DNA of 64,000 nt. Origin: Bacteroidales bacterium. Lineage in GTDB: Bacteria; Bacteroidota; Bacteroidia; Bacteroidales; UBA932. The position numbers and the translations under genes are program-made. Below are positions 1-64,000 of this stretch, piece by piece (the first letter of the stretch is position 1; the number at the start of each line of letters is the position of its first letter). The stretch is from NCBI GenBank assembly GCA_041654355.1, contig JBAZDQ010000007.1, positions 3,258-67,257 on the forward strand, written 5' to 3'. The notes below the pieces were generated by a model. The model saw only the letters and a program-made list of their open reading frames with translations. It did not search any database and was not told where the DNA came from.

Positions 1-95
1 CCTGTTGTCATAATATTAGGAACAATGTTATCCTGCGCTGATGCACTGAAAACAACTGACAGGATAAACAAGACAGAAATAATGGTTTTTTTCAT
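1..95 (-). CDS. Partial CDS (first ~31 codons) of a secreted protein; the rest lies beyond the window start
   Basis: Reverse complement reads ATG (93-95) MKKTIISVLFILSVVFSASAQDNIVPNIMTT. This is a typical signal peptide. It has no stop inside the window, so it is absent from the ORF track. Confidence 0.4.
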   Translation of the reverse strand, partial: MKKTIISVLFILSVVFSASAQDNIVPNIMTT

Positions 96-191
96 AAAGA
101 AAGATCCAAAAATTCACTACTAATATAAGACGTTTTTTTTAGAAATCAAAAAAATTGTACCTTGTTTTCCAAACAATTCAATCCGTTCATC

Positions 192-1166
192 ATGAAAAAC
201 ATTACCCTGCTTATAATTCTGACAATGATGAGTTTGTCGTTTTCCGGTTGTCAAAATAAAATAGCCAAAGAAGAATGGGCCATCGTAATACACGGCGGAG
301 CCGGTTCTGCCCGTTCCATGGCTCCGGAGGTCCGTGAAAACTACCTGAACCTGCTGGGACAGGCCCTGGAAAGGGGAACAACAATGCTTCAAAACGGGGA
401 GAAAGCCCTGGACGTGGTTACGCAGGTGGTGGTCTGGCTGGAAGACTGTCCCGCTTTTAATGCGGGAAAAGGAGCTGTCGTGAACTCGGACGGCATACAC
501 GAACTGGATGCTGCTGTAATGGACGGAAGCAATCTGCAGGCCGGAGCGGTTGCCGGGGTAAGGGATATCAAAAACCCGATTCTTGCTGCCCGTCACGTGA
601 TGGAGGATTCTCCGCACGTATTGCTTATAGGGGAAGGGGCTTCTTCTTTTGCCGAGTCAATGGGACTGCCCCTGGTAGAGAATTCATACTTTTCAACACC
701 GGAACGTCTGGAGCAGATCCGCCGGATAAGAATGCACAAGGAAGATCCCGATCCCAAAGGGACAGTAGGTTGTGTGGCTCTGGACAGTAAAGGGAACCTG
801 GCTGCTGCCACATCAACCGGAGGAATGAGCGGCAAGCGCTGGGGCCGCGTAGGTGATGTCCCGGTAATCGGGGCAGGAACCTACGCCAACAATGCCACAG
901 TGGCCGTCTCGGGAACAGGTCACGGAGAATTATGGATTCGCAGGTGCGTGGCTTTTGATATCAGTGCGCTGATGGACTACAAGGGGATGAAGGTAAAAGA
1001 GGCGGCGCGCGAAGTCATACTCGGCAAAATAGATAAAATGGAAGGTTCCGGGGGCGGAGTGATCTGCGTAGACAAATACGGGAACATTGCCATGGAATTC
1101 AACACAGGCATGATGTTTCGTGCCTGGGCAACTGCCTCGGGGCAAAAAGGGACCGCCATAGAATAA
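192..1166 (+). CDS. Isoaspartyl peptidase / L-asparaginase (Ntn-hydrolase, asparaginase_2 family), lipoprotein
   Basis: Carries the GTVGCVALD autoprocessing-site motif, TSTGG and GAGTYA. MKNITLLIILTMMSLSFSGC is a lipobox. The track ORF begins at an upstream TTG (162); the ATG at 192 is preferred. Confidence 0.85.
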   Translation: MKNITLLIILTMMSLSFSGCQNKIAKEEWAIVIHGGAGSARSMAPEVRENYLNLLGQALERGTTMLQNGEKALDVVTQVVVWLEDCPAFNAGKGAVVNSDGIHELDAAVMDGSNLQAGAVAGVRDIKNPILAARHVMEDSPHVLLIGEGASSFAESMGLPLVENSYFSTPERLEQIRRIRMHKEDPDPKGTVGCVALDSKGNLAAATSTGGMSGKRWGRVGDVPVIGAGTYANNATVAVSGTGHGELWIRRCVAFDISALMDYKGMKVKEAAREVILGKIDKMEGSGGGVICVDKYGNIAMEFNTGMMFRAWATASGQKGTAIE

Positions 1167-1175
1167 AGACAAAGA

Positions 1176-3809
1176 TTACCGTCCGCTTTCCGCAATCATT
1201 TCTTTTATAAAGTCGTTGAATTCTTTTTCTTTCAACAGATCTTCAATAGTCAGGTGCATCCTGTATTTCCAGTAATGAGGCACTATCGCAGGAATGTTAA
1301 TACGCTCGTCATGAGGATTTTCACGCCTTAGACCGGCAGAAACCGACATCCAGTCCTGCCAGGGGAGTATACAGAGCATGGCCGGGCTTTTCAGATGATC
1401 CATAACAATTTGCCGGCAGATCCACGGCTCGCAATAAACCGGGGCTTCTCCCGCAATACCCATCACGCTGTTGAAAAAACGGTTGGTGATATTGCGGTCT
1501 TCTTCCCACCAGCCCCTTAAGGTGCTCGTATCGTGAGATCCGGTTGTACAAACGCACAAATAGGGGTAAGATGACGGATCACCGAAATCCCGGTATTTAT
1601 CTTTGGGCATACGTTGCACCTCCAGGCTAAGCATGGCCAGTTCCTTCATCACGGGAGGTACGCAATCCGGGATCATTCCCAAATCTTCCGCACAACAGAG
1701 CATTCCGGTTGCCGAGATAAGGGGAGGCAGCTTTTTCATAGCCTGATGGTACCAGAATTCGTTGTGTCTTTTGTAAAAGAAGTGGTCGTAAAGCCGGTTG
1801 AATGCGAATTTGGTGTTTTCGTCCAGTGACTTATACGAATAGTTGAACTGGGCCGAGATCCTTGGGTGGTAGGCGTCTTCTTTCCCGGGGTGCGGAATGA
1901 ACAGCACGTTGGCTACCAGGTCCATCAGACTGTTGCGGATGAAATTGTTTTCTTCAGTATCCGGGAGTGTCTCAAAATGGTCCGAAATTTTCCTTTGGGT
2001 ATTGAAAGGTTCCTTTAACTCCAGCAGTTGTGCGTCGTTTCTCTTTTGGAGGTATTTTTCAATAATTGCCGAGGCGTTTTCGTTGAAAACCGAGTCTGTG
2101 ATTTCCCTTGTAATGTAAGGCTTGACCATCCTTTCGTAGTCAAAAGCCAGTCCCCACCTGCGCATTTCGTCAGCCGTGAAAGGCATGGCCGGGTCAAAGT
2201 ATCCCATCAGTCCCTGTGTTTGTTCCCTGGGGATGGTCCAGATGCGGAAGAACCCCAGGATATGATCTATGCGGTAGGCATCAAAATACCTTGCCATATT
2301 TGCAAAACGGTTTTTCCACCAAACATACCCGTCTTTTTCCATAACCTCCCAATTGTAGGTGGGAAATCCCCAGTTTTGTCCCTGTACGGAAAACTCGTCC
2401 GGAGGGGCGCCCGCCTGGGAATCCATTTTGAACAAATGGGGCTCTGTCCACGCTTCCACGCTCATGGGCGTTATACCTATGGGTATATCACCTTTTAGGA
2501 TTAACCCTTTGCTGTTAAGGTGTTTATGGGCTTCATGCAATTGTTTGTCCAGGTAATACTGAACGAAAATATACAAGTCCAGGTTGTCAAAATCCACAGC
2601 GAATACCGGGTCGTATTTTTCATATTTTCCCCACAGGGTGTAATCGGCCGTTCCAAATTTATCACGCAGTACGCAAAATAAAGCATAAGGTCGCAGCCAT
2701 TTTTTGTTTTTCTTGATGAAAGACTTGTAAGAAGCCGATTCCATGACTTCTTTTCCTGTGTGTTTGAAAACAAGTTTGAGAACCGTCCATTTGAGTTTGG
2801 AAACTTTATCGTAATCCAGTTCGGACAATTCATTCAAACTTTTTCGTTCGTTTTCGAAAGCAGATAGGTCAACCGATTCTTCAGTGGCAGACAAAATGGC
2901 GTTTATATCTACATACAAGGGATGCAATGCCATAATGGATATTCCTCCGTAAGGATAGGAATCTATCCAGTTGTGGAACATGGTCGTATCGTTTACAGGC
3001 AGGATTTGGAGCACGCGCTGTCCGGTAACGGCTGCCCAATCGGCTATTTTCTTAAGATCTCCGAAATCCCCAATGCCCCAGCTGTCATTACTGCGAAGGG
3101 AAAATATCGGAATGGCAGTACCGGCATGACGCAAACCTTCACTACGGCTTCTCAGGGGCGTGTCCCGTATTACCAGGTGATCCCGGCCTGACCTTAATCC
3201 TGCGGGCAAAGAAAAAATCCGGTTTTCTCCGTCTTCCCATTCCACAAGTGACAGGTCCTTGTTATTCCTTACAATATACTTGTATTCTATCTTTTCTTCT
3301 TTAATCAGAGACAGAGTTAAAGCAGCTTCCCACAAACCCCCTCCGGCATACTGCAAAGCAAGAGCTTTTGACGGATCCCACATACCCAGTGCACGAGTAT
3401 TCCCTGAAACGGCTATGTGGCAACTTGCGGGTACGGCCCCGGATTGCGTTACCAGGGCAATGTCCTCTTTTTTAAGTGTTTTTGCTTTATGGGTTAGAAA
3501 AACATAAGAATAGGCAGGTTCGGTCCATTTGTCAAGAAGGATGATCTTTTCCGTGGGAGGCAGCTCTTTATGAATATGCCTGATCGGCTCAGTAATAACC
3601 GTGCCATCGGGGGACACAACATAGTATTGGTAAATCAACACTTTGGGGAGTCCGGCAGGGGATACGCGCAGCTCCCACCATCCTTCTTTGGCCGGGTGCA
3701 TCGCAACGGCTTCATTTGTGTTGTCATTACCCAGTTCTGGAATGTTTCCGCATATTGACAAGAAGCTGTCCGGATTCGTTTTATAATGTATACGAAATGT
3801 CAGGTTCAT
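1176..3809 (-). CDS. malQ: 4-alpha-glucanotransferase (amylomaltase, GH77) with two N-terminal CBM20-like starch-binding modules
   Basis: GH77 signatures YRIDHILGFFRIW, GAPPDEFSVQGQNWGFP and CAEDLGMIP. The N-terminus carries two modules with W/Y-rich CBM20-like patterns (ICGNIPELGN..., AVSGNTRALGMWDP...). Confidence 0.9.
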   Translation of the reverse strand: MNLTFRIHYKTNPDSFLSICGNIPELGNDNTNEAVAMHPAKEGWWELRVSPAGLPKVLIYQYYVVSPDGTVITEPIRHIHKELPPTEKIILLDKWTEPAYSYVFLTHKAKTLKKEDIALVTQSGAVPASCHIAVSGNTRALGMWDPSKALALQYAGGGLWEAALTLSLIKEEKIEYKYIVRNNKDLSLVEWEDGENRIFSLPAGLRSGRDHLVIRDTPLRSRSEGLRHAGTAIPIFSLRSNDSWGIGDFGDLKKIADWAAVTGQRVLQILPVNDTTMFHNWIDSYPYGGISIMALHPLYVDINAILSATEESVDLSAFENERKSLNELSELDYDKVSKLKWTVLKLVFKHTGKEVMESASYKSFIKKNKKWLRPYALFCVLRDKFGTADYTLWGKYEKYDPVFAVDFDNLDLYIFVQYYLDKQLHEAHKHLNSKGLILKGDIPIGITPMSVEAWTEPHLFKMDSQAGAPPDEFSVQGQNWGFPTYNWEVMEKDGYVWWKNRFANMARYFDAYRIDHILGFFRIWTIPREQTQGLMGYFDPAMPFTADEMRRWGLAFDYERMVKPYITREITDSVFNENASAIIEKYLQKRNDAQLLELKEPFNTQRKISDHFETLPDTEENNFIRNSLMDLVANVLFIPHPGKEDAYHPRISAQFNYSYKSLDENTKFAFNRLYDHFFYKRHNEFWYHQAMKKLPPLISATGMLCCAEDLGMIPDCVPPVMKELAMLSLEVQRMPKDKYRDFGDPSSYPYLCVCTTGSHDTSTLRGWWEEDRNITNRFFNSVMGIAGEAPVYCEPWICRQIVMDHLKSPAMLCILPWQDWMSVSAGLRRENPHDERINIPAIVPHYWKYRMHLTIEDLLKEKEFNDFIKEMIAESGR

Positions 3810-3834
3810 AATCAGAATAATTAATATTACCTAA

Positions 3835-3842
3835 CAAATATA
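3835..3842 (-). promoter_or_regulatory. Bacteroides-type -7 promoter box (TATATTTG on minus strand) for malQ
   Basis: Plus strand reads CAAATATA, whose reverse complement TATATTTG matches TAnnTTTG. It lies ~25 nt upstream of the malQ ATG. Confidence 0.5.
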
Positions 3843-3883
3843 CTTAAAAAAAACTTCAAGTTTTTTTTGTAACTTTACACATT

Positions 3884-4237
3884 ATGAAAAAGACCGGGGT
3901 AACACATCTGATCATTCATGGCTTTGCACTGGCTCATGCGTTGACTTGTCTTTTGCTTCACGACACATCATTCGGAGATACATTTTTACTAACCTGCCTT
4001 ACCATAGCCATGGTGGTGATCCTGATCCGTTATTACGACGGCCCGGTGGATGTAATGGTAGGATTGTTGCTTTTGTCATCATTTGCCGGTTTTTTTCTAG
4101 GCACCAACGGTGCCCGCTGGATACAGACACTTTTCCCGGAATTGAAGACCATTCTGACCTATGTCCTCACTACAACTCTGGTAACAGAATTCCTGGGGTG
4201 GGCACTGTTCTTTGTAGTCCGCCGCAAGAAAAAATAA
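3884..4237 (+). CDS. Small polytopic membrane protein (117 aa), function unknown
   Basis: Has 3-4 hydrophobic helices and a basic C-terminus (RRKKK). It ends 5 nt before the histidine kinase start. Confidence 0.5.
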   Translation: MKKTGVTHLIIHGFALAHALTCLLLHDTSFGDTFLLTCLTIAMVVILIRYYDGPVDVMVGLLLLSSFAGFFLGTNGARWIQTLFPELKTILTYVLTTTLVTEFLGWALFFVVRRKKK

Positions 4238-4242
4238 CCGGG

Positions 4243-5286
4243 ATGACTTCAGGTACAAAAAGGAATACCATAATTGAAATATTACTGCTGGCATTCTTTG
4301 TGCTTGCCTTTCGCCTGGCCTTTGAAGGGGCAATCCCTTTTTTTCAAAATCATTTTAACCTGAATTTCAACGAAATACTGACCGGTTTGCTGCGTAATTA
4401 TCCGTTAGCACTGTTGATGATCCTGCTGGATCTTTTGCTGGTATGGATGCTAGTACGTCACATAGATTACGGAGAAAAACCCATGTTACGTACTATGCTG
4501 GAAATTTCAGGCTTACTGGTGATCTCATTTTGTTCAGCCCTGCTCATGAAAGTCATGTCCCCACAATTGCAGGGTACCGTAGAGGATTCGTTTTTCAATT
4601 ATTCATTCTGGTATACGGCACTGGCTGCCTTGTTCTTCAACATGATCATAATTGCCGGTATGGACATTTATGCCTATTACGGCAGGGTGCACAAAAAAGC
4701 CCTGGACCTGGAGATCGGGAAAAAGAACAAAGCTAGGTTCCAGTATCAACAGCTCAAAAGGCAGTTGAATCCGCACTTCCTGTTCAACAGCCTGAATTCA
4801 CTGGATTACCTGATCCATACAGATGCTGATAAAGCCAGCGATTACGTGCGAAAACTTGCATCCCTGTACCGTCATTTTTTGAAAGTGGGGGAGGAAGAAA
4901 CCATCATGTTGAAAGACGAGATGGATTTTGTGCGCTTGTATGTGGATCTTTTATCACAACGTTTTGATAATTCGCTGGTAGTTACCTACAACGTGCAGGA
5001 AGAAGCTTTGCAAAAACATATCATTCCCTGTAGTCTGCAGCTTTTGGTGGAAAATGCCACCAAACACAATATAGTCAGTAAAGACCGGCCGCTGGAGATC
5101 AATATAGCCTCCCGGGGCGGATGCCTGGTTGTCAGCAACAAGATTCAGCCCAAAACGTATCGAGTTGCTTCAACCGGAGTGGGCCTGAAAAACATTAGGG
5201 GGCAATATCTATCTGTATTTCAGAAAGATATAGCAATTAATAACGACAGGCAGACCTTTGAGGTAAAACTGCCATTATTGGATTGA
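4243..5286 (+). CDS. LytS/YehU-family sensor histidine kinase (membrane N-terminus + His_kinase + HATPase)
   Basis: Carries the H-box LNPHFLFNSLNSL, N-box LVENATKHN and G-box GVGLKNIRG. The track ORF 3946-5286 overlaps the previous gene; the in-frame ATG at 4243 (MTSGTKRN...) was chosen. Confidence 0.85.
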   Translation: MTSGTKRNTIIEILLLAFFVLAFRLAFEGAIPFFQNHFNLNFNEILTGLLRNYPLALLMILLDLLLVWMLVRHIDYGEKPMLRTMLEISGLLVISFCSALLMKVMSPQLQGTVEDSFFNYSFWYTALAALFFNMIIIAGMDIYAYYGRVHKKALDLEIGKKNKARFQYQQLKRQLNPHFLFNSLNSLDYLIHTDADKASDYVRKLASLYRHFLKVGEEETIMLKDEMDFVRLYVDLLSQRFDNSLVVTYNVQEEALQKHIIPCSLQLLVENATKHNIVSKDRPLEINIASRGGCLVVSNKIQPKTYRVASTGVGLKNIRGQYLSVFQKDIAINNDRQTFEVKLPLLD

Positions 5287-5290
5287 TAAG

Positions 5291-6043
5291 ATGAGAGTTT
5301 TGATACTGGAAGACGAAATTCCCGCACAACTGCAATTAAAACGGTTGTTAAACGTACATTATCCCGATGCCGTAATAGCCGCTGTTCTGGATTCGGTGGA
5401 CAAAGCCGCGCAATGGCTGGAAACACATAAGGCGGATCTGATCTTCATGGACGTGGAACTTTCAGACGGGGTATGTTTTGAATTGTTTAACAGGATATCC
5501 CATATGCCTCCGGTAATCATAATTACCGCTTACGAACATTACGCCTTGGCCGCCTTGAAAAAGAGCGCTGTAGATTACTTGCTCAAACCCGTTGGCGACA
5601 AAGAATTTGTTACTGCCGTGGAAAAATGCCGCATGCCCATGGCCAAACCCCAGGACCTTGAAAGCCTGGGCAGGATATTGAACCTGTCCCAGGAATATAA
5701 ACAACGTTTCATCGTCAAAGTGGGAGATCAGATCATCATTATCAAAACAATCGATATTGCCTATTTTTATTCAGAGGAAAAAAGCACTTACATAATGACC
5801 CGGAACGGGAAACATTATTTTTCGGATTCCAGCCTGGATTCCATAGAAGAACAGCTTGATCCTAAAGAATTTTTTAAACTGTCCAGAAACTGTATAGCCA
5901 GTATTTCAGCTATAAGCACCATTTCAAAACATTTCAACAGCCGGTTGCGCATAGAACTGCAACCGCCTTTCAAACATTCCATCCTGGTAAGCCGGGTAAG
6001 GATCCCGGCATTTATGAAGTGGATAGAAGGAGAAGCCGACTGA
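5291..6043 (+). CDS. LytTR/AlgR-family response regulator (REC + LytTR DNA-binding domain)
   Basis: REC domain: MRVLILEDE...DLIFMDVELSDG...LLKP. C-terminal LytTR pattern: FIVKVGDQIIIIKTIDIAYFYSEEKSTYI...FFKLSRNCIASISAI. Confidence 0.9.
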   Translation: MRVLILEDEIPAQLQLKRLLNVHYPDAVIAAVLDSVDKAAQWLETHKADLIFMDVELSDGVCFELFNRISHMPPVIIITAYEHYALAALKKSAVDYLLKPVGDKEFVTAVEKCRMPMAKPQDLESLGRILNLSQEYKQRFIVKVGDQIIIIKTIDIAYFYSEEKSTYIMTRNGKHYFSDSSLDSIEEQLDPKEFFKLSRNCIASISAISTISKHFNSRLRIELQPPFKHSILVSRVRIPAFMKWIEGEAD

Positions 6044-6064
6044 TACTTTGTCGGAATAATCCTT

Positions 6065-6094
6065 AAATTCATCAAAATTATATTAAAATTCGTC
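6065..6094. promoter_or_regulatory. Candidate LytTR operator: two 9-bp direct repeats with a 12-bp spacer
   Basis: AAATTCATC (6065-6073) and AAATTCGTC (6086-6094) are 8/9 identical with a 21-bp centre-to-centre distance. They lie between the LytTR regulator gene and the MFS/SusC operon. Confidence 0.35.
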
Positions 6095-6160
6095 GGTTTT
6101 ACCTATATATTATTAGGTGAATATTGTAATTTTATACAATTTATTACCTGATACCTATCT

Positions 6161-7516
6161 ATGACTAAGCAATCGAAAATGACATTCTGGAATATCTGGA
6201 ACATGACTTTCGGGTTCCTGGGTATTCAATTCGGACTTGCCTTACAGAATGCAAATGTTAGCCGTATCCTGCAGTCTTTTGGAGCGGACGTAGACCATCT
6301 CTCCCTGTTTTGGATTGCGGCTCCGCTGACAGGCATGATCGTCCAACCGATCATAGGACATTACAGCGACCAGACATGGACACGCCTGGGACGCAGAAGG
6401 CCTTTCTTTTTGGCAGGAGCCATTATGGCATCCATAGCCCTCGTTCTGATGCCCAATGCCCCTATGCTGGCGCCTTACATAGCCCCTATGTTCATCGGGG
6501 CAGGTATTTTGATGATCATGGATGCCTCTATCAATGTGGCCATGGAACCTTTCAGGGCCCTGGTTGCCGATCTGCTTCCTTCCGATCAGCGTACACTGGG
6601 CTTTTCCGTTCAGACATCGCTTATAGGAGTCGGGGCCGTTTTGGGAGCTGTCCTTCCGTACCTTTTGACCAACTGGTTTGGTATATCCAATGTACCTGAA
6701 CCGGAAAGCGGGGATCTGGTGGCCCACAACGTATCATACGCCTTTTATATAGGAGCTGCGGTTCTTATGGGCAGTGTGTTGTGGACCGTAATAAAAACAA
6801 AAGAACATCCGCCGGAAGACGGGAATCATCCTCAAAAAATGCCCTTCTGGCAGATAGGTAAAGATTTTCTGAAAATTCCGAAAACAATGAAACAGCTGGG
6901 AGTGGTTCAGTTTTTTTCCTGGTTTGCCTTGTTTTCCATGTGGGTCTATATGGTCCCTGCAGTGGCCGAGCATGTCTACGGTTCTACCGACAATGCCTCA
7001 CAGGCTTATGCAGATGCAGGCGACTGGGTAGGTATCCTGCAGGGGGTATACAACGGAGTAGCCGCTGTTTTTGCATTTTTACTCCCGTGGATAGCCAAAA
7101 AAATCGGACGCAAAGGCACCCATGCTTTGTGCCTTTTCCTGGGAGCAGCAGGATTTCTTTCTTTTTACATCATCAAGGATCCCGCGTTGCTCATACTACC
7201 CATGATAGGGGTCGGTATTGCATGGGCCGGTATCCTGGCCATGCCTTACTCGATCCTGGCCGGAGCCTTGCCTGCCCATAAAATGGGCGTTTACATGGGA
7301 ATATTTAACTTCTTTATAACCATCCCCCAGATATGCAACGGGCTTATAGGAGGGATTATGGTAAAACACATTTACGGGGGACACACCATTTTTGCCCTGG
7401 TGTTCTCCGGAATATGTCTGCTGATAGCTGCCGTGAGCGTTTTCTTTGTAGACGACAAAGACGATCCCGTACAGCTCTCTTTCAGATATAAACAACGAAT
7501 AAGATTATCAACCTAA
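6161..7516 (+). CDS. MFS sugar (maltose/maltodextrin-type, GPH/SLC45-like) inner-membrane transporter
   Basis: About 12 predicted TM segments, an RLGRRRPF loop motif after TM2, and a position at the head of the starch PUL. Confidence 0.8.
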   Translation: MTKQSKMTFWNIWNMTFGFLGIQFGLALQNANVSRILQSFGADVDHLSLFWIAAPLTGMIVQPIIGHYSDQTWTRLGRRRPFFLAGAIMASIALVLMPNAPMLAPYIAPMFIGAGILMIMDASINVAMEPFRALVADLLPSDQRTLGFSVQTSLIGVGAVLGAVLPYLLTNWFGISNVPEPESGDLVAHNVSYAFYIGAAVLMGSVLWTVIKTKEHPPEDGNHPQKMPFWQIGKDFLKIPKTMKQLGVVQFFSWFALFSMWVYMVPAVAEHVYGSTDNASQAYADAGDWVGILQGVYNGVAAVFAFLLPWIAKKIGRKGTHALCLFLGAAGFLSFYIIKDPALLILPMIGVGIAWAGILAMPYSILAGALPAHKMGVYMGIFNFFITIPQICNGLIGGIMVKHIYGGHTIFALVFSGICLLIAAVSVFFVDDKDDPVQLSFRYKQRIRLST

Positions 7517-7535
7517 CAATTAATCACTAACCTAA

Positions 7536-10535
7536 ATGTTTATGAAAAGACTGATGACTTTTTTGCTTGCGGTCTCGCTTTTCTCCCTGACTTCCGCTTA
7601 CGCTCAGTACGAAGTAAGGGGGACTGTCGTTGATGTCAACGACCTGGCGGTGATCGGAGCTACGGTTCTGCAACAGGGAACCACTAACGGCGTCACAACA
7701 GATCTTGACGGAAACTTCACTTTAACAGTACCTTCTCCCGAAACGATGTTGGAGGTATCCTACCTGGGATACCAAACCATAGTGGTTGCTGCAAGAAATG
7801 CAACAAGGATCGTTATGCACGAGGATTCAGAACTGCTGGAAGAACTCGTGATCATTGGCTACGGTACTGTCAAAAAGAGCGATATGACAGGTTCCGTTGT
7901 CGCGATCAAAGCCGAAGATGTCAACCGCGGAGCGGTTGTATCACCGGACCAGATGTTATTGGGAAAAGTCTCCGGATTGCGTATTACACCCGCCACCGGA
8001 CAGCCCGGTTCATCGGCAACAATAAGGATCCGTGGGGCTGCATCCCTGAATGCCTCCAACGATCCTCTGATTGTTATAGACGGAGTTCCTATCACGGGGG
8101 ACGGAGGAGCCGGAATGGGAAATCCCCTGGGATCTGTAAACCCGAATGACATTGAAAGCTATACCATCCTGAAAGATGCCTCGGCAACCGCCATTTACGG
8201 TTCAAGGGCTTCTAACGGTGTGATCATCATCACTACCAAGAAAGGTTCCGGAAAAGGGGTCAATGTAAGTTACAATTCCAGTTACTCGGTAAAACAGAAT
8301 GCCTCTCGTGTAGAGATGCTTTCTGCCGATGAGTACCGGACATTCATGTCCACAACTTACGGCAGCAACCAGACCATCCAAAATCTTTTGGGTGATGCCA
8401 GTACAGACTGGCAGAAAGAAATTTACAGGTTATCCTTCAATACGGACCAGAACGTCAGTGTTTACGGATCCACTTCTTTCATGCCTTACCGGGTGAGTCT
8501 GGGATACAACCTGGATCAGGCCACTTTAAAGGTCGGTGACAACCAGCGAGCCAACCTGGATATCAGCCTGTCGCCGGAATTTTTTGATAAGCACCTGACC
8601 ATCAATGTCAATGCAAAAGGAATTTATCAGAAAACCAACTGGGCCCCTACGGGCGCTATTGGAAATGCCCTGGCATTTGATCCCACAAAACCCACACATT
8701 TCACCTTCTGGTTTGATCGGGATGTGATTGATACATCCAAAGCCAACGGGTACTGGAACTGGTTCAACAGCGACGGAAGTGCCAATACCATGGCAAGTAC
8801 GAACCCGCTTTCCACATTGTATGATTATACCAATTATAATTATACGCTGCGGTCCATGGGTAATATCCAGCTTGCCTATAAGGTCCACGGACTGGAAGAT
8901 CTGACGGCCAATGTAAATGCCGGATACGATGTGGCCAGCACGCACGGCGAGCGTTTCAATGCTTTAAACTCAATTTCCGCCATGCGTTCCAGCAACGATT
9001 TGTACGTTAACTATGATAATTACAACCTCAATACACTGTTGGAAAGCTACCTCAATTACAACCATGATTTCCGTAACAGCAACCTGGATGTAATGGCCGG
9101 TTATTCCTGGCAGCACAACTTTGTTCAATATGATGAGGAACAGTACCGTAACACGGAACCTGACGGACCGGGAGAACATTATTATACGGCACCAACCAAT
9201 GCCAAGGAGTATTACCTGCTCTCTTTCTTTGGCAGGATCAATTACTCTATTGCCTCACGCTACCTGTTCACCGTAACGGTTCGTAACGATGCTTCTTCGC
9301 GTTTCAGCAAAGCCAACCGCTGGGGTTTCTTCCCCTCGGCTGCATTTGCCTGGAACGTGGCAGAGGAAAACTTCCTGAAAAACAGCAAAGCCATATCCGG
9401 ACTAAAGTTACGTATTGGCTGGGGACGTACCGGGCAACAGGATATAGGTTCGGATTATTATCCTTACCTGGCCCGCTACCTTTCCTCATCTGCTTTGGAA
9501 ATGAGGTACTTCATGGGTGACGGCTATTATACCACACTGGCGCCCCTGGCTTATAATTCCAATTTGAAATGGGAAACCACGGAAACCTATAACGTAGGTC
9601 TGGACTTTGGATTTGCCAACGACCGTATAACCGGTAGTGCAGAAGCTTATTACCGCTATACGTATGATCTGCTGAACGTCATTTCAACCCCTCTGGGTTC
9701 CAACTTTGGCAACAGCATCATATCCAATATCGGAAACATGGAAAATAAGGGACTGGAATTTACACTCAACTTTATTCCCGTCCAGACGGCAGACTTTCAC
9801 TGGTCTATAGGAGGTAACCTGACCCTTCAGGACACTAAGATCACCAAATTGACCACCCTTCAGACAGAAGGCTACCTGGGAGTAACCACGGGATCCGGAA
9901 TGGGAGGAACCGGTGGTTACAGTTCTTTGCATCGTGAAGGTTTTTCACCTTACACCTTCTATATGTTCCAGCAATTGTACGACAACGACGGCAATCCCGT
10001 TCAAAACGGATTGGTAGACCGTGATGGGGACGGTGAGATCACAGATGCCGACCGTTACGTAACCGGGTTTAGTCCCACTCCCGATGCTTTCTTTGGAATC
10101 AACACCCAGTTCCGTTACAAAAACTGGGATCTGGGCCTGAACGGGCACGGGTCAATAGGAAATTATGTAATCAACGGTGTCGCAATGGGCTATTCCACTT
10201 CCTACAGCGATGACTGGAACAAAGGATATCTGAACAACGTAAGTAGAGAATACCTGGTTGAAGGTTGGACAGCTCCGTCTGAAAACAACCAAAAGTATTC
10301 AGATATGTTTATTGAGAATGCATCCTTCTTCCGCATAGACGATATCAACCTGGGTTATACGTTTGACAATCTGAAATTCGCTAAAAGTATACGAATAGCC
10401 GCCTCGGTTCAGAATGTATATACCTTTACCAAATACAGGGGACTGGATCCCGAGATCATGTCTTCAGACGGTGTGGATTTCAATATCATACCCCGTCCCA
10501 GACTCTATACCCTGCGTCTTAATATTAATTTTTAA
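7536..10535 (+). CDS. susC: SusC-like TonB-dependent outer-membrane transporter
   Basis: Signal peptide, CarboxypepD_reg-like N-terminus (GTVVDVNDLAVIGATV...TDLDGNFTL), TonB box/plug (VIIGYGTVKKSD, ITTKKG) and a C-terminal aromatic end NINF. A SusD gene follows directly. Confidence 0.95.
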   Translation: MFMKRLMTFLLAVSLFSLTSAYAQYEVRGTVVDVNDLAVIGATVLQQGTTNGVTTDLDGNFTLTVPSPETMLEVSYLGYQTIVVAARNATRIVMHEDSELLEELVIIGYGTVKKSDMTGSVVAIKAEDVNRGAVVSPDQMLLGKVSGLRITPATGQPGSSATIRIRGAASLNASNDPLIVIDGVPITGDGGAGMGNPLGSVNPNDIESYTILKDASATAIYGSRASNGVIIITTKKGSGKGVNVSYNSSYSVKQNASRVEMLSADEYRTFMSTTYGSNQTIQNLLGDASTDWQKEIYRLSFNTDQNVSVYGSTSFMPYRVSLGYNLDQATLKVGDNQRANLDISLSPEFFDKHLTINVNAKGIYQKTNWAPTGAIGNALAFDPTKPTHFTFWFDRDVIDTSKANGYWNWFNSDGSANTMASTNPLSTLYDYTNYNYTLRSMGNIQLAYKVHGLEDLTANVNAGYDVASTHGERFNALNSISAMRSSNDLYVNYDNYNLNTLLESYLNYNHDFRNSNLDVMAGYSWQHNFVQYDEEQYRNTEPDGPGEHYYTAPTNAKEYYLLSFFGRINYSIASRYLFTVTVRNDASSRFSKANRWGFFPSAAFAWNVAEENFLKNSKAISGLKLRIGWGRTGQQDIGSDYYPYLARYLSSSALEMRYFMGDGYYTTLAPLAYNSNLKWETTETYNVGLDFGFANDRITGSAEAYYRYTYDLLNVISTPLGSNFGNSIISNIGNMENKGLEFTLNFIPVQTADFHWSIGGNLTLQDTKITKLTTLQTEGYLGVTTGSGMGGTGGYSSLHREGFSPYTFYMFQQLYDNDGNPVQNGLVDRDGDGEITDADRYVTGFSPTPDAFFGINTQFRYKNWDLGLNGHGSIGNYVINGVAMGYSTSYSDDWNKGYLNNVSREYLVEGWTAPSENNQKYSDMFIENASFFRIDDINLGYTFDNLKFAKSIRIAASVQNVYTFTKYRGLDPEIMSSDGVDFNIIPRPRLYTLRLNINF

Positions 10536-10547
10536 TACTAGGTAGAT

Positions 10548-12218
10548 ATGAAAAAGATTATGAAAAACAGTTTTATTGTGGCGTCAGCCTTTATTTTCCT
10601 GCTGACCTCGTGTATCAAAGATTTGAACACGTTGCCGCTGAATGAGACAGATGCTACCTCGGAGACCGCATACGCAGAGCCTGCCAGTTATTTGAACGGA
10701 TTATCCTATTTATATGGTTACTGGGCCCTTGTAAGTCAGAACGACATGGGATCCCCGGATATTGCCGTTGCCGATGCCGGACAAAGTGAGCTCACCCGTA
10801 TGTATATGGTTTTGAACGAACTCTCCACAGATTCCTTTAAGATCATCTGGGGAGACAATTACATAGTTCCCATTCAATACCATCGCTGGACATCAGCAGA
10901 TAACGAAGCCATTATTGCCGTTTATACACGCTGCATGAAAGGCATTACCCTGGTCAACGAATACCTTTTACAAACCTCCGATGAAAAACTCAACGACAGG
11001 GGACACTCCGGCGAGATTGCCACGGTGCACCAATACCGTGCCGAAGCACGCTTCAACCGCGCTTTGTACTATTACCTGCTTCTGGATTTATTCGGGAATC
11101 CGCCTTTTGCCCTGGAAGAAAATATTGGAGGTGAGTTGCCCAAACAGATAGGCAGGGATGCCCTTTATGCATGGATTGAAGGAGAATTGCTAGACCTGGC
11201 AAACAGCGAAGACATGCCGGGCAAAGGTGATGTCCCGTATCCCCGCGCATCCAAAGGTTCGGCATGGGCAGTTTTAGCCCGTATGTATCTGAATGCAGAA
11301 GTATACACAGGCACACCTCAGTGGCAAAAAGCAAAAGATGCCGCCGCTAACGTAATAGGTATGGGATACCAGTTGCATCCCAATTACCAGGAACTCTTTA
11401 TGCAGGACAATTCCACCAACGGGGCCACCCAGGAATTCATAGTCGGTGTTGTTTACGATAAGGACAATACGCAGAGCTGGGGTGGTACGACCCACCTGGT
11501 TTCAGCTACCTTAAGCTCAGATGCAAATACGGCTATAGCCCAAAACCTGGGGATCAGCGGTATGCTGAATCCCGAGACCTGGAACGGATATCACATTGCC
11601 GATGATTTCGTGCAACGCTTTAAACTTAACGGCGTTCAATGGGGAGCTACCTCCGGATTCGGTTACGACAGGGAAAATAGCGACAAACGCGCTTTCTTCT
11701 ACAACATCGGATCCACCAAAGAATTTGATAACACCACCACCGACACCGGCTGGAGGTGCTGGAAATTCACCGGTTTGTACTCCGACGGCCATACCGTATC
11801 AGATGCCGAGCCCAATTACAAATTCTCTTCCATTGACTTTCCGGTTTTTCGCCTTGCCGAGATGTATCTTATATATGCCGAGGCCGATGCACGTCTGAAC
11901 GGCGGTGTGGTCACCGACCCCTCTGCCATCGATTACATTGGTCAATTGCGCCAGAGAGCAGGTGTGGCCTCCACAACCCCTTCGACCATCGATCTGGACT
12001 GGCTGCTTGACGAACGTGCCCGCGAACTGATGTGGGAAGGACACAGAAGGACCGATTTGATCCGTTACGGATACTTCACCTCTATGCAATTTCCCTGGAC
12101 CCTGAAGGGAGGGGTGATGAACGGCAAGGTGTCGTTACCGGAGCACCGCAAGGTATATCCAATTATTCTAAGCGATCTGAATGCAAATCCCAACCTGGTT
12201 CAGAATCCCGGATACTAA
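10548..12218 (+). CDS. susD: SusD-like (RagB/SusD family) starch-binding outer-membrane lipoprotein
   Basis: Lipobox LLTSC, conserved SusD C-terminal motifs (FRLAEMYLIYAEA, ERARELMWEGHRRTDLIRY), and a position after susC. Confidence 0.9.
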   Translation: MKKIMKNSFIVASAFIFLLTSCIKDLNTLPLNETDATSETAYAEPASYLNGLSYLYGYWALVSQNDMGSPDIAVADAGQSELTRMYMVLNELSTDSFKIIWGDNYIVPIQYHRWTSADNEAIIAVYTRCMKGITLVNEYLLQTSDEKLNDRGHSGEIATVHQYRAEARFNRALYYYLLLDLFGNPPFALEENIGGELPKQIGRDALYAWIEGELLDLANSEDMPGKGDVPYPRASKGSAWAVLARMYLNAEVYTGTPQWQKAKDAAANVIGMGYQLHPNYQELFMQDNSTNGATQEFIVGVVYDKDNTQSWGGTTHLVSATLSSDANTAIAQNLGISGMLNPETWNGYHIADDFVQRFKLNGVQWGATSGFGYDRENSDKRAFFYNIGSTKEFDNTTTDTGWRCWKFTGLYSDGHTVSDAEPNYKFSSIDFPVFRLAEMYLIYAEADARLNGGVVTDPSAIDYIGQLRQRAGVASTTPSTIDLDWLLDERARELMWEGHRRTDLIRYGYFTSMQFPWTLKGGVMNGKVSLPEHRKVYPIILSDLNANPNLVQNPGY

Positions 12219-12239
12219 CAGACTATGATTCACTCATAA

Positions 12240-13334
12240 ATGATTACAATTATGAAATATACTAAATACATAACGTTGTTGGTCGCCTCGGTGCTGGTGT
12301 TGGTTTCCTGTGATATTGAGATAGAAAAAGCCTATCTGAATCCCACCAGCGATTTTCAGGCACCTGAGTTGCTATCACAGGGACCTGTGATAGTTAACGA
12401 AGACAACAGCAAAACAGAAAGCGTTGTATTTAACTGGACCAACGCGTCCTTCGGGCCGTCAGTTCAAATTGAATATTCGCTCTACGCAACGGCAAATTCC
12501 AAGACAGCACTTCTGGGATCCTCGTTCACCAATTCCTTGTCTATCAGCAAATCCGATATCAACGGAGTGGTCGCTAATGACCTGGGAATAGGTGTGAACC
12601 AAACGGCAAATATTAGTGCTTACCTGGTTGCCAAAGTATACGGCACCAATGTGGAAAACGTTACCTCAAATTCCATTTCCTTTGACGTAACTACTTTTGC
12701 TGCTTCATTACGCACCCTGTATATGCCCGGAAATTACCAGGGATGGGACATTGAAAACGCTCCTGAGTTCTGGGAAACAGACGGGGGAACCAATGTATAC
12801 AAGATCCTTGTTAACCTGGACGACGGCTCCGAACAGTATTCTTACTTTAAAGTTACTGTTGCCCGGAACTGGTCCGATGAAAACTGGGGGTACAATTTCC
12901 TGACACCTTCCTGGTATTGTCCGGAACAGTCGGATTCTAACCTCTCTGTAGACTTGACCGAAGGCAGCATTTATGTCCTGACTGTCAACCGTGGTAAAAT
13001 GACCATAGATAAGGAAGGCGTAAGCAAGGTCGGCATTATTGGGGCTTTTGATGAAAGTGCCTGGAATACGGATCTGGACATGACTTATGATGAAGTTCAA
13101 AACCTGTGGGTATCACCTGCCATTACATTCAGCGGAGACCTGAACTTTTTGATCCGCATGAACGAAAGTTGGGACCATAAATACGGTACCGACAACGAAG
13201 CCAGCCAGCATGTGGAAGGCGGAGTGAAACTGGTAAAAGGCGGGGCAGATCTTTATGCTCCTTCTACAGGGACCTATATTATGAAACTCCACGGGAACAG
13301 GACCCCTTACGTTTTAGTTATGGAAAAACAGTAA
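12240..13334 (+). CDS. SusE-like outer-membrane starch-binding lipoprotein
   Basis: Lipobox LVLVSC, a SusE-type N-terminal module (VFNWTNASFGPSVQIEYSLY) and CBM-like modules starting LYMPGNYQGWD and VGIIGAFDESAW. The start could instead be the ATG at 12252. Confidence 0.75.
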   Translation: MITIMKYTKYITLLVASVLVLVSCDIEIEKAYLNPTSDFQAPELLSQGPVIVNEDNSKTESVVFNWTNASFGPSVQIEYSLYATANSKTALLGSSFTNSLSISKSDINGVVANDLGIGVNQTANISAYLVAKVYGTNVENVTSNSISFDVTTFAASLRTLYMPGNYQGWDIENAPEFWETDGGTNVYKILVNLDDGSEQYSYFKVTVARNWSDENWGYNFLTPSWYCPEQSDSNLSVDLTEGSIYVLTVNRGKMTIDKEGVSKVGIIGAFDESAWNTDLDMTYDEVQNLWVSPAITFSGDLNFLIRMNESWDHKYGTDNEASQHVEGGVKLVKGGADLYAPSTGTYIMKLHGNRTPYVLVMEKQ

Positions 13335-13354
13335 CCGATTAAAGAGACGCAATT

Positions 13355-15916
13355 ATGAAAATATTTAAATATTTATTTGCTGCAACCGTTTTAAGCATGG
13401 CAGCCGTCTCCTGTGAGGTGATCAGTGAAGATGCCTTTTCCACGGCTCCCGTAGCCCCGGAAATGTATGCACACTCAGACATACTGATGACATCCAACAC
13501 TATGGAGGAACATGTGAACTTCTCCTGGAAACCGGCGCGTTTCCTGGGAGAAGGTCTGACCTATGACTTCTACGGAAAATACGGAGAAACGTCTGTAAAG
13601 ATAGCTTCCACAGCGGAACTCTTCTACAGGGTTCCCAAAACGGAGTTTAAAGCAGCCATCTATACCGCATTCCCCGATTTGCCGCAGAACGATACCTTTA
13701 CCCTTACATTTTATGTGTCGGTGACCAACGGATCGGACACTTACCAGTCGGATCCCGTAACCATTGATATCTATGCCTATGGTGATGCCGTATCGGCAGA
13801 ACTGACCCCACTTGTAGAGTCTGTTGTTCTGGATGTTACGGATCCCACGGGAGTACTGGAACTTCTTAACTGGAGCCCGGCCCGTTTAGGATACAACGAA
13901 CCCATTACCTACGACGTTTTAATGAAATACGGCGAAGGGGAATACGTATCACTGGCCGCAGGATTAACGGAAAGACAGTTCTCCATCACGGTAGATGAAC
14001 TCAACGAAGCCGCTGTGGGAGCAGGAGCGCCCGAAGCTCAGGAAGCCAACCTGGATTTCATGGTAAAAGCTTTTTCGGAAAGTTTCCAGACCGGCGTGGT
14101 GTCAAATACGGCAACCATAGCCGTAACTACTTACATAGCTACTTATCCCGAGTTTATTTATGTACCGGGAGCTTACCAGGGATGGGATCCCGCTTCTGCT
14201 CCAAAGATCAAACAATCTACGGTTAAGAAAGGATACTATGAAGGCATGGTAGACCTTTCCGTAGAGGGTGGAGGAAACGTGGGATTCAAATTCTCACCCA
14301 ATCCCGCATGGGAAGGAGACTTTGCCATAGACAACATTGAATTGACAACTTTCGGCGACGGTTATACAGCCCTGACAGGATCCGGAACTACCGGCGGTGA
14401 CATCACCGTTCCTTCAGGCATGTACAACATTATCCTGAACAAAAAGCTCAATACGTTGTATATGATACAGGTGGAAACACTCAGTCTGATAGGTGCGGCA
14501 CCTGTAGCCAGCAACGGCTGGGCCAATGATGTGGATATGGTTTACAATCCCGAGACGAACACATTTGAGGCTACAACAGAAATGCAGGAAGGTGAATTCA
14601 AGATCCGTGTAAACCACGACTGGACCCATTCTGCAGGTGGAGAATCTATTAGCAACGTAAGCTTTGGAACGGGTACAAACCTGGTCTTTGACAAGGCTGC
14701 CGCAGAATACAAAGTTGTTCTGAATGTAGGAGTCAATCCTTATACCGTTACATTTATCAATACCACGTTCCCGGAAAGGTTGTATGTACCCGGAGGACAT
14801 CAGGGATGGAATCCCGCAACGGCACCTGTTTTGAACGGTGATACAGAAGGACATTACGAAGGTTTTGTTAATCTGACGGATATCTTCAAATTCACCAGTG
14901 CACCTGACTGGGATCACACCAATTACGGAGGATCCTTTGAAGCTCTGGATACCGATCCCGGTGCAGGGAACCTGGCTGTTGACGCTCCCGGGTATTACTA
15001 CCTGAAGGTTGATCTAACCACCATGAGTGCCACGGCCACCCTCATTGAACGTGTGGGTGTTGTAGGCAGCTTCTGTGCCTGGGGAGATCCCGAAGATGCC
15101 GCCATGACCTACAACGCAGAACTTGACAGGTGGGAAGCTCAGGATCTGGCATTCCCCGTGGGAACCGAATACAAATTCCGTATGAACGGCGGCTGGGACA
15201 TCAACTTTGGAGGAGATCCCCAGAACCTGGTCCAGGATGGAGGCAACCTGGTGGCTGCCGAAGCCGGAATGTACACCGTTACTCTTAGTATTTCCACTAC
15301 GCCATACCACATGACCGTTGAAAGAACAGGTGATCTGGAAACAGCTTATGCCTCTGAAGTGGTTGTAGCAGGAGACTATTCGGGACACGCATGGAGCGCT
15401 ACCGATGATCCCAAACTGTTTGGACCGGGTGACGGCACCTATAAAGGAGCCATTACCATGTACGATCCCGAATTCGGTTTTAAAATTGTGGAAAGCGGAA
15501 ACTGGATCAGCGGACAGCTTATTGCCGACACCCAATTTGAATTCACCCTTTATACCGGGGACAACATGATGCTGGATAACGGCACTTACTTCTGGAATGT
15601 AAATCTTCCGGACCAGCACGCCACAGCTACTCCTGTTAACCTGGTGGGTCTTATAGGCAGTTTTGCCGGAAGTGAGTGGGGAACCGATATAGAAATGGCT
15701 TTCGACCAGGAAGCCCTGACTTACTCGGCAACCATTGATTTGGCAGAAGGGGATGAATTCAAGATCCGCTTTAACAGCAATTGGGACCTTAATCTGGGAG
15801 GGGACATTACTGCCCTGACCCATAACGGTAATAATATTATAGTTCAGGAAACCGGTACGTACCATATCGTTTTGGATATGGCCAACACTTCCTCGCTGAC
15901 TATGACAAAGCAATAA
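13355..15916 (+). CDS. Expanded SusF-like surface starch-binding lipoprotein (2 N-terminal Ig-like repeats + ~6 CBM-like modules)
   Basis: Lipobox AAVSC. Duplicated N-terminal modules (VNFSWKPARFLGEGLTYDF / LLNWSPARLGYNEPITYDV). Six ~95-aa modules start FIYVPGAYQGWDP, LSLIGAAPVASNGW, RLYVPGGHQGWNP, VGVVGSFCAWGD, VVVAGDYSGHAW and VGLIGSFAGSEWG. Confidence 0.7.
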   Translation: MKIFKYLFAATVLSMAAVSCEVISEDAFSTAPVAPEMYAHSDILMTSNTMEEHVNFSWKPARFLGEGLTYDFYGKYGETSVKIASTAELFYRVPKTEFKAAIYTAFPDLPQNDTFTLTFYVSVTNGSDTYQSDPVTIDIYAYGDAVSAELTPLVESVVLDVTDPTGVLELLNWSPARLGYNEPITYDVLMKYGEGEYVSLAAGLTERQFSITVDELNEAAVGAGAPEAQEANLDFMVKAFSESFQTGVVSNTATIAVTTYIATYPEFIYVPGAYQGWDPASAPKIKQSTVKKGYYEGMVDLSVEGGGNVGFKFSPNPAWEGDFAIDNIELTTFGDGYTALTGSGTTGGDITVPSGMYNIILNKKLNTLYMIQVETLSLIGAAPVASNGWANDVDMVYNPETNTFEATTEMQEGEFKIRVNHDWTHSAGGESISNVSFGTGTNLVFDKAAAEYKVVLNVGVNPYTVTFINTTFPERLYVPGGHQGWNPATAPVLNGDTEGHYEGFVNLTDIFKFTSAPDWDHTNYGGSFEALDTDPGAGNLAVDAPGYYYLKVDLTTMSATATLIERVGVVGSFCAWGDPEDAAMTYNAELDRWEAQDLAFPVGTEYKFRMNGGWDINFGGDPQNLVQDGGNLVAAEAGMYTVTLSISTTPYHMTVERTGDLETAYASEVVVAGDYSGHAWSATDDPKLFGPGDGTYKGAITMYDPEFGFKIVESGNWISGQLIADTQFEFTLYTGDNMMLDNGTYFWNVNLPDQHATATPVNLVGLIGSFAGSEWGTDIEMAFDQEALTYSATIDLAEGDEFKIRFNSNWDLNLGGDITALTHNGNNIIVQETGTYHIVLDMANTSSLTMTKQ

Positions 15917-15920
15917 AATT

Positions 15921-17957
15921 ATGAAAAAGAGCGCAATTATCCTTTGCGCCCTTTTCCTGATCTTTGCTTCTTGTCGCAAGGAACCTACTCCGGGATCTGA
16001 CCCTAACGACGAAGGATCTTTTGTCAGGGTCACAGACGCTCCCCGGGCGTGGGATGGAAACAAGCGAGCTGATATAACCTATCAGCTCCTTGTTTATTCA
16101 TTTGCCGACAAGGATGGAGACGGATGGGGTGATTTCCAAGGGCTTACAGACAAGCTCGGGTACATTGACCGTCTTGGAGCCACTGCCGTATGGCTTTCAC
16201 CAATTCATCCGGCCATGTCATACCACGGTTATGACGTAAAGGATTATACCCTGGTAAATCCGCAATACGGATCCATGGATGATTTTGTGGATTTTGTTCA
16301 GGAAGCACACAAACTGGACATCAAGGTATACCTGGATTATGTAATCAATCATTCCGGAAGGGAACACTGGTGGTTTCAGGAAGCCATAAAATCCGGTGAC
16401 AATCCTTACAGGGATTACTACATATTTTCGGATGATCCTGCGGCAGATATTACAGCAGGCAACATTGCCATGATCAATACGGAAGGTGCTGCAGGATACG
16501 ACAGCGGACAATGGTTCACGGTCTCCATGACAGGAGATAAAACCCTGAAGTTTAGTCTGGACTGGAGCAATCCGGCCCAACCGGAATTGATAGTCAGTGA
16601 AACTACCGGAACGGATCCGGACAATCCGGATCAATCTACGGAAAACGCCAAATACCTGTATTTTGGAGACGGAATACTGAAAAAGTTTTACGACAAAGGG
16701 AACGGACAATACGAAATTTCCACTTCTTACAGTTCATCCTGGGGTTTCCTGATCCGCACCAGTACCACGCAATGGAATAACAATACAAAATACGGAGCCC
16801 AGAGCAAATCAGGCTCAAAGATCACATTCGGAGAACCCCTCGTTTTATACACAAACGACAATCCGGATATTGTGTATGACCTGCAGTTACCCGGGGCTAC
16901 CATGTTTCACTCCCATTTCTGGACCAACTGGTTTGCAGACCTTAATTACGGGAGTGTGGAAACCGCAGAACATTCTCCAGCATTCCTGGCCATCGTTGAA
17001 GATGCCAAAACATGGATAGATGCCGGCGTTGACGGATTTCGTCTGGATGCGGTAAAGCATATTTACCACAACGAATTTTCAGATGAAAACCCGGAATTTT
17101 TGAAAAAATTCTACAATGCGGTAAACCAGTACTTCAGGCAGACACACCAGACAGATATCTATATGGTCGGGGAAGTGTATTCAGGGTACGAACAAGTAGC
17201 TCCTTATTACAAAGGGTTGCCCGCTTTGTTTGAATTTTCATTTTGGCACCGGTTGCAATGGGCACTTCAGGAAAGTACGGGCTTGTATTTTGCCAAAGAT
17301 ATCATTTCCTATGAGCAATTGTATCAACAATACAGGACCGGTTTTATACATGCTACCAAGTTATCCAATCACGATGAGAACCGTGCCCGGTCAGACCTTG
17401 GCGGATCGGTAGGTAAAACAAAGCTGGCTGCTGCTGTTTTACTGACATCTTCCGGATCCCCTTATGTTTATTACGGTGAAGAAATGGGTTATATTGGGAC
17501 CAAAACGAACGGCGATCTGTATGTCCGCAGTCCCATGTTGTGGGGTGACAGCTATACCACTACCTATACCGACCAGATAGATTCTTACCTTTCTACTGCA
17601 GTAGGGACCGTACTTACCCAGGAAGCCGATTCTTCATCCATATTGAATGTTTATAAAAAATTCGCGAGAGCCAGAAATACCTATCCGGCACTGTCCCGGG
17701 GAACTATGACAGAACACCCGGTTTACAACCACCAGGGAGCTTCTGCTTACAAATCCCTTGCAGCATGGTACCGGACCTCCGGTAGTGAAAAACTGCTTGT
17801 TTTTCATAATCTTGGCAATCAACAGATATCTTTTCCCGTACAGGATGATATTCAAAGTACTGTAGTCAGTATGGGAAATGTCTACCTTAAGGAATCCTCT
17901 GACGAATATACCGTGAAGATGGATGCCATGACTTCTGTTGTTTTTGCGATCAAATAG
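15921..17957 (+). CDS. susG: SusG-like surface alpha-amylase (GH13) with an inserted CBM58-like module
   Basis: Lipobox IFASC. GH13 regions: I VYLDYVINH, II GFRLDAVKH, III MVGEVY, IV LSNHDENR. An insertion of ~190 aa sits between regions I and II. Confidence 0.9.
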   Translation: MKKSAIILCALFLIFASCRKEPTPGSDPNDEGSFVRVTDAPRAWDGNKRADITYQLLVYSFADKDGDGWGDFQGLTDKLGYIDRLGATAVWLSPIHPAMSYHGYDVKDYTLVNPQYGSMDDFVDFVQEAHKLDIKVYLDYVINHSGREHWWFQEAIKSGDNPYRDYYIFSDDPAADITAGNIAMINTEGAAGYDSGQWFTVSMTGDKTLKFSLDWSNPAQPELIVSETTGTDPDNPDQSTENAKYLYFGDGILKKFYDKGNGQYEISTSYSSSWGFLIRTSTTQWNNNTKYGAQSKSGSKITFGEPLVLYTNDNPDIVYDLQLPGATMFHSHFWTNWFADLNYGSVETAEHSPAFLAIVEDAKTWIDAGVDGFRLDAVKHIYHNEFSDENPEFLKKFYNAVNQYFRQTHQTDIYMVGEVYSGYEQVAPYYKGLPALFEFSFWHRLQWALQESTGLYFAKDIISYEQLYQQYRTGFIHATKLSNHDENRARSDLGGSVGKTKLAAAVLLTSSGSPYVYYGEEMGYIGTKTNGDLYVRSPMLWGDSYTTTYTDQIDSYLSTAVGTVLTQEADSSSILNVYKKFARARNTYPALSRGTMTEHPVYNHQGASAYKSLAAWYRTSGSEKLLVFHNLGNQQISFPVQDDIQSTVVSMGNVYLKESSDEYTVKMDAMTSVVFAIK

Positions 17958-17964
17958 AATCAAC

Positions 17965-20040
17965 ATGAGAAAATTTTCATGTTTAATACTGGTAGGATTG
18001 TTGATCATTGTATACGGATGTTCTCCGTCTGTTTCCAGAAAACCGTTTTTTGATGCTCTGGAACCGACAACAATTCTTACTCTGGAACAGGATACGACAC
18101 TTATCCTGGTACGGGATTTTTTCCCGTCGGCTGATCTGGTTGAAAAAACCGATTCCCCGCATCTGAAGGTTATCCCTCATCCAGGATACGATACCGTAAT
18201 GGTGGTTCTCCGGGAAGACACCCCTCTTATGACTGTGCTTAACGTACAAATAGAAGGACAGACCGGACACATCCCTGTCAGGAAAAAAGTTCCTGTTTCC
18301 GAAAAAGCACCCCGGTTGGCTGTGTTTCCACCGTTACCGGATACCGATGCTTTGTTTACGTTAGAAGCAGAGAACACACCGGCTACTTTGTATGTTTTTT
18401 GGCAAAACAGTTTGGTTCAAACCGTTCATATTACGGATTCCTACAATGTTATGTTACCCGGTTTTACCGCTTTGCAGGACCGTTCCTGGATCAGGGCCTG
18501 GGCAGTAAACGACCACGGCATTTCCAACGACTTGCTGATCCCTTTGGAAAAAGGCCGGCCTGTTACCAGTCCCGATAAGCTTGAGCGGAAAGACAAACAC
18601 ACCCTGATCATGTACCAGGTTTTTATAGACCGTTTCTTTAACGGAAATCCGGCGAACGACCGTAAGATCAACTCTCCGGAAGTGCTCCCCAAAGTGGATT
18701 ATTACGGAGGCGATCTGTACGGAGTCATCAGCAAAATCGACGAAGGCTTTTTCAAAGACCTGGGGATCAACACTATATGGCTTTCTCCCATAACGCAGAA
18801 CCCTTATGATGCCTGGGGCCGTATAGAAGATCCTAAAACGCGATTCAGCGGATACCACGGCTACTGGCCCTTGTACATCACTAAAGTAGATAGCCGTTTT
18901 GGTAACGACAGTATCCTTACCCGTTTGCTTGATCAGGCGCACGGGAACAATATGAATGTGATCCTGGACCATGTAGCTAACCATATGCATCAGGCTGCAC
19001 CCACGTTGAAAGAACATCCGGACTGGGTCACCTCCCCGGTAACGCCTGACGGACGGCCCAATTTTGAGCTTTGGGATGAATTCCGCCTGACCACCTGGTT
19101 TGACAAACACATACCAAAATTCAATTTTTCCCGCCCCGAAGTTTGCGAGGCTTTATCTGACTCGGCACTTTACTGGCTGGAAAATTTCAATCTGGACGGA
19201 TTCCGTCACGATGCTACCAAACACATAGACGAATTGTTCTGGCGTACCTTAACCCGGAAGATCGTTAAGAATTATCCGGAAAGAACTGTTTTCCAGATAG
19301 GGGAGACGTACGGTTCTCCTTCCCTGATAAACAGTTATGTAAAAAAAGGCATGCTGGACGGGCAATTTGATTTCAACCTCTATCACACCTTTTTAAACAC
19401 TACGGTGAATACTGACGGCTCTTTTGTAGATTTGTGGAATGAACTGCAATCGGGACTTATGCAATACGGATACCACAACCTTATGGGCAACATAAGCGGT
19501 AACCACGACAAAGCCAGGTACATCTCACTTGCCGGTGGAGCGCTGGCTATGGATGAAGACCACAAGCTGGCAGGGTGGAAGCGGGATATTGGCACCGGCT
19601 CCGACATTGGCTACGAATACCTGGCTATGCTCCATGCCTTTAATATGACATTGCCGGGCATACCCTGTATTTATTATGGCGATGAGATTGGCATGCCGGG
19701 CGCCAACGATCCGGACAACCGCAGGATGATGGTATTTGACGGCTATACACCCATGCAGATCCGTTTGAAAGAACGTGTAAAAAGACTTACCTCATTGAGA
19801 AACAACAATATGGCACTTCTTTACGGAGACCTTTTCCCCTTATACGTAGATCAGGATGTCCTGGCCTACGTGCGCATTTATATGGATCAGGTAGTGGCCG
19901 TATGTATTAATAAAGGAGACGATCTCTTTGACTTTCGTTCCCTGGAGCTGCCTTTCGGTCTGAAAACTGATGATCTGGTACCTTACATGGGAGAAACCAT
20001 GGTCGCTTCTAAAGGATTTACCATATTGAAGAATGAATGA
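17965..20040 (+). CDS. GH13 alpha-amylase/neopullulanase-like lipoprotein with a ~210-aa N-terminal domain of unknown type
   Basis: Lipobox IVYGC. GH13 regions VILDHVANH, GFRHDATKH, QIGETYG and GNHDKAR. The ATG at 17965 was chosen because the track TTG at 17938 overlaps the previous gene. Confidence 0.85.
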   Translation: MRKFSCLILVGLLIIVYGCSPSVSRKPFFDALEPTTILTLEQDTTLILVRDFFPSADLVEKTDSPHLKVIPHPGYDTVMVVLREDTPLMTVLNVQIEGQTGHIPVRKKVPVSEKAPRLAVFPPLPDTDALFTLEAENTPATLYVFWQNSLVQTVHITDSYNVMLPGFTALQDRSWIRAWAVNDHGISNDLLIPLEKGRPVTSPDKLERKDKHTLIMYQVFIDRFFNGNPANDRKINSPEVLPKVDYYGGDLYGVISKIDEGFFKDLGINTIWLSPITQNPYDAWGRIEDPKTRFSGYHGYWPLYITKVDSRFGNDSILTRLLDQAHGNNMNVILDHVANHMHQAAPTLKEHPDWVTSPVTPDGRPNFELWDEFRLTTWFDKHIPKFNFSRPEVCEALSDSALYWLENFNLDGFRHDATKHIDELFWRTLTRKIVKNYPERTVFQIGETYGSPSLINSYVKKGMLDGQFDFNLYHTFLNTTVNTDGSFVDLWNELQSGLMQYGYHNLMGNISGNHDKARYISLAGGALAMDEDHKLAGWKRDIGTGSDIGYEYLAMLHAFNMTLPGIPCIYYGDEIGMPGANDPDNRRMMVFDGYTPMQIRLKERVKRLTSLRNNNMALLYGDLFPLYVDQDVLAYVRIYMDQVVAVCINKGDDLFDFRSLELPFGLKTDDLVPYMGETMVASKGFTILKNE

Positions 20041-20053
20041 TAAAACCGGAATT

Positions 20054-21394
20054 ATGAAACATACTCTATTAATAATAATCTTTATGACAGTTATCGCAGG
20101 AGGTTGCTCGCAACAGAAAGAAAAGGAAATCCATCCCGGATGGATCCGAAATGCAGCAATATACGAAGTGAACACAAGACAGATTACCCCGGAAGGAACT
20201 TTCAATGCTTTCGCGGCTATGTTGCCGGAATTACAGGAGATGGGAATAGACGTGTTATGGTTTATGCCCATATATCCCATAGGACAGGAAGGCCGGAAAG
20301 GTACGCTGGGTTCGTATTATTCCATTCGTGATTACGGAGCCGTAAATCCGGAATTCGGGACCCTGGAAGATTTCCGCAATCTGGTAGACCGGGCCCATGA
20401 GCTGGATATGAAAGTCATCCTGGACTGGGTTGCTGCACATACTTCACGCGATGCCGTATGGCTGGATAAGCAAGACTGGTACATCCGCAGACCCGACGGG
20501 AAACCCGAATTCCTATACGATTGGTCCGACGTGGCGCGGCTGAACTACGAAAACGGGGAAATGCGGGAAGCCATGCTGGAAAAGATGCGTTTCTGGACCG
20601 AGGATGTAGGGGTTGACGGATTTCGCTGTGATATGGCCGATTTGACCCCTGTTGATTTCTGGAACCACGCCGTTCCCGAACTGCGGCACCACCGTCCCGG
20701 AATTTTTATGCTCGCCGAGTCCGAGAACCCCGTGAACACAGAGAAGGCCTTTAATGCGTATTATGCATGGAAACTGCATCACACCATGAACAGTGTTGCC
20801 GGGGGCGAAAAGAACGCCGACAGCATCCGCAAGTGCCTCAATGACATGCATCGCGACTTTGGTCCCAATGCTATTCCACTCCTCTTTACATCCAACCACG
20901 ATGAAAATTCCTGGAGCGGCACAGAATTTGAACGCATGGGAGAGGCCGTGCACCAGATGGCTGCACTGACCTTTGTTTTACCCGGTATTCCCCTGATATA
21001 CACAGGCCAGGAAAAAGGCAATACAAAACGCCTGGAATTTTTTGAAAAAGACACCCTGCAACCGCATAACAGCGCGGAATTCACGGCATTTTACAAAAAC
21101 CTGATAGCACTGCGGAAAAAACATCCTGCTTTGCAGGTCCCTCCTTACGGAGGTGTCCTGAAGGAAATACCTCACGACGGCCCTTCCAATATTTTTGCAT
21201 TTGTAAGGGAAGCTGAAGGAAACAAAGTCCTGTCACTGTTCAATTTTTCTGACAGCCCGGTATCTTTCACCCTTACCGGATCACAGACAGACGGGAGCTA
21301 CCTGGATTGTTACACCGGCCAGGAATATGAAATAAGCAACAACCTAATATGGGAAATGGAACCTCACGGTTTTCATATCCTAACCTTAAAATAG
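20054..21394 (+). CDS. GH13 alpha-amylase family lipoprotein (compact, catalytic domain only)
   Basis: Lipobox IAGGC. GH13 regions VILDWVAAH, GFRCDMADL, MLAESEN and TSNHDEN. Confidence 0.85.
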   Translation: MKHTLLIIIFMTVIAGGCSQQKEKEIHPGWIRNAAIYEVNTRQITPEGTFNAFAAMLPELQEMGIDVLWFMPIYPIGQEGRKGTLGSYYSIRDYGAVNPEFGTLEDFRNLVDRAHELDMKVILDWVAAHTSRDAVWLDKQDWYIRRPDGKPEFLYDWSDVARLNYENGEMREAMLEKMRFWTEDVGVDGFRCDMADLTPVDFWNHAVPELRHHRPGIFMLAESENPVNTEKAFNAYYAWKLHHTMNSVAGGEKNADSIRKCLNDMHRDFGPNAIPLLFTSNHDENSWSGTEFERMGEAVHQMAALTFVLPGIPLIYTGQEKGNTKRLEFFEKDTLQPHNSAEFTAFYKNLIALRKKHPALQVPPYGGVLKEIPHDGPSNIFAFVREAEGNKVLSLFNFSDSPVSFTLTGSQTDGSYLDCYTGQEYEISNNLIWEMEPHGFHILTLK

Positions 21395-21398
21395 TATT

Positions 21399-23237
21399 AT
21401 GAAACGAATTTTCCTGTTATTCCTTTTAATCCCGGCAATGATAACCGCAGCCAGTGCCATGAAATATGAAAAACCGTCAGTAGAAAGGATAGAACCGCCT
21501 TGTTGGTGGACCGGAATGGAGACGCCGTTGCAATTGATGATAAACGGTCCCGGCCTGGGAAAAGGTACAGTAAACAGTATTACCCCCGGAATGGAGATCG
21601 CCGGAGTACATAAAGCAGACAGTCCCAATTATTTGTTTCTGGACGTAATAATCCCTGCCGGTACCCGGGCTGGTGAATATACACTGGAATGGACCGACGG
21701 GAAAGATAAAATACGTTTCAATTACACATTGAATGAAAGAGAATCCGGATCGTCTGCTCGCCGGGGCCTGGATCCTTCCGATGTCTTGTACCTGTTGATG
21801 CCGGACCGTTTTGTGAACGGGGATCCCTCAAACGATTCTGTTGAGGAAACCGCTGAAAAAGCCGGTTACGGGCATGATTACGGCCGGAAAGGGGGAGACC
21901 TTCAAGGAATGCGAATGAGCCTGGATTACTTGCATAAACTTGGTATTACAGCCGTATGGCCTACTCCCGTAACTTTCGATGACGAACCGCGTGCTTCTTA
22001 TCACGGTTATGCCTGTGCCGATTATTACCGGATTGATCCCCGTTTTGGTACCAATGAGTTGTACAGGGAACTGGTCCTGGAAGCCGCTCAGAAAGGAATA
22101 TCTTTTATCCAGGATATAGTACCCAATCACTGCGGAACGGCCCACTGGTGGATGGAAGACTTGCCTTTCAAAGATTGGATCAACGTCTTTGACACCTATA
22201 CCAAATCCAATTTTTCCATGACTACCCATATGGATCCCCATGCTGCACAAGCGGATAAAGATCTTTGCGTACAGGGCTGGTTCGATACTTCCATGGCGGA
22301 CATGAACCTGACAAATCCCTTTATTTTACACTATTTTATTCAAGTTTCCGTATGGTGGATGGAATACGCATCACTGGCCGGTGTGCGCATAGATACATAT
22401 CCCTATTCGGATGAAAAGGCCATTTCTGCTTATACGGCTGCTTTGCGCAAAGAATACCCCGATGCGACGGTTGTGGCCGAATGCTGGTTCAACCATCCCC
22501 AACAGGTTGCTTACTGGGAACGGGGTCCCCGGCCCGGCGGCCCTACTGTAATGGATTTCCCGCTCCAGGGCGAGATTACCCGGGCTTTCATGGAAGATAG
22601 CGATCCCCAGTGGGGACAGGGAATGGTACGTCTTTACAACATGATTGCCAACGATTTCGTTTATAAAAACCCCAATGAATTGTTGATCTTTGCCGAGAAT
22701 CACGACACCAACCGCATGTACGAAATGTTGGGGAGAAATCCCGAGAAACTGAAAATGGCGTACACTTTCCTGGCAACCACCCGGGGTATCCCGCAAATAT
22801 ACTACGGGACAGAGGTGTTGATGGCAGCAAAAGATCCCAAACGCCTGGGTCACGGCGAGGAAAGGGTACCCATGCCTGCACGCGTTCTGACTCCTGAAGG
22901 AAGGGATCCCCTGGAAGAAAACGTTTACAATTACATCTCCCGTTTGTTGACCTGGAGAAAATCCTCAAAAACGGTTCAATACGGAAAATTGCTACATTAC
23001 CTGCCCCGTTACGAGGAAAACATGTACGTTTATTTCAGAATTCTGGATAATGAATGCGTTATGGTATTGATCAATAACGGGAGAGAACCGGTTGCTTTGG
23101 AGTGGGAGCGTTACACACAGGGGCTGGGCGATGCCGTTAAGGGAACAGAAGTATTGAGCGGAGCCGAAATTACAGTTGGGCAACCTTTAAAAGTACCTGC
23201 ACAAACCGCAATTTTCTTTACCTTTGCGGGTATATGA
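21399..23237 (+). CDS. SusA-like periplasmic neopullulanase/cyclomaltodextrinase (GH13) with N-terminal Cyc-maltodext_N-type domain
   Basis: Signal peptide. The N-terminal domain begins IEPPCWWTGM. GH13 regions FIQDIVPNH, GVRIDTYPY, VVAECW and AENHDTNR. Confidence 0.85.
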   Translation: MKRIFLLFLLIPAMITAASAMKYEKPSVERIEPPCWWTGMETPLQLMINGPGLGKGTVNSITPGMEIAGVHKADSPNYLFLDVIIPAGTRAGEYTLEWTDGKDKIRFNYTLNERESGSSARRGLDPSDVLYLLMPDRFVNGDPSNDSVEETAEKAGYGHDYGRKGGDLQGMRMSLDYLHKLGITAVWPTPVTFDDEPRASYHGYACADYYRIDPRFGTNELYRELVLEAAQKGISFIQDIVPNHCGTAHWWMEDLPFKDWINVFDTYTKSNFSMTTHMDPHAAQADKDLCVQGWFDTSMADMNLTNPFILHYFIQVSVWWMEYASLAGVRIDTYPYSDEKAISAYTAALRKEYPDATVVAECWFNHPQQVAYWERGPRPGGPTVMDFPLQGEITRAFMEDSDPQWGQGMVRLYNMIANDFVYKNPNELLIFAENHDTNRMYEMLGRNPEKLKMAYTFLATTRGIPQIYYGTEVLMAAKDPKRLGHGEERVPMPARVLTPEGRDPLEENVYNYISRLLTWRKSSKTVQYGKLLHYLPRYEENMYVYFRILDNECVMVLINNGREPVALEWERYTQGLGDAVKGTEVLSGAEITVGQPLKVPAQTAIFFTFAGI

Positions 23238-23854
23238 GATTTGCGCTAACCTTTGTCTGTATCCTGTTATTGTTAGCCGGTTGTTCCGGACCTTCCGCCG
23301 GGAGGATTCCCAGGGAAGATTTCCAATTGGTTTTAAGGGAAATGTTCCTGACAGACCTTATCCTGGAACGTGACGGAACACTGGGCCGTCTGGCCGATTC
23401 CACGCTGGTATATCCTCCCATTTTGGAAAAACACGGATATACTACCGAACAGTTTCTGGCCACATTGGATCATTACGCAAGCCGTCCGGCCCGTTTTAAA
23501 TCCTTATTGACTCAATTACGAAGGAATATCAACGCAGAACGGTCGGCGTATAACGAACAGCTTTCCTACATTGCCCGTCAAAAGGAGCTTGTTGAGCATT
23601 TTAATGCCTGGTTAAAGGATTCTGTACCCGGAATTCACGATGTAATATTCAAGCAATCCCTGCTCAGGATATTGCCGCCTGATTCCTCACAGATACAGCC
23701 CTGGCGCATGGACCGGGATTCTTTATTCAAGGATCCCGCATTACGTCTGCTGCCTGTTATTGACACGCTAACCTGCAGGGATTCAGTTCCTTTGTACCTT
23801 ACCCGTCCCAAAACCATAATACCACGTATAAGGGTCAGCATAAATCTGGATTGA
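23234..23854 (+). CDS. Lipoprotein, DUF4296-like
   Basis: Lipobox LLLAGC, with the pattern IPREDFQLVLREMFLTD...PILEKHGYTTEQFLATLDHYASRP. Its start overlaps the previous stop (ATGA). Confidence 0.5.
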   Translation: MRFALTFVCILLLLAGCSGPSAGRIPREDFQLVLREMFLTDLILERDGTLGRLADSTLVYPPILEKHGYTTEQFLATLDHYASRPARFKSLLTQLRRNINAERSAYNEQLSYIARQKELVEHFNAWLKDSVPGIHDVIFKQSLLRILPPDSSQIQPWRMDRDSLFKDPALRLLPVIDTLTCRDSVPLYLTRPKTIIPRIRVSINLD

Positions 23855-23855
23855 T

Positions 23856-24647
23856 ATGGAAAACAGGATCTTTCATAGTCCGGTTTTCGGACCGATCCAC
23901 AGCAGGCGCCTGGGCTCAAGCCTGGGAATTAACCTGATGCCGGTCGCCCGTAAAGTCTGTAATTTCGATTGCGTATATTGCGAATGCGGATGGAATCCCC
24001 AACCTGTTGCCGGTCAGCCGGATCTGAATGAACTGGTACCCTCGGCAAAGGAGGTTGCCGTTGCATTGGAGGAAAAACTGAAAAAGCTGGCTAGGGAAAT
24101 CAAATTGCCCGATGTAATTACTTTTTCCGGGAACGGAGAACCTACACTGCACAGGGATTTTCTTAAGATCATGCAGGATACCGTTGCCATTCGCGATGTC
24201 CTGAGTCCGGACTCACAAGTCTGTGTTTTGTCCAACTCGGGGACACTTCAGATCCCCGGAGTTTTTGAAGGGTTGTTGCTGGCAGATCAAAGAATCCTGA
24301 AGATAGACTCGGCAATTGAAAAGACACTGCAAAAGATCAACCGGCCGGGAAAAGGGTATTCGCTGCTCCGGACCGTGGAAGCATTGAAACGCTTTGAAGG
24401 TGATTTTACGCTCCAGACCTTGTTTTTCAGCGGGATGATAGAAGGCACTCAGGTGGACAACACCACGGAAAAGGAACTGGAAGCCTGGTACGGGCTCCTG
24501 GATGAACTGGGTCCTAAGGAGGTGATGGTATATACCCTGGACAGACCCACTCCCCTGGAAGGCTTGCAGAAATGTTCCCCGGATACACTGGAAACCATTG
24601 CCCGGGAAGTGGAAAAGAAAGGAATTAAGACGGTTGTAGCCGCATAA
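23856..24647 (+). CDS. Radical SAM protein (function not assigned)
   Basis: CX3CX2C motif CNFDCVYC near the N-terminus, followed by FSGNGEPTL (GGE-like SAM-binding motif). Confidence 0.8.
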   Translation: MENRIFHSPVFGPIHSRRLGSSLGINLMPVARKVCNFDCVYCECGWNPQPVAGQPDLNELVPSAKEVAVALEEKLKKLAREIKLPDVITFSGNGEPTLHRDFLKIMQDTVAIRDVLSPDSQVCVLSNSGTLQIPGVFEGLLLADQRILKIDSAIEKTLQKINRPGKGYSLLRTVEALKRFEGDFTLQTLFFSGMIEGTQVDNTTEKELEAWYGLLDELGPKEVMVYTLDRPTPLEGLQKCSPDTLETIAREVEKKGIKTVVAA

Positions 24648-24651
24648 AGGT

Positions 24652-25104
24652 ATGAGAACAGTAATTCAAAGGGTAACGGAAGCCTCGGTAAAAATTGAAG
24701 ATTCACTGAAAGGAAACATCGGTGCGGGTATGCTGATCCTGGCCGGATTTGAAAATGAAGACAACCGTGAAGACCTGGAATGGATGGTACGCAAGATCGC
24801 GAACCTGAGAATATTTGATGATAATCAAGGGGTTATGAATCTTTCTGTTTCGCAGGTGTCGGGTCAGTTGCTGGTGGTAAGCCAGTTTACACTTCATGCA
24901 TCTACCCGTAAAGGAAACAGGCCCTCTTACGTAAAGGCAGCAGAACCTGCCGTCGCCATTCCTCTGTATGAATCTTTCTGTAAGCTGTTACAGGAATACA
25001 CGGGAATAAAAGTTGAAACCGGGGAGTTTGGGGCTCACATGGAAGTAAATCTGGTCAACGACGGCCCGGTAACCATAATCATTGACAGTAAAAAAAGAGA
25101 ATAA
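24652..25104 (+). CDS. dtd: D-aminoacyl-tRNA deacylase
   Basis: 150 aa, starting MRTVIQRV, with the conserved motifs SQFTL, GNRPS and NDGPVT. Confidence 0.9.
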   Translation: MRTVIQRVTEASVKIEDSLKGNIGAGMLILAGFENEDNREDLEWMVRKIANLRIFDDNQGVMNLSVSQVSGQLLVVSQFTLHASTRKGNRPSYVKAAEPAVAIPLYESFCKLLQEYTGIKVETGEFGAHMEVNLVNDGPVTIIIDSKKRE

Positions 25105-25105
25105 T

Positions 25106-25879
25106 ATGGATGCGTTACTACAATGTTTCAGTTTTATTGACCTGACTACCCTGAATGCTACCGATACGGAAGCCCGTGGCAGTCTGTTTGCTCAAAACGT
25201 GAACCGCTTTGCAGAAGACTATCCGGGTATGCCTCACGTTGCGGCTATTTGTGTGTATCCCGCATTGATAGGAGCTGTAAGGGAAAACTTACAGGTTAAA
25301 GACGTGAAGATCGCTGCTGTGGGAGCCGGTTTTCCGGCATCCCAGACATTTACGCAGATCAAGGAACAGGAATGTTCCCTTTGCGTGGAACAGGGAGCCG
25401 ATGAAGTAGACGTGGTCATTTCCCTGAATTATTTCTTTGCGGGGCAATACGACAGGGTTGTGGCAGAGCTTCGCGGGATCAGGAAAGCCATGGGACCTGA
25501 CACCCATTTGAAAGTCATCCTGGAAACGGGGGCACTCAAAACAGAGGATAATATCCGGAAAGCATCTTTTCTGGCTATGGAAAACGGGGCGGATTTCATA
25601 AAGACTTCTACCGGTAAAATGGAACCTGCAGCCACTCCTTTTGCGGCTACGGTTATGTGCAAATGCATTGCGGAATATTTTCAGCAGACCGGAAAGCGGG
25701 TAGGGTTCAAGCCGGCAGGAGGAATTTCAACTTCTGCAGAAGCTCTTGAATACCATTCCATTGTAAAAGAGATACTGGGAGAGGAATGGTTGACACCTTC
25801 CCTGTTTCGCATTGGGGCCAGCCGGCTTGCCAATAATTTGTTAAAAGATATATTGTCGCAAGACGTTGCGTATTTTTAG
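25106..25879 (+). CDS. deoC: Deoxyribose-phosphate aldolase
   Basis: IDLTTLN, the Schiff-base region FIKTSTGK and GFKPAGGI. The ATG at 25106 was chosen just after the dtd stop; the track start at 25082 is a TTG. Confidence 0.85.
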   Translation: MDALLQCFSFIDLTTLNATDTEARGSLFAQNVNRFAEDYPGMPHVAAICVYPALIGAVRENLQVKDVKIAAVGAGFPASQTFTQIKEQECSLCVEQGADEVDVVISLNYFFAGQYDRVVAELRGIRKAMGPDTHLKVILETGALKTEDNIRKASFLAMENGADFIKTSTGKMEPAATPFAATVMCKCIAEYFQQTGKRVGFKPAGGISTSAEALEYHSIVKEILGEEWLTPSLFRIGASRLANNLLKDILSQDVAYF

Positions 25880-25887
25880 TTTTTGTA

Positions 25888-25895
25888 TATCTTTG
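25888..25895 (+). promoter_or_regulatory. -7 promoter box TATCTTTG upstream of tRNA-Leu
   Basis: Exact TAnnTTTG match 46 nt upstream of the tRNA 5' end. Confidence 0.5.
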
Positions 25896-25940
25896 CATTC
25901 CCTTTGAAAAACTATATGCAACGCATTTGCAGGTTTACAA

Positions 25941-26027
<87 letters not shown>

Positions 26028-26028
26028 T

Positions 26029-26062
26029 AACGCAGAATTAATTTTCTGCGTTATTTTTTTTT
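26029..26062 (+). terminator. Rho-independent terminator after tRNA-Leu
   Basis: Stem AACGCAGAA / TTCTGCGTT with a 6-nt loop, followed by a T-run. Confidence 0.7.
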
Positions 26063-26066
26063 GATC

Positions 26067-26074
26067 TATATTTG
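26067..26074 (+). promoter_or_regulatory. -7 promoter box TATATTTG for the TPR regulator gene
   Basis: Exact TAnnTTTG match 21 nt upstream of the ATG at 26095. Confidence 0.5.
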
Positions 26075-26094
26075 TTAATTTAGCCTGGTAAGCA

Positions 26095-27807
26095 ATGAGA
26101 AAATTCTTAATACCCCTGGTTTTCCTGTTTATAATGACCGGTTGTCATACCGTGCCTCCCATACATCCGTCATTGCTTACTTCTGTGGACAGTTTAATGA
26201 ATTTTAGGCCGGACAGTGCTTATAATGTTTTGAATTCCATTCCTGAAGGGGCCGTGCGCACTCGACGTGAAAGAGCCTATTACGCGTTGTTGCTGACACA
26301 GGCACGTCATAAAAACTACATTCCGTTACGTAATGATTCGCTCATCAATGTAGCCGTAAATTTTTACAAGGGCAGCCGAAACCATGAAAAATACGCCAAA
26401 GCTCTATTGTACAAAGGGATTTGTGTAGAAGAAATGAACGACCCGCAAAAGGCTATGGAAATTTACGCAGAAGCGGAAAAAATAGCCTTGCAGACCAAAG
26501 ATTACCTGACGACAGGGCTGATAAATTCCCAGATGGCGTGGCTTTATCAAAAAATATACATTGAGAATCAGGTAGATATTGACAAGTACAAACTTTCCAT
26601 GGAGTATTTCCGGTTAGCCGGTCACAAAAGAAATGAATACTCTGTGGCCAGTCTCTTAGGTCAGAAATACCGTTCCACGGCACAACTGGACAGTGCCTAC
26701 CATTATTTGCATATAGCTTTGGACCTGGCTCGTGAAATGGATGATAGCGTAGCTTTGTTCCACAATTATTCCCTATTGGCCAGTACATGCCTGATAGATG
26801 AAGATTATCCTCATGCGCGGGATATGGCGTTATATGTAATAAATAATCACGGGACAGTATCTTTTTCTTCCGAAACATATCATACGTTAAGCAGGGCTTA
26901 TGCCATGATGGGAAAAGCGGATTCTGCACGGTATTATTATGAAAATATAAAAAAAAGTTCCGATCCTAACTCCATTCATAGTCAATTAAAGACATTAACA
27001 GAAGTTCTTAAAGCGGAAAATAGATATCAGGAAGCGATACATTATTCTGAACAGTACCGAAGATTAGCAGATTCCATAATAGACGAATCCCGTCGTATGG
27101 ATCTTTACGAGATAGAGCAACGCTACAACAACCAGCGTTTGGAAAACATCAACCAACGTTTGGAGTACCGTTCCCGGATGAACCATTACATGATCGTGTT
27201 GATCAGTTTGATAGCCGTTATCGTGACCATCATCTTCTGCGTGATCATAGACCGGAAACACCAGGACATCAACGAGAAGATCTCCTTTATTGAACAATTG
27301 AAAACGGAATCGGCCCTGTACAACAATACGCTGTTGGAAAAATTGGACAAACAAAACATGGTGGAAACCCAATTGAAAGAAGTGCTTGAAAAAAGGATTC
27401 AGACCATCCGGGAACTCATAGACCTGTCTTACCGTTACGGGGGCGTGCCGGATGCTTTTGTCAAACAATTCAACAAGACCATGAACATCAACCGGCTAAG
27501 CGAAGGGGCCCTGGATGATCTGAGCGAGGTGGTGAACGCCAAATACGACGGGGTGATAGATTACCTGACAGAAAAGCATCCCGACCTGAACAACGACGAT
27601 ATCAATTTGATTGGGTTGCTGTGTTGCGGTTTTTCCGCCACGGAAATGAGCGTATTTTACAACCACGGGAACGGGAAATCCATTTATTCCCGCAAAAGAC
27701 GGTTGGCACTAAAACTGGGACTGGACGAATCGCTGGATGAATATATAGCAGAGAGTTTACAATATTGCCATACGCAAAAAGATGTCTATATGGCTGAAAA
27801 TCAATGA
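26095..27807 (+). CDS. Transmembrane one-component regulator: lipoprotein signal + extracytoplasmic TPR domain + TM helix + cytoplasmic coiled coil + LuxR-type HTH
   Basis: Lipobox IMTGC. TPR-like repeats (AKALLYKGICVEEMNDPQKAMEIYAEA etc.). TM helix MIVLISLIAVIVTIIFCVII. C-terminal HTH-like DINLIGLLCCGFSATEMSVFYNHGNGKSIYSRKRRLALKLGL. Confidence 0.7.
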   Translation: MRKFLIPLVFLFIMTGCHTVPPIHPSLLTSVDSLMNFRPDSAYNVLNSIPEGAVRTRRERAYYALLLTQARHKNYIPLRNDSLINVAVNFYKGSRNHEKYAKALLYKGICVEEMNDPQKAMEIYAEAEKIALQTKDYLTTGLINSQMAWLYQKIYIENQVDIDKYKLSMEYFRLAGHKRNEYSVASLLGQKYRSTAQLDSAYHYLHIALDLAREMDDSVALFHNYSLLASTCLIDEDYPHARDMALYVINNHGTVSFSSETYHTLSRAYAMMGKADSARYYYENIKKSSDPNSIHSQLKTLTEVLKAENRYQEAIHYSEQYRRLADSIIDESRRMDLYEIEQRYNNQRLENINQRLEYRSRMNHYMIVLISLIAVIVTIIFCVIIDRKHQDINEKISFIEQLKTESALYNNTLLEKLDKQNMVETQLKEVLEKRIQTIRELIDLSYRYGGVPDAFVKQFNKTMNINRLSEGALDDLSEVVNAKYDGVIDYLTEKHPDLNNDDINLIGLLCCGFSATEMSVFYNHGNGKSIYSRKRRLALKLGLDESLDEYIAESLQYCHTQKDVYMAENQ

Positions 27808-27957
27808 GATAATATATGTAGTTGATAATCAGTTAATTATGGCGATATTTTCACTGCTGACTTTTTATATTTGTTTCACGTTGATTATCAGGTTGTTACA
27901 AAATCAATGCTGACCATATTTTGACTTGTTTTGATGGCTTTTTTCTTGAAAAGCCGT

Positions 27958-27965
27958 TATCTTTG
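27958..27965 (+). promoter_or_regulatory. -7 promoter box TATCTTTG
   Basis: Exact TAnnTTTG match 23 nt upstream of the ATG at 27988. It is preceded by the hairpin GGCTTTT/AAAAGCC (27937-27956). Confidence 0.45.
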
Positions 27966-27987
27966 TAATGATTCAAAACATACAGCA

Positions 27988-28434
27988 ATGAGGACTCTAC
28001 ACTTTTTTATTTTCACATTAGTTATTTTATTAAGTTTTCCTGTTTCAACGATTGCACAGGATCATAGTGTAATAGTTGAAATGAACCAAACGGGTCCGAC
28101 TACACCCAAACCCAGAAGTATAACCCGCTTTTCCACATCAGCCGATAATAGTACAGCCGTTCGTTGTGCAGATGCACCGGCTGTCTGGATAGATCTGGAA
28201 GAAAAAGAAATGTGCGTACGCTATTTAAATCCGGATGTAAGATGTCAGCTGATAGTGATCAATGATAACGAATCGTTCCAGATCACAGAAGCAGTCAGTA
28301 CAGACGGTGTAGTAAATGTGTGCCGGTTAACCGATATGGAAAAACCCGGCCTCTATACGGTTATTGTGCAAACTCCCGACAACTCTTACCAGGGGTGTTT
28401 CACGTATAAAAAGCCGACTGAGGATACGCTTTAA
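27988..28434 (+). CDS. Small secreted beta-rich protein (148 aa, 5 Cys), DUF3244-like pattern
   Basis: Signal peptide MRTLHFFIFTLVILLSFPVSTIAQ. C-terminal pattern LIVINDNES...GLYTVIVQTPDNSYQGCF resembles the DUF3244 beta-sandwich family. Recognised by eye only. Confidence 0.45.
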   Translation: MRTLHFFIFTLVILLSFPVSTIAQDHSVIVEMNQTGPTTPKPRSITRFSTSADNSTAVRCADAPAVWIDLEEKEMCVRYLNPDVRCQLIVINDNESFQITEAVSTDGVVNVCRLTDMEKPGLYTVIVQTPDNSYQGCFTYKKPTEDTL

Positions 28435-28513
28435 TCCATCTCAGTTTCTTTACTAATTTTTATTCCGGCATATTTTTATTCCGAACAGCTATAACTATGC
28501 ATCAACCCTTCCA

Positions 28514-29719
28514 ATGAAACATGTTCCCGATACATACTGGTTCTCTCTGAAACCCTACGTATATCCCGTTGTTAAGGATGCCAATGTATTGTTACTCAAT
28601 ACAAGGGATATGAATGCGATTATTTCCAACAGCGATCCGGTCGTAGCCCGGCTTATCAATGAACTGCTTGTTCCTGCCGCTTTCGGAGTAGTGGAACTTT
28701 CGGAGGAGTCTGAAAATTACATAAAAGGGAAAGCTTTTATTGAAAAAGTATGTGACCATAAGATGGGAACAATGATGCGGGCAGACAAGGGGATGGAAAG
28801 GCCGGTTGTACTGACGCCATATCATTTCCGGATGCATTCGGTCACAAAAGGAGAAATCCGAAAATCCGGAAACAACATTACCCTTTTTATTGACAACGAA
28901 TGTTCCCGGGACTGTACTTTGTGTCCGGTGTATTTCCGGCAATTTAAGTGTTGCCATAAACAGGGGGATACAAGCTTCATGGACACCCGGTTGGTACGCG
29001 ACATCCTGGAAGATGTTTCAAAATACGATTCCTTTATCATCAATGTATGCGGGGGCGACATAACACTCCATCCGGATATTGAAGATATTGTTACCATGCT
29101 GAATACATCTCCTGTGAAATCCCGTTATCACATTTATTACAAAAACTGTGACAGCGATACCGGAAAAATACTGGACCCCAAAGATACCGTTGTGATTGTT
29201 GACTTTCCTATGGACAGAAAAATGCATATTGATCCACGGGACGGCTATACTTTTAATTTTGTCATTAAAAACAGAGAAGAACTGGATGAATGTCACCAGT
29301 TGGTAAAGAAGTTAAGTATTGAGTCTTTTTACATATCGGTAGTGGATACCGGCGATGACAAAGGTTTTTTTAAAGAAAACGTGTTTCTGTTACAGGATGG
29401 ACTTGCCTGCGGAGCGGCGGCCATCCCGTATGAAGAACGTATACGGATAGTGAATAACCATTATTTCTACCGTACTTTTATCCTGCCTAACGGTGATGTT
29501 TGCGGATCTCCGGACGATGCACCGGTAGCCAATATGTACCGGAATCCTATGACTTATGTTAAGGAATCCATCAATGATTATCATGCTTCATTATGGGATA
29601 AATCAAGGGACAAAGGTGTTTGTTCTAATTGTATTTTTCATTATATTTGTCCACTACTGTCCCGTTACGATTTCCCGGAGCCTTTTTTTGAATTAAAAAT
29701 CGAAAACCATGGTACGTAG
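28514..29719 (+). CDS. Radical SAM enzyme with N-terminal ~110-aa extension and C-terminal SPASM/twitch-like Cys motif (putative peptide/protein-modifying maturase)
   Basis: CX3CX2C = CSRDCTLC (codons at 28901-28924). ILPNGDVCGSP and CSNCIFHYIC (CX2CX5C) lie near the C-terminus. No signal peptide. Confidence 0.7.
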   Translation: MKHVPDTYWFSLKPYVYPVVKDANVLLLNTRDMNAIISNSDPVVARLINELLVPAAFGVVELSEESENYIKGKAFIEKVCDHKMGTMMRADKGMERPVVLTPYHFRMHSVTKGEIRKSGNNITLFIDNECSRDCTLCPVYFRQFKCCHKQGDTSFMDTRLVRDILEDVSKYDSFIINVCGGDITLHPDIEDIVTMLNTSPVKSRYHIYYKNCDSDTGKILDPKDTVVIVDFPMDRKMHIDPRDGYTFNFVIKNREELDECHQLVKKLSIESFYISVVDTGDDKGFFKENVFLLQDGLACGAAAIPYEERIRIVNNHYFYRTFILPNGDVCGSPDDAPVANMYRNPMTYVKESINDYHASLWDKSRDKGVCSNCIFHYICPLLSRYDFPEPFFELKIENHGT

Positions 29720-30104
29720 ATTCATAGTTGTTCTGTTTCTGTTTCTGTCCACAACAGTACTCTATGGTCAGAAGAAAGTAACCTGTACAGGTCATATTAC
29801 GGCTGAAATCATTGAAGGCGTTTCTGTGTCTCCCAGCATGGCAAGAGGTATTCTCCTGGACAACCTTTCAGAATATATGAATCTGGGTTCGGTTCGATTG
29901 GCTTCAGATAATGATATTGCCTGTAACATAATTCTGATTTCAGGAGATTTGGAAAACTCCGGAGGTGTTATTGCATCTTATGATATTCCGAATGACCATG
30001 ATACAGAAAAAATTCTGAGATTTTCAGCAAGTGCTAAAAATCTCAGAGAACAGAAAAACGGTATATATAAAGGATCTTACTCGGTTATGCTGATGTATGA
30101 ATGA
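29709..30104 (+). CDS. Small secreted protein (131 aa), DUF4402-like pattern
   Basis: Signal peptide MVRRFIVVLFLFLSTTVLYGQ. The C-terminal GIYKGSYSVMLMYE resembles DUF4402/SCPU-type endings. It overlaps the rSAM gene by 11 nt. Confidence 0.4.
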   Translation: MVRRFIVVLFLFLSTTVLYGQKKVTCTGHITAEIIEGVSVSPSMARGILLDNLSEYMNLGSVRLASDNDIACNIILISGDLENSGGVIASYDIPNDHDTEKILRFSASAKNLREQKNGIYKGSYSVMLMYE

Positions 30105-30112
30105 TCCGGTGA

Positions 30113-30583
30113 TCAATTCACGTTTTTCATCAATCCTTTCAGATCTTCCTGAGTCATTTCCCCTATAAGGCATATGATATTCAATTCATTGTCTTCCCGT
30201 GCGCAAATGTAAATGTCAGTGATAAGCGTATCCTTTTTCTGTAAGTAGATAACCACTTTTTCAGTCGTTTCTTCCACCTCCATTAAAGTTTCAAACTGTC
30301 CGTTCTTGATCAGATCATTGAAATCTTTTTCCATTTCACTAATGTACTTCTGATTGTCTGTAGACAGAATATAGAGTCCTTTTAAATTATTGATAATGCC
30401 GGATATATCCAAATCTTCGGAAACATTCAGTTGAGCATCTTCCCCAATCAGAGAGAACATGGAAGGGGAAATGTAGACTTTGGTCATACCTTCGTAAGCA
30501 GCATATTTCGTATAAAATTTGCTTTGACCAAAAACCGGGACTACAAATAATGCAGTCAGGATGATAAGTAATGTCTTTTTCAT
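30113..30583 (-). CDS. DUF4252-like secreted protein
   Basis: Signal peptide, then YAAYEGMTKVYISPSMFSLIG...INNLKGLYILS. It is the last gene of the ECF sigma operon. Confidence 0.55.
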   Translation of the reverse strand: MKKTLLIILTALFVVPVFGQSKFYTKYAAYEGMTKVYISPSMFSLIGEDAQLNVSEDLDISGIINNLKGLYILSTDNQKYISEMEKDFNDLIKNGQFETLMEVEETTEKVVIYLQKKDTLITDIYICAREDNELNIICLIGEMTQEDLKGLMKNVN

Positions 30584-30954
30584 TTTTTATTGATTTCTAA
30601 ATATTTATTCAACTCTTCCACTTTATCAATGCCTTTATTCATCAGAGACGAAACGTATTGCAGTACTTTTTCGGTCTCGTCGTACGCCTCTTCCACGTTG
30701 GTGTAGGTGTCTGCCAATTGTACGGCGGGTTCCCTTACAGGGACAAAAACAGCCAGGGTTACTAGCAGTACGACTGAGGCAGCAACGGCAATGGTTTTCC
30801 ATATAGCATGACGGGGTTTCAGTGCGATCAGGACAGGTTCTTCCTGTGCGGCCAGCCGGTCTATAGTAGCTGAAATCTTTGCTTCCAGATCCTCAGGTAC
30901 TTCCACCTGTTCGTAATGTTGATCCATGATCTTTTTAATCTTCTTGATATCCAT
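30580..30954 (-). CDS. Putative membrane-anchored anti-sigma factor (single TM)
   Basis: Sits immediately downstream of, and overlapping, the ECF sigma gene. Has one TM helix (IAVAASVVLLVTLAVFV). No recognisable domain motif. Confidence 0.4.
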   Translation of the reverse strand: MDIKKIKKIMDQHYEQVEVPEDLEAKISATIDRLAAQEEPVLIALKPRHAIWKTIAVAASVVLLVTLAVFVPVREPAVQLADTYTNVEEAYDETEKVLQYVSSLMNKGIDKVEELNKYLEINKK

Positions 30955-31456
30955 GGCGGTTCATTTTTTCGTATTGCTGCCTTATATTTTTTTGGGCTCT
31001 TGTTAAATGTACCCTGATATTTACCGGATTTAAACCGGTTATTTGTTCAATTTCTTTCAGGGTAAATTCGCTAAAGTGTCTCAGTCTGAAAATTTCTCGT
31101 TGTCTTTCCGGGAGCCTGTCTACAAGGCTGATCACCATCTTAAGTTCATCTTTCTGATCCATTTGGCCTGCTGTGTCTACAAATTCTGACTTCAGAATCT
31201 CAGTTGCATCTTTTTGGGAAGTTCTTCTTGCCGGTGAGCGGAGCCTGTCCAGGCAAAGATTTCGGATCATTGTGGCAGCATAGGCCTGCGGGTTATCTAG
31301 TCCTGTTAGTTTTTCCCGGATATTCCAGAGTTTCACGTATACATCCTGTACGGTGTCTTCGGCTTCAGCCCGGTTGTTGAGCAATCTGTAGGCGGTTATG
31401 TACAGCTGCCTGTGACAGGGCAGGAAAGTATCCTTGAAAGACTGGGCATCAAACAT
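30935..31456 (-). CDS. ECF-type RNA polymerase sigma-70 factor
   Basis: Region 2: AEDTVQDVYVKLWN. Region 4 HTH: FRLRHFSEFTLKEIEQITGLNPVNIRVHLTRAQKNIR. Confidence 0.9.
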   Translation of the reverse strand: MFDAQSFKDTFLPCHRQLYITAYRLLNNRAEAEDTVQDVYVKLWNIREKLTGLDNPQAYAATMIRNLCLDRLRSPARRTSQKDATEILKSEFVDTAGQMDQKDELKMVISLVDRLPERQREIFRLRHFSEFTLKEIEQITGLNPVNIRVHLTRAQKNIRQQYEKMNRHGYQED

Positions 31457-31634
31457 TTTGATCTTCTGCGACTAATTCCAGGAACGTTTCGGATGATAAT
31501 TTCTCGTTGGCAAATTTAGTACTATTTGCCATACTGTAGTTTTTTGTAAAGGCCATTACCAAAAGGGCTATGGTTATTCCTACTACGACTATCACCGGAT
31601 AAATACCTCTTTTTATACAGTAAATTGTTTTCAT
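31449..31634 (-). CDS. Small single-TM protein (61 aa)
   Basis: Has the TM helix VIVVVGITIALLVMAF and overlapping junctions with both neighbours in the same operon. Confidence 0.35.
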   Translation of the reverse strand: MKTIYCIKRGIYPVIVVVGITIALLVMAFTKNYSMANSTKFANEKLSSETFLELVAEDQNV

Positions 31635-31635
31635 T

Positions 31636-32115
31636 TTAGTTAATAGTGTTATTTGTGTTCTGGGCTATAAGTTCTTCCATATGTACCAGATCTATTTTTC
31701 CGTTGATCTGAATAAGTGATGCATCATCACCGGTTATGATCACAACAAACCGTTCAATGATATCATCGCTGATTTGAGCCAGAATCCGTACATTTTCAGA
31801 TTCTTCAGTTACTTCGGCAAGCAGTTCCAGGTCGTTATCCCTGATTTTTTCAATTTGTTTGCCAAAGGCCTCTTTAATGTTCTGGTCGCAATGTTCCAGG
31901 GATAAAATAGATACGGAACGTATCCCGCTGATGAATTCAGATTCCTGATCGTCTGCACATACTTGTGCAATTCGCATCATCAACCCTCCTACGTGTATGT
32001 GTTCCGCTTTAGGCATAGAGGAAAATTGCAGGACAATATCTTTCAGTTGATCCTGAGCAAAAGACAGGGTCAGATTCCCGATCAGAAGAAGTACTGTAAA
32101 AAGTGTTTTTTTCAT
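31636..32115 (-). CDS. DUF4252-like secreted protein
   Basis: Signal peptide, then HIHVGGLMMRIAQ...IRSVSILSLE. It is the first gene of the ECF operon. Confidence 0.55.
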   Translation of the reverse strand: MKKTLFTVLLLIGNLTLSFAQDQLKDIVLQFSSMPKAEHIHVGGLMMRIAQVCADDQESEFISGIRSVSILSLEHCDQNIKEAFGKQIEKIRDNDLELLAEVTEESENVRILAQISDDIIERFVVIITGDDASLIQINGKIDLVHMEELIAQNTNNTIN

Positions 32116-32202
32116 GGTTGTTAATTATTAATAGTTTGTGTTTGCGGTTCTGTTATATTGACGTATTCCCCGAATAAATGTTACACCTCTCATTAGAATA
32201 TT

Positions 32203-32210
32203 TAACTTTG
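32203..32210 (+). promoter_or_regulatory. -7 promoter box TAACTTTG for purD
   Basis: Exact TAnnTTTG match ending only 4 nt before the purD ATG. Confidence 0.45.
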
Positions 32211-32214
32211 TGTT

Positions 32215-33519
32215 ATGAAAATTCTTGTTTTGGGTTCCGGCGGAAGGGAGCATGCGCTTGCCTGGAAATTGTGTCAGTCACCTTTGGTCAAAGAACTTTT
32301 TGTAGCTCCGGGTAATCCGGGAACTGCCGCTCTCACTTTAACAAACGGAAAGCATGTAGTTAATGTTGCATTATCGCCCACTAATTTTACAGCTGTACGT
32401 GCTGCCCTTTTACAATACCATATAGATATGCTTGTGGTGGGGCCTGAAGAACCCTTGGTAAAAGGGATAAAAGATTTTTGTCTGCAGGATCCGGATTTAG
32501 CGGCTATTTTGGTCGTGGGACCGGGTAGTGATGGCGCCCGGCTGGAAGGCAGTAAGGATTACGCAAAAGGCTTTATGTCTGCATACAACATCCCCACAGC
32601 CCGTTACCAAACCTTTGACAAAAATCATTACCGGGAAGCCTGTCATTTTTTAGAAACCTTGCGCCCTCCGTATGTGTTGAAAGCAGACGGGCTGGCAGCA
32701 GGAAAAGGCGTATTGATTGAAACGAAAATACAGAATGCCCGGGAACACCTGAAAGAGATCCTGGAAGGAAAATTTGGGACGGCCGGAAATAAAGTGGTCG
32801 TGGAAGAATTCCTGGAGGGTATTGAAGTGTCCGTTTTTGTAATCACCGACGGGATACATTATAAAATCCTTCCCGAGGCAAAGGACTACAAAAGGATAGG
32901 CGTACACGACAGCGGTCTGAACACGGGAGGAATGGGAGCCGTATCACCCGTACCTTTTGCCGATGAGGACTTTATGAAAAAAGTGGAAGAAAGGATCATC
33001 CGGCCCACTTTATCCGGATTACATAAAGAAGGTTGCGATTACCGCGGATTTATATTTTTTGGTCTGATGAATTGTGCAGGAAATCCTTACCTTATTGAAT
33101 ACAACGTCAGGATGGGTGATCCCGAGACGGAATCCGTAGTAATGCGTCTGGAGGGAGATCTGGCTGCTGCCTGTGCCGCATTGAAACAACGTTCCCTGGA
33201 TAAAACGGATCTTACCGTGTCAGCTCAGCATTGTGTAACTGTTGTGACAGTTTCCGGAGGATATCCGGGTTCTTATGAAAAAGGGTATGATATTGAAGGA
33301 TTGGACATTGTTAAGGATGCAATAGTCTTTCATATGGGGACGGCAGGGGAACAGAAGGTAAAAACTGCAGGAGGACGTGTGCTGGCCGTATCTGCGCTGG
33401 CGTCCACTCCGGAGCAGGCCAGGAAAAAAGCTTACGGGGAAATAACCCGTATCTGTTTCAAGAATATGTATTACCGTAAAGATATTGGAGAAGATCTTAT
33501 AAATATGCAAAAATCGTAA
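32215..33519 (+). CDS. purD: Phosphoribosylamine--glycine ligase
   Basis: MKILVLGSGGREHALAWKL, ATP-grasp motifs (VLKADGLAAGKGV, EEFLEG), and YNVRMGDPETE. Confidence 0.95.
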   Translation: MKILVLGSGGREHALAWKLCQSPLVKELFVAPGNPGTAALTLTNGKHVVNVALSPTNFTAVRAALLQYHIDMLVVGPEEPLVKGIKDFCLQDPDLAAILVVGPGSDGARLEGSKDYAKGFMSAYNIPTARYQTFDKNHYREACHFLETLRPPYVLKADGLAAGKGVLIETKIQNAREHLKEILEGKFGTAGNKVVVEEFLEGIEVSVFVITDGIHYKILPEAKDYKRIGVHDSGLNTGGMGAVSPVPFADEDFMKKVEERIIRPTLSGLHKEGCDYRGFIFFGLMNCAGNPYLIEYNVRMGDPETESVVMRLEGDLAAACAALKQRSLDKTDLTVSAQHCVTVVTVSGGYPGSYEKGYDIEGLDIVKDAIVFHMGTAGEQKVKTAGGRVLAVSALASTPEQARKKAYGEITRICFKNMYYRKDIGEDLINMQKS

Positions 33520-33520
33520 T

Positions 33521-34471
33521 ATGATCCAATACATTAAACGCAGTCTTACCGGCGCATTCCTGTTGTCCTTCTTATTAATGGCGGTATTTCGCGTGTTTTA
33601 TTGTGTAATCACAGAAAGTTCCTGCCTATGGTACCTGCATTTGTCCGAGTCTTTTATCCTATTGGCAACCGGGGTATTGCTTTCTTTCCTGAACGACCGC
33701 TTTGGGCTTCTGCCTGAACGAACGCAATGGATCATGGTTTGTTACGTCTGGCTGGTTTCCTGTTTCCCGCAAACGTATGAAAACCCACGCATGTTCGCAG
33801 CTGCTCTCCTTACGGCAGCTTCCGTATATGCATTGGTATATGCTGCCTTTATTTCCGGGACAAAGTCCGGTCCTTTCCTGTGTTCATTTTTTATTACCTG
33901 TGCCGGAATACTTTATACTCCCGTTTTCTTTCTTTTGATACCTATTATAATCAGTTTTATACGGATGGTAAAATTGTCCGGAAAAGACGCGGTAGCTTTT
34001 TTAGGCGGGATACTGGTACCGGTCTTTTTAGTTTCGTCCGTTTTGTGGTTTCTCCATAAAGATATAACGGAATACTGGATGCAAACCGTCATATTCTTCA
34101 GGGGGCCGGATCCTTCTGCAGCTTTTGCCTCTTTTACCATTACACGGATCGTACTGGTCTCCCTTTTATCGCTTTTGGTGATACTCTCCTTGTTCATCCG
34201 GCTGGTACATCGTGACACCACCACTACTGTGACTATATCTCGTTTTTACGGTTCTATGTTCTGGATCATTTTTTTCACGGTTTTAGTGATGGTGTTATAT
34301 CCGGGTTATGCTAAGGGATTGGTGTCCGTAGTGATGGTCCCGGCTTCACTTTTGATCACTTCTCTGTTTTCGGAAAGACGTCTTTTCGCTTCAAGGATAT
34401 GGCTGGCTTTATTACTTCTGGCCGGAGTGGCCCACTATATCTTTGTATTCTTTCCCATTGATATTATTTAA
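33521..34471 (+). CDS. Polytopic integral membrane protein, function unknown
   Basis: About 9 hydrophobic segments across 316 aa, with no catalytic motif recognised. Confidence 0.55.
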   Translation: MIQYIKRSLTGAFLLSFLLMAVFRVFYCVITESSCLWYLHLSESFILLATGVLLSFLNDRFGLLPERTQWIMVCYVWLVSCFPQTYENPRMFAAALLTAASVYALVYAAFISGTKSGPFLCSFFITCAGILYTPVFFLLIPIIISFIRMVKLSGKDAVAFLGGILVPVFLVSSVLWFLHKDITEYWMQTVIFFRGPDPSAAFASFTITRIVLVSLLSLLVILSLFIRLVHRDTTTTVTISRFYGSMFWIIFFTVLVMVLYPGYAKGLVSVVMVPASLLITSLFSERRLFASRIWLALLLLAGVAHYIFVFFPIDII

Positions 34472-35839
34472 CGGGATGCCCTTGTATTCTCCTGTAAGTG
34501 TGTTCAGAAAAGACACAATAGCCTGTACTTGCTTACGGGATAATTTTTTATCCCTTTGATAATAAGCCATTTTGACAACGGCTTCTTCCATCGTTTTGGC
34601 AGAAGCATTGTGAAAATACGGATAAGTGAGGGCAATGTTCCTCAATCCCGGAACTCTAAAACGATGCATATCAGAATTCAGAGATGTAACCGAGTAACGG
34701 CCCATATCTTCCAATGCTCTTTGCCTGGCGTCCGGGAAATAGTTGTTAGCAACTCCCATATATTCGAAGGACGTACCTCCCATCCCCGTTCCGTTATGGC
34801 AGTTTGCACAACCGTATTTTTTAAACAAACGATATCCTTCCTGCGCCTGCTGTTCTATGGCTTCTTCATCCCCTTTCAGGTACCTGTCAAAAGGTGAATT
34901 CGGAGTGATCAGGGTCTTGTGAAACTCGGCAAGGGCATGGTTAATGGTGGAGTCTGAATACCCTTCAGGGTAAGATGCCAGGAAACGCTCAGTCAACGTG
35001 GAATCTTCGGCAAAAATGTCAAAGATACGGTCCAGACTGTCGTTGCCCATTTTCACCGGATCAAGCAAGGCCTGGCAGGTTAGTTCTTGCAGTGAGGATG
35101 CGTTTCCGTTCCAGAAATAGAAAGAATGAAAAAACGCGTTGAAAACCGTCAGGGAATTGAAGGTCCCCGGTTGGTTGTATACACCCTCCGGAACTTCCAG
35201 GTTGTCAACACCACCGGTTTTCAGATTATGACAGGAGGCACAGCTAACCGTATTGTCTACCGAAAGACGTGAGTCGTGAAACAGCAATTCTCCCAATGCT
35301 GCCTTATCCGTATCAAACGGTGCAAGATCAGGAACGGGATTTACCGGTTCAAAGGGATAATCTTCAGAAGGTAACGGATGGGCATAATAGGTGGAGAACT
35401 GATCATATATCCAGTCCAGAAGTATTTCCTTTTTATCCCGGGTGATGTAAGATTTCCAGTGTATTACATAATAACTTAAAGGAGGCATGCTTCTTTGGGA
35501 AATAACTTTATGCAATTTTACTAAAGTAGTTTCATCATGAGGCATATCCCCGAAAATATATGCTATGGAATAGGAAGAATTGGCATACCGGATCCCTTTT
35601 TCGGCGTCTCTGCGAATAGCTGCTCCAAAAATTGGCCAGTTAATATGTTTGCAAAAATCGTGTGGACCTCCGTGACATATGAAACAGCCCCCCTGGTCAA
35701 CAATTACGTTGACCCGGTCAAAGAGGGTCATATCGTCGGGTGGTACCTGGTTGACAATGCGAGAGAAAAATATTCCGGTACCAATCACAATGATCACGGA
35801 GCCTGTGAATTTCCAGAGTATGTTCAGAAGCCGTTTCAT
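34412..35839 (-). CDS. Di-haem cytochrome c peroxidase (CCP/MauG family) with an extra N-terminal haem-binding (CXXCH) domain
   Basis: Three CXXCH motifs: CFICH (N-terminal domain), CASCH and CANCH. An N-terminal membrane anchor is present. Confidence 0.85.
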   Translation of the reverse strand: MKRLLNILWKFTGSVIIVIGTGIFFSRIVNQVPPDDMTLFDRVNVIVDQGGCFICHGGPHDFCKHINWPIFGAAIRRDAEKGIRYANSSYSIAYIFGDMPHDETTLVKLHKVISQRSMPPLSYYVIHWKSYITRDKKEILLDWIYDQFSTYYAHPLPSEDYPFEPVNPVPDLAPFDTDKAALGELLFHDSRLSVDNTVSCASCHNLKTGGVDNLEVPEGVYNQPGTFNSLTVFNAFFHSFYFWNGNASSLQELTCQALLDPVKMGNDSLDRIFDIFAEDSTLTERFLASYPEGYSDSTINHALAEFHKTLITPNSPFDRYLKGDEEAIEQQAQEGYRLFKKYGCANCHNGTGMGGTSFEYMGVANNYFPDARQRALEDMGRYSVTSLNSDMHRFRVPGLRNIALTYPYFHNASAKTMEEAVVKMAYYQRDKKLSRKQVQAIVSFLNTLTGEYKGIPLNNINGKEYKDIVGHSGQK

Positions 35840-36630
35840 TTTCGCTGAATATTGAGTGCGTAATTATGCATGCTTCCTCTTGCCGAGGGAAGGTATTGCA
35901 ATCCGTACCAGCATATCTGCAAAGCCAAAAAAGCAACGATTAAAGAAATATACAGGTATTTGTTGGATTTTGGCCGTATACTTTTCAGGTAAAAATAAAA
36001 CACATATAACAACCAGGTTACGGCCGCCCAGGTCTCTTTGGGATCCCAGCTCCAATAGTCTCCCCAGGCCTGTTTGGCCCACAGAGCTCCCAGCAACATG
36101 CCTACGGTAAAAAAGGAGAGCCCGGCACGACACAATTTGTCAATGGCCGGAAGTACATTCAATGACGGCCTTATCAAACCGGCCAGGGCCAGTAAAAAAG
36201 TACACGCCAGCAAAGCGTAGGAAAACATGTATACGGTAACATGAGGTATGAACCAGAAGCTTTGCAGGGCAGGCATTAAAACACGGTTATGGATCTCCGG
36301 ACGCAATAGATTGATTAAAAGAAAAACCAGTGCCATAACCGTTGTCAGGGAGAGAATCCATTTGTATCTCCATCGCATGTATGTGATCAACCCTGCCAGT
36401 GCCAGGAACAGGGAATACCATAACCGGGTTTCTCCCATGGTTACTAACGGAGGTCGCTTTAATGATACCCAGAAAGCGGCAATGTAAGCGCTGTATATGA
36501 TAATTCCTGCGGAATAAATAATCACGGTCCAAAAAAAAGCTTTTCCCCGGTTGAAAAATGATGAAATTGAACCGGTTATCCAGCAGAGGGAAGCTGCCAC
36601 AGTAAAATATATCAAATGATCCCACGTCAT
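35836..36630 (-). CDS. ccsA: Cytochrome c biogenesis protein CcsA (System II haem lyase subunit)
   Basis: WWD-type motif WAKQAWGDYWSWDPKETWA and multiple TM helices. The ATG at 36630 was chosen because it forms an ATGA overlap with the upstream gene; its stop overlaps the CCP start. Confidence 0.85.
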   Translation of the reverse strand: MTWDHLIYFTVAASLCWITGSISSFFNRGKAFFWTVIIYSAGIIIYSAYIAAFWVSLKRPPLVTMGETRLWYSLFLALAGLITYMRWRYKWILSLTTVMALVFLLINLLRPEIHNRVLMPALQSFWFIPHVTVYMFSYALLACTFLLALAGLIRPSLNVLPAIDKLCRAGLSFFTVGMLLGALWAKQAWGDYWSWDPKETWAAVTWLLYVFYFYLKSIRPKSNKYLYISLIVAFLALQICWYGLQYLPSARGSMHNYALNIQRK

Positions 36631-37319
36631 GTGAAAAATGTTTTTAGGGCTCCCGCCAGCAACACCAGTATTCCCGCAAAGACCAGCCATCGCCACGGCT
36701 GGCGTGTGACCATAACAATACAGTAATCGGTCTTGTCTCCTTTTGCCGAGTCGTAATCCATCAAATATACCTGGTGCCCTTTGTAATTCACGGGTTGGTT
36801 TACCCGCAGCGTCCTGAGCACTGAATTTTCCTTACTGTCCGAGGCATCTTCCCTGCGGTCGATATCCTGCAGGGTAACTGTTGCCCGGTATTCCATGGGT
36901 TCGCCGGTCTGGTACCGGGTCACCCGGAAATCTTCCAGACGCAGGGTAAAAGGCAGCGAAGTAAGGGCGTATTCATGGCGGGGAACCATGACATGTGTCA
37001 CGGAAGCATCGGCAGTTCCCAGCATCCCGGCCCACAATGCCAGCCACAGCCCGAATCCTGCCAGGGAAAATTTCAAAAACAGACGCGATCCCAATACAAT
37101 CAAAAACACCGTAAGTACTACAATAAAAGGCCAGGTGTGTGTGAAAGCCAAATGTGCAGGCATAAATCCCTGAACCAGCGATACGGCTATCAACAGGATC
37201 AGGGCTATGGTCATGTATTTGTCCCGGTATAGTTTCCTGAATTTCCATCCCAGGAAAACAATACACAATCCTATTATCAAATTAACGGGGAAAGCAAACA
37301 AATGCAGGCTGACCGTCAT
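36627..37319 (-). CDS. Short ResB/CcsB-like cytochrome c biogenesis protein (230 aa)
   Basis: TM helices with a His (LAFTHTWPF). ResB-like periplasmic pattern FTLRLEDFRVTRYQTGEPMEYRATVTL...LRVNQPVNYKGHQVYLMDYD. Confidence 0.6.
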   Translation of the reverse strand: MTVSLHLFAFPVNLIIGLCIVFLGWKFRKLYRDKYMTIALILLIAVSLVQGFMPAHLAFTHTWPFIVVLTVFLIVLGSRLFLKFSLAGFGLWLALWAGMLGTADASVTHVMVPRHEYALTSLPFTLRLEDFRVTRYQTGEPMEYRATVTLQDIDRREDASDSKENSVLRTLRVNQPVNYKGHQVYLMDYDSAKGDKTDYCIVMVTRQPWRWLVFAGILVLLAGALKTFFT

Positions 37320-37341
37320 GGGCGAATGGTTTGGTTGGTAA

Positions 37342-37349
37342 CAAAGATA
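37342..37349 (-). promoter_or_regulatory. -7 promoter box (TATCTTTG on minus strand) for the resB-ccsA-ccp operon
   Basis: Plus strand reads CAAAGATA, 22 nt upstream of the ATG at 37319. Confidence 0.5.
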
Positions 37350-37371
37350 AAAAATCTGCCCGACAATTCCC

Positions 37372-37379
37372 TATCTTTG
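37372..37379 (+). promoter_or_regulatory. -7 promoter box TATCTTTG for the FkbM methyltransferase gene
   Basis: Exact TAnnTTTG match ending 7 nt before the ATG at 37387. Confidence 0.45.
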
Positions 37380-37386
37380 CAACACT

Positions 37387-38658
37387 ATGGAAAATATTCA
37401 TATAGCCGGACAATACAACCGGGATGAATTGTTGCTCAAAGAATTGAAGCAATCCGAACTGCCCCTGTTCCTGTATGGTATAGGATTGATAGCAGACACA
37501 GTCCAAATTTTTTTGAATGAAAACGGTATGCAGATTGCCGGCCGGGTCATAGACGATAAATACATTGACAACATACAACTCCGCACGGAAGATTCTTTAT
37601 TATCCATATCACAATTGAACCGCCAATATCCGGCTTTCAATGTGTTATTGTGCTTTTTCGGCGGGTACCGCCAGGACCTTACTCCTTACCGTCAGCTGTT
37701 TCCCGGGGCAGGCATCGTAAGCTTTTTATCTTCCGTATACGATCGTGGCGTCCTGGAACCTATGGACCGGGACTATGTTACATCCGACATCGCATCTTTT
37801 AACCGGGTATGTGACCTGCTGGAAGACAAACTCTCAAAAGACAGTCTGCAGGCATATATTAATGCCAAGGTCACCAAAGATGCCTCACACCTTTTTCCTT
37901 TCGTCAGGAGGCCTCAGTATTTTTCAGAACATAATGTTATTAAGGAACTGACACTTACCCGGAAAGAAATCATGATAAATTGCGGGGCCTATACCGGGGA
38001 TACCCTCATGGATTTCCTGGAAACCGTCGGAAACAAATACACAAAGATTTATGCCTGTGAAGCCGACAGCCAAAACGTGCGAAAACTGAGTAAATTTATT
38101 CATAACACCGCCCCGGATGGAAATATTACCATAGTCCCTAAATGTATCTCAAACACTTCTGAACCCGTTTGCTTTTTGAATGAAGGGACCATGCTTTCCC
38201 GGAAAGTGGAAACTCAACAAACGGGTTCTGTATGGGTAGAATCCACAACTATTGACGAATTATTGGAATCGTCCCCGGCCTCTTTGATTGTCATGGACGT
38301 AGAAGGCAACGAGCTGAAAGCCCTGCAGGGAGCCCGGCACACCATCCTTCACCACAAACCGCTCCTGGCCCTGGCAGCCTACCATAAAAAAGACGATATA
38401 CCCGTACTGTTTGATTATTTGAAAACCCTCATCCCGGATTATAAGTTCTATTTCCGGATTCACAAACCCATGGCCATAGATGCCGTCCTATATGCCGTCG
38501 CACCCCTTTCTGCTGCCCAAAAAAAAAGCCGGCTAAAAGCCAGCATTTTTGGAGGTACCCAGCGGAATCGAACCGCTGTACTCGGTTTTGCAGACCGATG
38601 CCTAACCACTCGGCCAGGGTACCTTGAAAAGGACTGCAAAGTTAATAAATATTTTTAA
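37387..38658 (+). CDS. FkbM-family SAM-dependent methyltransferase with N-terminal extension; 3' end uncertain
   Basis: MINCGAYTGDT, the pattern IVMDVEGNELKALQGA and LALAAYH. The last ~45 codons run through a terminator hairpin and the antisense tRNA-Cys gene (see findings). Confidence 0.65.
   Translation: MENIHIAGQYNRDELLLKELKQSELPLFLYGIGLIADTVQIFLNENGMQIAGRVIDDKYIDNIQLRTEDSLLSISQLNRQYPAFNVLLCFFGGYRQDLTPYRQLFPGAGIVSFLSSVYDRGVLEPMDRDYVTSDIASFNRVCDLLEDKLSKDSLQAYINAKVTKDASHLFPFVRRPQYFSEHNVIKELTLTRKEIMINCGAYTGDTLMDFLETVGNKYTKIYACEADSQNVRKLSKFIHNTAPDGNITIVPKCISNTSEPVCFLNEGTMLSRKVETQQTGSVWVESTTIDELLESSPASLIVMDVEGNELKALQGARHTILHHKPLLALAAYHKKDDIPVLFDYLKTLIPDYKFYFRIHKPMAIDAVLYAVAPLSAAQKKSRLKASIFGGTQRNRTAVLGFADRCLTTRPGYLEKDCKVNKYF
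38519..38544 (-). terminator. Rho-independent terminator downstream of tRNA-Cys
   Basis: On the minus strand, GCUGGC-UUUUA-GCCGGC (one G:U pair) is followed by a run of 9 U. The same stem on the plus strand has a C/A mismatch. Confidence 0.6.
38550..38623 (-). tRNA. tRNA-Cys (anticodon GCA), encoded CCA
   Basis: Reverse complement reads GGTACCCTGGCCGAGTGGTTAGGCATCGGTCTGCAAAACCGAGTACAGCGGTTCGATTCCGCTGGGTACCTCCA. Acceptor stem GGTACCC/GGGTACC, anticodon loop CTGCAAA, T-arm GGTTCGATTCC. Confidence 0.9.
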
Positions 38659-39688
38659 TTAGCCCAGCCAGTTTCTCCAGATGCTTCTTATCGGTTTTAT
38701 CAAACGTATTGAGCTTTTCGGAATCAATATCCAGAACGGCCCTGATACGGTCTTCATTGTCGGTCAACGGGACCACGATCTCCGAGCGGGAACGGGAATT
38801 ACACGCAATATGTCCCGGAAATTTGTCCACATCGGGAACAATCAACGTTTTACGCTGCTTCCACGAAGACCCGCAAACGCCCCGGCCATAGGGGATCCGG
38901 GTACAAGCTACAGGTCCCTGGAACGGGCCCAGAACCAGTTGACCGGCTACATCGTCCACAAGGTAAAAACCTACCCATAAAAATTTAAAAGTATCTTTAA
39001 TCAATGCCGCAATATTGGCCATGTTGGCTACAAGATCCGGCTCGTCATGCACCAGGGAAGCGGCCCGTTCCAGGACTTCTTCGTACATCCGCTGACGCGG
39101 GGATTTCTTTTCTTCCTGGTGAGTAATCAGTTCCCGGTAGATACGGTAACATACGTAAGCATCTGTTGCTGCATAGCGGGCCTGGGCTTCCGACAGGGGA
39201 TAAGCCTCCCAATTGGTAGTTTGCTGCGATTTGCTCACACGCTTGCCCAGGACAATAGCCGCCAGCTTTTTTACACTTTTCTCCACAATACCGTATTCCT
39301 GTGCCATATCCTGCAGATCCACAAATCCTTCCGCTTGAAAGGCTACGTAACGCTGCAGCCCAATAATATCGTCCCTCACGGCAGCTCCCACTTTCACAAT
39401 GCCGGGATCTCTCAATACGTCCACAAGTTCCGGCGGCAATCCAGTCTTTTTCAGGTGGATAAGAAAAGAACGGCTGTCTGTAGACAATTGCAAAAGGGCA
39501 GGCTTGTACATTTTACCCGAAGAAAAGCGGGGCTTGGTTTCCGTATCGAATCCCAAAACCGGTTGCCGGGAAAGATACTCCGCCGCTTTTTGTACCTGCG
39601 AACGCGTAGTAACAAGGGAAATGTGTCCCTTCAATTCCACCTGGGGGAACATATCCAGGACGCTGTTCTCAATGGTTGATGCAAACAT
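38642..39688 (-). CDS. Fusion protein: 3'-5' exonuclease (DEDD, RNase D/WRN-like) N-terminal domain + GAF domain of the free methionine-(R)-sulfoxide reductase (fRMsr/YebR) type
   Basis: N-terminal half: VLGFDTETKP...LLQLST...VGAAVRDD...YAATDAYVCYRIY. C-terminal half: FLWVGFYLVD...LVLGPFQGPVACTRIPYGRGVCGSSW...VPDVDKFPGHIACNSRSRSEIVVPL. It is one uninterrupted ORF. Confidence 0.8.
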   Translation of the reverse strand: MFASTIENSVLDMFPQVELKGHISLVTTRSQVQKAAEYLSRQPVLGFDTETKPRFSSGKMYKPALLQLSTDSRSFLIHLKKTGLPPELVDVLRDPGIVKVGAAVRDDIIGLQRYVAFQAEGFVDLQDMAQEYGIVEKSVKKLAAIVLGKRVSKSQQTTNWEAYPLSEAQARYAATDAYVCYRIYRELITHQEEKKSPRQRMYEEVLERAASLVHDEPDLVANMANIAALIKDTFKFLWVGFYLVDDVAGQLVLGPFQGPVACTRIPYGRGVCGSSWKQRKTLIVPDVDKFPGHIACNSRSRSEIVVPLTDNEDRIRAVLDIDSEKLNTFDKTDKKHLEKLAGLIKNIY

Positions 39689-40856
39689 TTAGTAAAGGGT
39701 ATTTAGAAAGATCCAACGGTTCTGCCGAATGTATCCGCACACAAGAAGGGGTGGTACGGAAAGCGGCCAGGCGATCATTTCTCAATGCCTGGTACAATAT
39801 TCCGGCAGCCTCTTCACCCGGATTGATCAGAACCACTTTCGGATCAATAAGATGTCTATAAATATAACGGTTGTTTTGCCTGAAGTTCCTCAAAAAAGTA
39901 AGCTGCTCCAGAATGATACCGGGATAACGTGAAAACGTATTCTCCCCGGTCAGAATGTATTTCAAAGGAGGATGACTGCCCGGTAACAATTGGCTGACCA
40001 TGGAAGTTACCGCGTAACGGACAGCATTTTCCGAAGAATTGACTTCCATTACCCCGGGGTTGTACCGGGAACCCCTGTAGTTCATGCCGGATCGGGAATA
40101 ATCAAAATGGTATGCCCTGATCAATTCCCTGTCCAGGGGATAAAGCGGGTTGGTTAAAGAAGGAAGGCTGTCAGGAGTAAAACCTTGGAAAACCACTTCC
40201 ACCTCTTTGGTCAGTCGATCATATGCATCAAGCGCCAGGCTGCTTTCAGAAGCGATCACACCTACCGTAATGCGTTTGTTTCTTTCCGAATGTAATCGTC
40301 GCACATAATCCAGCGTTTTGTCAACACCTGCCTCTAAAACGCTTATGGCAACAATACGCAGATTACCGGCCCGGATCAGTTCCTGAAGATCTTCAAAGGC
40401 TATTACCGAGGCAGGATCTCCGGCAATCACAAGCGCTTTGACCGGCGGCCTGTCTCCTTCCCGGCGGAACATACCCGCCATGTTTTTTATAGTTTCAATT
40501 CGGGCCGAGTCGTTTGCCGTAGGCCGGCAAACAAAATCGAAATATTCGCCTGCAAAATCATGGATCCCGTCGCGGCCCGCTTTGCCCGTTATGTTGTCAA
40601 ACTGATCAAAGCCGAGTAGAACTTCCACCGCTGTAATATCTTCTTTTTCAGTGCCAAAAACGCCTATTGGCAATATTTCCCTCTGATCCGGAAAAGAAGC
40701 CGGATCCAGGTACCAGGCAGAATTGGTGTCATTCAGAATTTCGGTGATGACAGGTAACCGATCAGGTGCTTCTTCTTGTGTATTCCCGCAAGATGCGGTC
40801 ATCCACAACAGGCAGCTAAAGAAGAATATCTTATTTATCGTAAGTGAACGTGCCAT
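39669..40856 (-). CDS. Lipoprotein of unknown function (395 aa)
   Basis: Lipobox WMTASC. No recognisable catalytic motif. It overlaps both neighbouring genes by 20-26 nt. Confidence 0.5.
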   Translation of the reverse strand: MARSLTINKIFFFSCLLWMTASCGNTQEEAPDRLPVITEILNDTNSAWYLDPASFPDQREILPIGVFGTEKEDITAVEVLLGFDQFDNITGKAGRDGIHDFAGEYFDFVCRPTANDSARIETIKNMAGMFRREGDRPPVKALVIAGDPASVIAFEDLQELIRAGNLRIVAISVLEAGVDKTLDYVRRLHSERNKRITVGVIASESSLALDAYDRLTKEVEVVFQGFTPDSLPSLTNPLYPLDRELIRAYHFDYSRSGMNYRGSRYNPGVMEVNSSENAVRYAVTSMVSQLLPGSHPPLKYILTGENTFSRYPGIILEQLTFLRNFRQNNRYIYRHLIDPKVVLINPGEEAAGILYQALRNDRLAAFRTTPSCVRIHSAEPLDLSKYPLLNVCINH

Positions 40857-42012
40857 ATTGATTTTTAATGGTTACCCTGCGCCCTTTTATAGCTTCCACT
40901 TTCCCAACAATTCGTGCTTCCAGTCCGTAAGCGGCTGCCTTTTCTATCATAAGGGGAGCTGCTTCACCGGGCACATACAATTCCATACGGTGTCCCATAT
41001 TAAACACTGTATACATCTCTTTCCATGAAGTTCCGCTGATCCTTTGGATTTCCCTGAATAGCGGGGGAACGGGAAAAAGATCATCCTTAATTATATGAAG
41101 ATCGTCAATAAAATGAAGTATTTTAGTCTGTCCTCCACCGGAACAATGGATCATACCGTGCACAAAACTGCGGTGCGTATCCAGAATATCTTTGATAACC
41201 GGCGCGTAGGTGCGGGTAGGGGAGAGAACCAGCTGTCCGTAAGTCAGCCCCGTCTCGGGCTCGATATCCGTAAGTTTCCTGGTCCCGGAATAAACGTATT
41301 CAGAAGGAATTCCGTTATCAAAACTTTCCGGGAAAGCAGCCGCAACTGTTTTATTAAAAACATCGTGCCGGGCACTGGTCAACCCGTTACTGCCCATACC
41401 TCCGTTATAATAATCTTCATAATTGGTTTTTCCGAATGAAGCCAATCCCACAATAACATCTCCCGGTTGTATCCGGCTGTTATCTATCACAAGATCCCTC
41501 CGGATCCGGGCACACACGGTACTGTCCACGATCACGGTCCTGACCAGGTCCCCTACATCTGCCGTTTCACCGCCGGTAAGCTCCATGCGGATCCCCAATT
41601 CTGTCATACGCCCGCAAAATTGCCGGCTTCCCTGTATCAACTCCTTGATCACCTCAGCCGGGATAAGCCTTTTATTGCGACCTATGGTAGAGCTTAAAAT
41701 AATGTCCGAGGTCACTCCCACACACAACAGATCGTCCAGGTTCATTACAATGGCATCCTGGGCGATTCCTTTCCAAATTCCCGGATCCCCGGTTTCTTTC
41801 CAATAACAATAAGCCAGGGAGGATTTGGAACCGGCCCCGTCGGCATGCATCACCAGACAGTATTCCGGATCACCGGTGAGGATATCAGGTATTATTTTGC
41901 AGAAAGCTCCCGGAAACAGGCCCTTGTCGAATCCTTCCAGGGCACTGTGTACCTCGTTTTTTGAAGAAGATACTCCCCGTTTGCTATACTTCCCGGCTTC
42001 CAGGTCATTCAT
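40831..42012 (-). CDS. AIR synthase-related protein (PurM-like phosphoribosylformylglycinamidine cyclo-ligase)
   Basis: PurM-family patterns HADGAGSK, DDLLCVG, GGETADVG and HCSGGGQTK. Length is typical of Bacteroidetes PurM. Confidence 0.7.
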   Translation of the reverse strand: MNDLEAGKYSKRGVSSSKNEVHSALEGFDKGLFPGAFCKIIPDILTGDPEYCLVMHADGAGSKSSLAYCYWKETGDPGIWKGIAQDAIVMNLDDLLCVGVTSDIILSSTIGRNKRLIPAEVIKELIQGSRQFCGRMTELGIRMELTGGETADVGDLVRTVIVDSTVCARIRRDLVIDNSRIQPGDVIVGLASFGKTNYEDYYNGGMGSNGLTSARHDVFNKTVAAAFPESFDNGIPSEYVYSGTRKLTDIEPETGLTYGQLVLSPTRTYAPVIKDILDTHRSFVHGMIHCSGGGQTKILHFIDDLHIIKDDLFPVPPLFREIQRISGTSWKEMYTVFNMGHRMELYVPGEAAPLMIEKAAAYGLEARIVGKVEAIKGRRVTIKNQYGTFTYDK

Positions 42013-42054
42013 GGTACAAAATGCTTAATCCTGACAAAGATCGTAAAAAAATGG

Positions 42055-44238
42055 TTAACGGAGGAATAACAACTCCCGGTATTTGGGCAGCGGCCAGAGT
42101 TCATCGTCCACAATCATTTCCAGGTGATCGGCACAATGCCGTATCTGATCCATAAGGGGTAATATATCTTTGGCGTATGCCGCGGCTTTTTTATGCAATG
42201 ATTCCAGCTGGTTGGCTTTTTTACGTGCTTCTATAAGCAAATGCACCAGGTTACGAAGGTCATTCACATAACCTGCCGTTTTTCTTATGGCTTTCAGCTG
42301 GGTGGATACCAGCTCCTGGTATTCATCGGCCGGGAAAACTTCTTTCAAACTTCGTACATTTTCCAGCAACAGGTTTTCGTGACGGATGGCAGTGGGTACA
42401 AAATGGTTGATGGCCAGATCTCCCAGGACGCGCGCTTCTATCTGAAGTTTCTTGACATACATTTCATTTTTGACCTCAAACCGGGCTTCCAGTTCCCTGC
42501 GGCTCATCACCCGGGTTTCTTCCATCAGTTTAACGGTTTTGGATTCCAGCAATGATTTGTAGGAGGCAGGGACATCCTGTATTCCCCGCAACCCGCGCCG
42601 GGCTGCTTCTGCCTGCCATTGGGCACTGTACCCGTTCCCTTCAAAGCGAATCTCCCTTGATTCTTTGACAAACTTCCGGATCACCTTTATCAGGGCATCT
42701 TCCTGTTTCAATCCCGATTTCAGCTCTTTGTCCACCTGGGTTTTGAAATTTATCAGCTGTTGTGCCACGGCCGTGTTCAAAAACAGCATGGACGAGGCAC
42801 AGTTTGCCGAGGAGCCTATGGCCCTGAATTCAAACCGGTTCCCGGTGAAGGCGAACGGAGAGGTGCGATTCCGGTCTGTATTGTCCGGGAAAATATCGGG
42901 AACCATTCCCACGATCTGCATCCGTACCTGCTCAATGTCCTTTTTACTCTGTACCCCGCCTTTCTCAATCAGGTCCAACAACTCGGCAAGTGTGCTTCCC
43001 ATGAACATGGATAGCACTGCCGGGGGAGCTTCGGAGCCGCCCAGGCGGTATGAATTGCTCAGCGACGCCACGGTGGACATGATCAAAAAATGGTGTTCGT
43101 AGACGGCTTTCAGGGTACATGCAATAAAGCTTAAAAACTGCAGGTTGTCCTGCGGTGTTTTGCCGGGGGAAAAGACATTGACGCCTTTGTTGGTGCACAG
43201 ACTCCAGTTACAGTGTTTCCCGGAACCGTTGATTCCGTCGTATGGCTTCTCGTGAAAAATAACTTTCAGGTTATGTTTTTTGGCCAGTTTGCGCATGACC
43301 ATCATGATCATCTGGTTGTGATCGATGGCCAGGTTGGCTTCCTCGTGGTATGGCGCAAATTCAAACTGGTTGGGAGCTACCTCATTATGACGTGTTTTTA
43401 TATATACGCCCAGTTTATAGGCTTCTGTCTCAAAATCTTTCATAAAAGCCATTACCCGGGAAGGAATATTGCCAAAGTAATGATCTTCCAGCTGTTGGTC
43501 CTTCGCAGCAGTATGTCCCTGCAAGGTGCGGTCGCAAAGCATCAAGTCCGGCCGTGCCCGGTATAAGGACAGATCCACCACAAAATATTCCTGTTCAATG
43601 CCGTAGATCACATTGACACTTTCCGTTTCCGCGTCAAAATAGCGGGCTACATCGGTAGCCGCGTGGTCCAGGGCCCTAATGGACTTCAGGTGCGGTGTTT
43701 TAATATCCAGGGCATCTCCTGTATATGACACAAAAATGGTGGGAATACACAGTGTCTGATCCATGATAAAAGCCGGCGAACTGGGATCCCAGGCTGTATA
43801 GCCGCGGGCTTCAAAAGTGTTTCGCAAACCACCGCTCGGGAAGCTGGACGCATCGGGCTCCTGCTGGATCAGGGAATCTCCCATGAATTGTTCAATAGCA
43901 CAGCCGTTTGAGTAAGGTCTGATAAATGCTTCGTGCTTTTCTGCCGTTGTCTCACTCAGGGGATGGAACCAGTGCGTGTAGTGAGTGGCACCGCGCTCCA
44001 TGGCCCAGGTACGCATTCCTTCCGCCACAAAAGCAGCCACACTTCGGTCAATCCTGGTTTTCTTTTCAATAGCCTGTACCACTGCATCGTAAGCAGTTTC
44101 AGGCAGGTAGTTGCGCATTTTTTTGAGATCAAAAACATTTTGACCAAAAAAAGCAGAGACAGGTTTTGTTTCTACACAGAAACGTTCCATTTTGTGCGAC
44201 GAAAATTCTGATAATGCTTTGTGTCTGAAAGTCGACAT
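42055..44238 (-). CDS. glnN: Glutamine synthetase type III
   Basis: About 727 aa with the GSIII pattern (HYTHWFHPL, EQEYF, NEVAPNQFE, HEKPYDGINGSGKHCNWS). The ATG at 44238 (MSTFRHK) is preferred to the track TTG at 44262. Confidence 0.9.
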   Translation of the reverse strand: MSTFRHKALSEFSSHKMERFCVETKPVSAFFGQNVFDLKKMRNYLPETAYDAVVQAIEKKTRIDRSVAAFVAEGMRTWAMERGATHYTHWFHPLSETTAEKHEAFIRPYSNGCAIEQFMGDSLIQQEPDASSFPSGGLRNTFEARGYTAWDPSSPAFIMDQTLCIPTIFVSYTGDALDIKTPHLKSIRALDHAATDVARYFDAETESVNVIYGIEQEYFVVDLSLYRARPDLMLCDRTLQGHTAAKDQQLEDHYFGNIPSRVMAFMKDFETEAYKLGVYIKTRHNEVAPNQFEFAPYHEEANLAIDHNQMIMMVMRKLAKKHNLKVIFHEKPYDGINGSGKHCNWSLCTNKGVNVFSPGKTPQDNLQFLSFIACTLKAVYEHHFLIMSTVASLSNSYRLGGSEAPPAVLSMFMGSTLAELLDLIEKGGVQSKKDIEQVRMQIVGMVPDIFPDNTDRNRTSPFAFTGNRFEFRAIGSSANCASSMLFLNTAVAQQLINFKTQVDKELKSGLKQEDALIKVIRKFVKESREIRFEGNGYSAQWQAEAARRGLRGIQDVPASYKSLLESKTVKLMEETRVMSRRELEARFEVKNEMYVKKLQIEARVLGDLAINHFVPTAIRHENLLLENVRSLKEVFPADEYQELVSTQLKAIRKTAGYVNDLRNLVHLLIEARKKANQLESLHKKAAAYAKDILPLMDQIRHCADHLEMIVDDELWPLPKYRELLFLR

Positions 44239-44259
44239 TTTTATAGGATTTAAATCCAA

Positions 44260-44267
44260 CAAAAATA
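44260..44267 (-). promoter_or_regulatory. -7 promoter box (TATTTTTG on minus strand) for glnN
   Basis: Plus strand reads CAAAAATA, 21 nt upstream of the ATG at 44238. Confidence 0.45.
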
Positions 44268-44350
44268 AAAAAAAATCCGGGCCTTACAGACGTGTTATAT
44301 GCTTCTTCGTAAATTGTAAGAAATTATTGTTTTTTGTTTAAAGAAAGGTC

Positions 44351-44358
44351 TATATTTG
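44351..44358 (+). promoter_or_regulatory. -7 promoter box TATATTTG for the aminotransferase gene
   Basis: Exact TAnnTTTG match 30 nt upstream of the ATG at 44388. Confidence 0.5.
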
Positions 44359-44387
44359 CAGATTAAATTTATAAATTTTAAGTCTTT

Positions 44388-45584
44388 ATGTTAGGTATCT
44401 CTGAATTATCCAGGAAAATGCCTGCTTCTCCCATCCGAAAGCTGGTTCCCTATGCCGAAGCTGCAAAAAAACGCGGCGTTAAAGTGTATCATTTGAACAT
44501 CGGACAGCCCGACATTGCATCTCCCAGGGAAGCCATTGACACTGTTCGCAATACGGATCTTAAACTGGTGTCATATCCGCACTCGGCCGGAATTGAATCT
44601 TACCGCAGGGGATTGGCAAAATATTACCGGGATGTAAATATCGACCTTTCCTACGAAGAGATCATCGTTACCGTCGGAGGTTCCGAAGCATTGCAGATAG
44701 GATTGAAGGTTTGCTGCAATCCCGGGGACGAAGTGATTGTTTTTGAGCCTTTCTACACCAACTACAATACATTTGCCTTAATGGCCGGAGTGAAGTTTGT
44801 TCCCGTAACCACAACCATTGAGAGCGGTTTCGCTTTACCGCCTATGTCAGAGGTAGAAAAATACATTACCCCTAAAACAAAAGCCATTCTCATAAACAGT
44901 CCCGGCAATCCCACCGGAACCCTTTACACCAAAGAGGACATCCTGCAATTAGGAGAAATAGTGAAAAAATACAGTTTATTCCTGTTGTCCGATGAAGTTT
45001 ACCGTGAATTCTGCTATTCGGAAGAACCCCACTTTTCCTGCATGCAGATCCCGGGTGCCGAAGAAAATGTCATACTTATTGATTCGGTATCAAAACGTTA
45101 CAGCCTGTGTGGAGTCCGTATTGGATGTATTGCTTCACATAACAAAGAAGTCATGAGTGCCGTAATGCGTTTTGCCCAGGCACGTTTATGTGCTCCCGCC
45201 CTGGGACAGATGGCCGCCGAAGGAGCCCTGGCTACGCCGGAAGAATACTTCATTGCTGTTAAAGAAGAGTATATTGACAGACGCAACCTGATGGTAGACC
45301 GTTTGAATAAAATGGAAGGCGTTTATTCTCCCATGCCTATGGGTGCTTTTTATACTACGGCCCGTTTGCCGGTTGACGATTCTGACAAATTCGCCCAATG
45401 GTTGCTGGAAAGTTTCAGCTACAAAGGCCAGACCGTTATGGTAGCCCCGGCCGCCGGCTTTTACGCCACTCCCGGCAAGGGCACAGACGAAGTCCGCATT
45501 GCTTACGTACTGAAAAAAGAAGACATCAGCAATGCCATGGACTGCCTGGAAGAGGCCCTGAAGCAATACCCCGGACGAAAATAG
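44388..45584 (+). CDS. PLP-dependent class I/II aminotransferase (aspartate/aromatic type)
   Basis: LNIGQPD, NSPGNPTG, and the PLP-lysine region DSVSKRYSLCGVRIG. Confidence 0.9.
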   Translation: MLGISELSRKMPASPIRKLVPYAEAAKKRGVKVYHLNIGQPDIASPREAIDTVRNTDLKLVSYPHSAGIESYRRGLAKYYRDVNIDLSYEEIIVTVGGSEALQIGLKVCCNPGDEVIVFEPFYTNYNTFALMAGVKFVPVTTTIESGFALPPMSEVEKYITPKTKAILINSPGNPTGTLYTKEDILQLGEIVKKYSLFLLSDEVYREFCYSEEPHFSCMQIPGAEENVILIDSVSKRYSLCGVRIGCIASHNKEVMSAVMRFAQARLCAPALGQMAAEGALATPEEYFIAVKEEYIDRRNLMVDRLNKMEGVYSPMPMGAFYTTARLPVDDSDKFAQWLLESFSYKGQTVMVAPAAGFYATPGKGTDEVRIAYVLKKEDISNAMDCLEEALKQYPGRK

Positions 45585-45596
45585 CATCTTCAGGAT

Positions 45597-45617
45597 GGTG
45601 CGCCACTCCGGCGCACC
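45597..45617 (+). terminator. GC-rich hairpin after the aminotransferase (possible terminator/attenuator, no U-tract)
   Basis: GGTGCGCC-ACTCC-GGCGCACC forms a perfect 8-bp stem. Confidence 0.3.
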
Positions 45618-45639
45618 GTCTCCAAGTTATACTCCCTTT

Positions 45640-46008
45640 ATGAAAACTCTGTACACTGTTTTGCTTTTGGTGTTCTCTAATGTCTTTATGACAATCGCAT
45701 GGTACGGACACCTGAAATTTACTTCTATGAAGTGGTTTCAGTCCCTGCCATTGATTGCAATTATCCTTTTAAGCTGGGGTATCGCTTTTGCAGAGTACTG
45801 TTTTCAGGTCCCGGCCAACCGGATAGGGTATGTTGGAAACGGAGGCCCGCTGTCTCTCATACAACTTAAGGTCATACAGGAAGTCATCTCCCTGAGTGTA
45901 TTTACTGTTTTTACGCTGGTTGTATTCAGGACAGAGCAATTCAGGTGGAACCACATATTGGCTTTTTTCCTGCTGATAGCTGCGGTATACTTGGTATTCA
46001 GAAAATAA
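45640..46008 (+). CDS. DMT-superfamily small membrane protein (DUF486-like)
   Basis: 122 aa with 4 TM helices and an N-terminal MKTLYTVLLLVFSNVFMTIAWYGHLKF pattern. The ATG at 45640 was chosen within track ORF 45595-46008. Confidence 0.65.
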   Translation: MKTLYTVLLLVFSNVFMTIAWYGHLKFTSMKWFQSLPLIAIILLSWGIAFAEYCFQVPANRIGYVGNGGPLSLIQLKVIQEVISLSVFTVFTLVVFRTEQFRWNHILAFFLLIAAVYLVFRK

Positions 46009-46037
46009 AAAGACCGCTTTTTCAAGCGGTCTTTGTT
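46008..46037. terminator. Bidirectional rho-independent terminator
   Basis: Stem AGACCGC / GCGGTCT, flanked by an A-run upstream and T-rich sequence downstream. It lies between convergent genes. Confidence 0.6.
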
Positions 46038-46143
46038 AATATATTGACGAACTATTGTACACCTAACCCCATCTTAATGGGTTACAAAAAACGCGGCAAA
46101 GGTAAAAGGATTTTTCAAGATTGCAATAGGTGAATAAATTATT

Positions 46144-46488
46144 TTATTCATCTCCTGACAAATCTTCAAACTTTACGTTGGTAAATTCATTGGGGCGGGC
46201 TTCTGTAACAGGGATCCGGTCCTTTATGAATTTAATGACTTCTTCCAGGCCTTCGGTAAATTTTTCAAAATCTTCCTTGTACAGGAAAACTTTATGCTTT
46301 TCATATGAAAACCGTCCGTCTTTGTCAACACGACGTTTGCTTTCCGTAATAGTCAGGTAATAGTCGTTTCCTTTAGTTGCCTTAACGTCAAAGAAATAGG
46401 TTCTTTTTCCGGCGCGTACGGGTTTGGAAAAAACATCTTCTCCACTATGTTCCGCCTTGGAGGAACGGTCGAAATCTTCAAAATACAT
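46144..46488 (-). CDS. PUR-alpha-like nucleic-acid-binding protein (DUF3276)
   Basis: Pattern VRAGKRTYFFDVKATKGNDYYLTITESKRR...EKHKVFLYKEDFEKF. Confidence 0.7.
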   Translation of the reverse strand: MYFEDFDRSSKAEHSGEDVFSKPVRAGKRTYFFDVKATKGNDYYLTITESKRRVDKDGRFSYEKHKVFLYKEDFEKFTEGLEEVIKFIKDRIPVTEARPNEFTNVKFEDLSGDE

Positions 46489-46513
46489 AAGTCTGATTTA
46501 TTTATAATATCCA

Positions 46514-46521
46514 CAAATATA
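46514..46521 (-). promoter_or_regulatory. -7 promoter box (TATATTTG on minus strand) for the PUR-like gene
   Basis: Plus strand reads CAAATATA, 25 nt upstream of the ATG at 46488. Confidence 0.5.
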
Positions 46522-46541
46522 AAATATTTGCTTTAAAACTG

Positions 46542-46549
46542 TATATTTG
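46542..46549 (+). promoter_or_regulatory. -7 promoter box TATATTTG for nusB operon
   Basis: Exact TAnnTTTG match 27 nt upstream of the ATG at 46577. Confidence 0.5.
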
Positions 46550-46576
46550 CAGAGATTCTTTTTGATTTAAAAAAGT

Positions 46577-47521
46577 ATGCTCAGCAGGCGTTTTATCCGT
46601 ATTAAGATTTTTAAGGTATTATTCAGCAGCGTTCATTCTCAGAATTTTGATCTTGCATTGGCAGAAAATGAACTCATCAGGAGCCTTGATAAAACAAGAC
46701 AATTGTATTTTCTGCTGCTCTCACTGCCGGGAACACTTGTTCGCTATGCACAGGAACGGATTGACATAGGCTTGCAGAAATACCGCCCTACAGAAAAGGA
46801 AACAAATCCCAACCTGAGGTTCGTCAATAATAAAGCCATTGGGGTGCTGGAAGCGGACAAAGAACTTACAGATTCCCGCACACATGGACTAAATTGGACC
46901 GCTAACAGAAGCTACATAATCCAATTGTACGAATCGCTTAAAGAAGAACCGTTTTTTTTGGATTACATGAATGCTGCCGAAGAACCCGGCTTTCTGGAGG
47001 ATTTGCAATTTTTAATGGATTTTTTCGGCAGTCAGCTGGATGATGATCCGGAACTTTACAGTATACTGGAAGACCGCAGCCTTCACTGGGCAGATGATGT
47101 AGCCTATATTTGTAATGTCATCCTGACACAATTGTCAGGTTTACGGACCGAACATGACAAACTGAAGCATCCGCCTTTGTTTTATAATGATGAAGATAAA
47201 ATTTTTGCCACCGGTTTGTTTGCCCATTCTTTACAACATTACGGTGAATACGTAAACTACATAGAAAAGTTTGCACAGAACTGGGATCTGGAGCGAATCG
47301 CAGCAACAGATACCATCCTCATTGTAATGGGAGTGGCAGAAGCAGTAGAATTCCCGCAGATACCCATAAAAGTTACTCTCAACGAAATGGTGGAAATATC
47401 CAAGTTCTACAGTACCGGAAATTCCAAAATGTTCGTTAACGGGATCCTGGACCGCATCATTAAATTTCTGACAGGAGAAGGTACCATAGAAAAACGTGGC
47501 AGGGGACTTGTAGAGAAATAA
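46577..47521 (+). CDS. nusB: Transcription antitermination factor NusB (long Bacteroidetes form)
   Basis: N-terminus MLSRRFIRIKIFKVLF and C-terminal NusB core (ERIAATDTILIVMGVAE...EMVEISKFYSTGNSKMFVNGILD). Sits in the conserved nusB-yajC-ybbR-coaE order. Confidence 0.8.
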   Translation: MLSRRFIRIKIFKVLFSSVHSQNFDLALAENELIRSLDKTRQLYFLLLSLPGTLVRYAQERIDIGLQKYRPTEKETNPNLRFVNNKAIGVLEADKELTDSRTHGLNWTANRSYIIQLYESLKEEPFFLDYMNAAEEPGFLEDLQFLMDFFGSQLDDDPELYSILEDRSLHWADDVAYICNVILTQLSGLRTEHDKLKHPPLFYNDEDKIFATGLFAHSLQHYGEYVNYIEKFAQNWDLERIAATDTILIVMGVAEAVEFPQIPIKVTLNEMVEISKFYSTGNSKMFVNGILDRIIKFLTGEGTIEKRGRGLVEK

Positions 47522-47547
47522 ATATTATTAAAAACCAATATTTAAAC

Positions 47548-47877
47548 ATGAACACTCTATTTTTAATTTTACAGGAACAAACAACAGCAGCTGCCGCAAA
47601 AGGCGGTAACTGGTCTTTTCTGATTATGATGGTAGCCATTTTTGTGGTGATGTACTTTTTGATGATCCGTCCCCAGAAGAAACGCCAGAAAGAATTGAAA
47701 TCATACCGCGACAACTTGCAAAAGGGTGAAAAGGTCATAACTGCAGGCGGCATATACGGCACTGTGGTTGAAGTAAAAGATACTACCGTATTACTGGAAG
47801 TGGACAACAACGTGAAGATCAGGGTTGACAAATCAAGTCTTGTCAAGGACTCCAGCGACCTTCAGCAACAAAGGTAA
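47548..47877 (+). CDS. yajC: Preprotein translocase subunit YajC
   Basis: One TM helix, then IRPQKKRQKE...GEKVITAGGIYGTVVEV. Confidence 0.85.
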   Translation: MNTLFLILQEQTTAAAAKGGNWSFLIMMVAIFVVMYFLMIRPQKKRQKELKSYRDNLQKGEKVITAGGIYGTVVEVKDTTVLLEVDNNVKIRVDKSSLVKDSSDLQQQR

Positions 47878-47952
47878 TACTAACAACATACGCCCTTCCC
47901 CTTACGGCAGGGTAGGTACGGCTAACCAAAACGCCTTACAAAAGTATGGTTT

Positions 47953-48897
47953 ATGAAACGTTCCAGATTGGTTCTAATACTGTGTATAATCACAGCTTTT
48001 TTCCTTTGGGTGGTCTACACATTGTCCAATGAATACACCGCCTATTTCCGGTTCCCGCTGGAAGTGGAAACCAATCTGGAAGGCCGCACTAATATTTCCC
48101 GTCCCGACAACACACTATTCATAAGAGGAACGGCCAGGGGATTTTACATAATCCGCAACACCTGGCGTAAAAGGACCCCGCCGGTAAGATTTTTTGCCGA
48201 CAAGGAACTGGTCCATGAGGTCCCGGACAGCGATGACGAATTTTACCTGATTTCGGATAATATTGACAACCTGGTTAACGATGCCCTGGGTGCTGATCTG
48301 GAACTGGAAACCATATTAAGTGATACAATTCGACTGAGATATCCCCGCGAGCATTTCAGGAAAGTTCCTGTGCATTTTGTTTCAGACCTATCGTATAAAT
48401 CCCAGTTTATGTCTTTTGAACCTGTCAGGCTGACACCTGACAGCGTTTTGGTATATGCCCGGGAATCTTACCTGGAGATCATCGAAGAAGTAAAAACCCG
48501 GAAAATAACCCTGGGCAATCTTTCGCAGAGCGTGGAGGGCATAACACGTTTGGAAATTCCTGAAAACGCCAGGCTTTCACATGCCGAGGTGGAATACAGG
48601 ATCCCGGTAAGGCGTTACGTTGAAATGTCCTTCGAGGTTCCGGTTACAACACGGAACGTTCCTTACAGAAGGGAACTTTTTATTTTGCCCGATGTGGTAA
48701 CAATTCAATTCCGGTGTCCTTTCCAGGAGGCATCCGGCATCTCTCCCGATGACTTTCATCTTGTGGTTGATTACAACGACTTTATCCGGAAGGAAAGCGG
48801 AAAGATCATTCCCATGTTAGAAGCTTCTCCCAACGTGATCAGCCACATAAATATGGCACCCCAATTTGTGGACGGAATCATCCAGAATCGTTACTAA
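47953..48897 (+). CDS. YbbR-like domain protein
   Basis: N-terminal TM anchor and repeated beta-rich modules. Sits in the conserved position between yajC and coaE. Confidence 0.55.
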   Translation: MKRSRLVLILCIITAFFLWVVYTLSNEYTAYFRFPLEVETNLEGRTNISRPDNTLFIRGTARGFYIIRNTWRKRTPPVRFFADKELVHEVPDSDDEFYLISDNIDNLVNDALGADLELETILSDTIRLRYPREHFRKVPVHFVSDLSYKSQFMSFEPVRLTPDSVLVYARESYLEIIEEVKTRKITLGNLSQSVEGITRLEIPENARLSHAEVEYRIPVRRYVEMSFEVPVTTRNVPYRRELFILPDVVTIQFRCPFQEASGISPDDFHLVVDYNDFIRKESGKIIPMLEASPNVISHINMAPQFVDGIIQNRY

Positions 48898-48901
48898 AAC
48901 C

Positions 48902-49513
48902 ATGGAAACACTAATCTCACTCGGTATTACGGGCGGCATAGGCAGTGGAAAAAGCTATGTTACACGTATATTCACTGCACTGGGTATTCCATGTTACGAT
49001 TCAGATGCACGAACAAAATTGCTCTACAGGGAGAACGAAGAATTGAAGGAAGCGTTGATCAATCTTCTGGGACCCTTTATTTACAGGGACGGTGAACCGG
49101 ATACCCGGGTTATGGCATCCCTGATCTTCAGCGACCACAGTCTCCTTAAAAAAGTCAATACACTCGTTCATCCTTATGTAGTGCGTGATTTTTTAAAATG
49201 GGCAGCAAATACGAATGCCCCTTATGTGATATTTGAAAGTGCTATCCTTCTGGAAATGGACCCGCCTTTTCATACCACAAAAGTACTGACCGTATCTGCC
49301 AATAAAGAACTACGCTTGCTGAGAGCTTCCGGGCGGGACAATAGCCACAGGCAGTCGGTATTAATCAGAATGGATAAACAGTGGACTGACCGTCAAAGGG
49401 AATCCGGATCAGATTTTATTATTGTTTCGGATGAAATACAACCGTTATTGCCCCGTGTTCTGGCAGTTCACGATGAAATGATACAATTAACCAAACATAA
49501 TCATGAAAACTGA
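48902..49513 (+). CDS. coaE: Dephospho-CoA kinase
   Basis: P-loop GITGGIGSGKS immediately after the ATG at 48902. The track start at 48866 overlaps the upstream gene. Confidence 0.9.
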   Translation: METLISLGITGGIGSGKSYVTRIFTALGIPCYDSDARTKLLYRENEELKEALINLLGPFIYRDGEPDTRVMASLIFSDHSLLKKVNTLVHPYVVRDFLKWAANTNAPYVIFESAILLEMDPPFHTTKVLTVSANKELRLLRASGRDNSHRQSVLIRMDKQWTDRQRESGSDFIIVSDEIQPLLPRVLAVHDEMIQLTKHNHEN

Positions 49514-50060
49514 TCTTACTAAAATTCTCTCCATAGGAGGACACCCCGGACTTTACCGTTACCTGGCTCAAAGCAACGGGGGTGTGGTCGTCGAATCCAT
49601 GACAGACAAAACCAGGAAATGGATGGGCCCAAGTGCACGTATGACCTCATTGTCAGATATTTCAGTTTATACCACAATGGAAGACGAACTGAAATTGCAG
49701 GATATTTTCACCAAAATGAAGGATTTTCTGAAAGAAGAATCTGCCCCGGACTCCAAATCAACGGCAGAAGAAATGGCCGGGTTTTTTGACAAGGTAATCC
49801 CCCAGTACGACAAGGACCGTTTTTACCCTTCACACATGAAGAAAGTGCTGGATTGGTATAATATTCTGAAAGCGGCCGATGCCCTGGACTTTGAAAATCC
49901 GGAAGAAGAAGAAAAAGGGGAAGGTAGTTCCGTTCAGGAAAGCCCTGAAAAACATACGGCAAAATCCGTAAAAGTCCAAAAATCTGAAGGGACCAAAGCT
50001 CCTAAAACTACCGGTGCAAAAGCGCCCAAACCGGTAATGAAACATACCACACAAAAATAA
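49503..50060 (+). CDS. Conserved hypothetical protein (DUF5606-like) with Lys/Pro-rich basic tail
   Basis: N-terminus ILSIGGHPGLYRYLAQSNGGVVVES. The C-terminal low-complexity tail reads KAPKTTGAKAPKPV. Confidence 0.45.
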   Translation: MKTDLTKILSIGGHPGLYRYLAQSNGGVVVESMTDKTRKWMGPSARMTSLSDISVYTTMEDELKLQDIFTKMKDFLKEESAPDSKSTAEEMAGFFDKVIPQYDKDRFYPSHMKKVLDWYNILKAADALDFENPEEEEKGEGSSVQESPEKHTAKSVKVQKSEGTKAPKTTGAKAPKPVMKHTTQK

Positions 50061-50072
50061 CACCCTGTAAGA

Positions 50073-51395
50073 ATGACAGGAAAAGTCTCTGTCTATACAC
50101 TGGGCTGTTCCAAAAACCGCGTGGACAGTGAACACCTCATGCACCAGCTGGAAGCGGGAGGATGGGACGTTATTCCTGATGCCATAGAAGAAGATTATCC
50201 CCTGGATGTTTTGATTATCAACACCTGCGGATTTATTCACGATGCCAAAGAGGAATCCATAGATTACATCCTGGAATCTTTGCAGGAAAAACAACGGGGA
50301 AGAATCGGAAAAGTAATAGTAATGGGATGTCTGTCTGAGCGTTACAGAAAAGAGCTGGAACAGGAGATCCCGGAAACCGATGCGATTTTTGGAGTGGAAG
50401 ATATTCCCCGGATAACGGCGGCCATGGGGGTTCAGTACGATCCCCGGCTTGCTACACAACGGGTATTGTCAACCCCTGCGCATTATGCCTACCTGAAACT
50501 CAGCGAAGGTTGTGACCGCGGTTGTGCTTATTGTGCCATTCCCCTGATCCGGGGAAAACACATCTCCCGTCCCAAAGAAGATCTGATAAAAGAAGCCCGG
50601 TTCCTGGCAGAACAAGGTGTGAAGGAATTGGTACTCGTTGCCCAGGACACAAGTTATTACGGATTGGATCTGTACGGAAAGCGTAATCTTGCAAACCTTA
50701 TGGAAGAACTGTGTCGGATAGATTCTATAGAGTGGATCCGCCTTTTGTATACCTATCCCCAGGGATTTCCACTGGATGTTCTCAGACTTATGGGGACAGA
50801 AAAGAAAATCTGTCAATACATGGATATTCCGTTGCAACACATATCTGATAAAGTGCTTTCAGCCATGCGACGCAACACAACAAAAATACAAACGCTTCAA
50901 TTGCTGGAAGATTTTCGTAAATTCGTACCGGGCATTTGTATACGCACTACGCTCATGGTCGGTCACCCGGGAGAGGGCGAGAAAGAATTCCGGGAATTGA
51001 CAGACTTTGTTACAGAGGCCCGTTTTGAAAGAATGGGGGCTTTTATGTATTCCCGGGAAGCAGGTACCTATGGGGCAAAGCACCTGAAGGATACAGTTAC
51101 CCAAAGAGTAAAACGGGAAAGGTATGCCCGGTTAATGGAACTTCAAAAAGGCATATCCTTTGCTTACAATAAATCCAGGGTGGGGACCAAATGCAGCGTA
51201 TTGGCAGATTACCTCATCACCCAAGATAAAGAACCCCGGGTGAAAGTATTGGGAAGAACACAATACGAAGCGCCTGAAGTTGATGGACATATCATACTGG
51301 AAAATGCACCGGAAGTAGTACCGGGTTCTTTTGTAACAGCCCGGATAACGAAAGCAGATGACTACGATCTGTATGCCCGGCTAATAAATGAATAA
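50073..51395 (+). CDS. rimO: Ribosomal protein S12 methylthiotransferase RimO
   Basis: N-terminal UPF0004 Cys triad (LGCSKN, NTCGF, GCL), radical SAM CDRGCAYC, and a C-terminal TRAM domain. Confidence 0.9.
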   Translation: MTGKVSVYTLGCSKNRVDSEHLMHQLEAGGWDVIPDAIEEDYPLDVLIINTCGFIHDAKEESIDYILESLQEKQRGRIGKVIVMGCLSERYRKELEQEIPETDAIFGVEDIPRITAAMGVQYDPRLATQRVLSTPAHYAYLKLSEGCDRGCAYCAIPLIRGKHISRPKEDLIKEARFLAEQGVKELVLVAQDTSYYGLDLYGKRNLANLMEELCRIDSIEWIRLLYTYPQGFPLDVLRLMGTEKKICQYMDIPLQHISDKVLSAMRRNTTKIQTLQLLEDFRKFVPGICIRTTLMVGHPGEGEKEFRELTDFVTEARFERMGAFMYSREAGTYGAKHLKDTVTQRVKRERYARLMELQKGISFAYNKSRVGTKCSVLADYLITQDKEPRVKVLGRTQYEAPEVDGHIILENAPEVVPGSFVTARITKADDYDLYARLINE

Positions 51396-51411
51396 AGTTG
51401 AAAAATTTGAT

Positions 51412-52158
51412 ATGCAATTACTTAAAGACAAAAAAGTACTTATTACAGGGGCAGCACGCGGGATCGGGAAAGCCGTAGCCGTTGAAATGGCCCGGCACGG
51501 AGCTGATGTTGCCTTTACCGATCTCAAAATTGACGATCAGGCCAACGAAACACTGGAAGAGATCCGAGCCCTGGGAGTAAAAGCCATCGCTTTTGCTTCC
51601 AATGCCGCCTCCTTTGAGGAAACCCACCGGGTAGTGGAACAGGTAATGCAAGAATTCGGACGTATTGATATATTGATCAACAACGCCGGTATAACGCGCG
51701 ACAACCTGGTATTACGTATGTCTGAACAACAATGGGACATGGTTCTGGACGTGAATTTGAAATCCGCCTTCAATTTTATTCATGCCCTGGCACCGGTTAT
51801 GGTCAAACAAAAAGGAGGCAGTATAATCAACATGAGTTCCGTCGTCGGGCTCTCTGGTAATGCCGGTCAGACCAATTACTCGGCTTCCAAAGCCGGCCTC
51901 ATAGCCTTGACAAAGTCCGTAGCCAAAGAACTCGGACCAAGGGGCATACGAGCCAATGCCGTAGCTCCCGGATTTATCGTAAGCGATATGACCGATCAGC
52001 TTTCTGAAGCCGTACGTAAATCCTGGACAGACACCATACCACTAAGAAGGGGAGGGACCCCGCAGGATGTAGCAAATGTTTGTGTCTTCCTGGGATCGGA
52101 CCTGTCTTCTTATGTCAGCGGACAAGTAATACCCGTTTGCGGGGGAATGCATACGTAA
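51412..52158 (+). CDS. fabG: 3-oxoacyl-[ACP] reductase
   Basis: TGAARGIG Rossmann motif, NNAG, and catalytic YSASKAG. The ATG at 51412 gives the canonical ~248 aa. Confidence 0.9.
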   Translation: MQLLKDKKVLITGAARGIGKAVAVEMARHGADVAFTDLKIDDQANETLEEIRALGVKAIAFASNAASFEETHRVVEQVMQEFGRIDILINNAGITRDNLVLRMSEQQWDMVLDVNLKSAFNFIHALAPVMVKQKGGSIINMSSVVGLSGNAGQTNYSASKAGLIALTKSVAKELGPRGIRANAVAPGFIVSDMTDQLSEAVRKSWTDTIPLRRGGTPQDVANVCVFLGSDLSSYVSGQVIPVCGGMHT

Positions 52159-52179
52159 ACAATATTAAAACTATAAAAT

Positions 52180-53127
52180 ATGAAAGCCATACGTACTACC
52201 GGACTTCTATCCGTTTTGCTCCTTTTGAGTGCATGCGGTCCCCTGATCAACATAATGGAAGTAGACGTGAGGCTCCCGGCTACCAGGCCCCTAAATATTT
52301 TGGGCAGGGAAATGGCTGTCTTCACGCCCCAATACGACTCGGTATCTGTAACCGACTCGGTTTTGTTGTATAATTTTGCCCAATCGCTGGCAGATGCTCT
52401 TTCATCGGAGGCGTACCTCTCTCCCGGATCTGTACCGGTTTTCAGTCATCATACCGGATCGGAAGCTTTGGGTACATTGGAACAACCCGACTACGTACAC
52501 CGGCTGGCCCTGGAAACCGGTACAAACCTGGTTTTTATGGTTGACAGTGTAGAGATAGGCGGTTTCTTTACCCGGGAAGTATCCCAGGTGGAAGACGATT
52601 ATAAATTACAATACCTGATGGCTCCCTTCACTTCGGTGGTCAGGGTCTACGATGCCGAAAAAGTGGAGTTTATAAAATACATTCCTCTTTGTGATACCGT
52701 TGCCTGGGAAGTGTGGCTCCCCTCTGAAGGTGAACACGTTTCCATACCCTCTACAGCTTTTCAGGACCTGCAACGGGCCTCGGGATACTTTGCCCAAGAG
52801 TTGGCAGAGACTTTTATGGACCAGTGGGAAACACAGGACAGGGTAATATTCGTTTACGAAAAAAGAGCCTGGAATCTGGCTTACAATCATGCTCTGGCCT
52901 TTGCCTGGGATGAAGCCATGAATATCTGGATGGAGCTGGTCAAAGGCACCAACACCAAAGAAGTAGCCTGTGCCGCTTTCAATTTGGCCCTTGCTTGTGA
53001 AATGCAGGGAAATTTTGAATTGGCACAGAAATGGCTGGACCTGTCACAAAAAACTTTTGAGCTCCCGGAAACAAAATATTACCGGGAACTTTTGCAAGAT
53101 CGGAAAAAACAAAAAATTCTGTTTTGA
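52180..53127 (+). CDS. Lipoprotein with C-terminal TPR-like helix pair, function unknown
   Basis: Lipobox LLLSAC. The C-terminus reads AAFNLALACEMQGNFELAQKWLDLS. Confidence 0.5.
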   Translation: MKAIRTTGLLSVLLLLSACGPLINIMEVDVRLPATRPLNILGREMAVFTPQYDSVSVTDSVLLYNFAQSLADALSSEAYLSPGSVPVFSHHTGSEALGTLEQPDYVHRLALETGTNLVFMVDSVEIGGFFTREVSQVEDDYKLQYLMAPFTSVVRVYDAEKVEFIKYIPLCDTVAWEVWLPSEGEHVSIPSTAFQDLQRASGYFAQELAETFMDQWETQDRVIFVYEKRAWNLAYNHALAFAWDEAMNIWMELVKGTNTKEVACAAFNLALACEMQGNFELAQKWLDLSQKTFELPETKYYRELLQDRKKQKILF

Positions 53128-53306
53128 AAGAAAAGACACCCCCTCGCATCCACAAAACAGTCGTAAGTTTTAACGACCGGGAAATGGCAGTAATAGACCA
53201 TTTTTGTGAAAAATACAACATTAAGGTACGTTCCCGCATGTACCGTGAAGCCATAATCGGAACCATACTCAGGAAACTGGAAGAAGACCATCCCCGTTTG
53301 TTTTAA
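53124..53306 (+). CDS. Small ribbon-helix-helix-like protein (60 aa)
   Basis: TTG start overlapping the upstream stop (TTGA). The pattern is beta-strand TVVSFNDRE, then helix MAVIDHFCEKY, then helix RSRMYREAIIGTILRKL. By eye only. Confidence 0.4.
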   Translation: MKEKTPPRIHKTVVSFNDREMAVIDHFCEKYNIKVRSRMYREAIIGTILRKLEEDHPRLF

Positions 53307-53326
53307 ACAACGGAAATCCCAAGCCT

Positions 53327-56281
53327 ATGCAATTTTACAGCCCGGATTACACGCAGTTGATGGAAAAGCGTATACGGCGTATCCTTATGATATGCAGCAG
53401 TTACGACGCTTACATCCTGGAAGAGGACGGACAAATAGACGTTCAGATCCAAAAAGAATACAGTGACCTGAATATCAGCAACCCGCCTTCTTTTTCCTGG
53501 GTAACCACATCTGAAGAAGCCCACACGTTGCTTCATAACGGGGAAGATTTTGACCTGATCATCTGCATGTTCAACATAGGGGACATGGATGTATTCAGTT
53601 TTGCACGCAATTTGCGAGAAGAAGGCTCAGAAACTCCTATAGTACTGTTGTCCAACTATTCCAGGGAATTCAAAAACCGCATAGAACAGGAGGACTGCTC
53701 GGCCATCAATTACATATTCAGCTGGCACGGCAACGCAGACCTCATCCTTGCCATTGTCAAACTTTTGGAAGACACCATGAATGCCGAGGAAGACATCCTC
53801 CATTCGGGAGTACAGTGCATCTTGCTGGTGGAAGACTCGGTAAGGTATTATTCCACTTACCTGCCTGCCATTTACAAACTTGTTTTGAAACAAAGTGCCG
53901 AGTTTTTGAAGGAAACGCTCAATGACCAGCAGCAAAAGACACGGAAAAGAGCCCGCCCCAAGATATTTCTGGCCACTAATTACGAAGATGCCGTGGCTCA
54001 TTACGAGAAATTTAAGAACAACCTGCTGGGTGTCATCTCCGATGTGGGATTTATCCTGCATAAGAACGATCCTTCCGATACCGAAAAACTGGATGCCGGT
54101 ATAGATCTGTGCCGCATGATCCGCCAGGACGATCCCCAGATGCCTATCTTGCTGCAATCTTCCCAGCAAAGCATGAGAAAGATAGCCCGCGAACTGGGTG
54201 TCGGTTTTTTGATGAAAGATTCCAAGGCCTTGTTGATGGAATTGAGTGAGTACATTGGTGAAGAATTTGCGTTTGGCGATTTTGTAGTTCGTAACCTGGT
54301 TACCGGGGAAGAAATAGCACGTACCAAAAACCTGCGCGAATTACAATCGCTCATCAAGCAGATCCCGGACAAGGAACTGCTCTACCACACTTCCCGGAAC
54401 AGGCTTTCCAAGTGGCTGTTTGCCAGGGGGCTGTTCAATTTGGCCAGACCCATCAGGGATGCCATGCCATCTGATTTTGAAAATGTTACCGAATTACGGG
54501 AATTCATAATTGCCCTTATTAAGGAATACCGTTTTGTTAACGGGCAGGGAGTAATAGCCCGTTTTGACAAGGACACGTACAGCCGTTATATCACATTTGC
54601 CCGTATAGGGGAAGGTTCCCTGGGCGGTAAAGCACGCGGCCTGGCCTTTCTGAACAGGCTTTTGGTAAAATACAACCTCAGCCACAAATACAAAGGAGTC
54701 TTTGTGACCATACCCCAGACCATTGTCATAGCTGCCGATTATTTTGACACGTTTATGGTAGATAACGGGTTGCGTTATGTAGTTAATACAGAAGGCATCA
54801 CAGATGAAGAGATACTTTCTGAATTTGTCAGTTCCCGCCTGCCTATAGAAATGCAGAACCAACTGAGGATCTTTTTGGACAAGGTGAACAAACCCCTGGC
54901 TGTCAGATCCAGCTCTAAACTGGAAGACTCACTTTTTCAGCCTTTTGCCGGTATATATTCCACTTATATGTTGCCTTTGACGGAAAATAAGGACCAAATG
55001 TTACGACTTTTGAGCAAAGCAATCAAGAGCGTCTATGCTTCAGTCTTTTTCGCCGCCAGTCGCAATTACATTCAGACAACGGCAAATCTGCTGAGCGAGG
55101 AAAAAATGGCCCTGGTTATACAAACCCTTTGCGGGACGGAAGAAAACGGGTATTTCTTTCCTACTTTGTCGGGACTGGCCCGTTCCGTAAATTATTACCC
55201 CATAGGCCACGAAAAACCCGATGACGGCATAGTCAGTATGGCCTACGGATTGGGAAAACTGGTTGTGGAAGGAGGTAGGGCATTGCGCTTTTCGCCGCGT
55301 TATCCCCGCAACGTAATGCAGACGATGAACCCCAAAAGCGCCCTCAACGAAACGCAAAACGTAATGTACGCGCTGAACCTGCGCCCCGAGGAATTCAAGA
55401 CTTCCATTGACGATGGGGTGAACATCCAAAAATTTACAATTGCCCAATCATCGGCTTTTCGCAACATCAGCCACGTGGCCTCTACCTGGGACATGGACAA
55501 TGACATACTGGTGCCCGGAACTCATCTGAAAGGTCGCAGGGTGATTACATTTGATAATATTCTTCAGAATGATACCATACCACTGGCAACTATTTTAGCT
55601 GATTTACTGGAGATCTGTCGCAACGAAATGCGTTGTCACGTGGAAATTGAATTTGCCGTAAACATGGATGTGCCTGCCGAACACGATGCCATTTTTAATT
55701 TATTACAAGTGCGTCCCATTACCGATTATGGAGAAAACACAGAATTCAACTGGGAAGAAGCAGACATACAAAAAGCCCTTATATATTCTGAAAATGTGCT
55801 GGGTCCAGGTGATATTGAGGGAGTTACGGATGTTGTTTACGTACGCACCCATGTGTTTGACAGCCGCAATACAATAGGGTATGCACAGGAACTGGAAGAA
55901 CTTAATCGCATAATGAAAGAAGAACACCGAACCTACGTTCTTATAGGTCCGGGAAGGTGGGGGTCATCGGATCCCTGGCTGGGGATCCCCATAAACTGGA
56001 ATAATATTTCCGAAGCCCGGGTGATCGTAGAATGCAGTCTGGAAAACTTCCAGGTAGACCCCAGCGAAGGAACCCACTTTTTCCACAACCTCACATCCCT
56101 GGGAGTTGGATATATGAATGTCAAACCTTTCCGCAGTGAAGGTGTTTTCAATGAAGCATTTCTCAATAAAATGGACGCCTGGTATGAAAGCGACGCCATT
56201 AGGGCAGTCAGGTTCCCGAAGGAACTTACCATCAATGCCGACGGCCGGTTACGCAAAGGAATCGTAATTCCCGCAAAATAA
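53327..56281 (+). CDS. REC-like + REC + PEP/pyruvate-binding (PPDK_N, ATP-grasp) domain protein
   Basis: N-terminal receiver-like fold (RILMICSSYDAYILEEDG), a second receiver (CILLVEDS...GVISDVGF...), and a PPDK_N signature (GEGSLGGKARGLAFLN...AVRSSSKLEDS). No phosphohistidine swivel or TIM-barrel motifs were seen. Confidence 0.75.
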   Translation: MQFYSPDYTQLMEKRIRRILMICSSYDAYILEEDGQIDVQIQKEYSDLNISNPPSFSWVTTSEEAHTLLHNGEDFDLIICMFNIGDMDVFSFARNLREEGSETPIVLLSNYSREFKNRIEQEDCSAINYIFSWHGNADLILAIVKLLEDTMNAEEDILHSGVQCILLVEDSVRYYSTYLPAIYKLVLKQSAEFLKETLNDQQQKTRKRARPKIFLATNYEDAVAHYEKFKNNLLGVISDVGFILHKNDPSDTEKLDAGIDLCRMIRQDDPQMPILLQSSQQSMRKIARELGVGFLMKDSKALLMELSEYIGEEFAFGDFVVRNLVTGEEIARTKNLRELQSLIKQIPDKELLYHTSRNRLSKWLFARGLFNLARPIRDAMPSDFENVTELREFIIALIKEYRFVNGQGVIARFDKDTYSRYITFARIGEGSLGGKARGLAFLNRLLVKYNLSHKYKGVFVTIPQTIVIAADYFDTFMVDNGLRYVVNTEGITDEEILSEFVSSRLPIEMQNQLRIFLDKVNKPLAVRSSSKLEDSLFQPFAGIYSTYMLPLTENKDQMLRLLSKAIKSVYASVFFAASRNYIQTTANLLSEEKMALVIQTLCGTEENGYFFPTLSGLARSVNYYPIGHEKPDDGIVSMAYGLGKLVVEGGRALRFSPRYPRNVMQTMNPKSALNETQNVMYALNLRPEEFKTSIDDGVNIQKFTIAQSSAFRNISHVASTWDMDNDILVPGTHLKGRRVITFDNILQNDTIPLATILADLLEICRNEMRCHVEIEFAVNMDVPAEHDAIFNLLQVRPITDYGENTEFNWEEADIQKALIYSENVLGPGDIEGVTDVVYVRTHVFDSRNTIGYAQELEELNRIMKEEHRTYVLIGPGRWGSSDPWLGIPINWNNISEARVIVECSLENFQVDPSEGTHFFHNLTSLGVGYMNVKPFRSEGVFNEAFLNKMDAWYESDAIRAVRFPKELTINADGRLRKGIVIPAK

Positions 56282-56372
56282 ATTTAAACCCTGACCACAG
56301 TCAAAATTTTTTATTCCTTTTTTTCCCACCATCCCCCCAAAAAAAATCCCCCTGCTGGGAGTGTTTCAGGAC

Positions 56373-56915
56373 TGACCAGGGGCAAAAACCCTAGTAATCT
56401 GCCCCTGGTGGGTATGTTTCAAGGCTGACCAGGGGCATAAAACCCCTAAAAGTGCCCCTGGTCATGATACCCAAATAACGTGAATTTTCCCAAGTCTCAC
56501 ATCCAGTGTAATTTACAAATTTGCACATAAATCAGTCATAAGCACCAGGGGCAAAAACCCCAGTAAACTGCCCCTGGTGGGTATGTTACGGGGCTGACCA
56601 GGGGCAAAAACCCCCTAAAAGTGCCCCTGGTCATGATACCCAAATAACGTGAATTTTCCCAAGTCTCACATCCAGTGTAATTTACAAATTTGCACATAAA
56701 TCAGTCATAAGCACCAGGGGCAAAAACCCCAGTAAACTGCCCCTGGTGGGTATGTTTCAAGGCTGACCAGGGGCAAAACCCCGGTAATCTGCCCCTGGTC
56801 ATGATTCTCAATTAACGTGGATTTTGCTAAGTGCCACATCCACAGCAACTTACAAGTTTGCCCATAAATCAGTCATAAGCACTAGGGGCAAAAACCCCAG
56901 TAAACTGCCCCTGGT
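56373..56915 (+). repeat. Tandem hairpin array, family A (3.3 copies of a 169-bp unit; 7 stem-loops)
   Basis: Stems ACCAGGGGCA / TGCCCCTGGT with 14-16-nt A/C-rich loops lie at 56375-56409, 56426-56464, 56544-56578, 56595-56633, 56713-56747, 56764-56801 and 56881-56915. Paired hairpins are 53 bp apart and pairs are separated by a 79-nt spacer. Confidence 0.9.
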
Positions 56916-56931
56916 GGGTATGTTTCAAGGC

Positions 56932-57246
56932 TGACCAGGTACGAAAACAGGGCAAAAGTGCGCCTGGTGGGCACGATTTAGGGTTGACCAGGTACGAAAA
57001 CAGGGTAAAAGTGTGCCTGGTGGGCACGATTTAGGGTTGACCAGGTACGAAAACAGGGTAAAAGTGTGCCTGGTCATTATTGTCAACAATTGTTAATTTC
57101 ATCAAACACCACATATATAGTGACTTACGATATCATCCGTTTGGTCAGATGGAAGCACCAGGTACGAAAACAGGGTAAAAGTGTGCCTGGTGGGCACGAT
57201 TTAGGGTTGACCAGGTACGAAAACCCAAAAAAAACGTACCTGGTCA
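56932..57246 (+). repeat. Tandem hairpin array, family B (5 stem-loops, same 53-bp register)
   Basis: Stems ACCAGGTAC(G) / (C)GTGCCTGGT or CGTACCTGGT lie at 56934-56968, 56987-57021, 57038-57076, 57157-57191 and 57208-57246. The linker GGGCACGATTTAGGGT recurs, with an 80-nt spacer between 57077 and 57156. Confidence 0.9.
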
Positions 57247-57338
57247 TAGTTCCCAAATATTGGAAAATTTATCAAACACCTAAAAGATAGTTTCTTATGG
57301 AAATCCACATGGGATTAGCCGGTATAAGGTGTAAAACC

Positions 57339-57375
57339 CCGGAAGAATATACCGGAAGAATATACCGGAAGAATA
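57339..57375. repeat. 13-bp tandem repeat CCGGAAGAATATA x ~2.8
   Basis: Copies at 57339-57351, 57352-57364 and 57365-57375 (truncated into an A-run). It directly abuts the 3' end of rnpB. Confidence 0.8.
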
Positions 57376-57381
57376 AAAAAA

Positions 57382-57709
57382 CGGAGGGCCTGTAAGCCGG
57401 GTTCTGTCGAACTCCCATCATTTGTCTAAGCAGCCTACCCCCCGGCATAGGACGGGCAGTCCTAATATTGCCGGTATACTTGGCCTTGCAGGAGACCGGT
57501 GCCTGCGTCAACGGCCGTCGCCGACCGTTACGGTGGGCTCTTACCCCGCCTTTTCACCCTTACCCGGGTCCGAAGACCCAGGCGGTTATTTTCTGTCAAG
57601 CGATCCCTGACCTTACGACCAGCTGTGATTTCCACAGGATCCCGCCCTTTCCTGCCCGGACTTTCCTCCCTTTTCCAAATGGAAAAGAGCGATGGGACAG
57701 CCCTCCGCG
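57382..57709 (-). ncRNA. rnpB: RNase P RNA (bacterial type A)
   Basis: The reverse complement contains the universal GGAGGAAAGTCCGGGC (plus strand 57654-57669), GGTAAGGGTGAAA, and ACAGAACCCGGCTTACAGGCCCTCCG at the 3' end. P1 pairs CGGAGGGC with GCCCTCCG, followed by a T7 run. End positions are +/- a few nt. Confidence 0.9.
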
Positions 57710-57713
57710 GTCA

Positions 57714-57721
57714 CAAAGTTA
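57714..57721 (-). promoter_or_regulatory. -7 promoter box (TAACTTTG on minus strand) for rnpB
   Basis: Plus strand reads CAAAGTTA. The predicted start falls ~5 nt downstream, coinciding with the start of the P1 helix. Confidence 0.55.
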
Positions 57722-57762
57722 AAAAAAAGTCCTTACATTAGCGGTTTGAAAAAAACTGTCTT

Positions 57763-59382
57763 ATGGCCACTAAATATGTCTTCGTAACCGGAGGTGTGAC
57801 TTCTTCTTTGGGAAAAGGCACCATCGCAGCATCACTTGCTAAACTACTTCAAGCCAGGGGGCTGAAGGTGACAATACAAAAATTTGATCCCTACATAAAC
57901 GTGGATCCGGGGACGTTGAACCCTTACGAACACGGAGAATGTTACGTTACAGAAGACGGAGCGGAGACAGACCTGGACCTGGGCCACTACGAACGTTTTC
58001 TGGGCGTCTATACCACAAAGGCCAGCAACGTGACTACCGGCAAGATTTACCAGACTGTAATCGACAAAGAACGCGAAGGCGCATATCTCGGCAAAACCGT
58101 TCAGGTAATTCCACACATTACCGATGAGATCAAACGCCGCATGCTCCTGTTGGGGAAGACCGGAAAATACGACATTGTGATTACCGAGATCGGGGGCACT
58201 GTTGGTGATATTGAATCCCTTCCGTTTGTGGAAGCAGTTCGCCAGTTACAATGGGAGTTGCCGGAAGAAAAATGTGCTGTCATACACCTCACACTGGTGC
58301 CTTACCTGGCAGCTGCCAAGGAATTGAAGACAAAACCGACTCAGCACTCGGTCAGGCAGTTACAACAGGAGGGTGTGAATCCGGATGTGATCGTATGCCG
58401 CACGGAAAGACCGCTCCCGCTGGCTATGCGCAAGAAAGTAGCCCTGTTTTGCAACGTGCGTCCTTATGCCGTCATTGAGTCTCTGGACCAGAAGAGTATA
58501 TACGAAGTGCCGCTGAACCTGCAGCGTCAGAACCTGGACGGAATATTACTGGATCTTCTGAAGATCGAGAACAAAGTGGAACCCCGCCTGGAAGCATGGA
58601 AACAGTTTATTGACCGAGTATACCACCCGCACAAAAAAGTGGATATTGCCCTGGTAGGAAAATACGTGGAATTACAAGACGCTTACAAATCCATATTGGA
58701 ATCGTTCATACATGCCGGTGCGGCCAATGACACCAAAGTAAAAGTACATACCATACAAAGTGAAAATATCACAGAACAGAATGTAAATGAGAAGCTTGCG
58801 GGTATGAAAGGGATCTTGGTGGCTCCCGGATTCGGGTCGCGTGGTACGGATGGCAAACTATTTGCTTGTAAATATGCAAGAGAGCACAAGATCCCGTTCC
58901 TGGGCATTTGCCTGGGCATGCAGATGGCTGTATTGGAATTTGCCCGTAATGTTGCCGGAATTCCGCATGCTGCCAGCGTAGAGATAGTTCCCAAGACCGA
59001 GTTTCCGGTCATTGACCTGATGGAAGATCAAAAACGCCTGACCAGCAAAGGCGGTACCATGCGGCTGGGTGCCTACGAGTGCCGAATAGAAAAAGGGTCA
59101 CTGGCCTATAAAGTTTACGGGAAGCAGGTGATACAGGAAAGACACCGCCATCGTTATGAATTGAATGATTGTTATGCAGAAATACTGGAAAAGGCAGGTC
59201 TGAAAGCAACCGGAAGGAATCCGGAAACAGGGCTGGTAGAGATCGTTGAAATAAAGGATCATCCGTTTTATATTGGTGTCCAGTTTCATCCTGAATTAAA
59301 AAGTACTCCGGAAAATCCGGCTCCGCTCTTCCGCTCTTTTGTTGCAGCTGCTCTCCGCTACCTGGAAAGTGAAAATAAATGA
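57763..59382 (+). CDS. pyrG: CTP synthase
   Basis: MATKYVFVTGGVTSSLGKG, a GATase domain with GICLGMQ, and HRHRYE. Confidence 0.95.
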   Translation: MATKYVFVTGGVTSSLGKGTIAASLAKLLQARGLKVTIQKFDPYINVDPGTLNPYEHGECYVTEDGAETDLDLGHYERFLGVYTTKASNVTTGKIYQTVIDKEREGAYLGKTVQVIPHITDEIKRRMLLLGKTGKYDIVITEIGGTVGDIESLPFVEAVRQLQWELPEEKCAVIHLTLVPYLAAAKELKTKPTQHSVRQLQQEGVNPDVIVCRTERPLPLAMRKKVALFCNVRPYAVIESLDQKSIYEVPLNLQRQNLDGILLDLLKIENKVEPRLEAWKQFIDRVYHPHKKVDIALVGKYVELQDAYKSILESFIHAGAANDTKVKVHTIQSENITEQNVNEKLAGMKGILVAPGFGSRGTDGKLFACKYAREHKIPFLGICLGMQMAVLEFARNVAGIPHAASVEIVPKTEFPVIDLMEDQKRLTSKGGTMRLGAYECRIEKGSLAYKVYGKQVIQERHRHRYELNDCYAEILEKAGLKATGRNPETGLVEIVEIKDHPFYIGVQFHPELKSTPENPAPLFRSFVAAALRYLESENK

Positions 59383-60137
59383 TAAAGTACCTGTACATAA
59401 AGATCCTTTTGTTGTCCACAATTTTATTGGGAACGGCTTCATCCGGAATACCGCGTTACGGTTACCGTATAGAGGAAGTGTTGCCACATAATATCAGTTC
59501 TTATACACAGGGATTCTTTTACCATAACGGGTTTTTCTACGAAAGTACAGGACAGTACGGCCGGTCCATGATTGCCCAGGTAGAAGTCAACACCGGTCGT
59601 GTTTTGAAATCGCATGCCCTGGACCGCAACTATTTTGGGGAAGGGGCCTGTCTGCTGGACGGACTTATTTACCAGCTTACCTGGACCGAACGGACCTGTT
59701 TCATTTACGATGCCCAAACCTTCAATTTGTTGGGCACACGCCGCTATAATCGCCAGGGATGGGGGCTGACTACGGACGGAACGGATTTGATCATGAGCGA
59801 CGGAAGTTCCACACTCTATTACCTGGATCCGAATTCTCTGATAGATAAACGTACCGTAGAAGTGACCCTGGAAGGCAGAGAAGTTGAAAATCTGAATGAA
59901 TTAGAGTATATTGACGGAGAAATCTGGGCAAACATCTACCTGAGTGATGATATTGTGCGGATAAACCCGGAAACAGGAAAAGTGACAGGTGTTATAAACC
60001 TCAAAGGCATATTACCTGCCTCGCTGCGCAAACCGTCCACCGACGTATTGAACGGAATTGCTTACGATGCCCAAACAGAAAGTATATGGATAACGGGGAA
60101 ATACTGGCCCCGGGTATATAAAATTTCATTGAAATAA
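59379..60137 (+). CDS. Glutaminyl-peptide cyclotransferase (beta-propeller, plant/bacterial type)
   Basis: The pattern YTQGFFYHNGFFYESTGQYGRS...LTWTERTCFIYD...GWGLTTDG...ELEYIDGEIWANI matches the Glu_cyclase_2 family. Confidence 0.8.
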   Translation: MIKYLYIKILLLSTILLGTASSGIPRYGYRIEEVLPHNISSYTQGFFYHNGFFYESTGQYGRSMIAQVEVNTGRVLKSHALDRNYFGEGACLLDGLIYQLTWTERTCFIYDAQTFNLLGTRRYNRQGWGLTTDGTDLIMSDGSSTLYYLDPNSLIDKRTVEVTLEGREVENLNELEYIDGEIWANIYLSDDIVRINPETGKVTGVINLKGILPASLRKPSTDVLNGIAYDAQTESIWITGKYWPRVYKISLK

Positions 60138-60141
60138 CAAA

Positions 60142-60214
60142 GTTTCAGGGGTGCCCCACAACGGGCTGAGAAAATACCCTTTGAACCTGATCCGGGTAAT
60201 ACCGGCGGAGGAAA
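60142..60214 (+). promoter_or_regulatory. TPP (THI-box) riboswitch
   Basis: CAGGGGTGCCCCACAACGGGCTGAGAAAATACCCTTTGAACCTGATCCGGGTAATACCGGCGGAGGAA matches the conserved GGGGTGC...CTGAGA...ACCCTTTGAACCTGATC.GG.TAATRCC.GCG.AGGAA core. Boundaries are approximate. Confidence 0.85.
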
Positions 60215-60218
60215 AACT

Positions 60219-62453
60219 ATGAAAAAAATCATTATTGCGGGTTTGCTGCTGGCCCCTGTCTTTACAACAGCACAAGAAGTAAGAAATCTGGATTCTATTG
60301 TCATTGTGGCTACCCAGGCTGCCAAAGATTCACCTGTAGCACACCGGGAAGTTACGAAAGAAGATCTGGTGCGTACCGCGCCTGCACAAAACCTTCCCTT
60401 TGCTTTGGCCATGACGCCGGGTGCCGTAGTGGTGGGTGAAAACGGGACGGGAAGCGGCTACGCTTATTTACGAATTCGCGGATCCGAAGGCTCGCGTATC
60501 CAGGTAAATTTGAACGGGATCACACTGAACAATTCCGAATCCCAGGAAGTTTTCTGGGTCAATCTGCCTTCCTTGAGCGGATTTCTGGAAAACGTACAAG
60601 TGCAACGCGGGATAGGGACTTCCGTAAACGGTAGCGGGGCTTTTGGAGCCACCGTAAATATGCGCACCTTGTATTCACGTCCAAATCCCTATGCCGGTGC
60701 GGAACTGGCATACGGTTCGTTCAATACTTGGAATATGTCTATTGGTGCAGGGACCGGGATAGGGACCAAAGAATCTTTTCTGCCTAACGGGATGGGTCTG
60801 GACATACGCTATTCGCATAATTTGACGGACGGCTACATCCGTAACGGGAAAGGTAACCTGCAGTCACTCTTTACAAGGTTGTCATTCATTCGTCCTGAGT
60901 ATTCCATAAAAGCCTATTACATTTACGGTGATCAGCACACCGGTATCACCTGGGAAGGCATATCACGTGAAATGCTGGAAACCGACAGGACCTACAACCC
61001 GGCCGGCGAATATACCGACCAACAGGGAAACACAAAATATTATCCTAACGAAACCGACAATTACACGGAACACCACGTTCAGTTGAATTATTCCCACAAC
61101 ATCACGCAGCGCCTTTCCGTCAGCAATACGTTTCATATGACAAAAGGAGACGGGTATTACGAAAATTACAAAGAAAAAAGTGCAGGGGATTACATCGTGC
61201 GCCGTTCCATGGACAACATTTATGCAGCTCTAAGTTCGGTAGCCCGCTTGGAAATTCCGGAAGTTCCACGCAATGTATCGAACCGAAAATCCGAGATCCT
61301 CCTGGGTCTTAATTATGCATACTACAGCGGGTATCACTACGGATTGATGACTTATAAGCTGGAACAGCCGGATTTTGCCGATGCTCAGGAATATTACAGG
61401 AATCTGGGCAATAAAAATGATTTCAGTACATTCTTGAAGGGGACTTTTGATGTACCGCTGGGTCCGAATCCCGATAATGTGCTAAAATTTTTCGGGGATA
61501 TGCAATACCGGTACGTAAACATGATGATGGAAGGGCCGGATAACGACGGGGCACTCCTGGATCACAAATCATCTTATCATTTTTTCAATCCCAAAGCAGG
61601 AGTAACTGCCGTGATACTAAAAGACCACCAGTTGTATGTGTCTGTTTATACCGGAAGCCGGGAACCTTCCAGAAGCGATATAAAGGAATCCATAAAAGCC
61701 GGGAAAACAACAGACGTTAAGTCCGAGCGCCTCTATGATATGGAAGGGGGTTACCGCCTCATAAGACAATCTTTCATGCTGGGTGTGAATTTCTATGCTA
61801 TGGAATATCGCAACCAACTGGTCCCGACAGGTAAGAAAAGCGATACCGGTTACGAGATCAAGGAAAATGTTCCCGTATCTTACCGCCGGGGGGTGGAACT
61901 GGAAGCCGGCTGGAACCCTTTCCCGCAATTGCGTATGGAAGGGAATGCCTGTCTTAGCCGTAACAAGATCAGGGACCTGACCATCTATTTGGACACGTAC
62001 GACAACCCGGACAACTGGAATCCGGTTACGCCCCAACTGACCGAACATTACGAATTGACAGATCTGGTATATTCACCTTCCGTTACGGCAGCAGCGTTGG
62101 TTGCCGTTAAACCGTTTGTCGCCGGACATTCCCTGTTCCAGCATCTGGAAGCGGCCTTTACGGCTCGTTTTGTGGGTAAGCAATATTTTGACAATACATC
62201 CAATCCCGACCGCATATTGCCGGCTTACCAACACCTGGGGTTAACCATATCTCAACCCTTTACAACAAGAAAAGCAGGTACGTTTACCGTCAGTCTTTTT
62301 GCTGACAACCTATTGAACCAAAAATATTGTGCCAGTGCCTGGGCTTACAGGGCTGCCTTTCGCGAGACCGGAACTATTGAAGTGATGGAAGGCTTCTATC
62401 CCCAGGCCGGGATCAATGCCATGATCAAAATTGCCTGGGAATGGGGGAACTAA
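60219..62453 (+). CDS. TonB-dependent outer-membrane receptor, riboswitch-controlled (putative thiamine/precursor uptake)
   Basis: Signal peptide, plug domain (LDSIVIVATQA, RIRGSEGSRIQVNLNG), a beta-barrel, and a C-terminal aromatic-rich end. A TPP riboswitch lies directly upstream. Confidence 0.85.
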   Translation: MKKIIIAGLLLAPVFTTAQEVRNLDSIVIVATQAAKDSPVAHREVTKEDLVRTAPAQNLPFALAMTPGAVVVGENGTGSGYAYLRIRGSEGSRIQVNLNGITLNNSESQEVFWVNLPSLSGFLENVQVQRGIGTSVNGSGAFGATVNMRTLYSRPNPYAGAELAYGSFNTWNMSIGAGTGIGTKESFLPNGMGLDIRYSHNLTDGYIRNGKGNLQSLFTRLSFIRPEYSIKAYYIYGDQHTGITWEGISREMLETDRTYNPAGEYTDQQGNTKYYPNETDNYTEHHVQLNYSHNITQRLSVSNTFHMTKGDGYYENYKEKSAGDYIVRRSMDNIYAALSSVARLEIPEVPRNVSNRKSEILLGLNYAYYSGYHYGLMTYKLEQPDFADAQEYYRNLGNKNDFSTFLKGTFDVPLGPNPDNVLKFFGDMQYRYVNMMMEGPDNDGALLDHKSSYHFFNPKAGVTAVILKDHQLYVSVYTGSREPSRSDIKESIKAGKTTDVKSERLYDMEGGYRLIRQSFMLGVNFYAMEYRNQLVPTGKKSDTGYEIKENVPVSYRRGVELEAGWNPFPQLRMEGNACLSRNKIRDLTIYLDTYDNPDNWNPVTPQLTEHYELTDLVYSPSVTAAALVAVKPFVAGHSLFQHLEAAFTARFVGKQYFDNTSNPDRILPAYQHLGLTISQPFTTRKAGTFTVSLFADNLLNQKYCASAWAYRAAFRETGTIEVMEGFYPQAGINAMIKIAWEWGN

Positions 62454-63031
62454 TCCTGGAAATATTCGGGACCGTTACAGGTCTGCTTTATGTCTGGCTG
62501 GAGATCAAACACCGCCGCTCCATGTGGATCGTGGGCATTGTCATGTCTGTGTGCTACATTGCAGTGTTTGGGGTAGAAGCGTTGTATGCATCCATGGGAT
62601 TGTATGTGTATTACTTGGGAATGAGCCTGTACGGCTGGTTCAAATGGGGCAAAAAAACGCAGCAACCGGTACCCGGGCAGGAACTAAAACCTGGACCCAA
62701 CCCGGCACTCAAACCGGTACATATAAACACTTCCACGGCCTGGCTGACTGCGGGACTTACAATAATGGTCTTTGGAGGAGTCTGGGCCGTTCTCCGTTTC
62801 CTGACAGATCATCCGGCCCCTGCCATGGATGCCGCCATAACCACACTCAATATGGTAGCCACCTGGTTGCTGACAAGAAGCATTGTGGAACAATGGCTGC
62901 TGCTTATAGTGGCTAACATACTGGCAATCATACTTTACGCGCATACCGGCCTGTGGTTTACGACCGGATTGTATACGGTCTATCTGGTTGCATCTGTCAT
63001 TGGGTATATAAGCTGGCGAAGAAAAATTTAG
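62441..63031 (+). CDS. PnuC-family transporter (thiamine-type PnuT candidate)
   Basis: 196 aa with ~7 TM helices and PnuC-like motifs (GTVTGLLYVWLEIK, WLLLIVANILAI). It overlaps the receptor gene by 13 nt. Confidence 0.8.
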   Translation: MGELILEIFGTVTGLLYVWLEIKHRRSMWIVGIVMSVCYIAVFGVEALYASMGLYVYYLGMSLYGWFKWGKKTQQPVPGQELKPGPNPALKPVHINTSTAWLTAGLTIMVFGGVWAVLRFLTDHPAPAMDAAITTLNMVATWLLTRSIVEQWLLLIVANILAIILYAHTGLWFTTGLYTVYLVASVIGYISWRRKI

Positions 63032-63054
63032 TATCTTTACCGAAATATACTTAA

Positions 63055-64000
63055 ATGAAAACAATTCTTATTTCAAACGTCCTTTTGTACAAGGAACGGA
63101 TAGACGTCCTGATAGAAGGGAATAAGATAAAAAGTGTAGAACCGGCAGGAACCTTTCCCAAACAGGGCTTTGACCGCATGATTGACGGTTCGCAGAAAGC
63201 GATTATTCCCGGTTTCGTGAATGCACACGCACACTCAGCCATGACATTGTTTCGCGGAGTAGGTGAAGACGTACCCCTGGACCAATGGCTCAGGGAACGT
63301 ATCTGGCCTTACGAGGCGAAACTTGACGAGGAAATGATCTATTGGGGTGCCAAACTGGCCTGTGTGGAAATGATCCGTACCGGCACCACCACGTTCAACG
63401 ATATGTACTGGCATCTGAACGGAACAAAACGCGCTGCCGAGGAAATGGGCATGCGCTCCGTTCAATCGTTTACCTGGCTGGACAATTTTGACAATGACAC
63501 CATAGAGCAGAACAAGAAAATGATGCGGGAAGCCCACCGGGCAAGTGCCCAATGGAGCCCGCTGACCACCTTTGCCATAAGCCCCCACGCCATCTACACC
63601 GTGGCCGAAAGATCTTTCCGTTATATTAACAGTTATGCAAAAGACAACGGTATTCTGGTGCATACGCACCTTGCCGAGACAAGGTCAGAAATGGACCAGG
63701 CCGAGCGCGATTTTGGCATGAGTCCCACCGAATACCTGAATAAATTGGGCATGCTCAATCCTTTGCTCATCGCCGCACATTCCCTCTGGCTGAGCAGCGA
63801 CGATATCAAACTGCTGGGCGACAATGGGGTCAATACCGTCCACAATCCCAATTCCAATTTAAAACTCGCCTCGGGTTACAAATTCAAATACAACGAATTA
63901 CGGGATGCCGGTGCCAATGTGTGCCTGGGAACGGACGGTTGTGCATCTTCGAACAACCTGGACATGATAGACAGCATGAAAGCTGCCGCATTGCTCCAAA
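63055..64000 (+). CDS. Amidohydrolase (MtaD/SAH-deaminase/chlorohydrolase-like), 3' partial
   Basis: My own translation from the ATG at 63055 gives MKTILISNVLLY...IPGFVNAHAHSAM (HxH metal motif), VHTHLAETRSE and CLGTDGCASSNNLD. The frame stays open to the window end, so it is not in the ORF track. Confidence 0.85.
   Translation, partial: MKTILISNVLLYKERIDVLIEGNKIKSVEPAGTFPKQGFDRMIDGSQKAIIPGFVNAHAHSAMTLFRGVGEDVPLDQWLRERIWPYEAKLDEEMIYWGAKLACVEMIRTGTTTFNDMYWHLNGTKRAAEEMGMRSVQSFTWLDNFDNDTIEQNKKMMREAHRASAQWSPLTTFAISPHAIYTVAERSFRYINSYAKDNGILVHTHLAETRSEMDQAERDFGMSPTEYLNKLGMLNPLLIAAHSLWLSSDDIKLLGDNGVNTVHNPNSNLKLASGYKFKYNELRDAGANVCLGTDGCASSNNLDMIDSMKAAALLQ

Follow-up and report, generated by a model that had tools for sequence, protein, structure and literature searches.

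REPs are extragenic imperfect palindromes of 20-40 nt that occur at many loci. The BIMEs of Proteobacteria combine a REP with an inverted REP, paired head-to-head or tail-to-tail, and REPs typically flank the gene of a RAYT, a Y1 (HUH) transposase; their stem-loops have been described as blocking exonucleases or attenuating read-through. A conserved tetranucleotide, GTAG or CGTC, stands at the foot of the REP palindrome (PMC3733652, PMC3333891), and BIME-2 elements, which are associated with RAYT (TnpA-REP), occur in tandem with a copy number that depends on the locus and the strain (PMC3333891). The BOX elements of pneumococci are likewise modular, with a variable tandem array of boxB (PMC3049150), and within the Bacteroidales the strictly intergenic BrickBuilt MITE of Porphyromonas gingivalis is present at ~19 copies per genome and contains a tandem minisatellite of variable length. 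Here we compare with these systems an array of hairpins found next to the RNase P RNA gene of an uncultured member of the Bacteroidales.

The window (the whole 64,000-nt stretch of DNA that was analysed) encodes on the + strand a 984-aa protein with a response-regulator receiver and a PPDK_N domain (53327..56281; Pfam PPDK_N E=1e-36, Response_reg E=5e-9), with orthologues in uncultured Bacteroidales, and on the - strand a bacterial class A RNase P RNA, rnpB (57377..57708; Rfam RF00010, 229 bits, E=3.8e-73), whose 3' end is placed by the Rfam match at 57377 and not, as given earlier, at 57382. In the gap between these convergent transcription units a first-pass annotation had reported an array of 12 hairpins, and we could re-derive its existence, register and blocks almost to the base. 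As had also been stated, the gap is free of credible open reading frames: the longest frames (74-79 aa) cross repeats or enter rnpB, and the one that was tested, of 74 aa, has no Pfam match.

All 12 hairpins were read on the + strand; 11 are 35 nt long and hairpin 6 is 34 nt. Seven have a type-1 stem, ACCAGGGGCA/TGCCCCTGGT, one of them reading ACTAGG, and five a type-2 stem, in which the variant ACCAGGTACG is paired with GTGCCTGGT, GCGCCTGGT or GTACCTGGT. The first block contains hairpin 1 (type 1, 56375..56409), an 18-nt linker GGGTATGTTTCAAGGCTG (56410..56427; family consensus GGGYRYGTTTYAGGSCTG) and hairpin 2 (type 1, 56428..56462), which has a 12-bp stem with flanking TG/CA. An 81-nt spacer module, S (56463..56543), leads to hairpin 3 (type 1, 56544..56578), linker GGGTATGTTACGGGGCTG (56579..56596) and hairpin 4 (type 1, 12-bp stem, 56597..56631). 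The next S copy (56632..56712) is identical to the first, in agreement with an earlier remark that two spacers are the same, and precedes hairpin 5 (type 1, 56713..56747), which has the same sequence as hairpin 3, a linker (56748..56765) and hairpin 6 (type 1, 12-bp stem, 56766..56799). After a diverged copy of S (56800..56880) come hairpin 7 (type 1, the ACTAGG variant, 56881..56915), a linker (56916..56933), hairpin 8 (type 2, imperfect stem, 56934..56968), linker GGGCACGATTTAGGGTTG (56969..56986), hairpin 9 (type 2, 56987..57021), another linker (57022..57039) and hairpin 10 (type 2, 12-bp stem, 57040..57074). The most diverged S, of 82 nt (57075..57156), separates these from hairpin 11 (type 2, 57157..57191), its linker (57192..57209) and hairpin 12 (type 2, perfect 12-bp stem, 57210..57244).

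The starts of the hairpins reproduce the 2-2-2-4-2 block pattern and the 53-bp register, with 53 bp from start to start inside blocks and 115-117 bp from block to block, and in all blocks the last hairpin carries the 12-bp stem TGACCAGG...CCTGGTCA. Some dimensions had to be corrected. Spacers put at ~79-80 nt measure 81-82 nt, and linkers put at 16 nt have that length only when the 12-bp stems are counted, 18 nt lying between 35-nt hairpins. The inner GGGG-CAAAAA-CCCC refold, earlier attributed to every stem, is by inspection present in type-1 hairpins and missing from type-2 units. Tandem Repeats Finder describes the array by a period of 169 (3.3 copies, 92% matches) and a period of 53, and of the 33 occurrences of ACCAGGNNC in the window (7.25 expected), 23 are inside the array.

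Degenerate units are indeed present at both ends, and the repeat reaches further than the limits first claimed. On the left, a decayed hairpin plus linker GGAGTGTTTCAGGACTG occupies about 56322..56374 (family D1 copy, 65% identity; nhmmer unit match from 56358). On the right, a terminal spacer-like module, a degenerate S (57245..57318; family D2 copy 57157-57297, 83% identity), is followed by a degenerate 13th hairpin, CCGGTATA...TATACCGG (57319..57355; family D4 copy 57327-57342, 88% identity), whose interior AGGTGTAAAACCCCGG is similar to the type-1 5' arm and loop. Since these units lie beyond both claimed edges, the entire gap 56282-57376 is repeat-derived. Its left junction is T-rich, with a CTGACCAC remnant (56282..56321), and its right junction is a 13-bp tandem repeat, CCGGAAGAATATA, in 2.8 copies (57339..57375).

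Comparison with relatives shows that the array is an insertion of ~1.09 kb, specific to this lineage, that separates the PPDK_N gene from rnpB. It is missing from the orthologous site in close relatives, one of the outcomes that the first-pass annotation had named as refuting its reading: in three of them, with flanking-gene protein identities of 86%, 76% and 69%, rnpB abuts the PPDK_N stop codon. At two of these empty sites (L006 and L007) the PPDK_N gene lies ~397 bp from its next neighbour, with rnpB alone in the gap, and at the third (L005) rnpB overlaps the stop codon; the left-junction sequence is absent from all three. In the window, 1482 bp separate the PPDK_N gene and pyrG. No target-site duplication was seen when empty and filled sites were compared.

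The repeat is dispersed. In a genome collection, arrays with identical 53/116-bp spacing turned up at 20 or more loci, spread over at least 8 Bacteroidales-type MAGs, and 61 further loci with hairpin arrays came from a metagenome scan. Together they comprise 109 arrays and 512 units at 80 loci, which reduce to ~24 distinct intergenic sites when sites are defined by their flanks (whole-locus single linkage, which merged nearly everything, was discarded). As to the refuting conditions set by the first-pass annotation, the unit does belong to a dispersed multi-copy family. Searches of viral contigs, phages and plasmids found none of it, and a phage or plasmid origin was rejected on that ground. 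The repeat is restricted to a small clade of uncultured Bacteroidales, and the names of the host MAGs suggest anaerobic digesters.

Three modules are conserved across genomes: the 35-nt palindromic unit H, with the consensus ACCAGGGGCA-AAAACCCnnnAAAAsT-GCCCCTGGT, the 18-nt linker L and the 81-nt spacer S, whose consensus (CATaaT.TTCAAa.AA..AtTTtgtCAAa.gCCtCAT..AGca.tTTAcAAAAT...cagAaGC) includes two AT-rich near-palindromic boxes. They are always joined head-to-tail, the H+L step being 53 bp (184 of 192 short steps) and the H+S step 116 bp (89 of 105 long steps). Copy number at a given site differs from sample to sample, with 4, 9 or 12 units at the window site and 1-11 at another, and is 1-12 overall; part of this variation may be short-read assembly collapse, because contigs often end inside arrays. 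Identity between units is 0.847 within an array and 0.885 between adjacent units, against 0.826-0.835 elsewhere, a within-array excess matched by only 1 of 1000 permutations, and edge mapping shows degenerate units at the edges of most arrays. Units of different species are nearly as similar as units inside one genome, and an array-bearing orthologous intergenic region is 96% conserved, versus 83-91% for the flanking genes. These similarities hint at a constraint on function, which a repeat that is purely selfish or neutral leaves unexplained.

With respect to genes, array orientation is random: between tandem genes 15 arrays are sense and 17 antisense, while 16 arrays lie between convergent and 7 between divergent genes. 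Arrays that share a contig are all co-oriented, in each of 19 contigs and, once dereplicated, in 14 of 14 independent comparisons. Their Pfam-annotated neighbours are accessory or defence-like genes, and the arrays cluster in two array-rich regions of this kind. Toxin-antitoxin modules and genes of the GNAT, Fic and MazG-like types have arrays beside them, and a segment of five genes (3.8 kb) as well as a toxin-antitoxin module come and go precisely where arrays stand, showing that arrays bound gene-content indels between related genomes. The genes between arrays run in both orientations and include multi-gene groups with their own regulators. BLAST clustering of flanking ORFs, with inspection by eye, brought out no recurrent neighbouring protein beyond synteny, and Pfam on two batches of ten flanking ORFs yielded no integrase, transposase or Cas domain. 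One flanking ORF outside those batches resembles an IS110 fragment by eye. A tblastn search with a single IS200 TnpA sequence as the probe, a weak test, had no match in the window or in 110 loci, and no mobilising or maintaining enzyme was found in the 8-14-kb pieces of host genomes. Flank-versus-flank BLAST and edge mapping revealed no shared termini, inverted ends or fixed end position, and no leader or tail is common to the sites, a tail module being found in two loci only (L015 and L026).

With REP/BIME the family shares palindromic units of 30-40 nt (here 35 nt) that are extragenic and multi-copy (here at ~24 intergenic sites), a mosaic of such units and conserved linkers, and relative rarity between divergent promoters. 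As in BIME-2, tandem number varies by locus and strain, here perhaps partly through assembly collapse, and copies at the same locus are alike. Other features set it apart. All units here are head-to-tail, with no inverted REP/iREP pair in any array, and the consensus unit and linker contain neither GTAG nor CGTC in either strand, the hairpin flanks reading ..CTG before ACCAGG and GGG or CAT after CCTGGT. There is an extra 81-nt spacer module, the arrays of a contig are co-oriented, the host belongs to the Bacteroidales rather than the Proteobacteria, the ~24 sites contrast with the hundreds typical of REPs, and no RAYT was seen in the 8-14-kb pieces. The earlier statement that the array is not REP/BIME is true of membership and false of behaviour.

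Pneumococcal BOX (boxA-boxB(n)-boxC) is also an intergenic modular composite with one module in variable tandem number; there too longer arrays vary more among strains, folding is predicted if the element is transcribed, and the mobilising enzyme is uncertain. Our family, compared with BOX in its modules, has no counterpart of the distinct 5' boxA and 3' boxC modules, which end in inverted repeats and pair with one another, and no target-site duplication; its repeated module is itself a strong 10-12-bp palindrome. BrickBuilt resembles it in its Bacteroidales host, intergenic position, copy number, internal minisatellite of variable length and limited host range. The repeats of BrickBuilt, however, are of 23 nt without spacers and lie between leader and tail subunits with small inverted-repeat ends, in place of which our arrays have decayed units and no inverted ends; moreover, promoter activity has been shown experimentally for BrickBuilt, whereas no conserved promoter motif is found here. 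Classification as a MITE was rejected, as these arrays have no terminal inverted repeats, target-site duplication or defined unit length. Integron attC arrays (e.g. Vibrio VCRs) share co-oriented imperfect palindromes among small accessory and toxin-antitoxin genes, and possibly the single-strand hairpin form; they differ in having one site per cassette and mostly co-oriented cassettes that lack promoters, against multi-unit arrays with intervening genes in both orientations here. As the first-pass annotation had it, this is not an attC array, because the unit, linker and spacer consensus contain no R''/R' core (RYYYAAC/GTTRRRY) and no integrase is present among the flanking ORFs run against Pfam. 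Nor is it a CRISPR. A CRISPR array has identical repeats, unique spacers of ~26-40 nt and cas genes or a leader nearby; here the 18-nt and 81-nt intervals are themselves conserved repeats, which excludes that reading, and the Pfam-run flanking ORFs contain no Cas domain.

We consider it likely that a dispersed, modular intergenic DNA repeat, restricted to one clade, has expanded locally to give the array. This repeat is a modular hairpin minisatellite, REP/BIME- and BOX-like in behaviour and a member of neither. Amplification is in place, as supported by the identical neighbouring spacers, the identity of hairpins 3 and 5, the within-array identity and the degenerate edges. Arrays would grow and shrink in 53-bp and 169-bp steps via unequal recombination or replication slippage, and as portable homology blocks they could lead to the deletion or insertion of intervening genes. 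The constancy of arms, loop and lengths across species, together with the single polarity of arrays, suggests a sequence-specific, direction-sensitive DNA-level process by which the family would be maintained and new sites seeded, the part that RAYT plays for REP/BIME; the candidate agent, encoded elsewhere, may be an enzyme that recognises hairpins or ssDNA, or an architectural protein that binds DNA. Of the roles first proposed, the data agree best with the one in which the hairpins are a DNA-level repeat and an enzyme encoded elsewhere recognises them; our searches found no such enzyme. The other three (sponge sRNA, tandem sRNA genes, and a dedicated 3' UTR or insulator) are weakened because the spacers hold no conserved promoter, orientation relative to genes is random and copy number is hypervariable. 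In read-through transcripts the 10-12-bp G+C-rich stems would fold as stable RNA hairpins in either orientation, probably as a side effect, as with REPs, and not as the reason for the array.

A cis-acting RNA, in which 3'-untranslated stem-loops would block 3'-5' exonucleases or attenuate convergent read-through between the PPDK_N gene and rnpB, is a tentative possibility. The folding energies of two-hairpin blocks are -42 to -46 kcal/mol for the + strand and -32 to -46 for the - strand (z-scores -2.8 to -6.7); spacer S (z -1.3 and +0.5) is not structured as RNA. The palindromic arms would give stems whichever strand is transcribed, and arrays are commoner between convergent than divergent genes, the window array itself lying between convergent units. 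Against this, in the closest array-free relatives the two genes adjoin without a spacer. None of the stems is followed by a U-tract, which rules them out as canonical intrinsic terminators. A requirement for stems alone leaves the conserved asymmetric loop, linker and spacer and the co-orientation unexplained, and since one or two hairpins would suffice, 12 need another explanation. Such a role may be genuine yet secondary, a consequence of the repeat and not its origin.

Two readings at the DNA level go further. It seems unlikely, on present data, that the arrays are the substrate or footprint of an undiscovered, direction-sensitive DNA system of this Bacteroidales clade that would mark and mobilise the boundaries of accessory or defence blocks; the co-orientation (14/14), the constant modules, the 10.6-bp phasing described below and the array-bounded indels are compatible with it. 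Such a system might be an enzyme functionally akin to RAYT, with another recognition signal, by which head-to-tail hairpin arrays are seeded and kept homogeneous, or a protein that assembles on helically phased, curved arrays of hairpin sites. A slightly less likely reading is architectural: phased 35-bp palindromic protein-binding sites on intrinsically curved double-stranded DNA, with chromosomal direction mattering, where the array would wrap or load a DNA-binding protein (a nucleoid-associated protein, gyrase-like, or a polar barrier), although we know of no candidate binding protein. The tightly conserved 53, 116 and 169 bp correspond to 5.0, 11.0 and 16.1 helical turns, and within the unit three A/T tracts recur with a phase of 10.6 bp (p ~0.014) in a post hoc test against random tract placement, used instead of a mononucleotide shuffle that destroys the tracts and is too weak a control. 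Arms and 'loop' are conserved to the same degree, which a duplex binding site would lead one to expect, and the near-palindromic AT-rich spacer boxes and the co-orientation of the arrays also fit, as does the frequency of IHF binding sites in the linkers of E. coli BIME-1 (PMC3333891). On the other side, arrays are dispensable at orthologous sites and variable in length, and the proxies for replication direction gave mixed values: in 8-14-kb pieces from few regions, GC skew is positive at 10 of 19 genome loci and 11 of 46 redundant metagenome loci, and the coding-strand share is 57%.

That the array is a functional non-coding RNA, either a multi-hairpin protein sponge or tandem sRNA genes with a promoter in each spacer, is very unlikely. 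The A-rich asymmetric loop is conserved over 57 distinct hairpins of the genome-collection loci, two-hairpin blocks fold stably, the spacer boxes are conserved and, in the window, the non-Watson-Crick pairs of type-2 hairpins are G·U on the + strand. This last observation would have assigned a strand, but the assignment was dropped because G·U counts over the 57 hairpins are equal on the two strands (25 and 23). In the stem alignment 90.4% of cells pair, against 33-46% with partners slid; 7 of 12 stem pairs never change on both sides, and in the remaining five (39 cells) the changes come from the type-2 variant, whose imperfect stem is copied unchanged among units, and from position-dependent flanking pairs. 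This pattern is equally expected of a DNA palindrome. The structure-preserving covariation looked for on the strength of the first-pass annotation is minimal beyond palindromy, and G·U gives no strand-specific signal. As to promoters, the TAnnTTTG box is present in 1 of 87 distinct spacers on the A-rich strand and 8 of 87 on the T-rich strand, and the full bipartite Bacteroidetes promoter (TTTG ... TAnnTTTG) in none of the 87, whereas the box of the host rnpB is perfect; a sigma-70 scan is uninformative in Bacteroidetes. An Rfam search of the array had zero matches at the gathering threshold, in line with the earlier view that it belongs to no known RNA family, and the best sub-threshold matches (26.5 bits versus a threshold of 78) are to unrelated families. 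Sponge RNAs of the CsrB/RsmZ type expose multiple GGA motifs in their loops and have a CsrA/RsmA partner; the loop consensus AAAACCCnnnAAAAs, without GGA, speaks against that type. ToxI-like arrays consist of ~34-40-nt tandem repeats directly upstream of a toxin gene, and a type III toxin-antitoxin RNA array was rejected because there is no conserved adjacent ORF, the window neighbours being PPDK_N and rnpB. The empty orthologous locus in relatives at 86-69% protein identity and the hypervariable copy number also speak against RNA genes, and a single orientation over tens of kilobases would be unexpected if such genes were independent.

Least plausible of all is an integron-like system, in which arrays would be folded single-strand recombination sites that capture and shuffle accessory cassettes: the clustering of co-oriented arrays in the two accessory/defence-like regions, the genes they flank and the segments that come and go at them would suit it, but no tyrosine recombinase was seen in the examined loci (Pfam on a subset of flanking ORFs, the rest BLAST-clustered and read by eye), intervening genes run in both directions in groups with their own regulators, multi-unit arrays without a GTTRRRY core are unlike single attC-like sites, the window site lies between housekeeping genes, and homologous recombination between direct repeats accounts for the indels without a dedicated enzyme.

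What appeared to be an exotic structured RNA beside rnpB is a repeat family, and pursuit of the site as a conserved ncRNA locus is not warranted. The family appears to be undescribed, having no Rfam match and no paper with its sequence in the literature searched. It extends modular repeats of the REP/BIME and BOX style to uncultured Bacteroidales, in a distinct design: the palindromes run head-to-tail, there are three modules, the lengths lie near whole numbers of helical turns, and each contig has a single polarity. Short-read assemblies break at the arrays, contigs ending within them, and their VNTR-like length variation means that they could serve in strain typing. Should their maintenance depend on a dedicated enzyme or binding protein, they would provide a new example of small repeats shaping bacterial chromosomes.

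The interval between the PPDK_N gene (53327-56281, plus strand) and rnpB (57377-57708, minus strand, placed by an Rfam match) holds a modular hairpin array. Reading of positions 56100-57900, Tandem Repeats Finder, a second repeat finder and a pairing table all confirmed the architecture described in the first-pass annotation: 12 hairpins (35 nt in 11, 34 nt in one) in blocks of 2-2-2-4-2, with a start-to-start step of 53 bp inside blocks, identical spacers 1 and 2, and a 12-bp stem formed by a TG...CA extension at the final hairpin of every block. The stem ACCAGGGGCA/TGCCCCTGGT is found in 7 of the 12 hairpins and the ACCAGGTACG variant in the other 5; spacers between blocks are 81-82 nt, and a near-perfect 169-bp duplication is present. 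The linkers between hairpins exist as annotated but measure 18 nt, not 16, and the array core stands while its outer limits do not, as decayed units extend to either side (56322-56374 and 57245-57355, the latter including a degenerate 13th hairpin). Since both flanks consist of decayed units, the entire gap from the PPDK_N stop codon to rnpB is repeat-derived. It contains no credible reading frame, as first proposed, and the array gives no Rfam match even at E up to 10, in keeping with its original description as unlike any such family. In the window 7.25 copies of the core motif would be expected and 33 are present, 23 of them inside the array; a profile search found no further copies of the 53-nt unit elsewhere in the 64 kb. 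A 13-bp tandem repeat (CCGGAAGAATATA x2.8, 57339-57375) abuts the rnpB 3' end and overlaps the degenerate hairpin CCGGTATA...TATACCGG (57319-57355), whose interior is type-1-like, type 1 and type 2 being the two stem variants; this repeat appears to be a decayed edge of the array with a secondary duplication.

The array represents a lineage-specific insertion at this site. The 984-aa receiver-PPDK_N protein assigns the window to uncultured Bacteroidales, and in relatives with orthologues 86%, 76% and 69% identical the array is missing, rnpB lying directly against or overlapping the PPDK_N stop codon. The gap from PPDK_N to the next gene is ~397 bp where measurable (relatives L006 and L007); the contig of the 86% relative stops inside rnpB, 169 bp beyond the stop codon. 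In these array-less loci the PPDK_N frame ends at or inside the convergent rnpB 3' end (L005 7964-8151, L006 7976-8319, L007 7964-8301), and the two transcription units meet without a spacer. An array is present here in the closest relatives alone, and its make-up varies from one to the next: compared with the window, metagenome contigs of the same species lack one or two of the 169-bp blocks, a sister species (flanking gene 87.5% identical) has an array that begins 14 nt past the stop codon with unit types in a different order, and the nine units of a third relative are almost exclusively of the imperfect type 2. The site is fixed and array turnover is rapid. Other short satellites flank the array of the third relative (L117 95-190 and 900-1100; ccaaccctaacccaaactcagcccaacccaactcaa x2 and aatcgaaaatcgg-type); several kinds of repeat accumulate at this intergenic site. 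Elsewhere in the window, a TPP riboswitch (60137-60230) immediately precedes a gene for a TonB-dependent receptor with a Plug domain (60219-62453); in L007 (9140-12028) an NMN_transporter (PnuC-like) gene comes after that of the receptor, which suggests a riboswitch-controlled thiamine uptake operon.

The unit belongs to a dispersed, multi-copy family. When 185,579 species genomes were scanned once with the type-1 hairpin, arrays with identical 53-bp and 116-bp spacings came up at no fewer than 20 loci in at least 8 Bacteroidales-type MAGs, and a further 61 loci came from a single scan of metagenomes anchored on the linker junction, giving 109 arrays and 512 units at ~24 insertion sites after flank-based dereplication. 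Hairpin (including the loop AAAACCCnnnAAAAsT), linker (GGGYRYGTTTYAGGSCTG) and spacer, the last with two AT-rich near-palindromic boxes, are conserved across genomes. Arrays contain 1-12 units, with differences in number between samples at a single site; because short-read contigs often start or end inside arrays (position 1 of L049, the end of L004, many of L111-L171), sizes in MAGs are minimum values, and assemblies of this clade are broken up by the repeats. No match was found in viral contigs, phage genomes or plasmids, nor was the array sequence found in the literature searched, and the family, a clade-restricted modular hairpin minisatellite, appears to be undescribed. In two MAGs an additional tail, shared between them, follows the last hairpin (L015 ~1400-1640 and ~2440-2660; L026 ~2200-2420 and ~6100-6330), an ~80-nt imperfect palindrome (GGCGGCCACTGCCA...GGGAAGC...GCTTCCC...TGGCAGC) and then another conserved segment; this fourth type of module is present at some sites only. 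The other scan matches are solitary 36-nt palindromes of unrelated families, with the same 10-nt arms in 12-bp stems, occurring many times in Nocardiopsis (>30), a Poribacteria MAG (L066, L086 and L106, among L019-L110), a Gemmatimonadetes MAG and Streptomyces; they appear to form distinct REP-like families of unrelated phyla with the arm sequence in common.

The arrays amplify in place. Unit identity is 0.847 within an array, 0.885 between adjacent units and ~0.83 elsewhere, and identical pairs make up 7.5-12% versus 1-2%, an excess reached in 1 of 1000 permutations. Array edges show no fixed end, inverted repeat or duplication and consist of decayed units, which, around a homogeneous interior, is the pattern expected from unequal exchange or slippage. 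On multi-array contigs all arrays lie on one strand (19/19; 14/14 independent comparisons after dereplication), though the intervening genes point both ways; array fission could be an alternative source of this co-orientation. Many sites cluster in two array-rich regions. The densest annotated one, WOYW01000004.1, is accessory or defence-like, and it and neighbouring loci encode RelE-like/SocA and Phd modules, MazG-like, Schlafen-type helicase, UvrD-like, GNAT and Fic proteins, an ECF sigma factor and a likely IS110 fragment; the window array, by contrast, sits between housekeeping genes. A lone array in one MAG corresponds to array-five genes-array in another, and an array-adjacent toxin-antitoxin module in one MAG is missing from another, patterns to be expected if direct arrays recombined with each other or an array took up an insertion. 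Spacing is strict: among 192 short steps 184 measure 53 bp, and among 105 long ones 89 measure 116 bp. In helical turns, the lengths 53, 116 and 169 bp amount to 5.0, 11.0 and 16.1, and the three A/T tracts of the unit are phased at 10.6 bp (p ~0.014, in a post hoc test). Units of different species are nearly as alike as those of one genome, and an orthologous intergenic region with a 5-unit array (L014 3797-4437, L040 962-1601) shows 96% identity when two MAGs are compared, against 83-91% for its flanking genes, which could reflect recent exchange or constraint on the whole region. Together, these two similarities indicate that something holds the consensus constant.

In behaviour the family resembles BIME-2, which forms tandem copies whose number varies by locus and strain and which are alike at the same locus (PMC3333891). 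The first-pass exclusion of REP/BIME therefore holds for membership, as the family has neither GTAG or CGTC tag nor inverted REP/iREP pairs, but not for behaviour. Pneumococcal BOX elements share the modular build with one variable tandem module (PMC3049150), and the BrickBuilt MITE of P. gingivalis is intergenic and contains a minisatellite (PMC4596501). Terminal modules, inverted ends and target duplication are all absent from the family, and membership fails for BIME-2, BOX and BrickBuilt alike.

The first-pass annotation described a real array and described it well; the analysis does not support the importance suggested for it as a novel structured RNA. Most stem pairs are invariant, two-sided changes stem from the type-2 variant and position-dependent flanking pairs, and the mismatched type-2 stem is propagated without change. 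The G·U asymmetry of the window is lost family-wide (25 versus 23). Among 87 distinct spacers, the Bacteroidetes -7 box TAnnTTTG occurs in 1 on the A-rich strand and 8 on the T-rich strand and a bipartite promoter in none, while rnpB of the window itself has a perfect TAACTTTG box. The stems lack a following U-tract, arrays between tandem genes are sense in 15 cases and antisense in 17, and no recurrent protein beyond synteny accompanies them, all of which speaks against an RNA gene. A two-hairpin block is predicted to fold at -32 to -46 kcal/mol, depending on the strand, and since such folding would be strong in any transcript, the array could plausibly, as a by-product, act on mRNA ends in the manner of REPs. 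CRISPR and attC, which had already been set aside, fail on defining features, as do ToxI-like and CsrB-like readings.

Dispersal, lineage-specific insertion, in-place amplification, co-orientation and array-bounded indels are all observed. We propose that a sequence-specific, direction-sensitive factor encoded elsewhere may maintain the family and seed new sites; none was found in the 8-14-kb fragments of host genomes. Array size would change through unequal recombination or slippage, and the arrays may act as portable homology for the gain and loss of genes. Their strict polarity, helical phasing, cross-species constancy and association with indels make them worth specialist attention.
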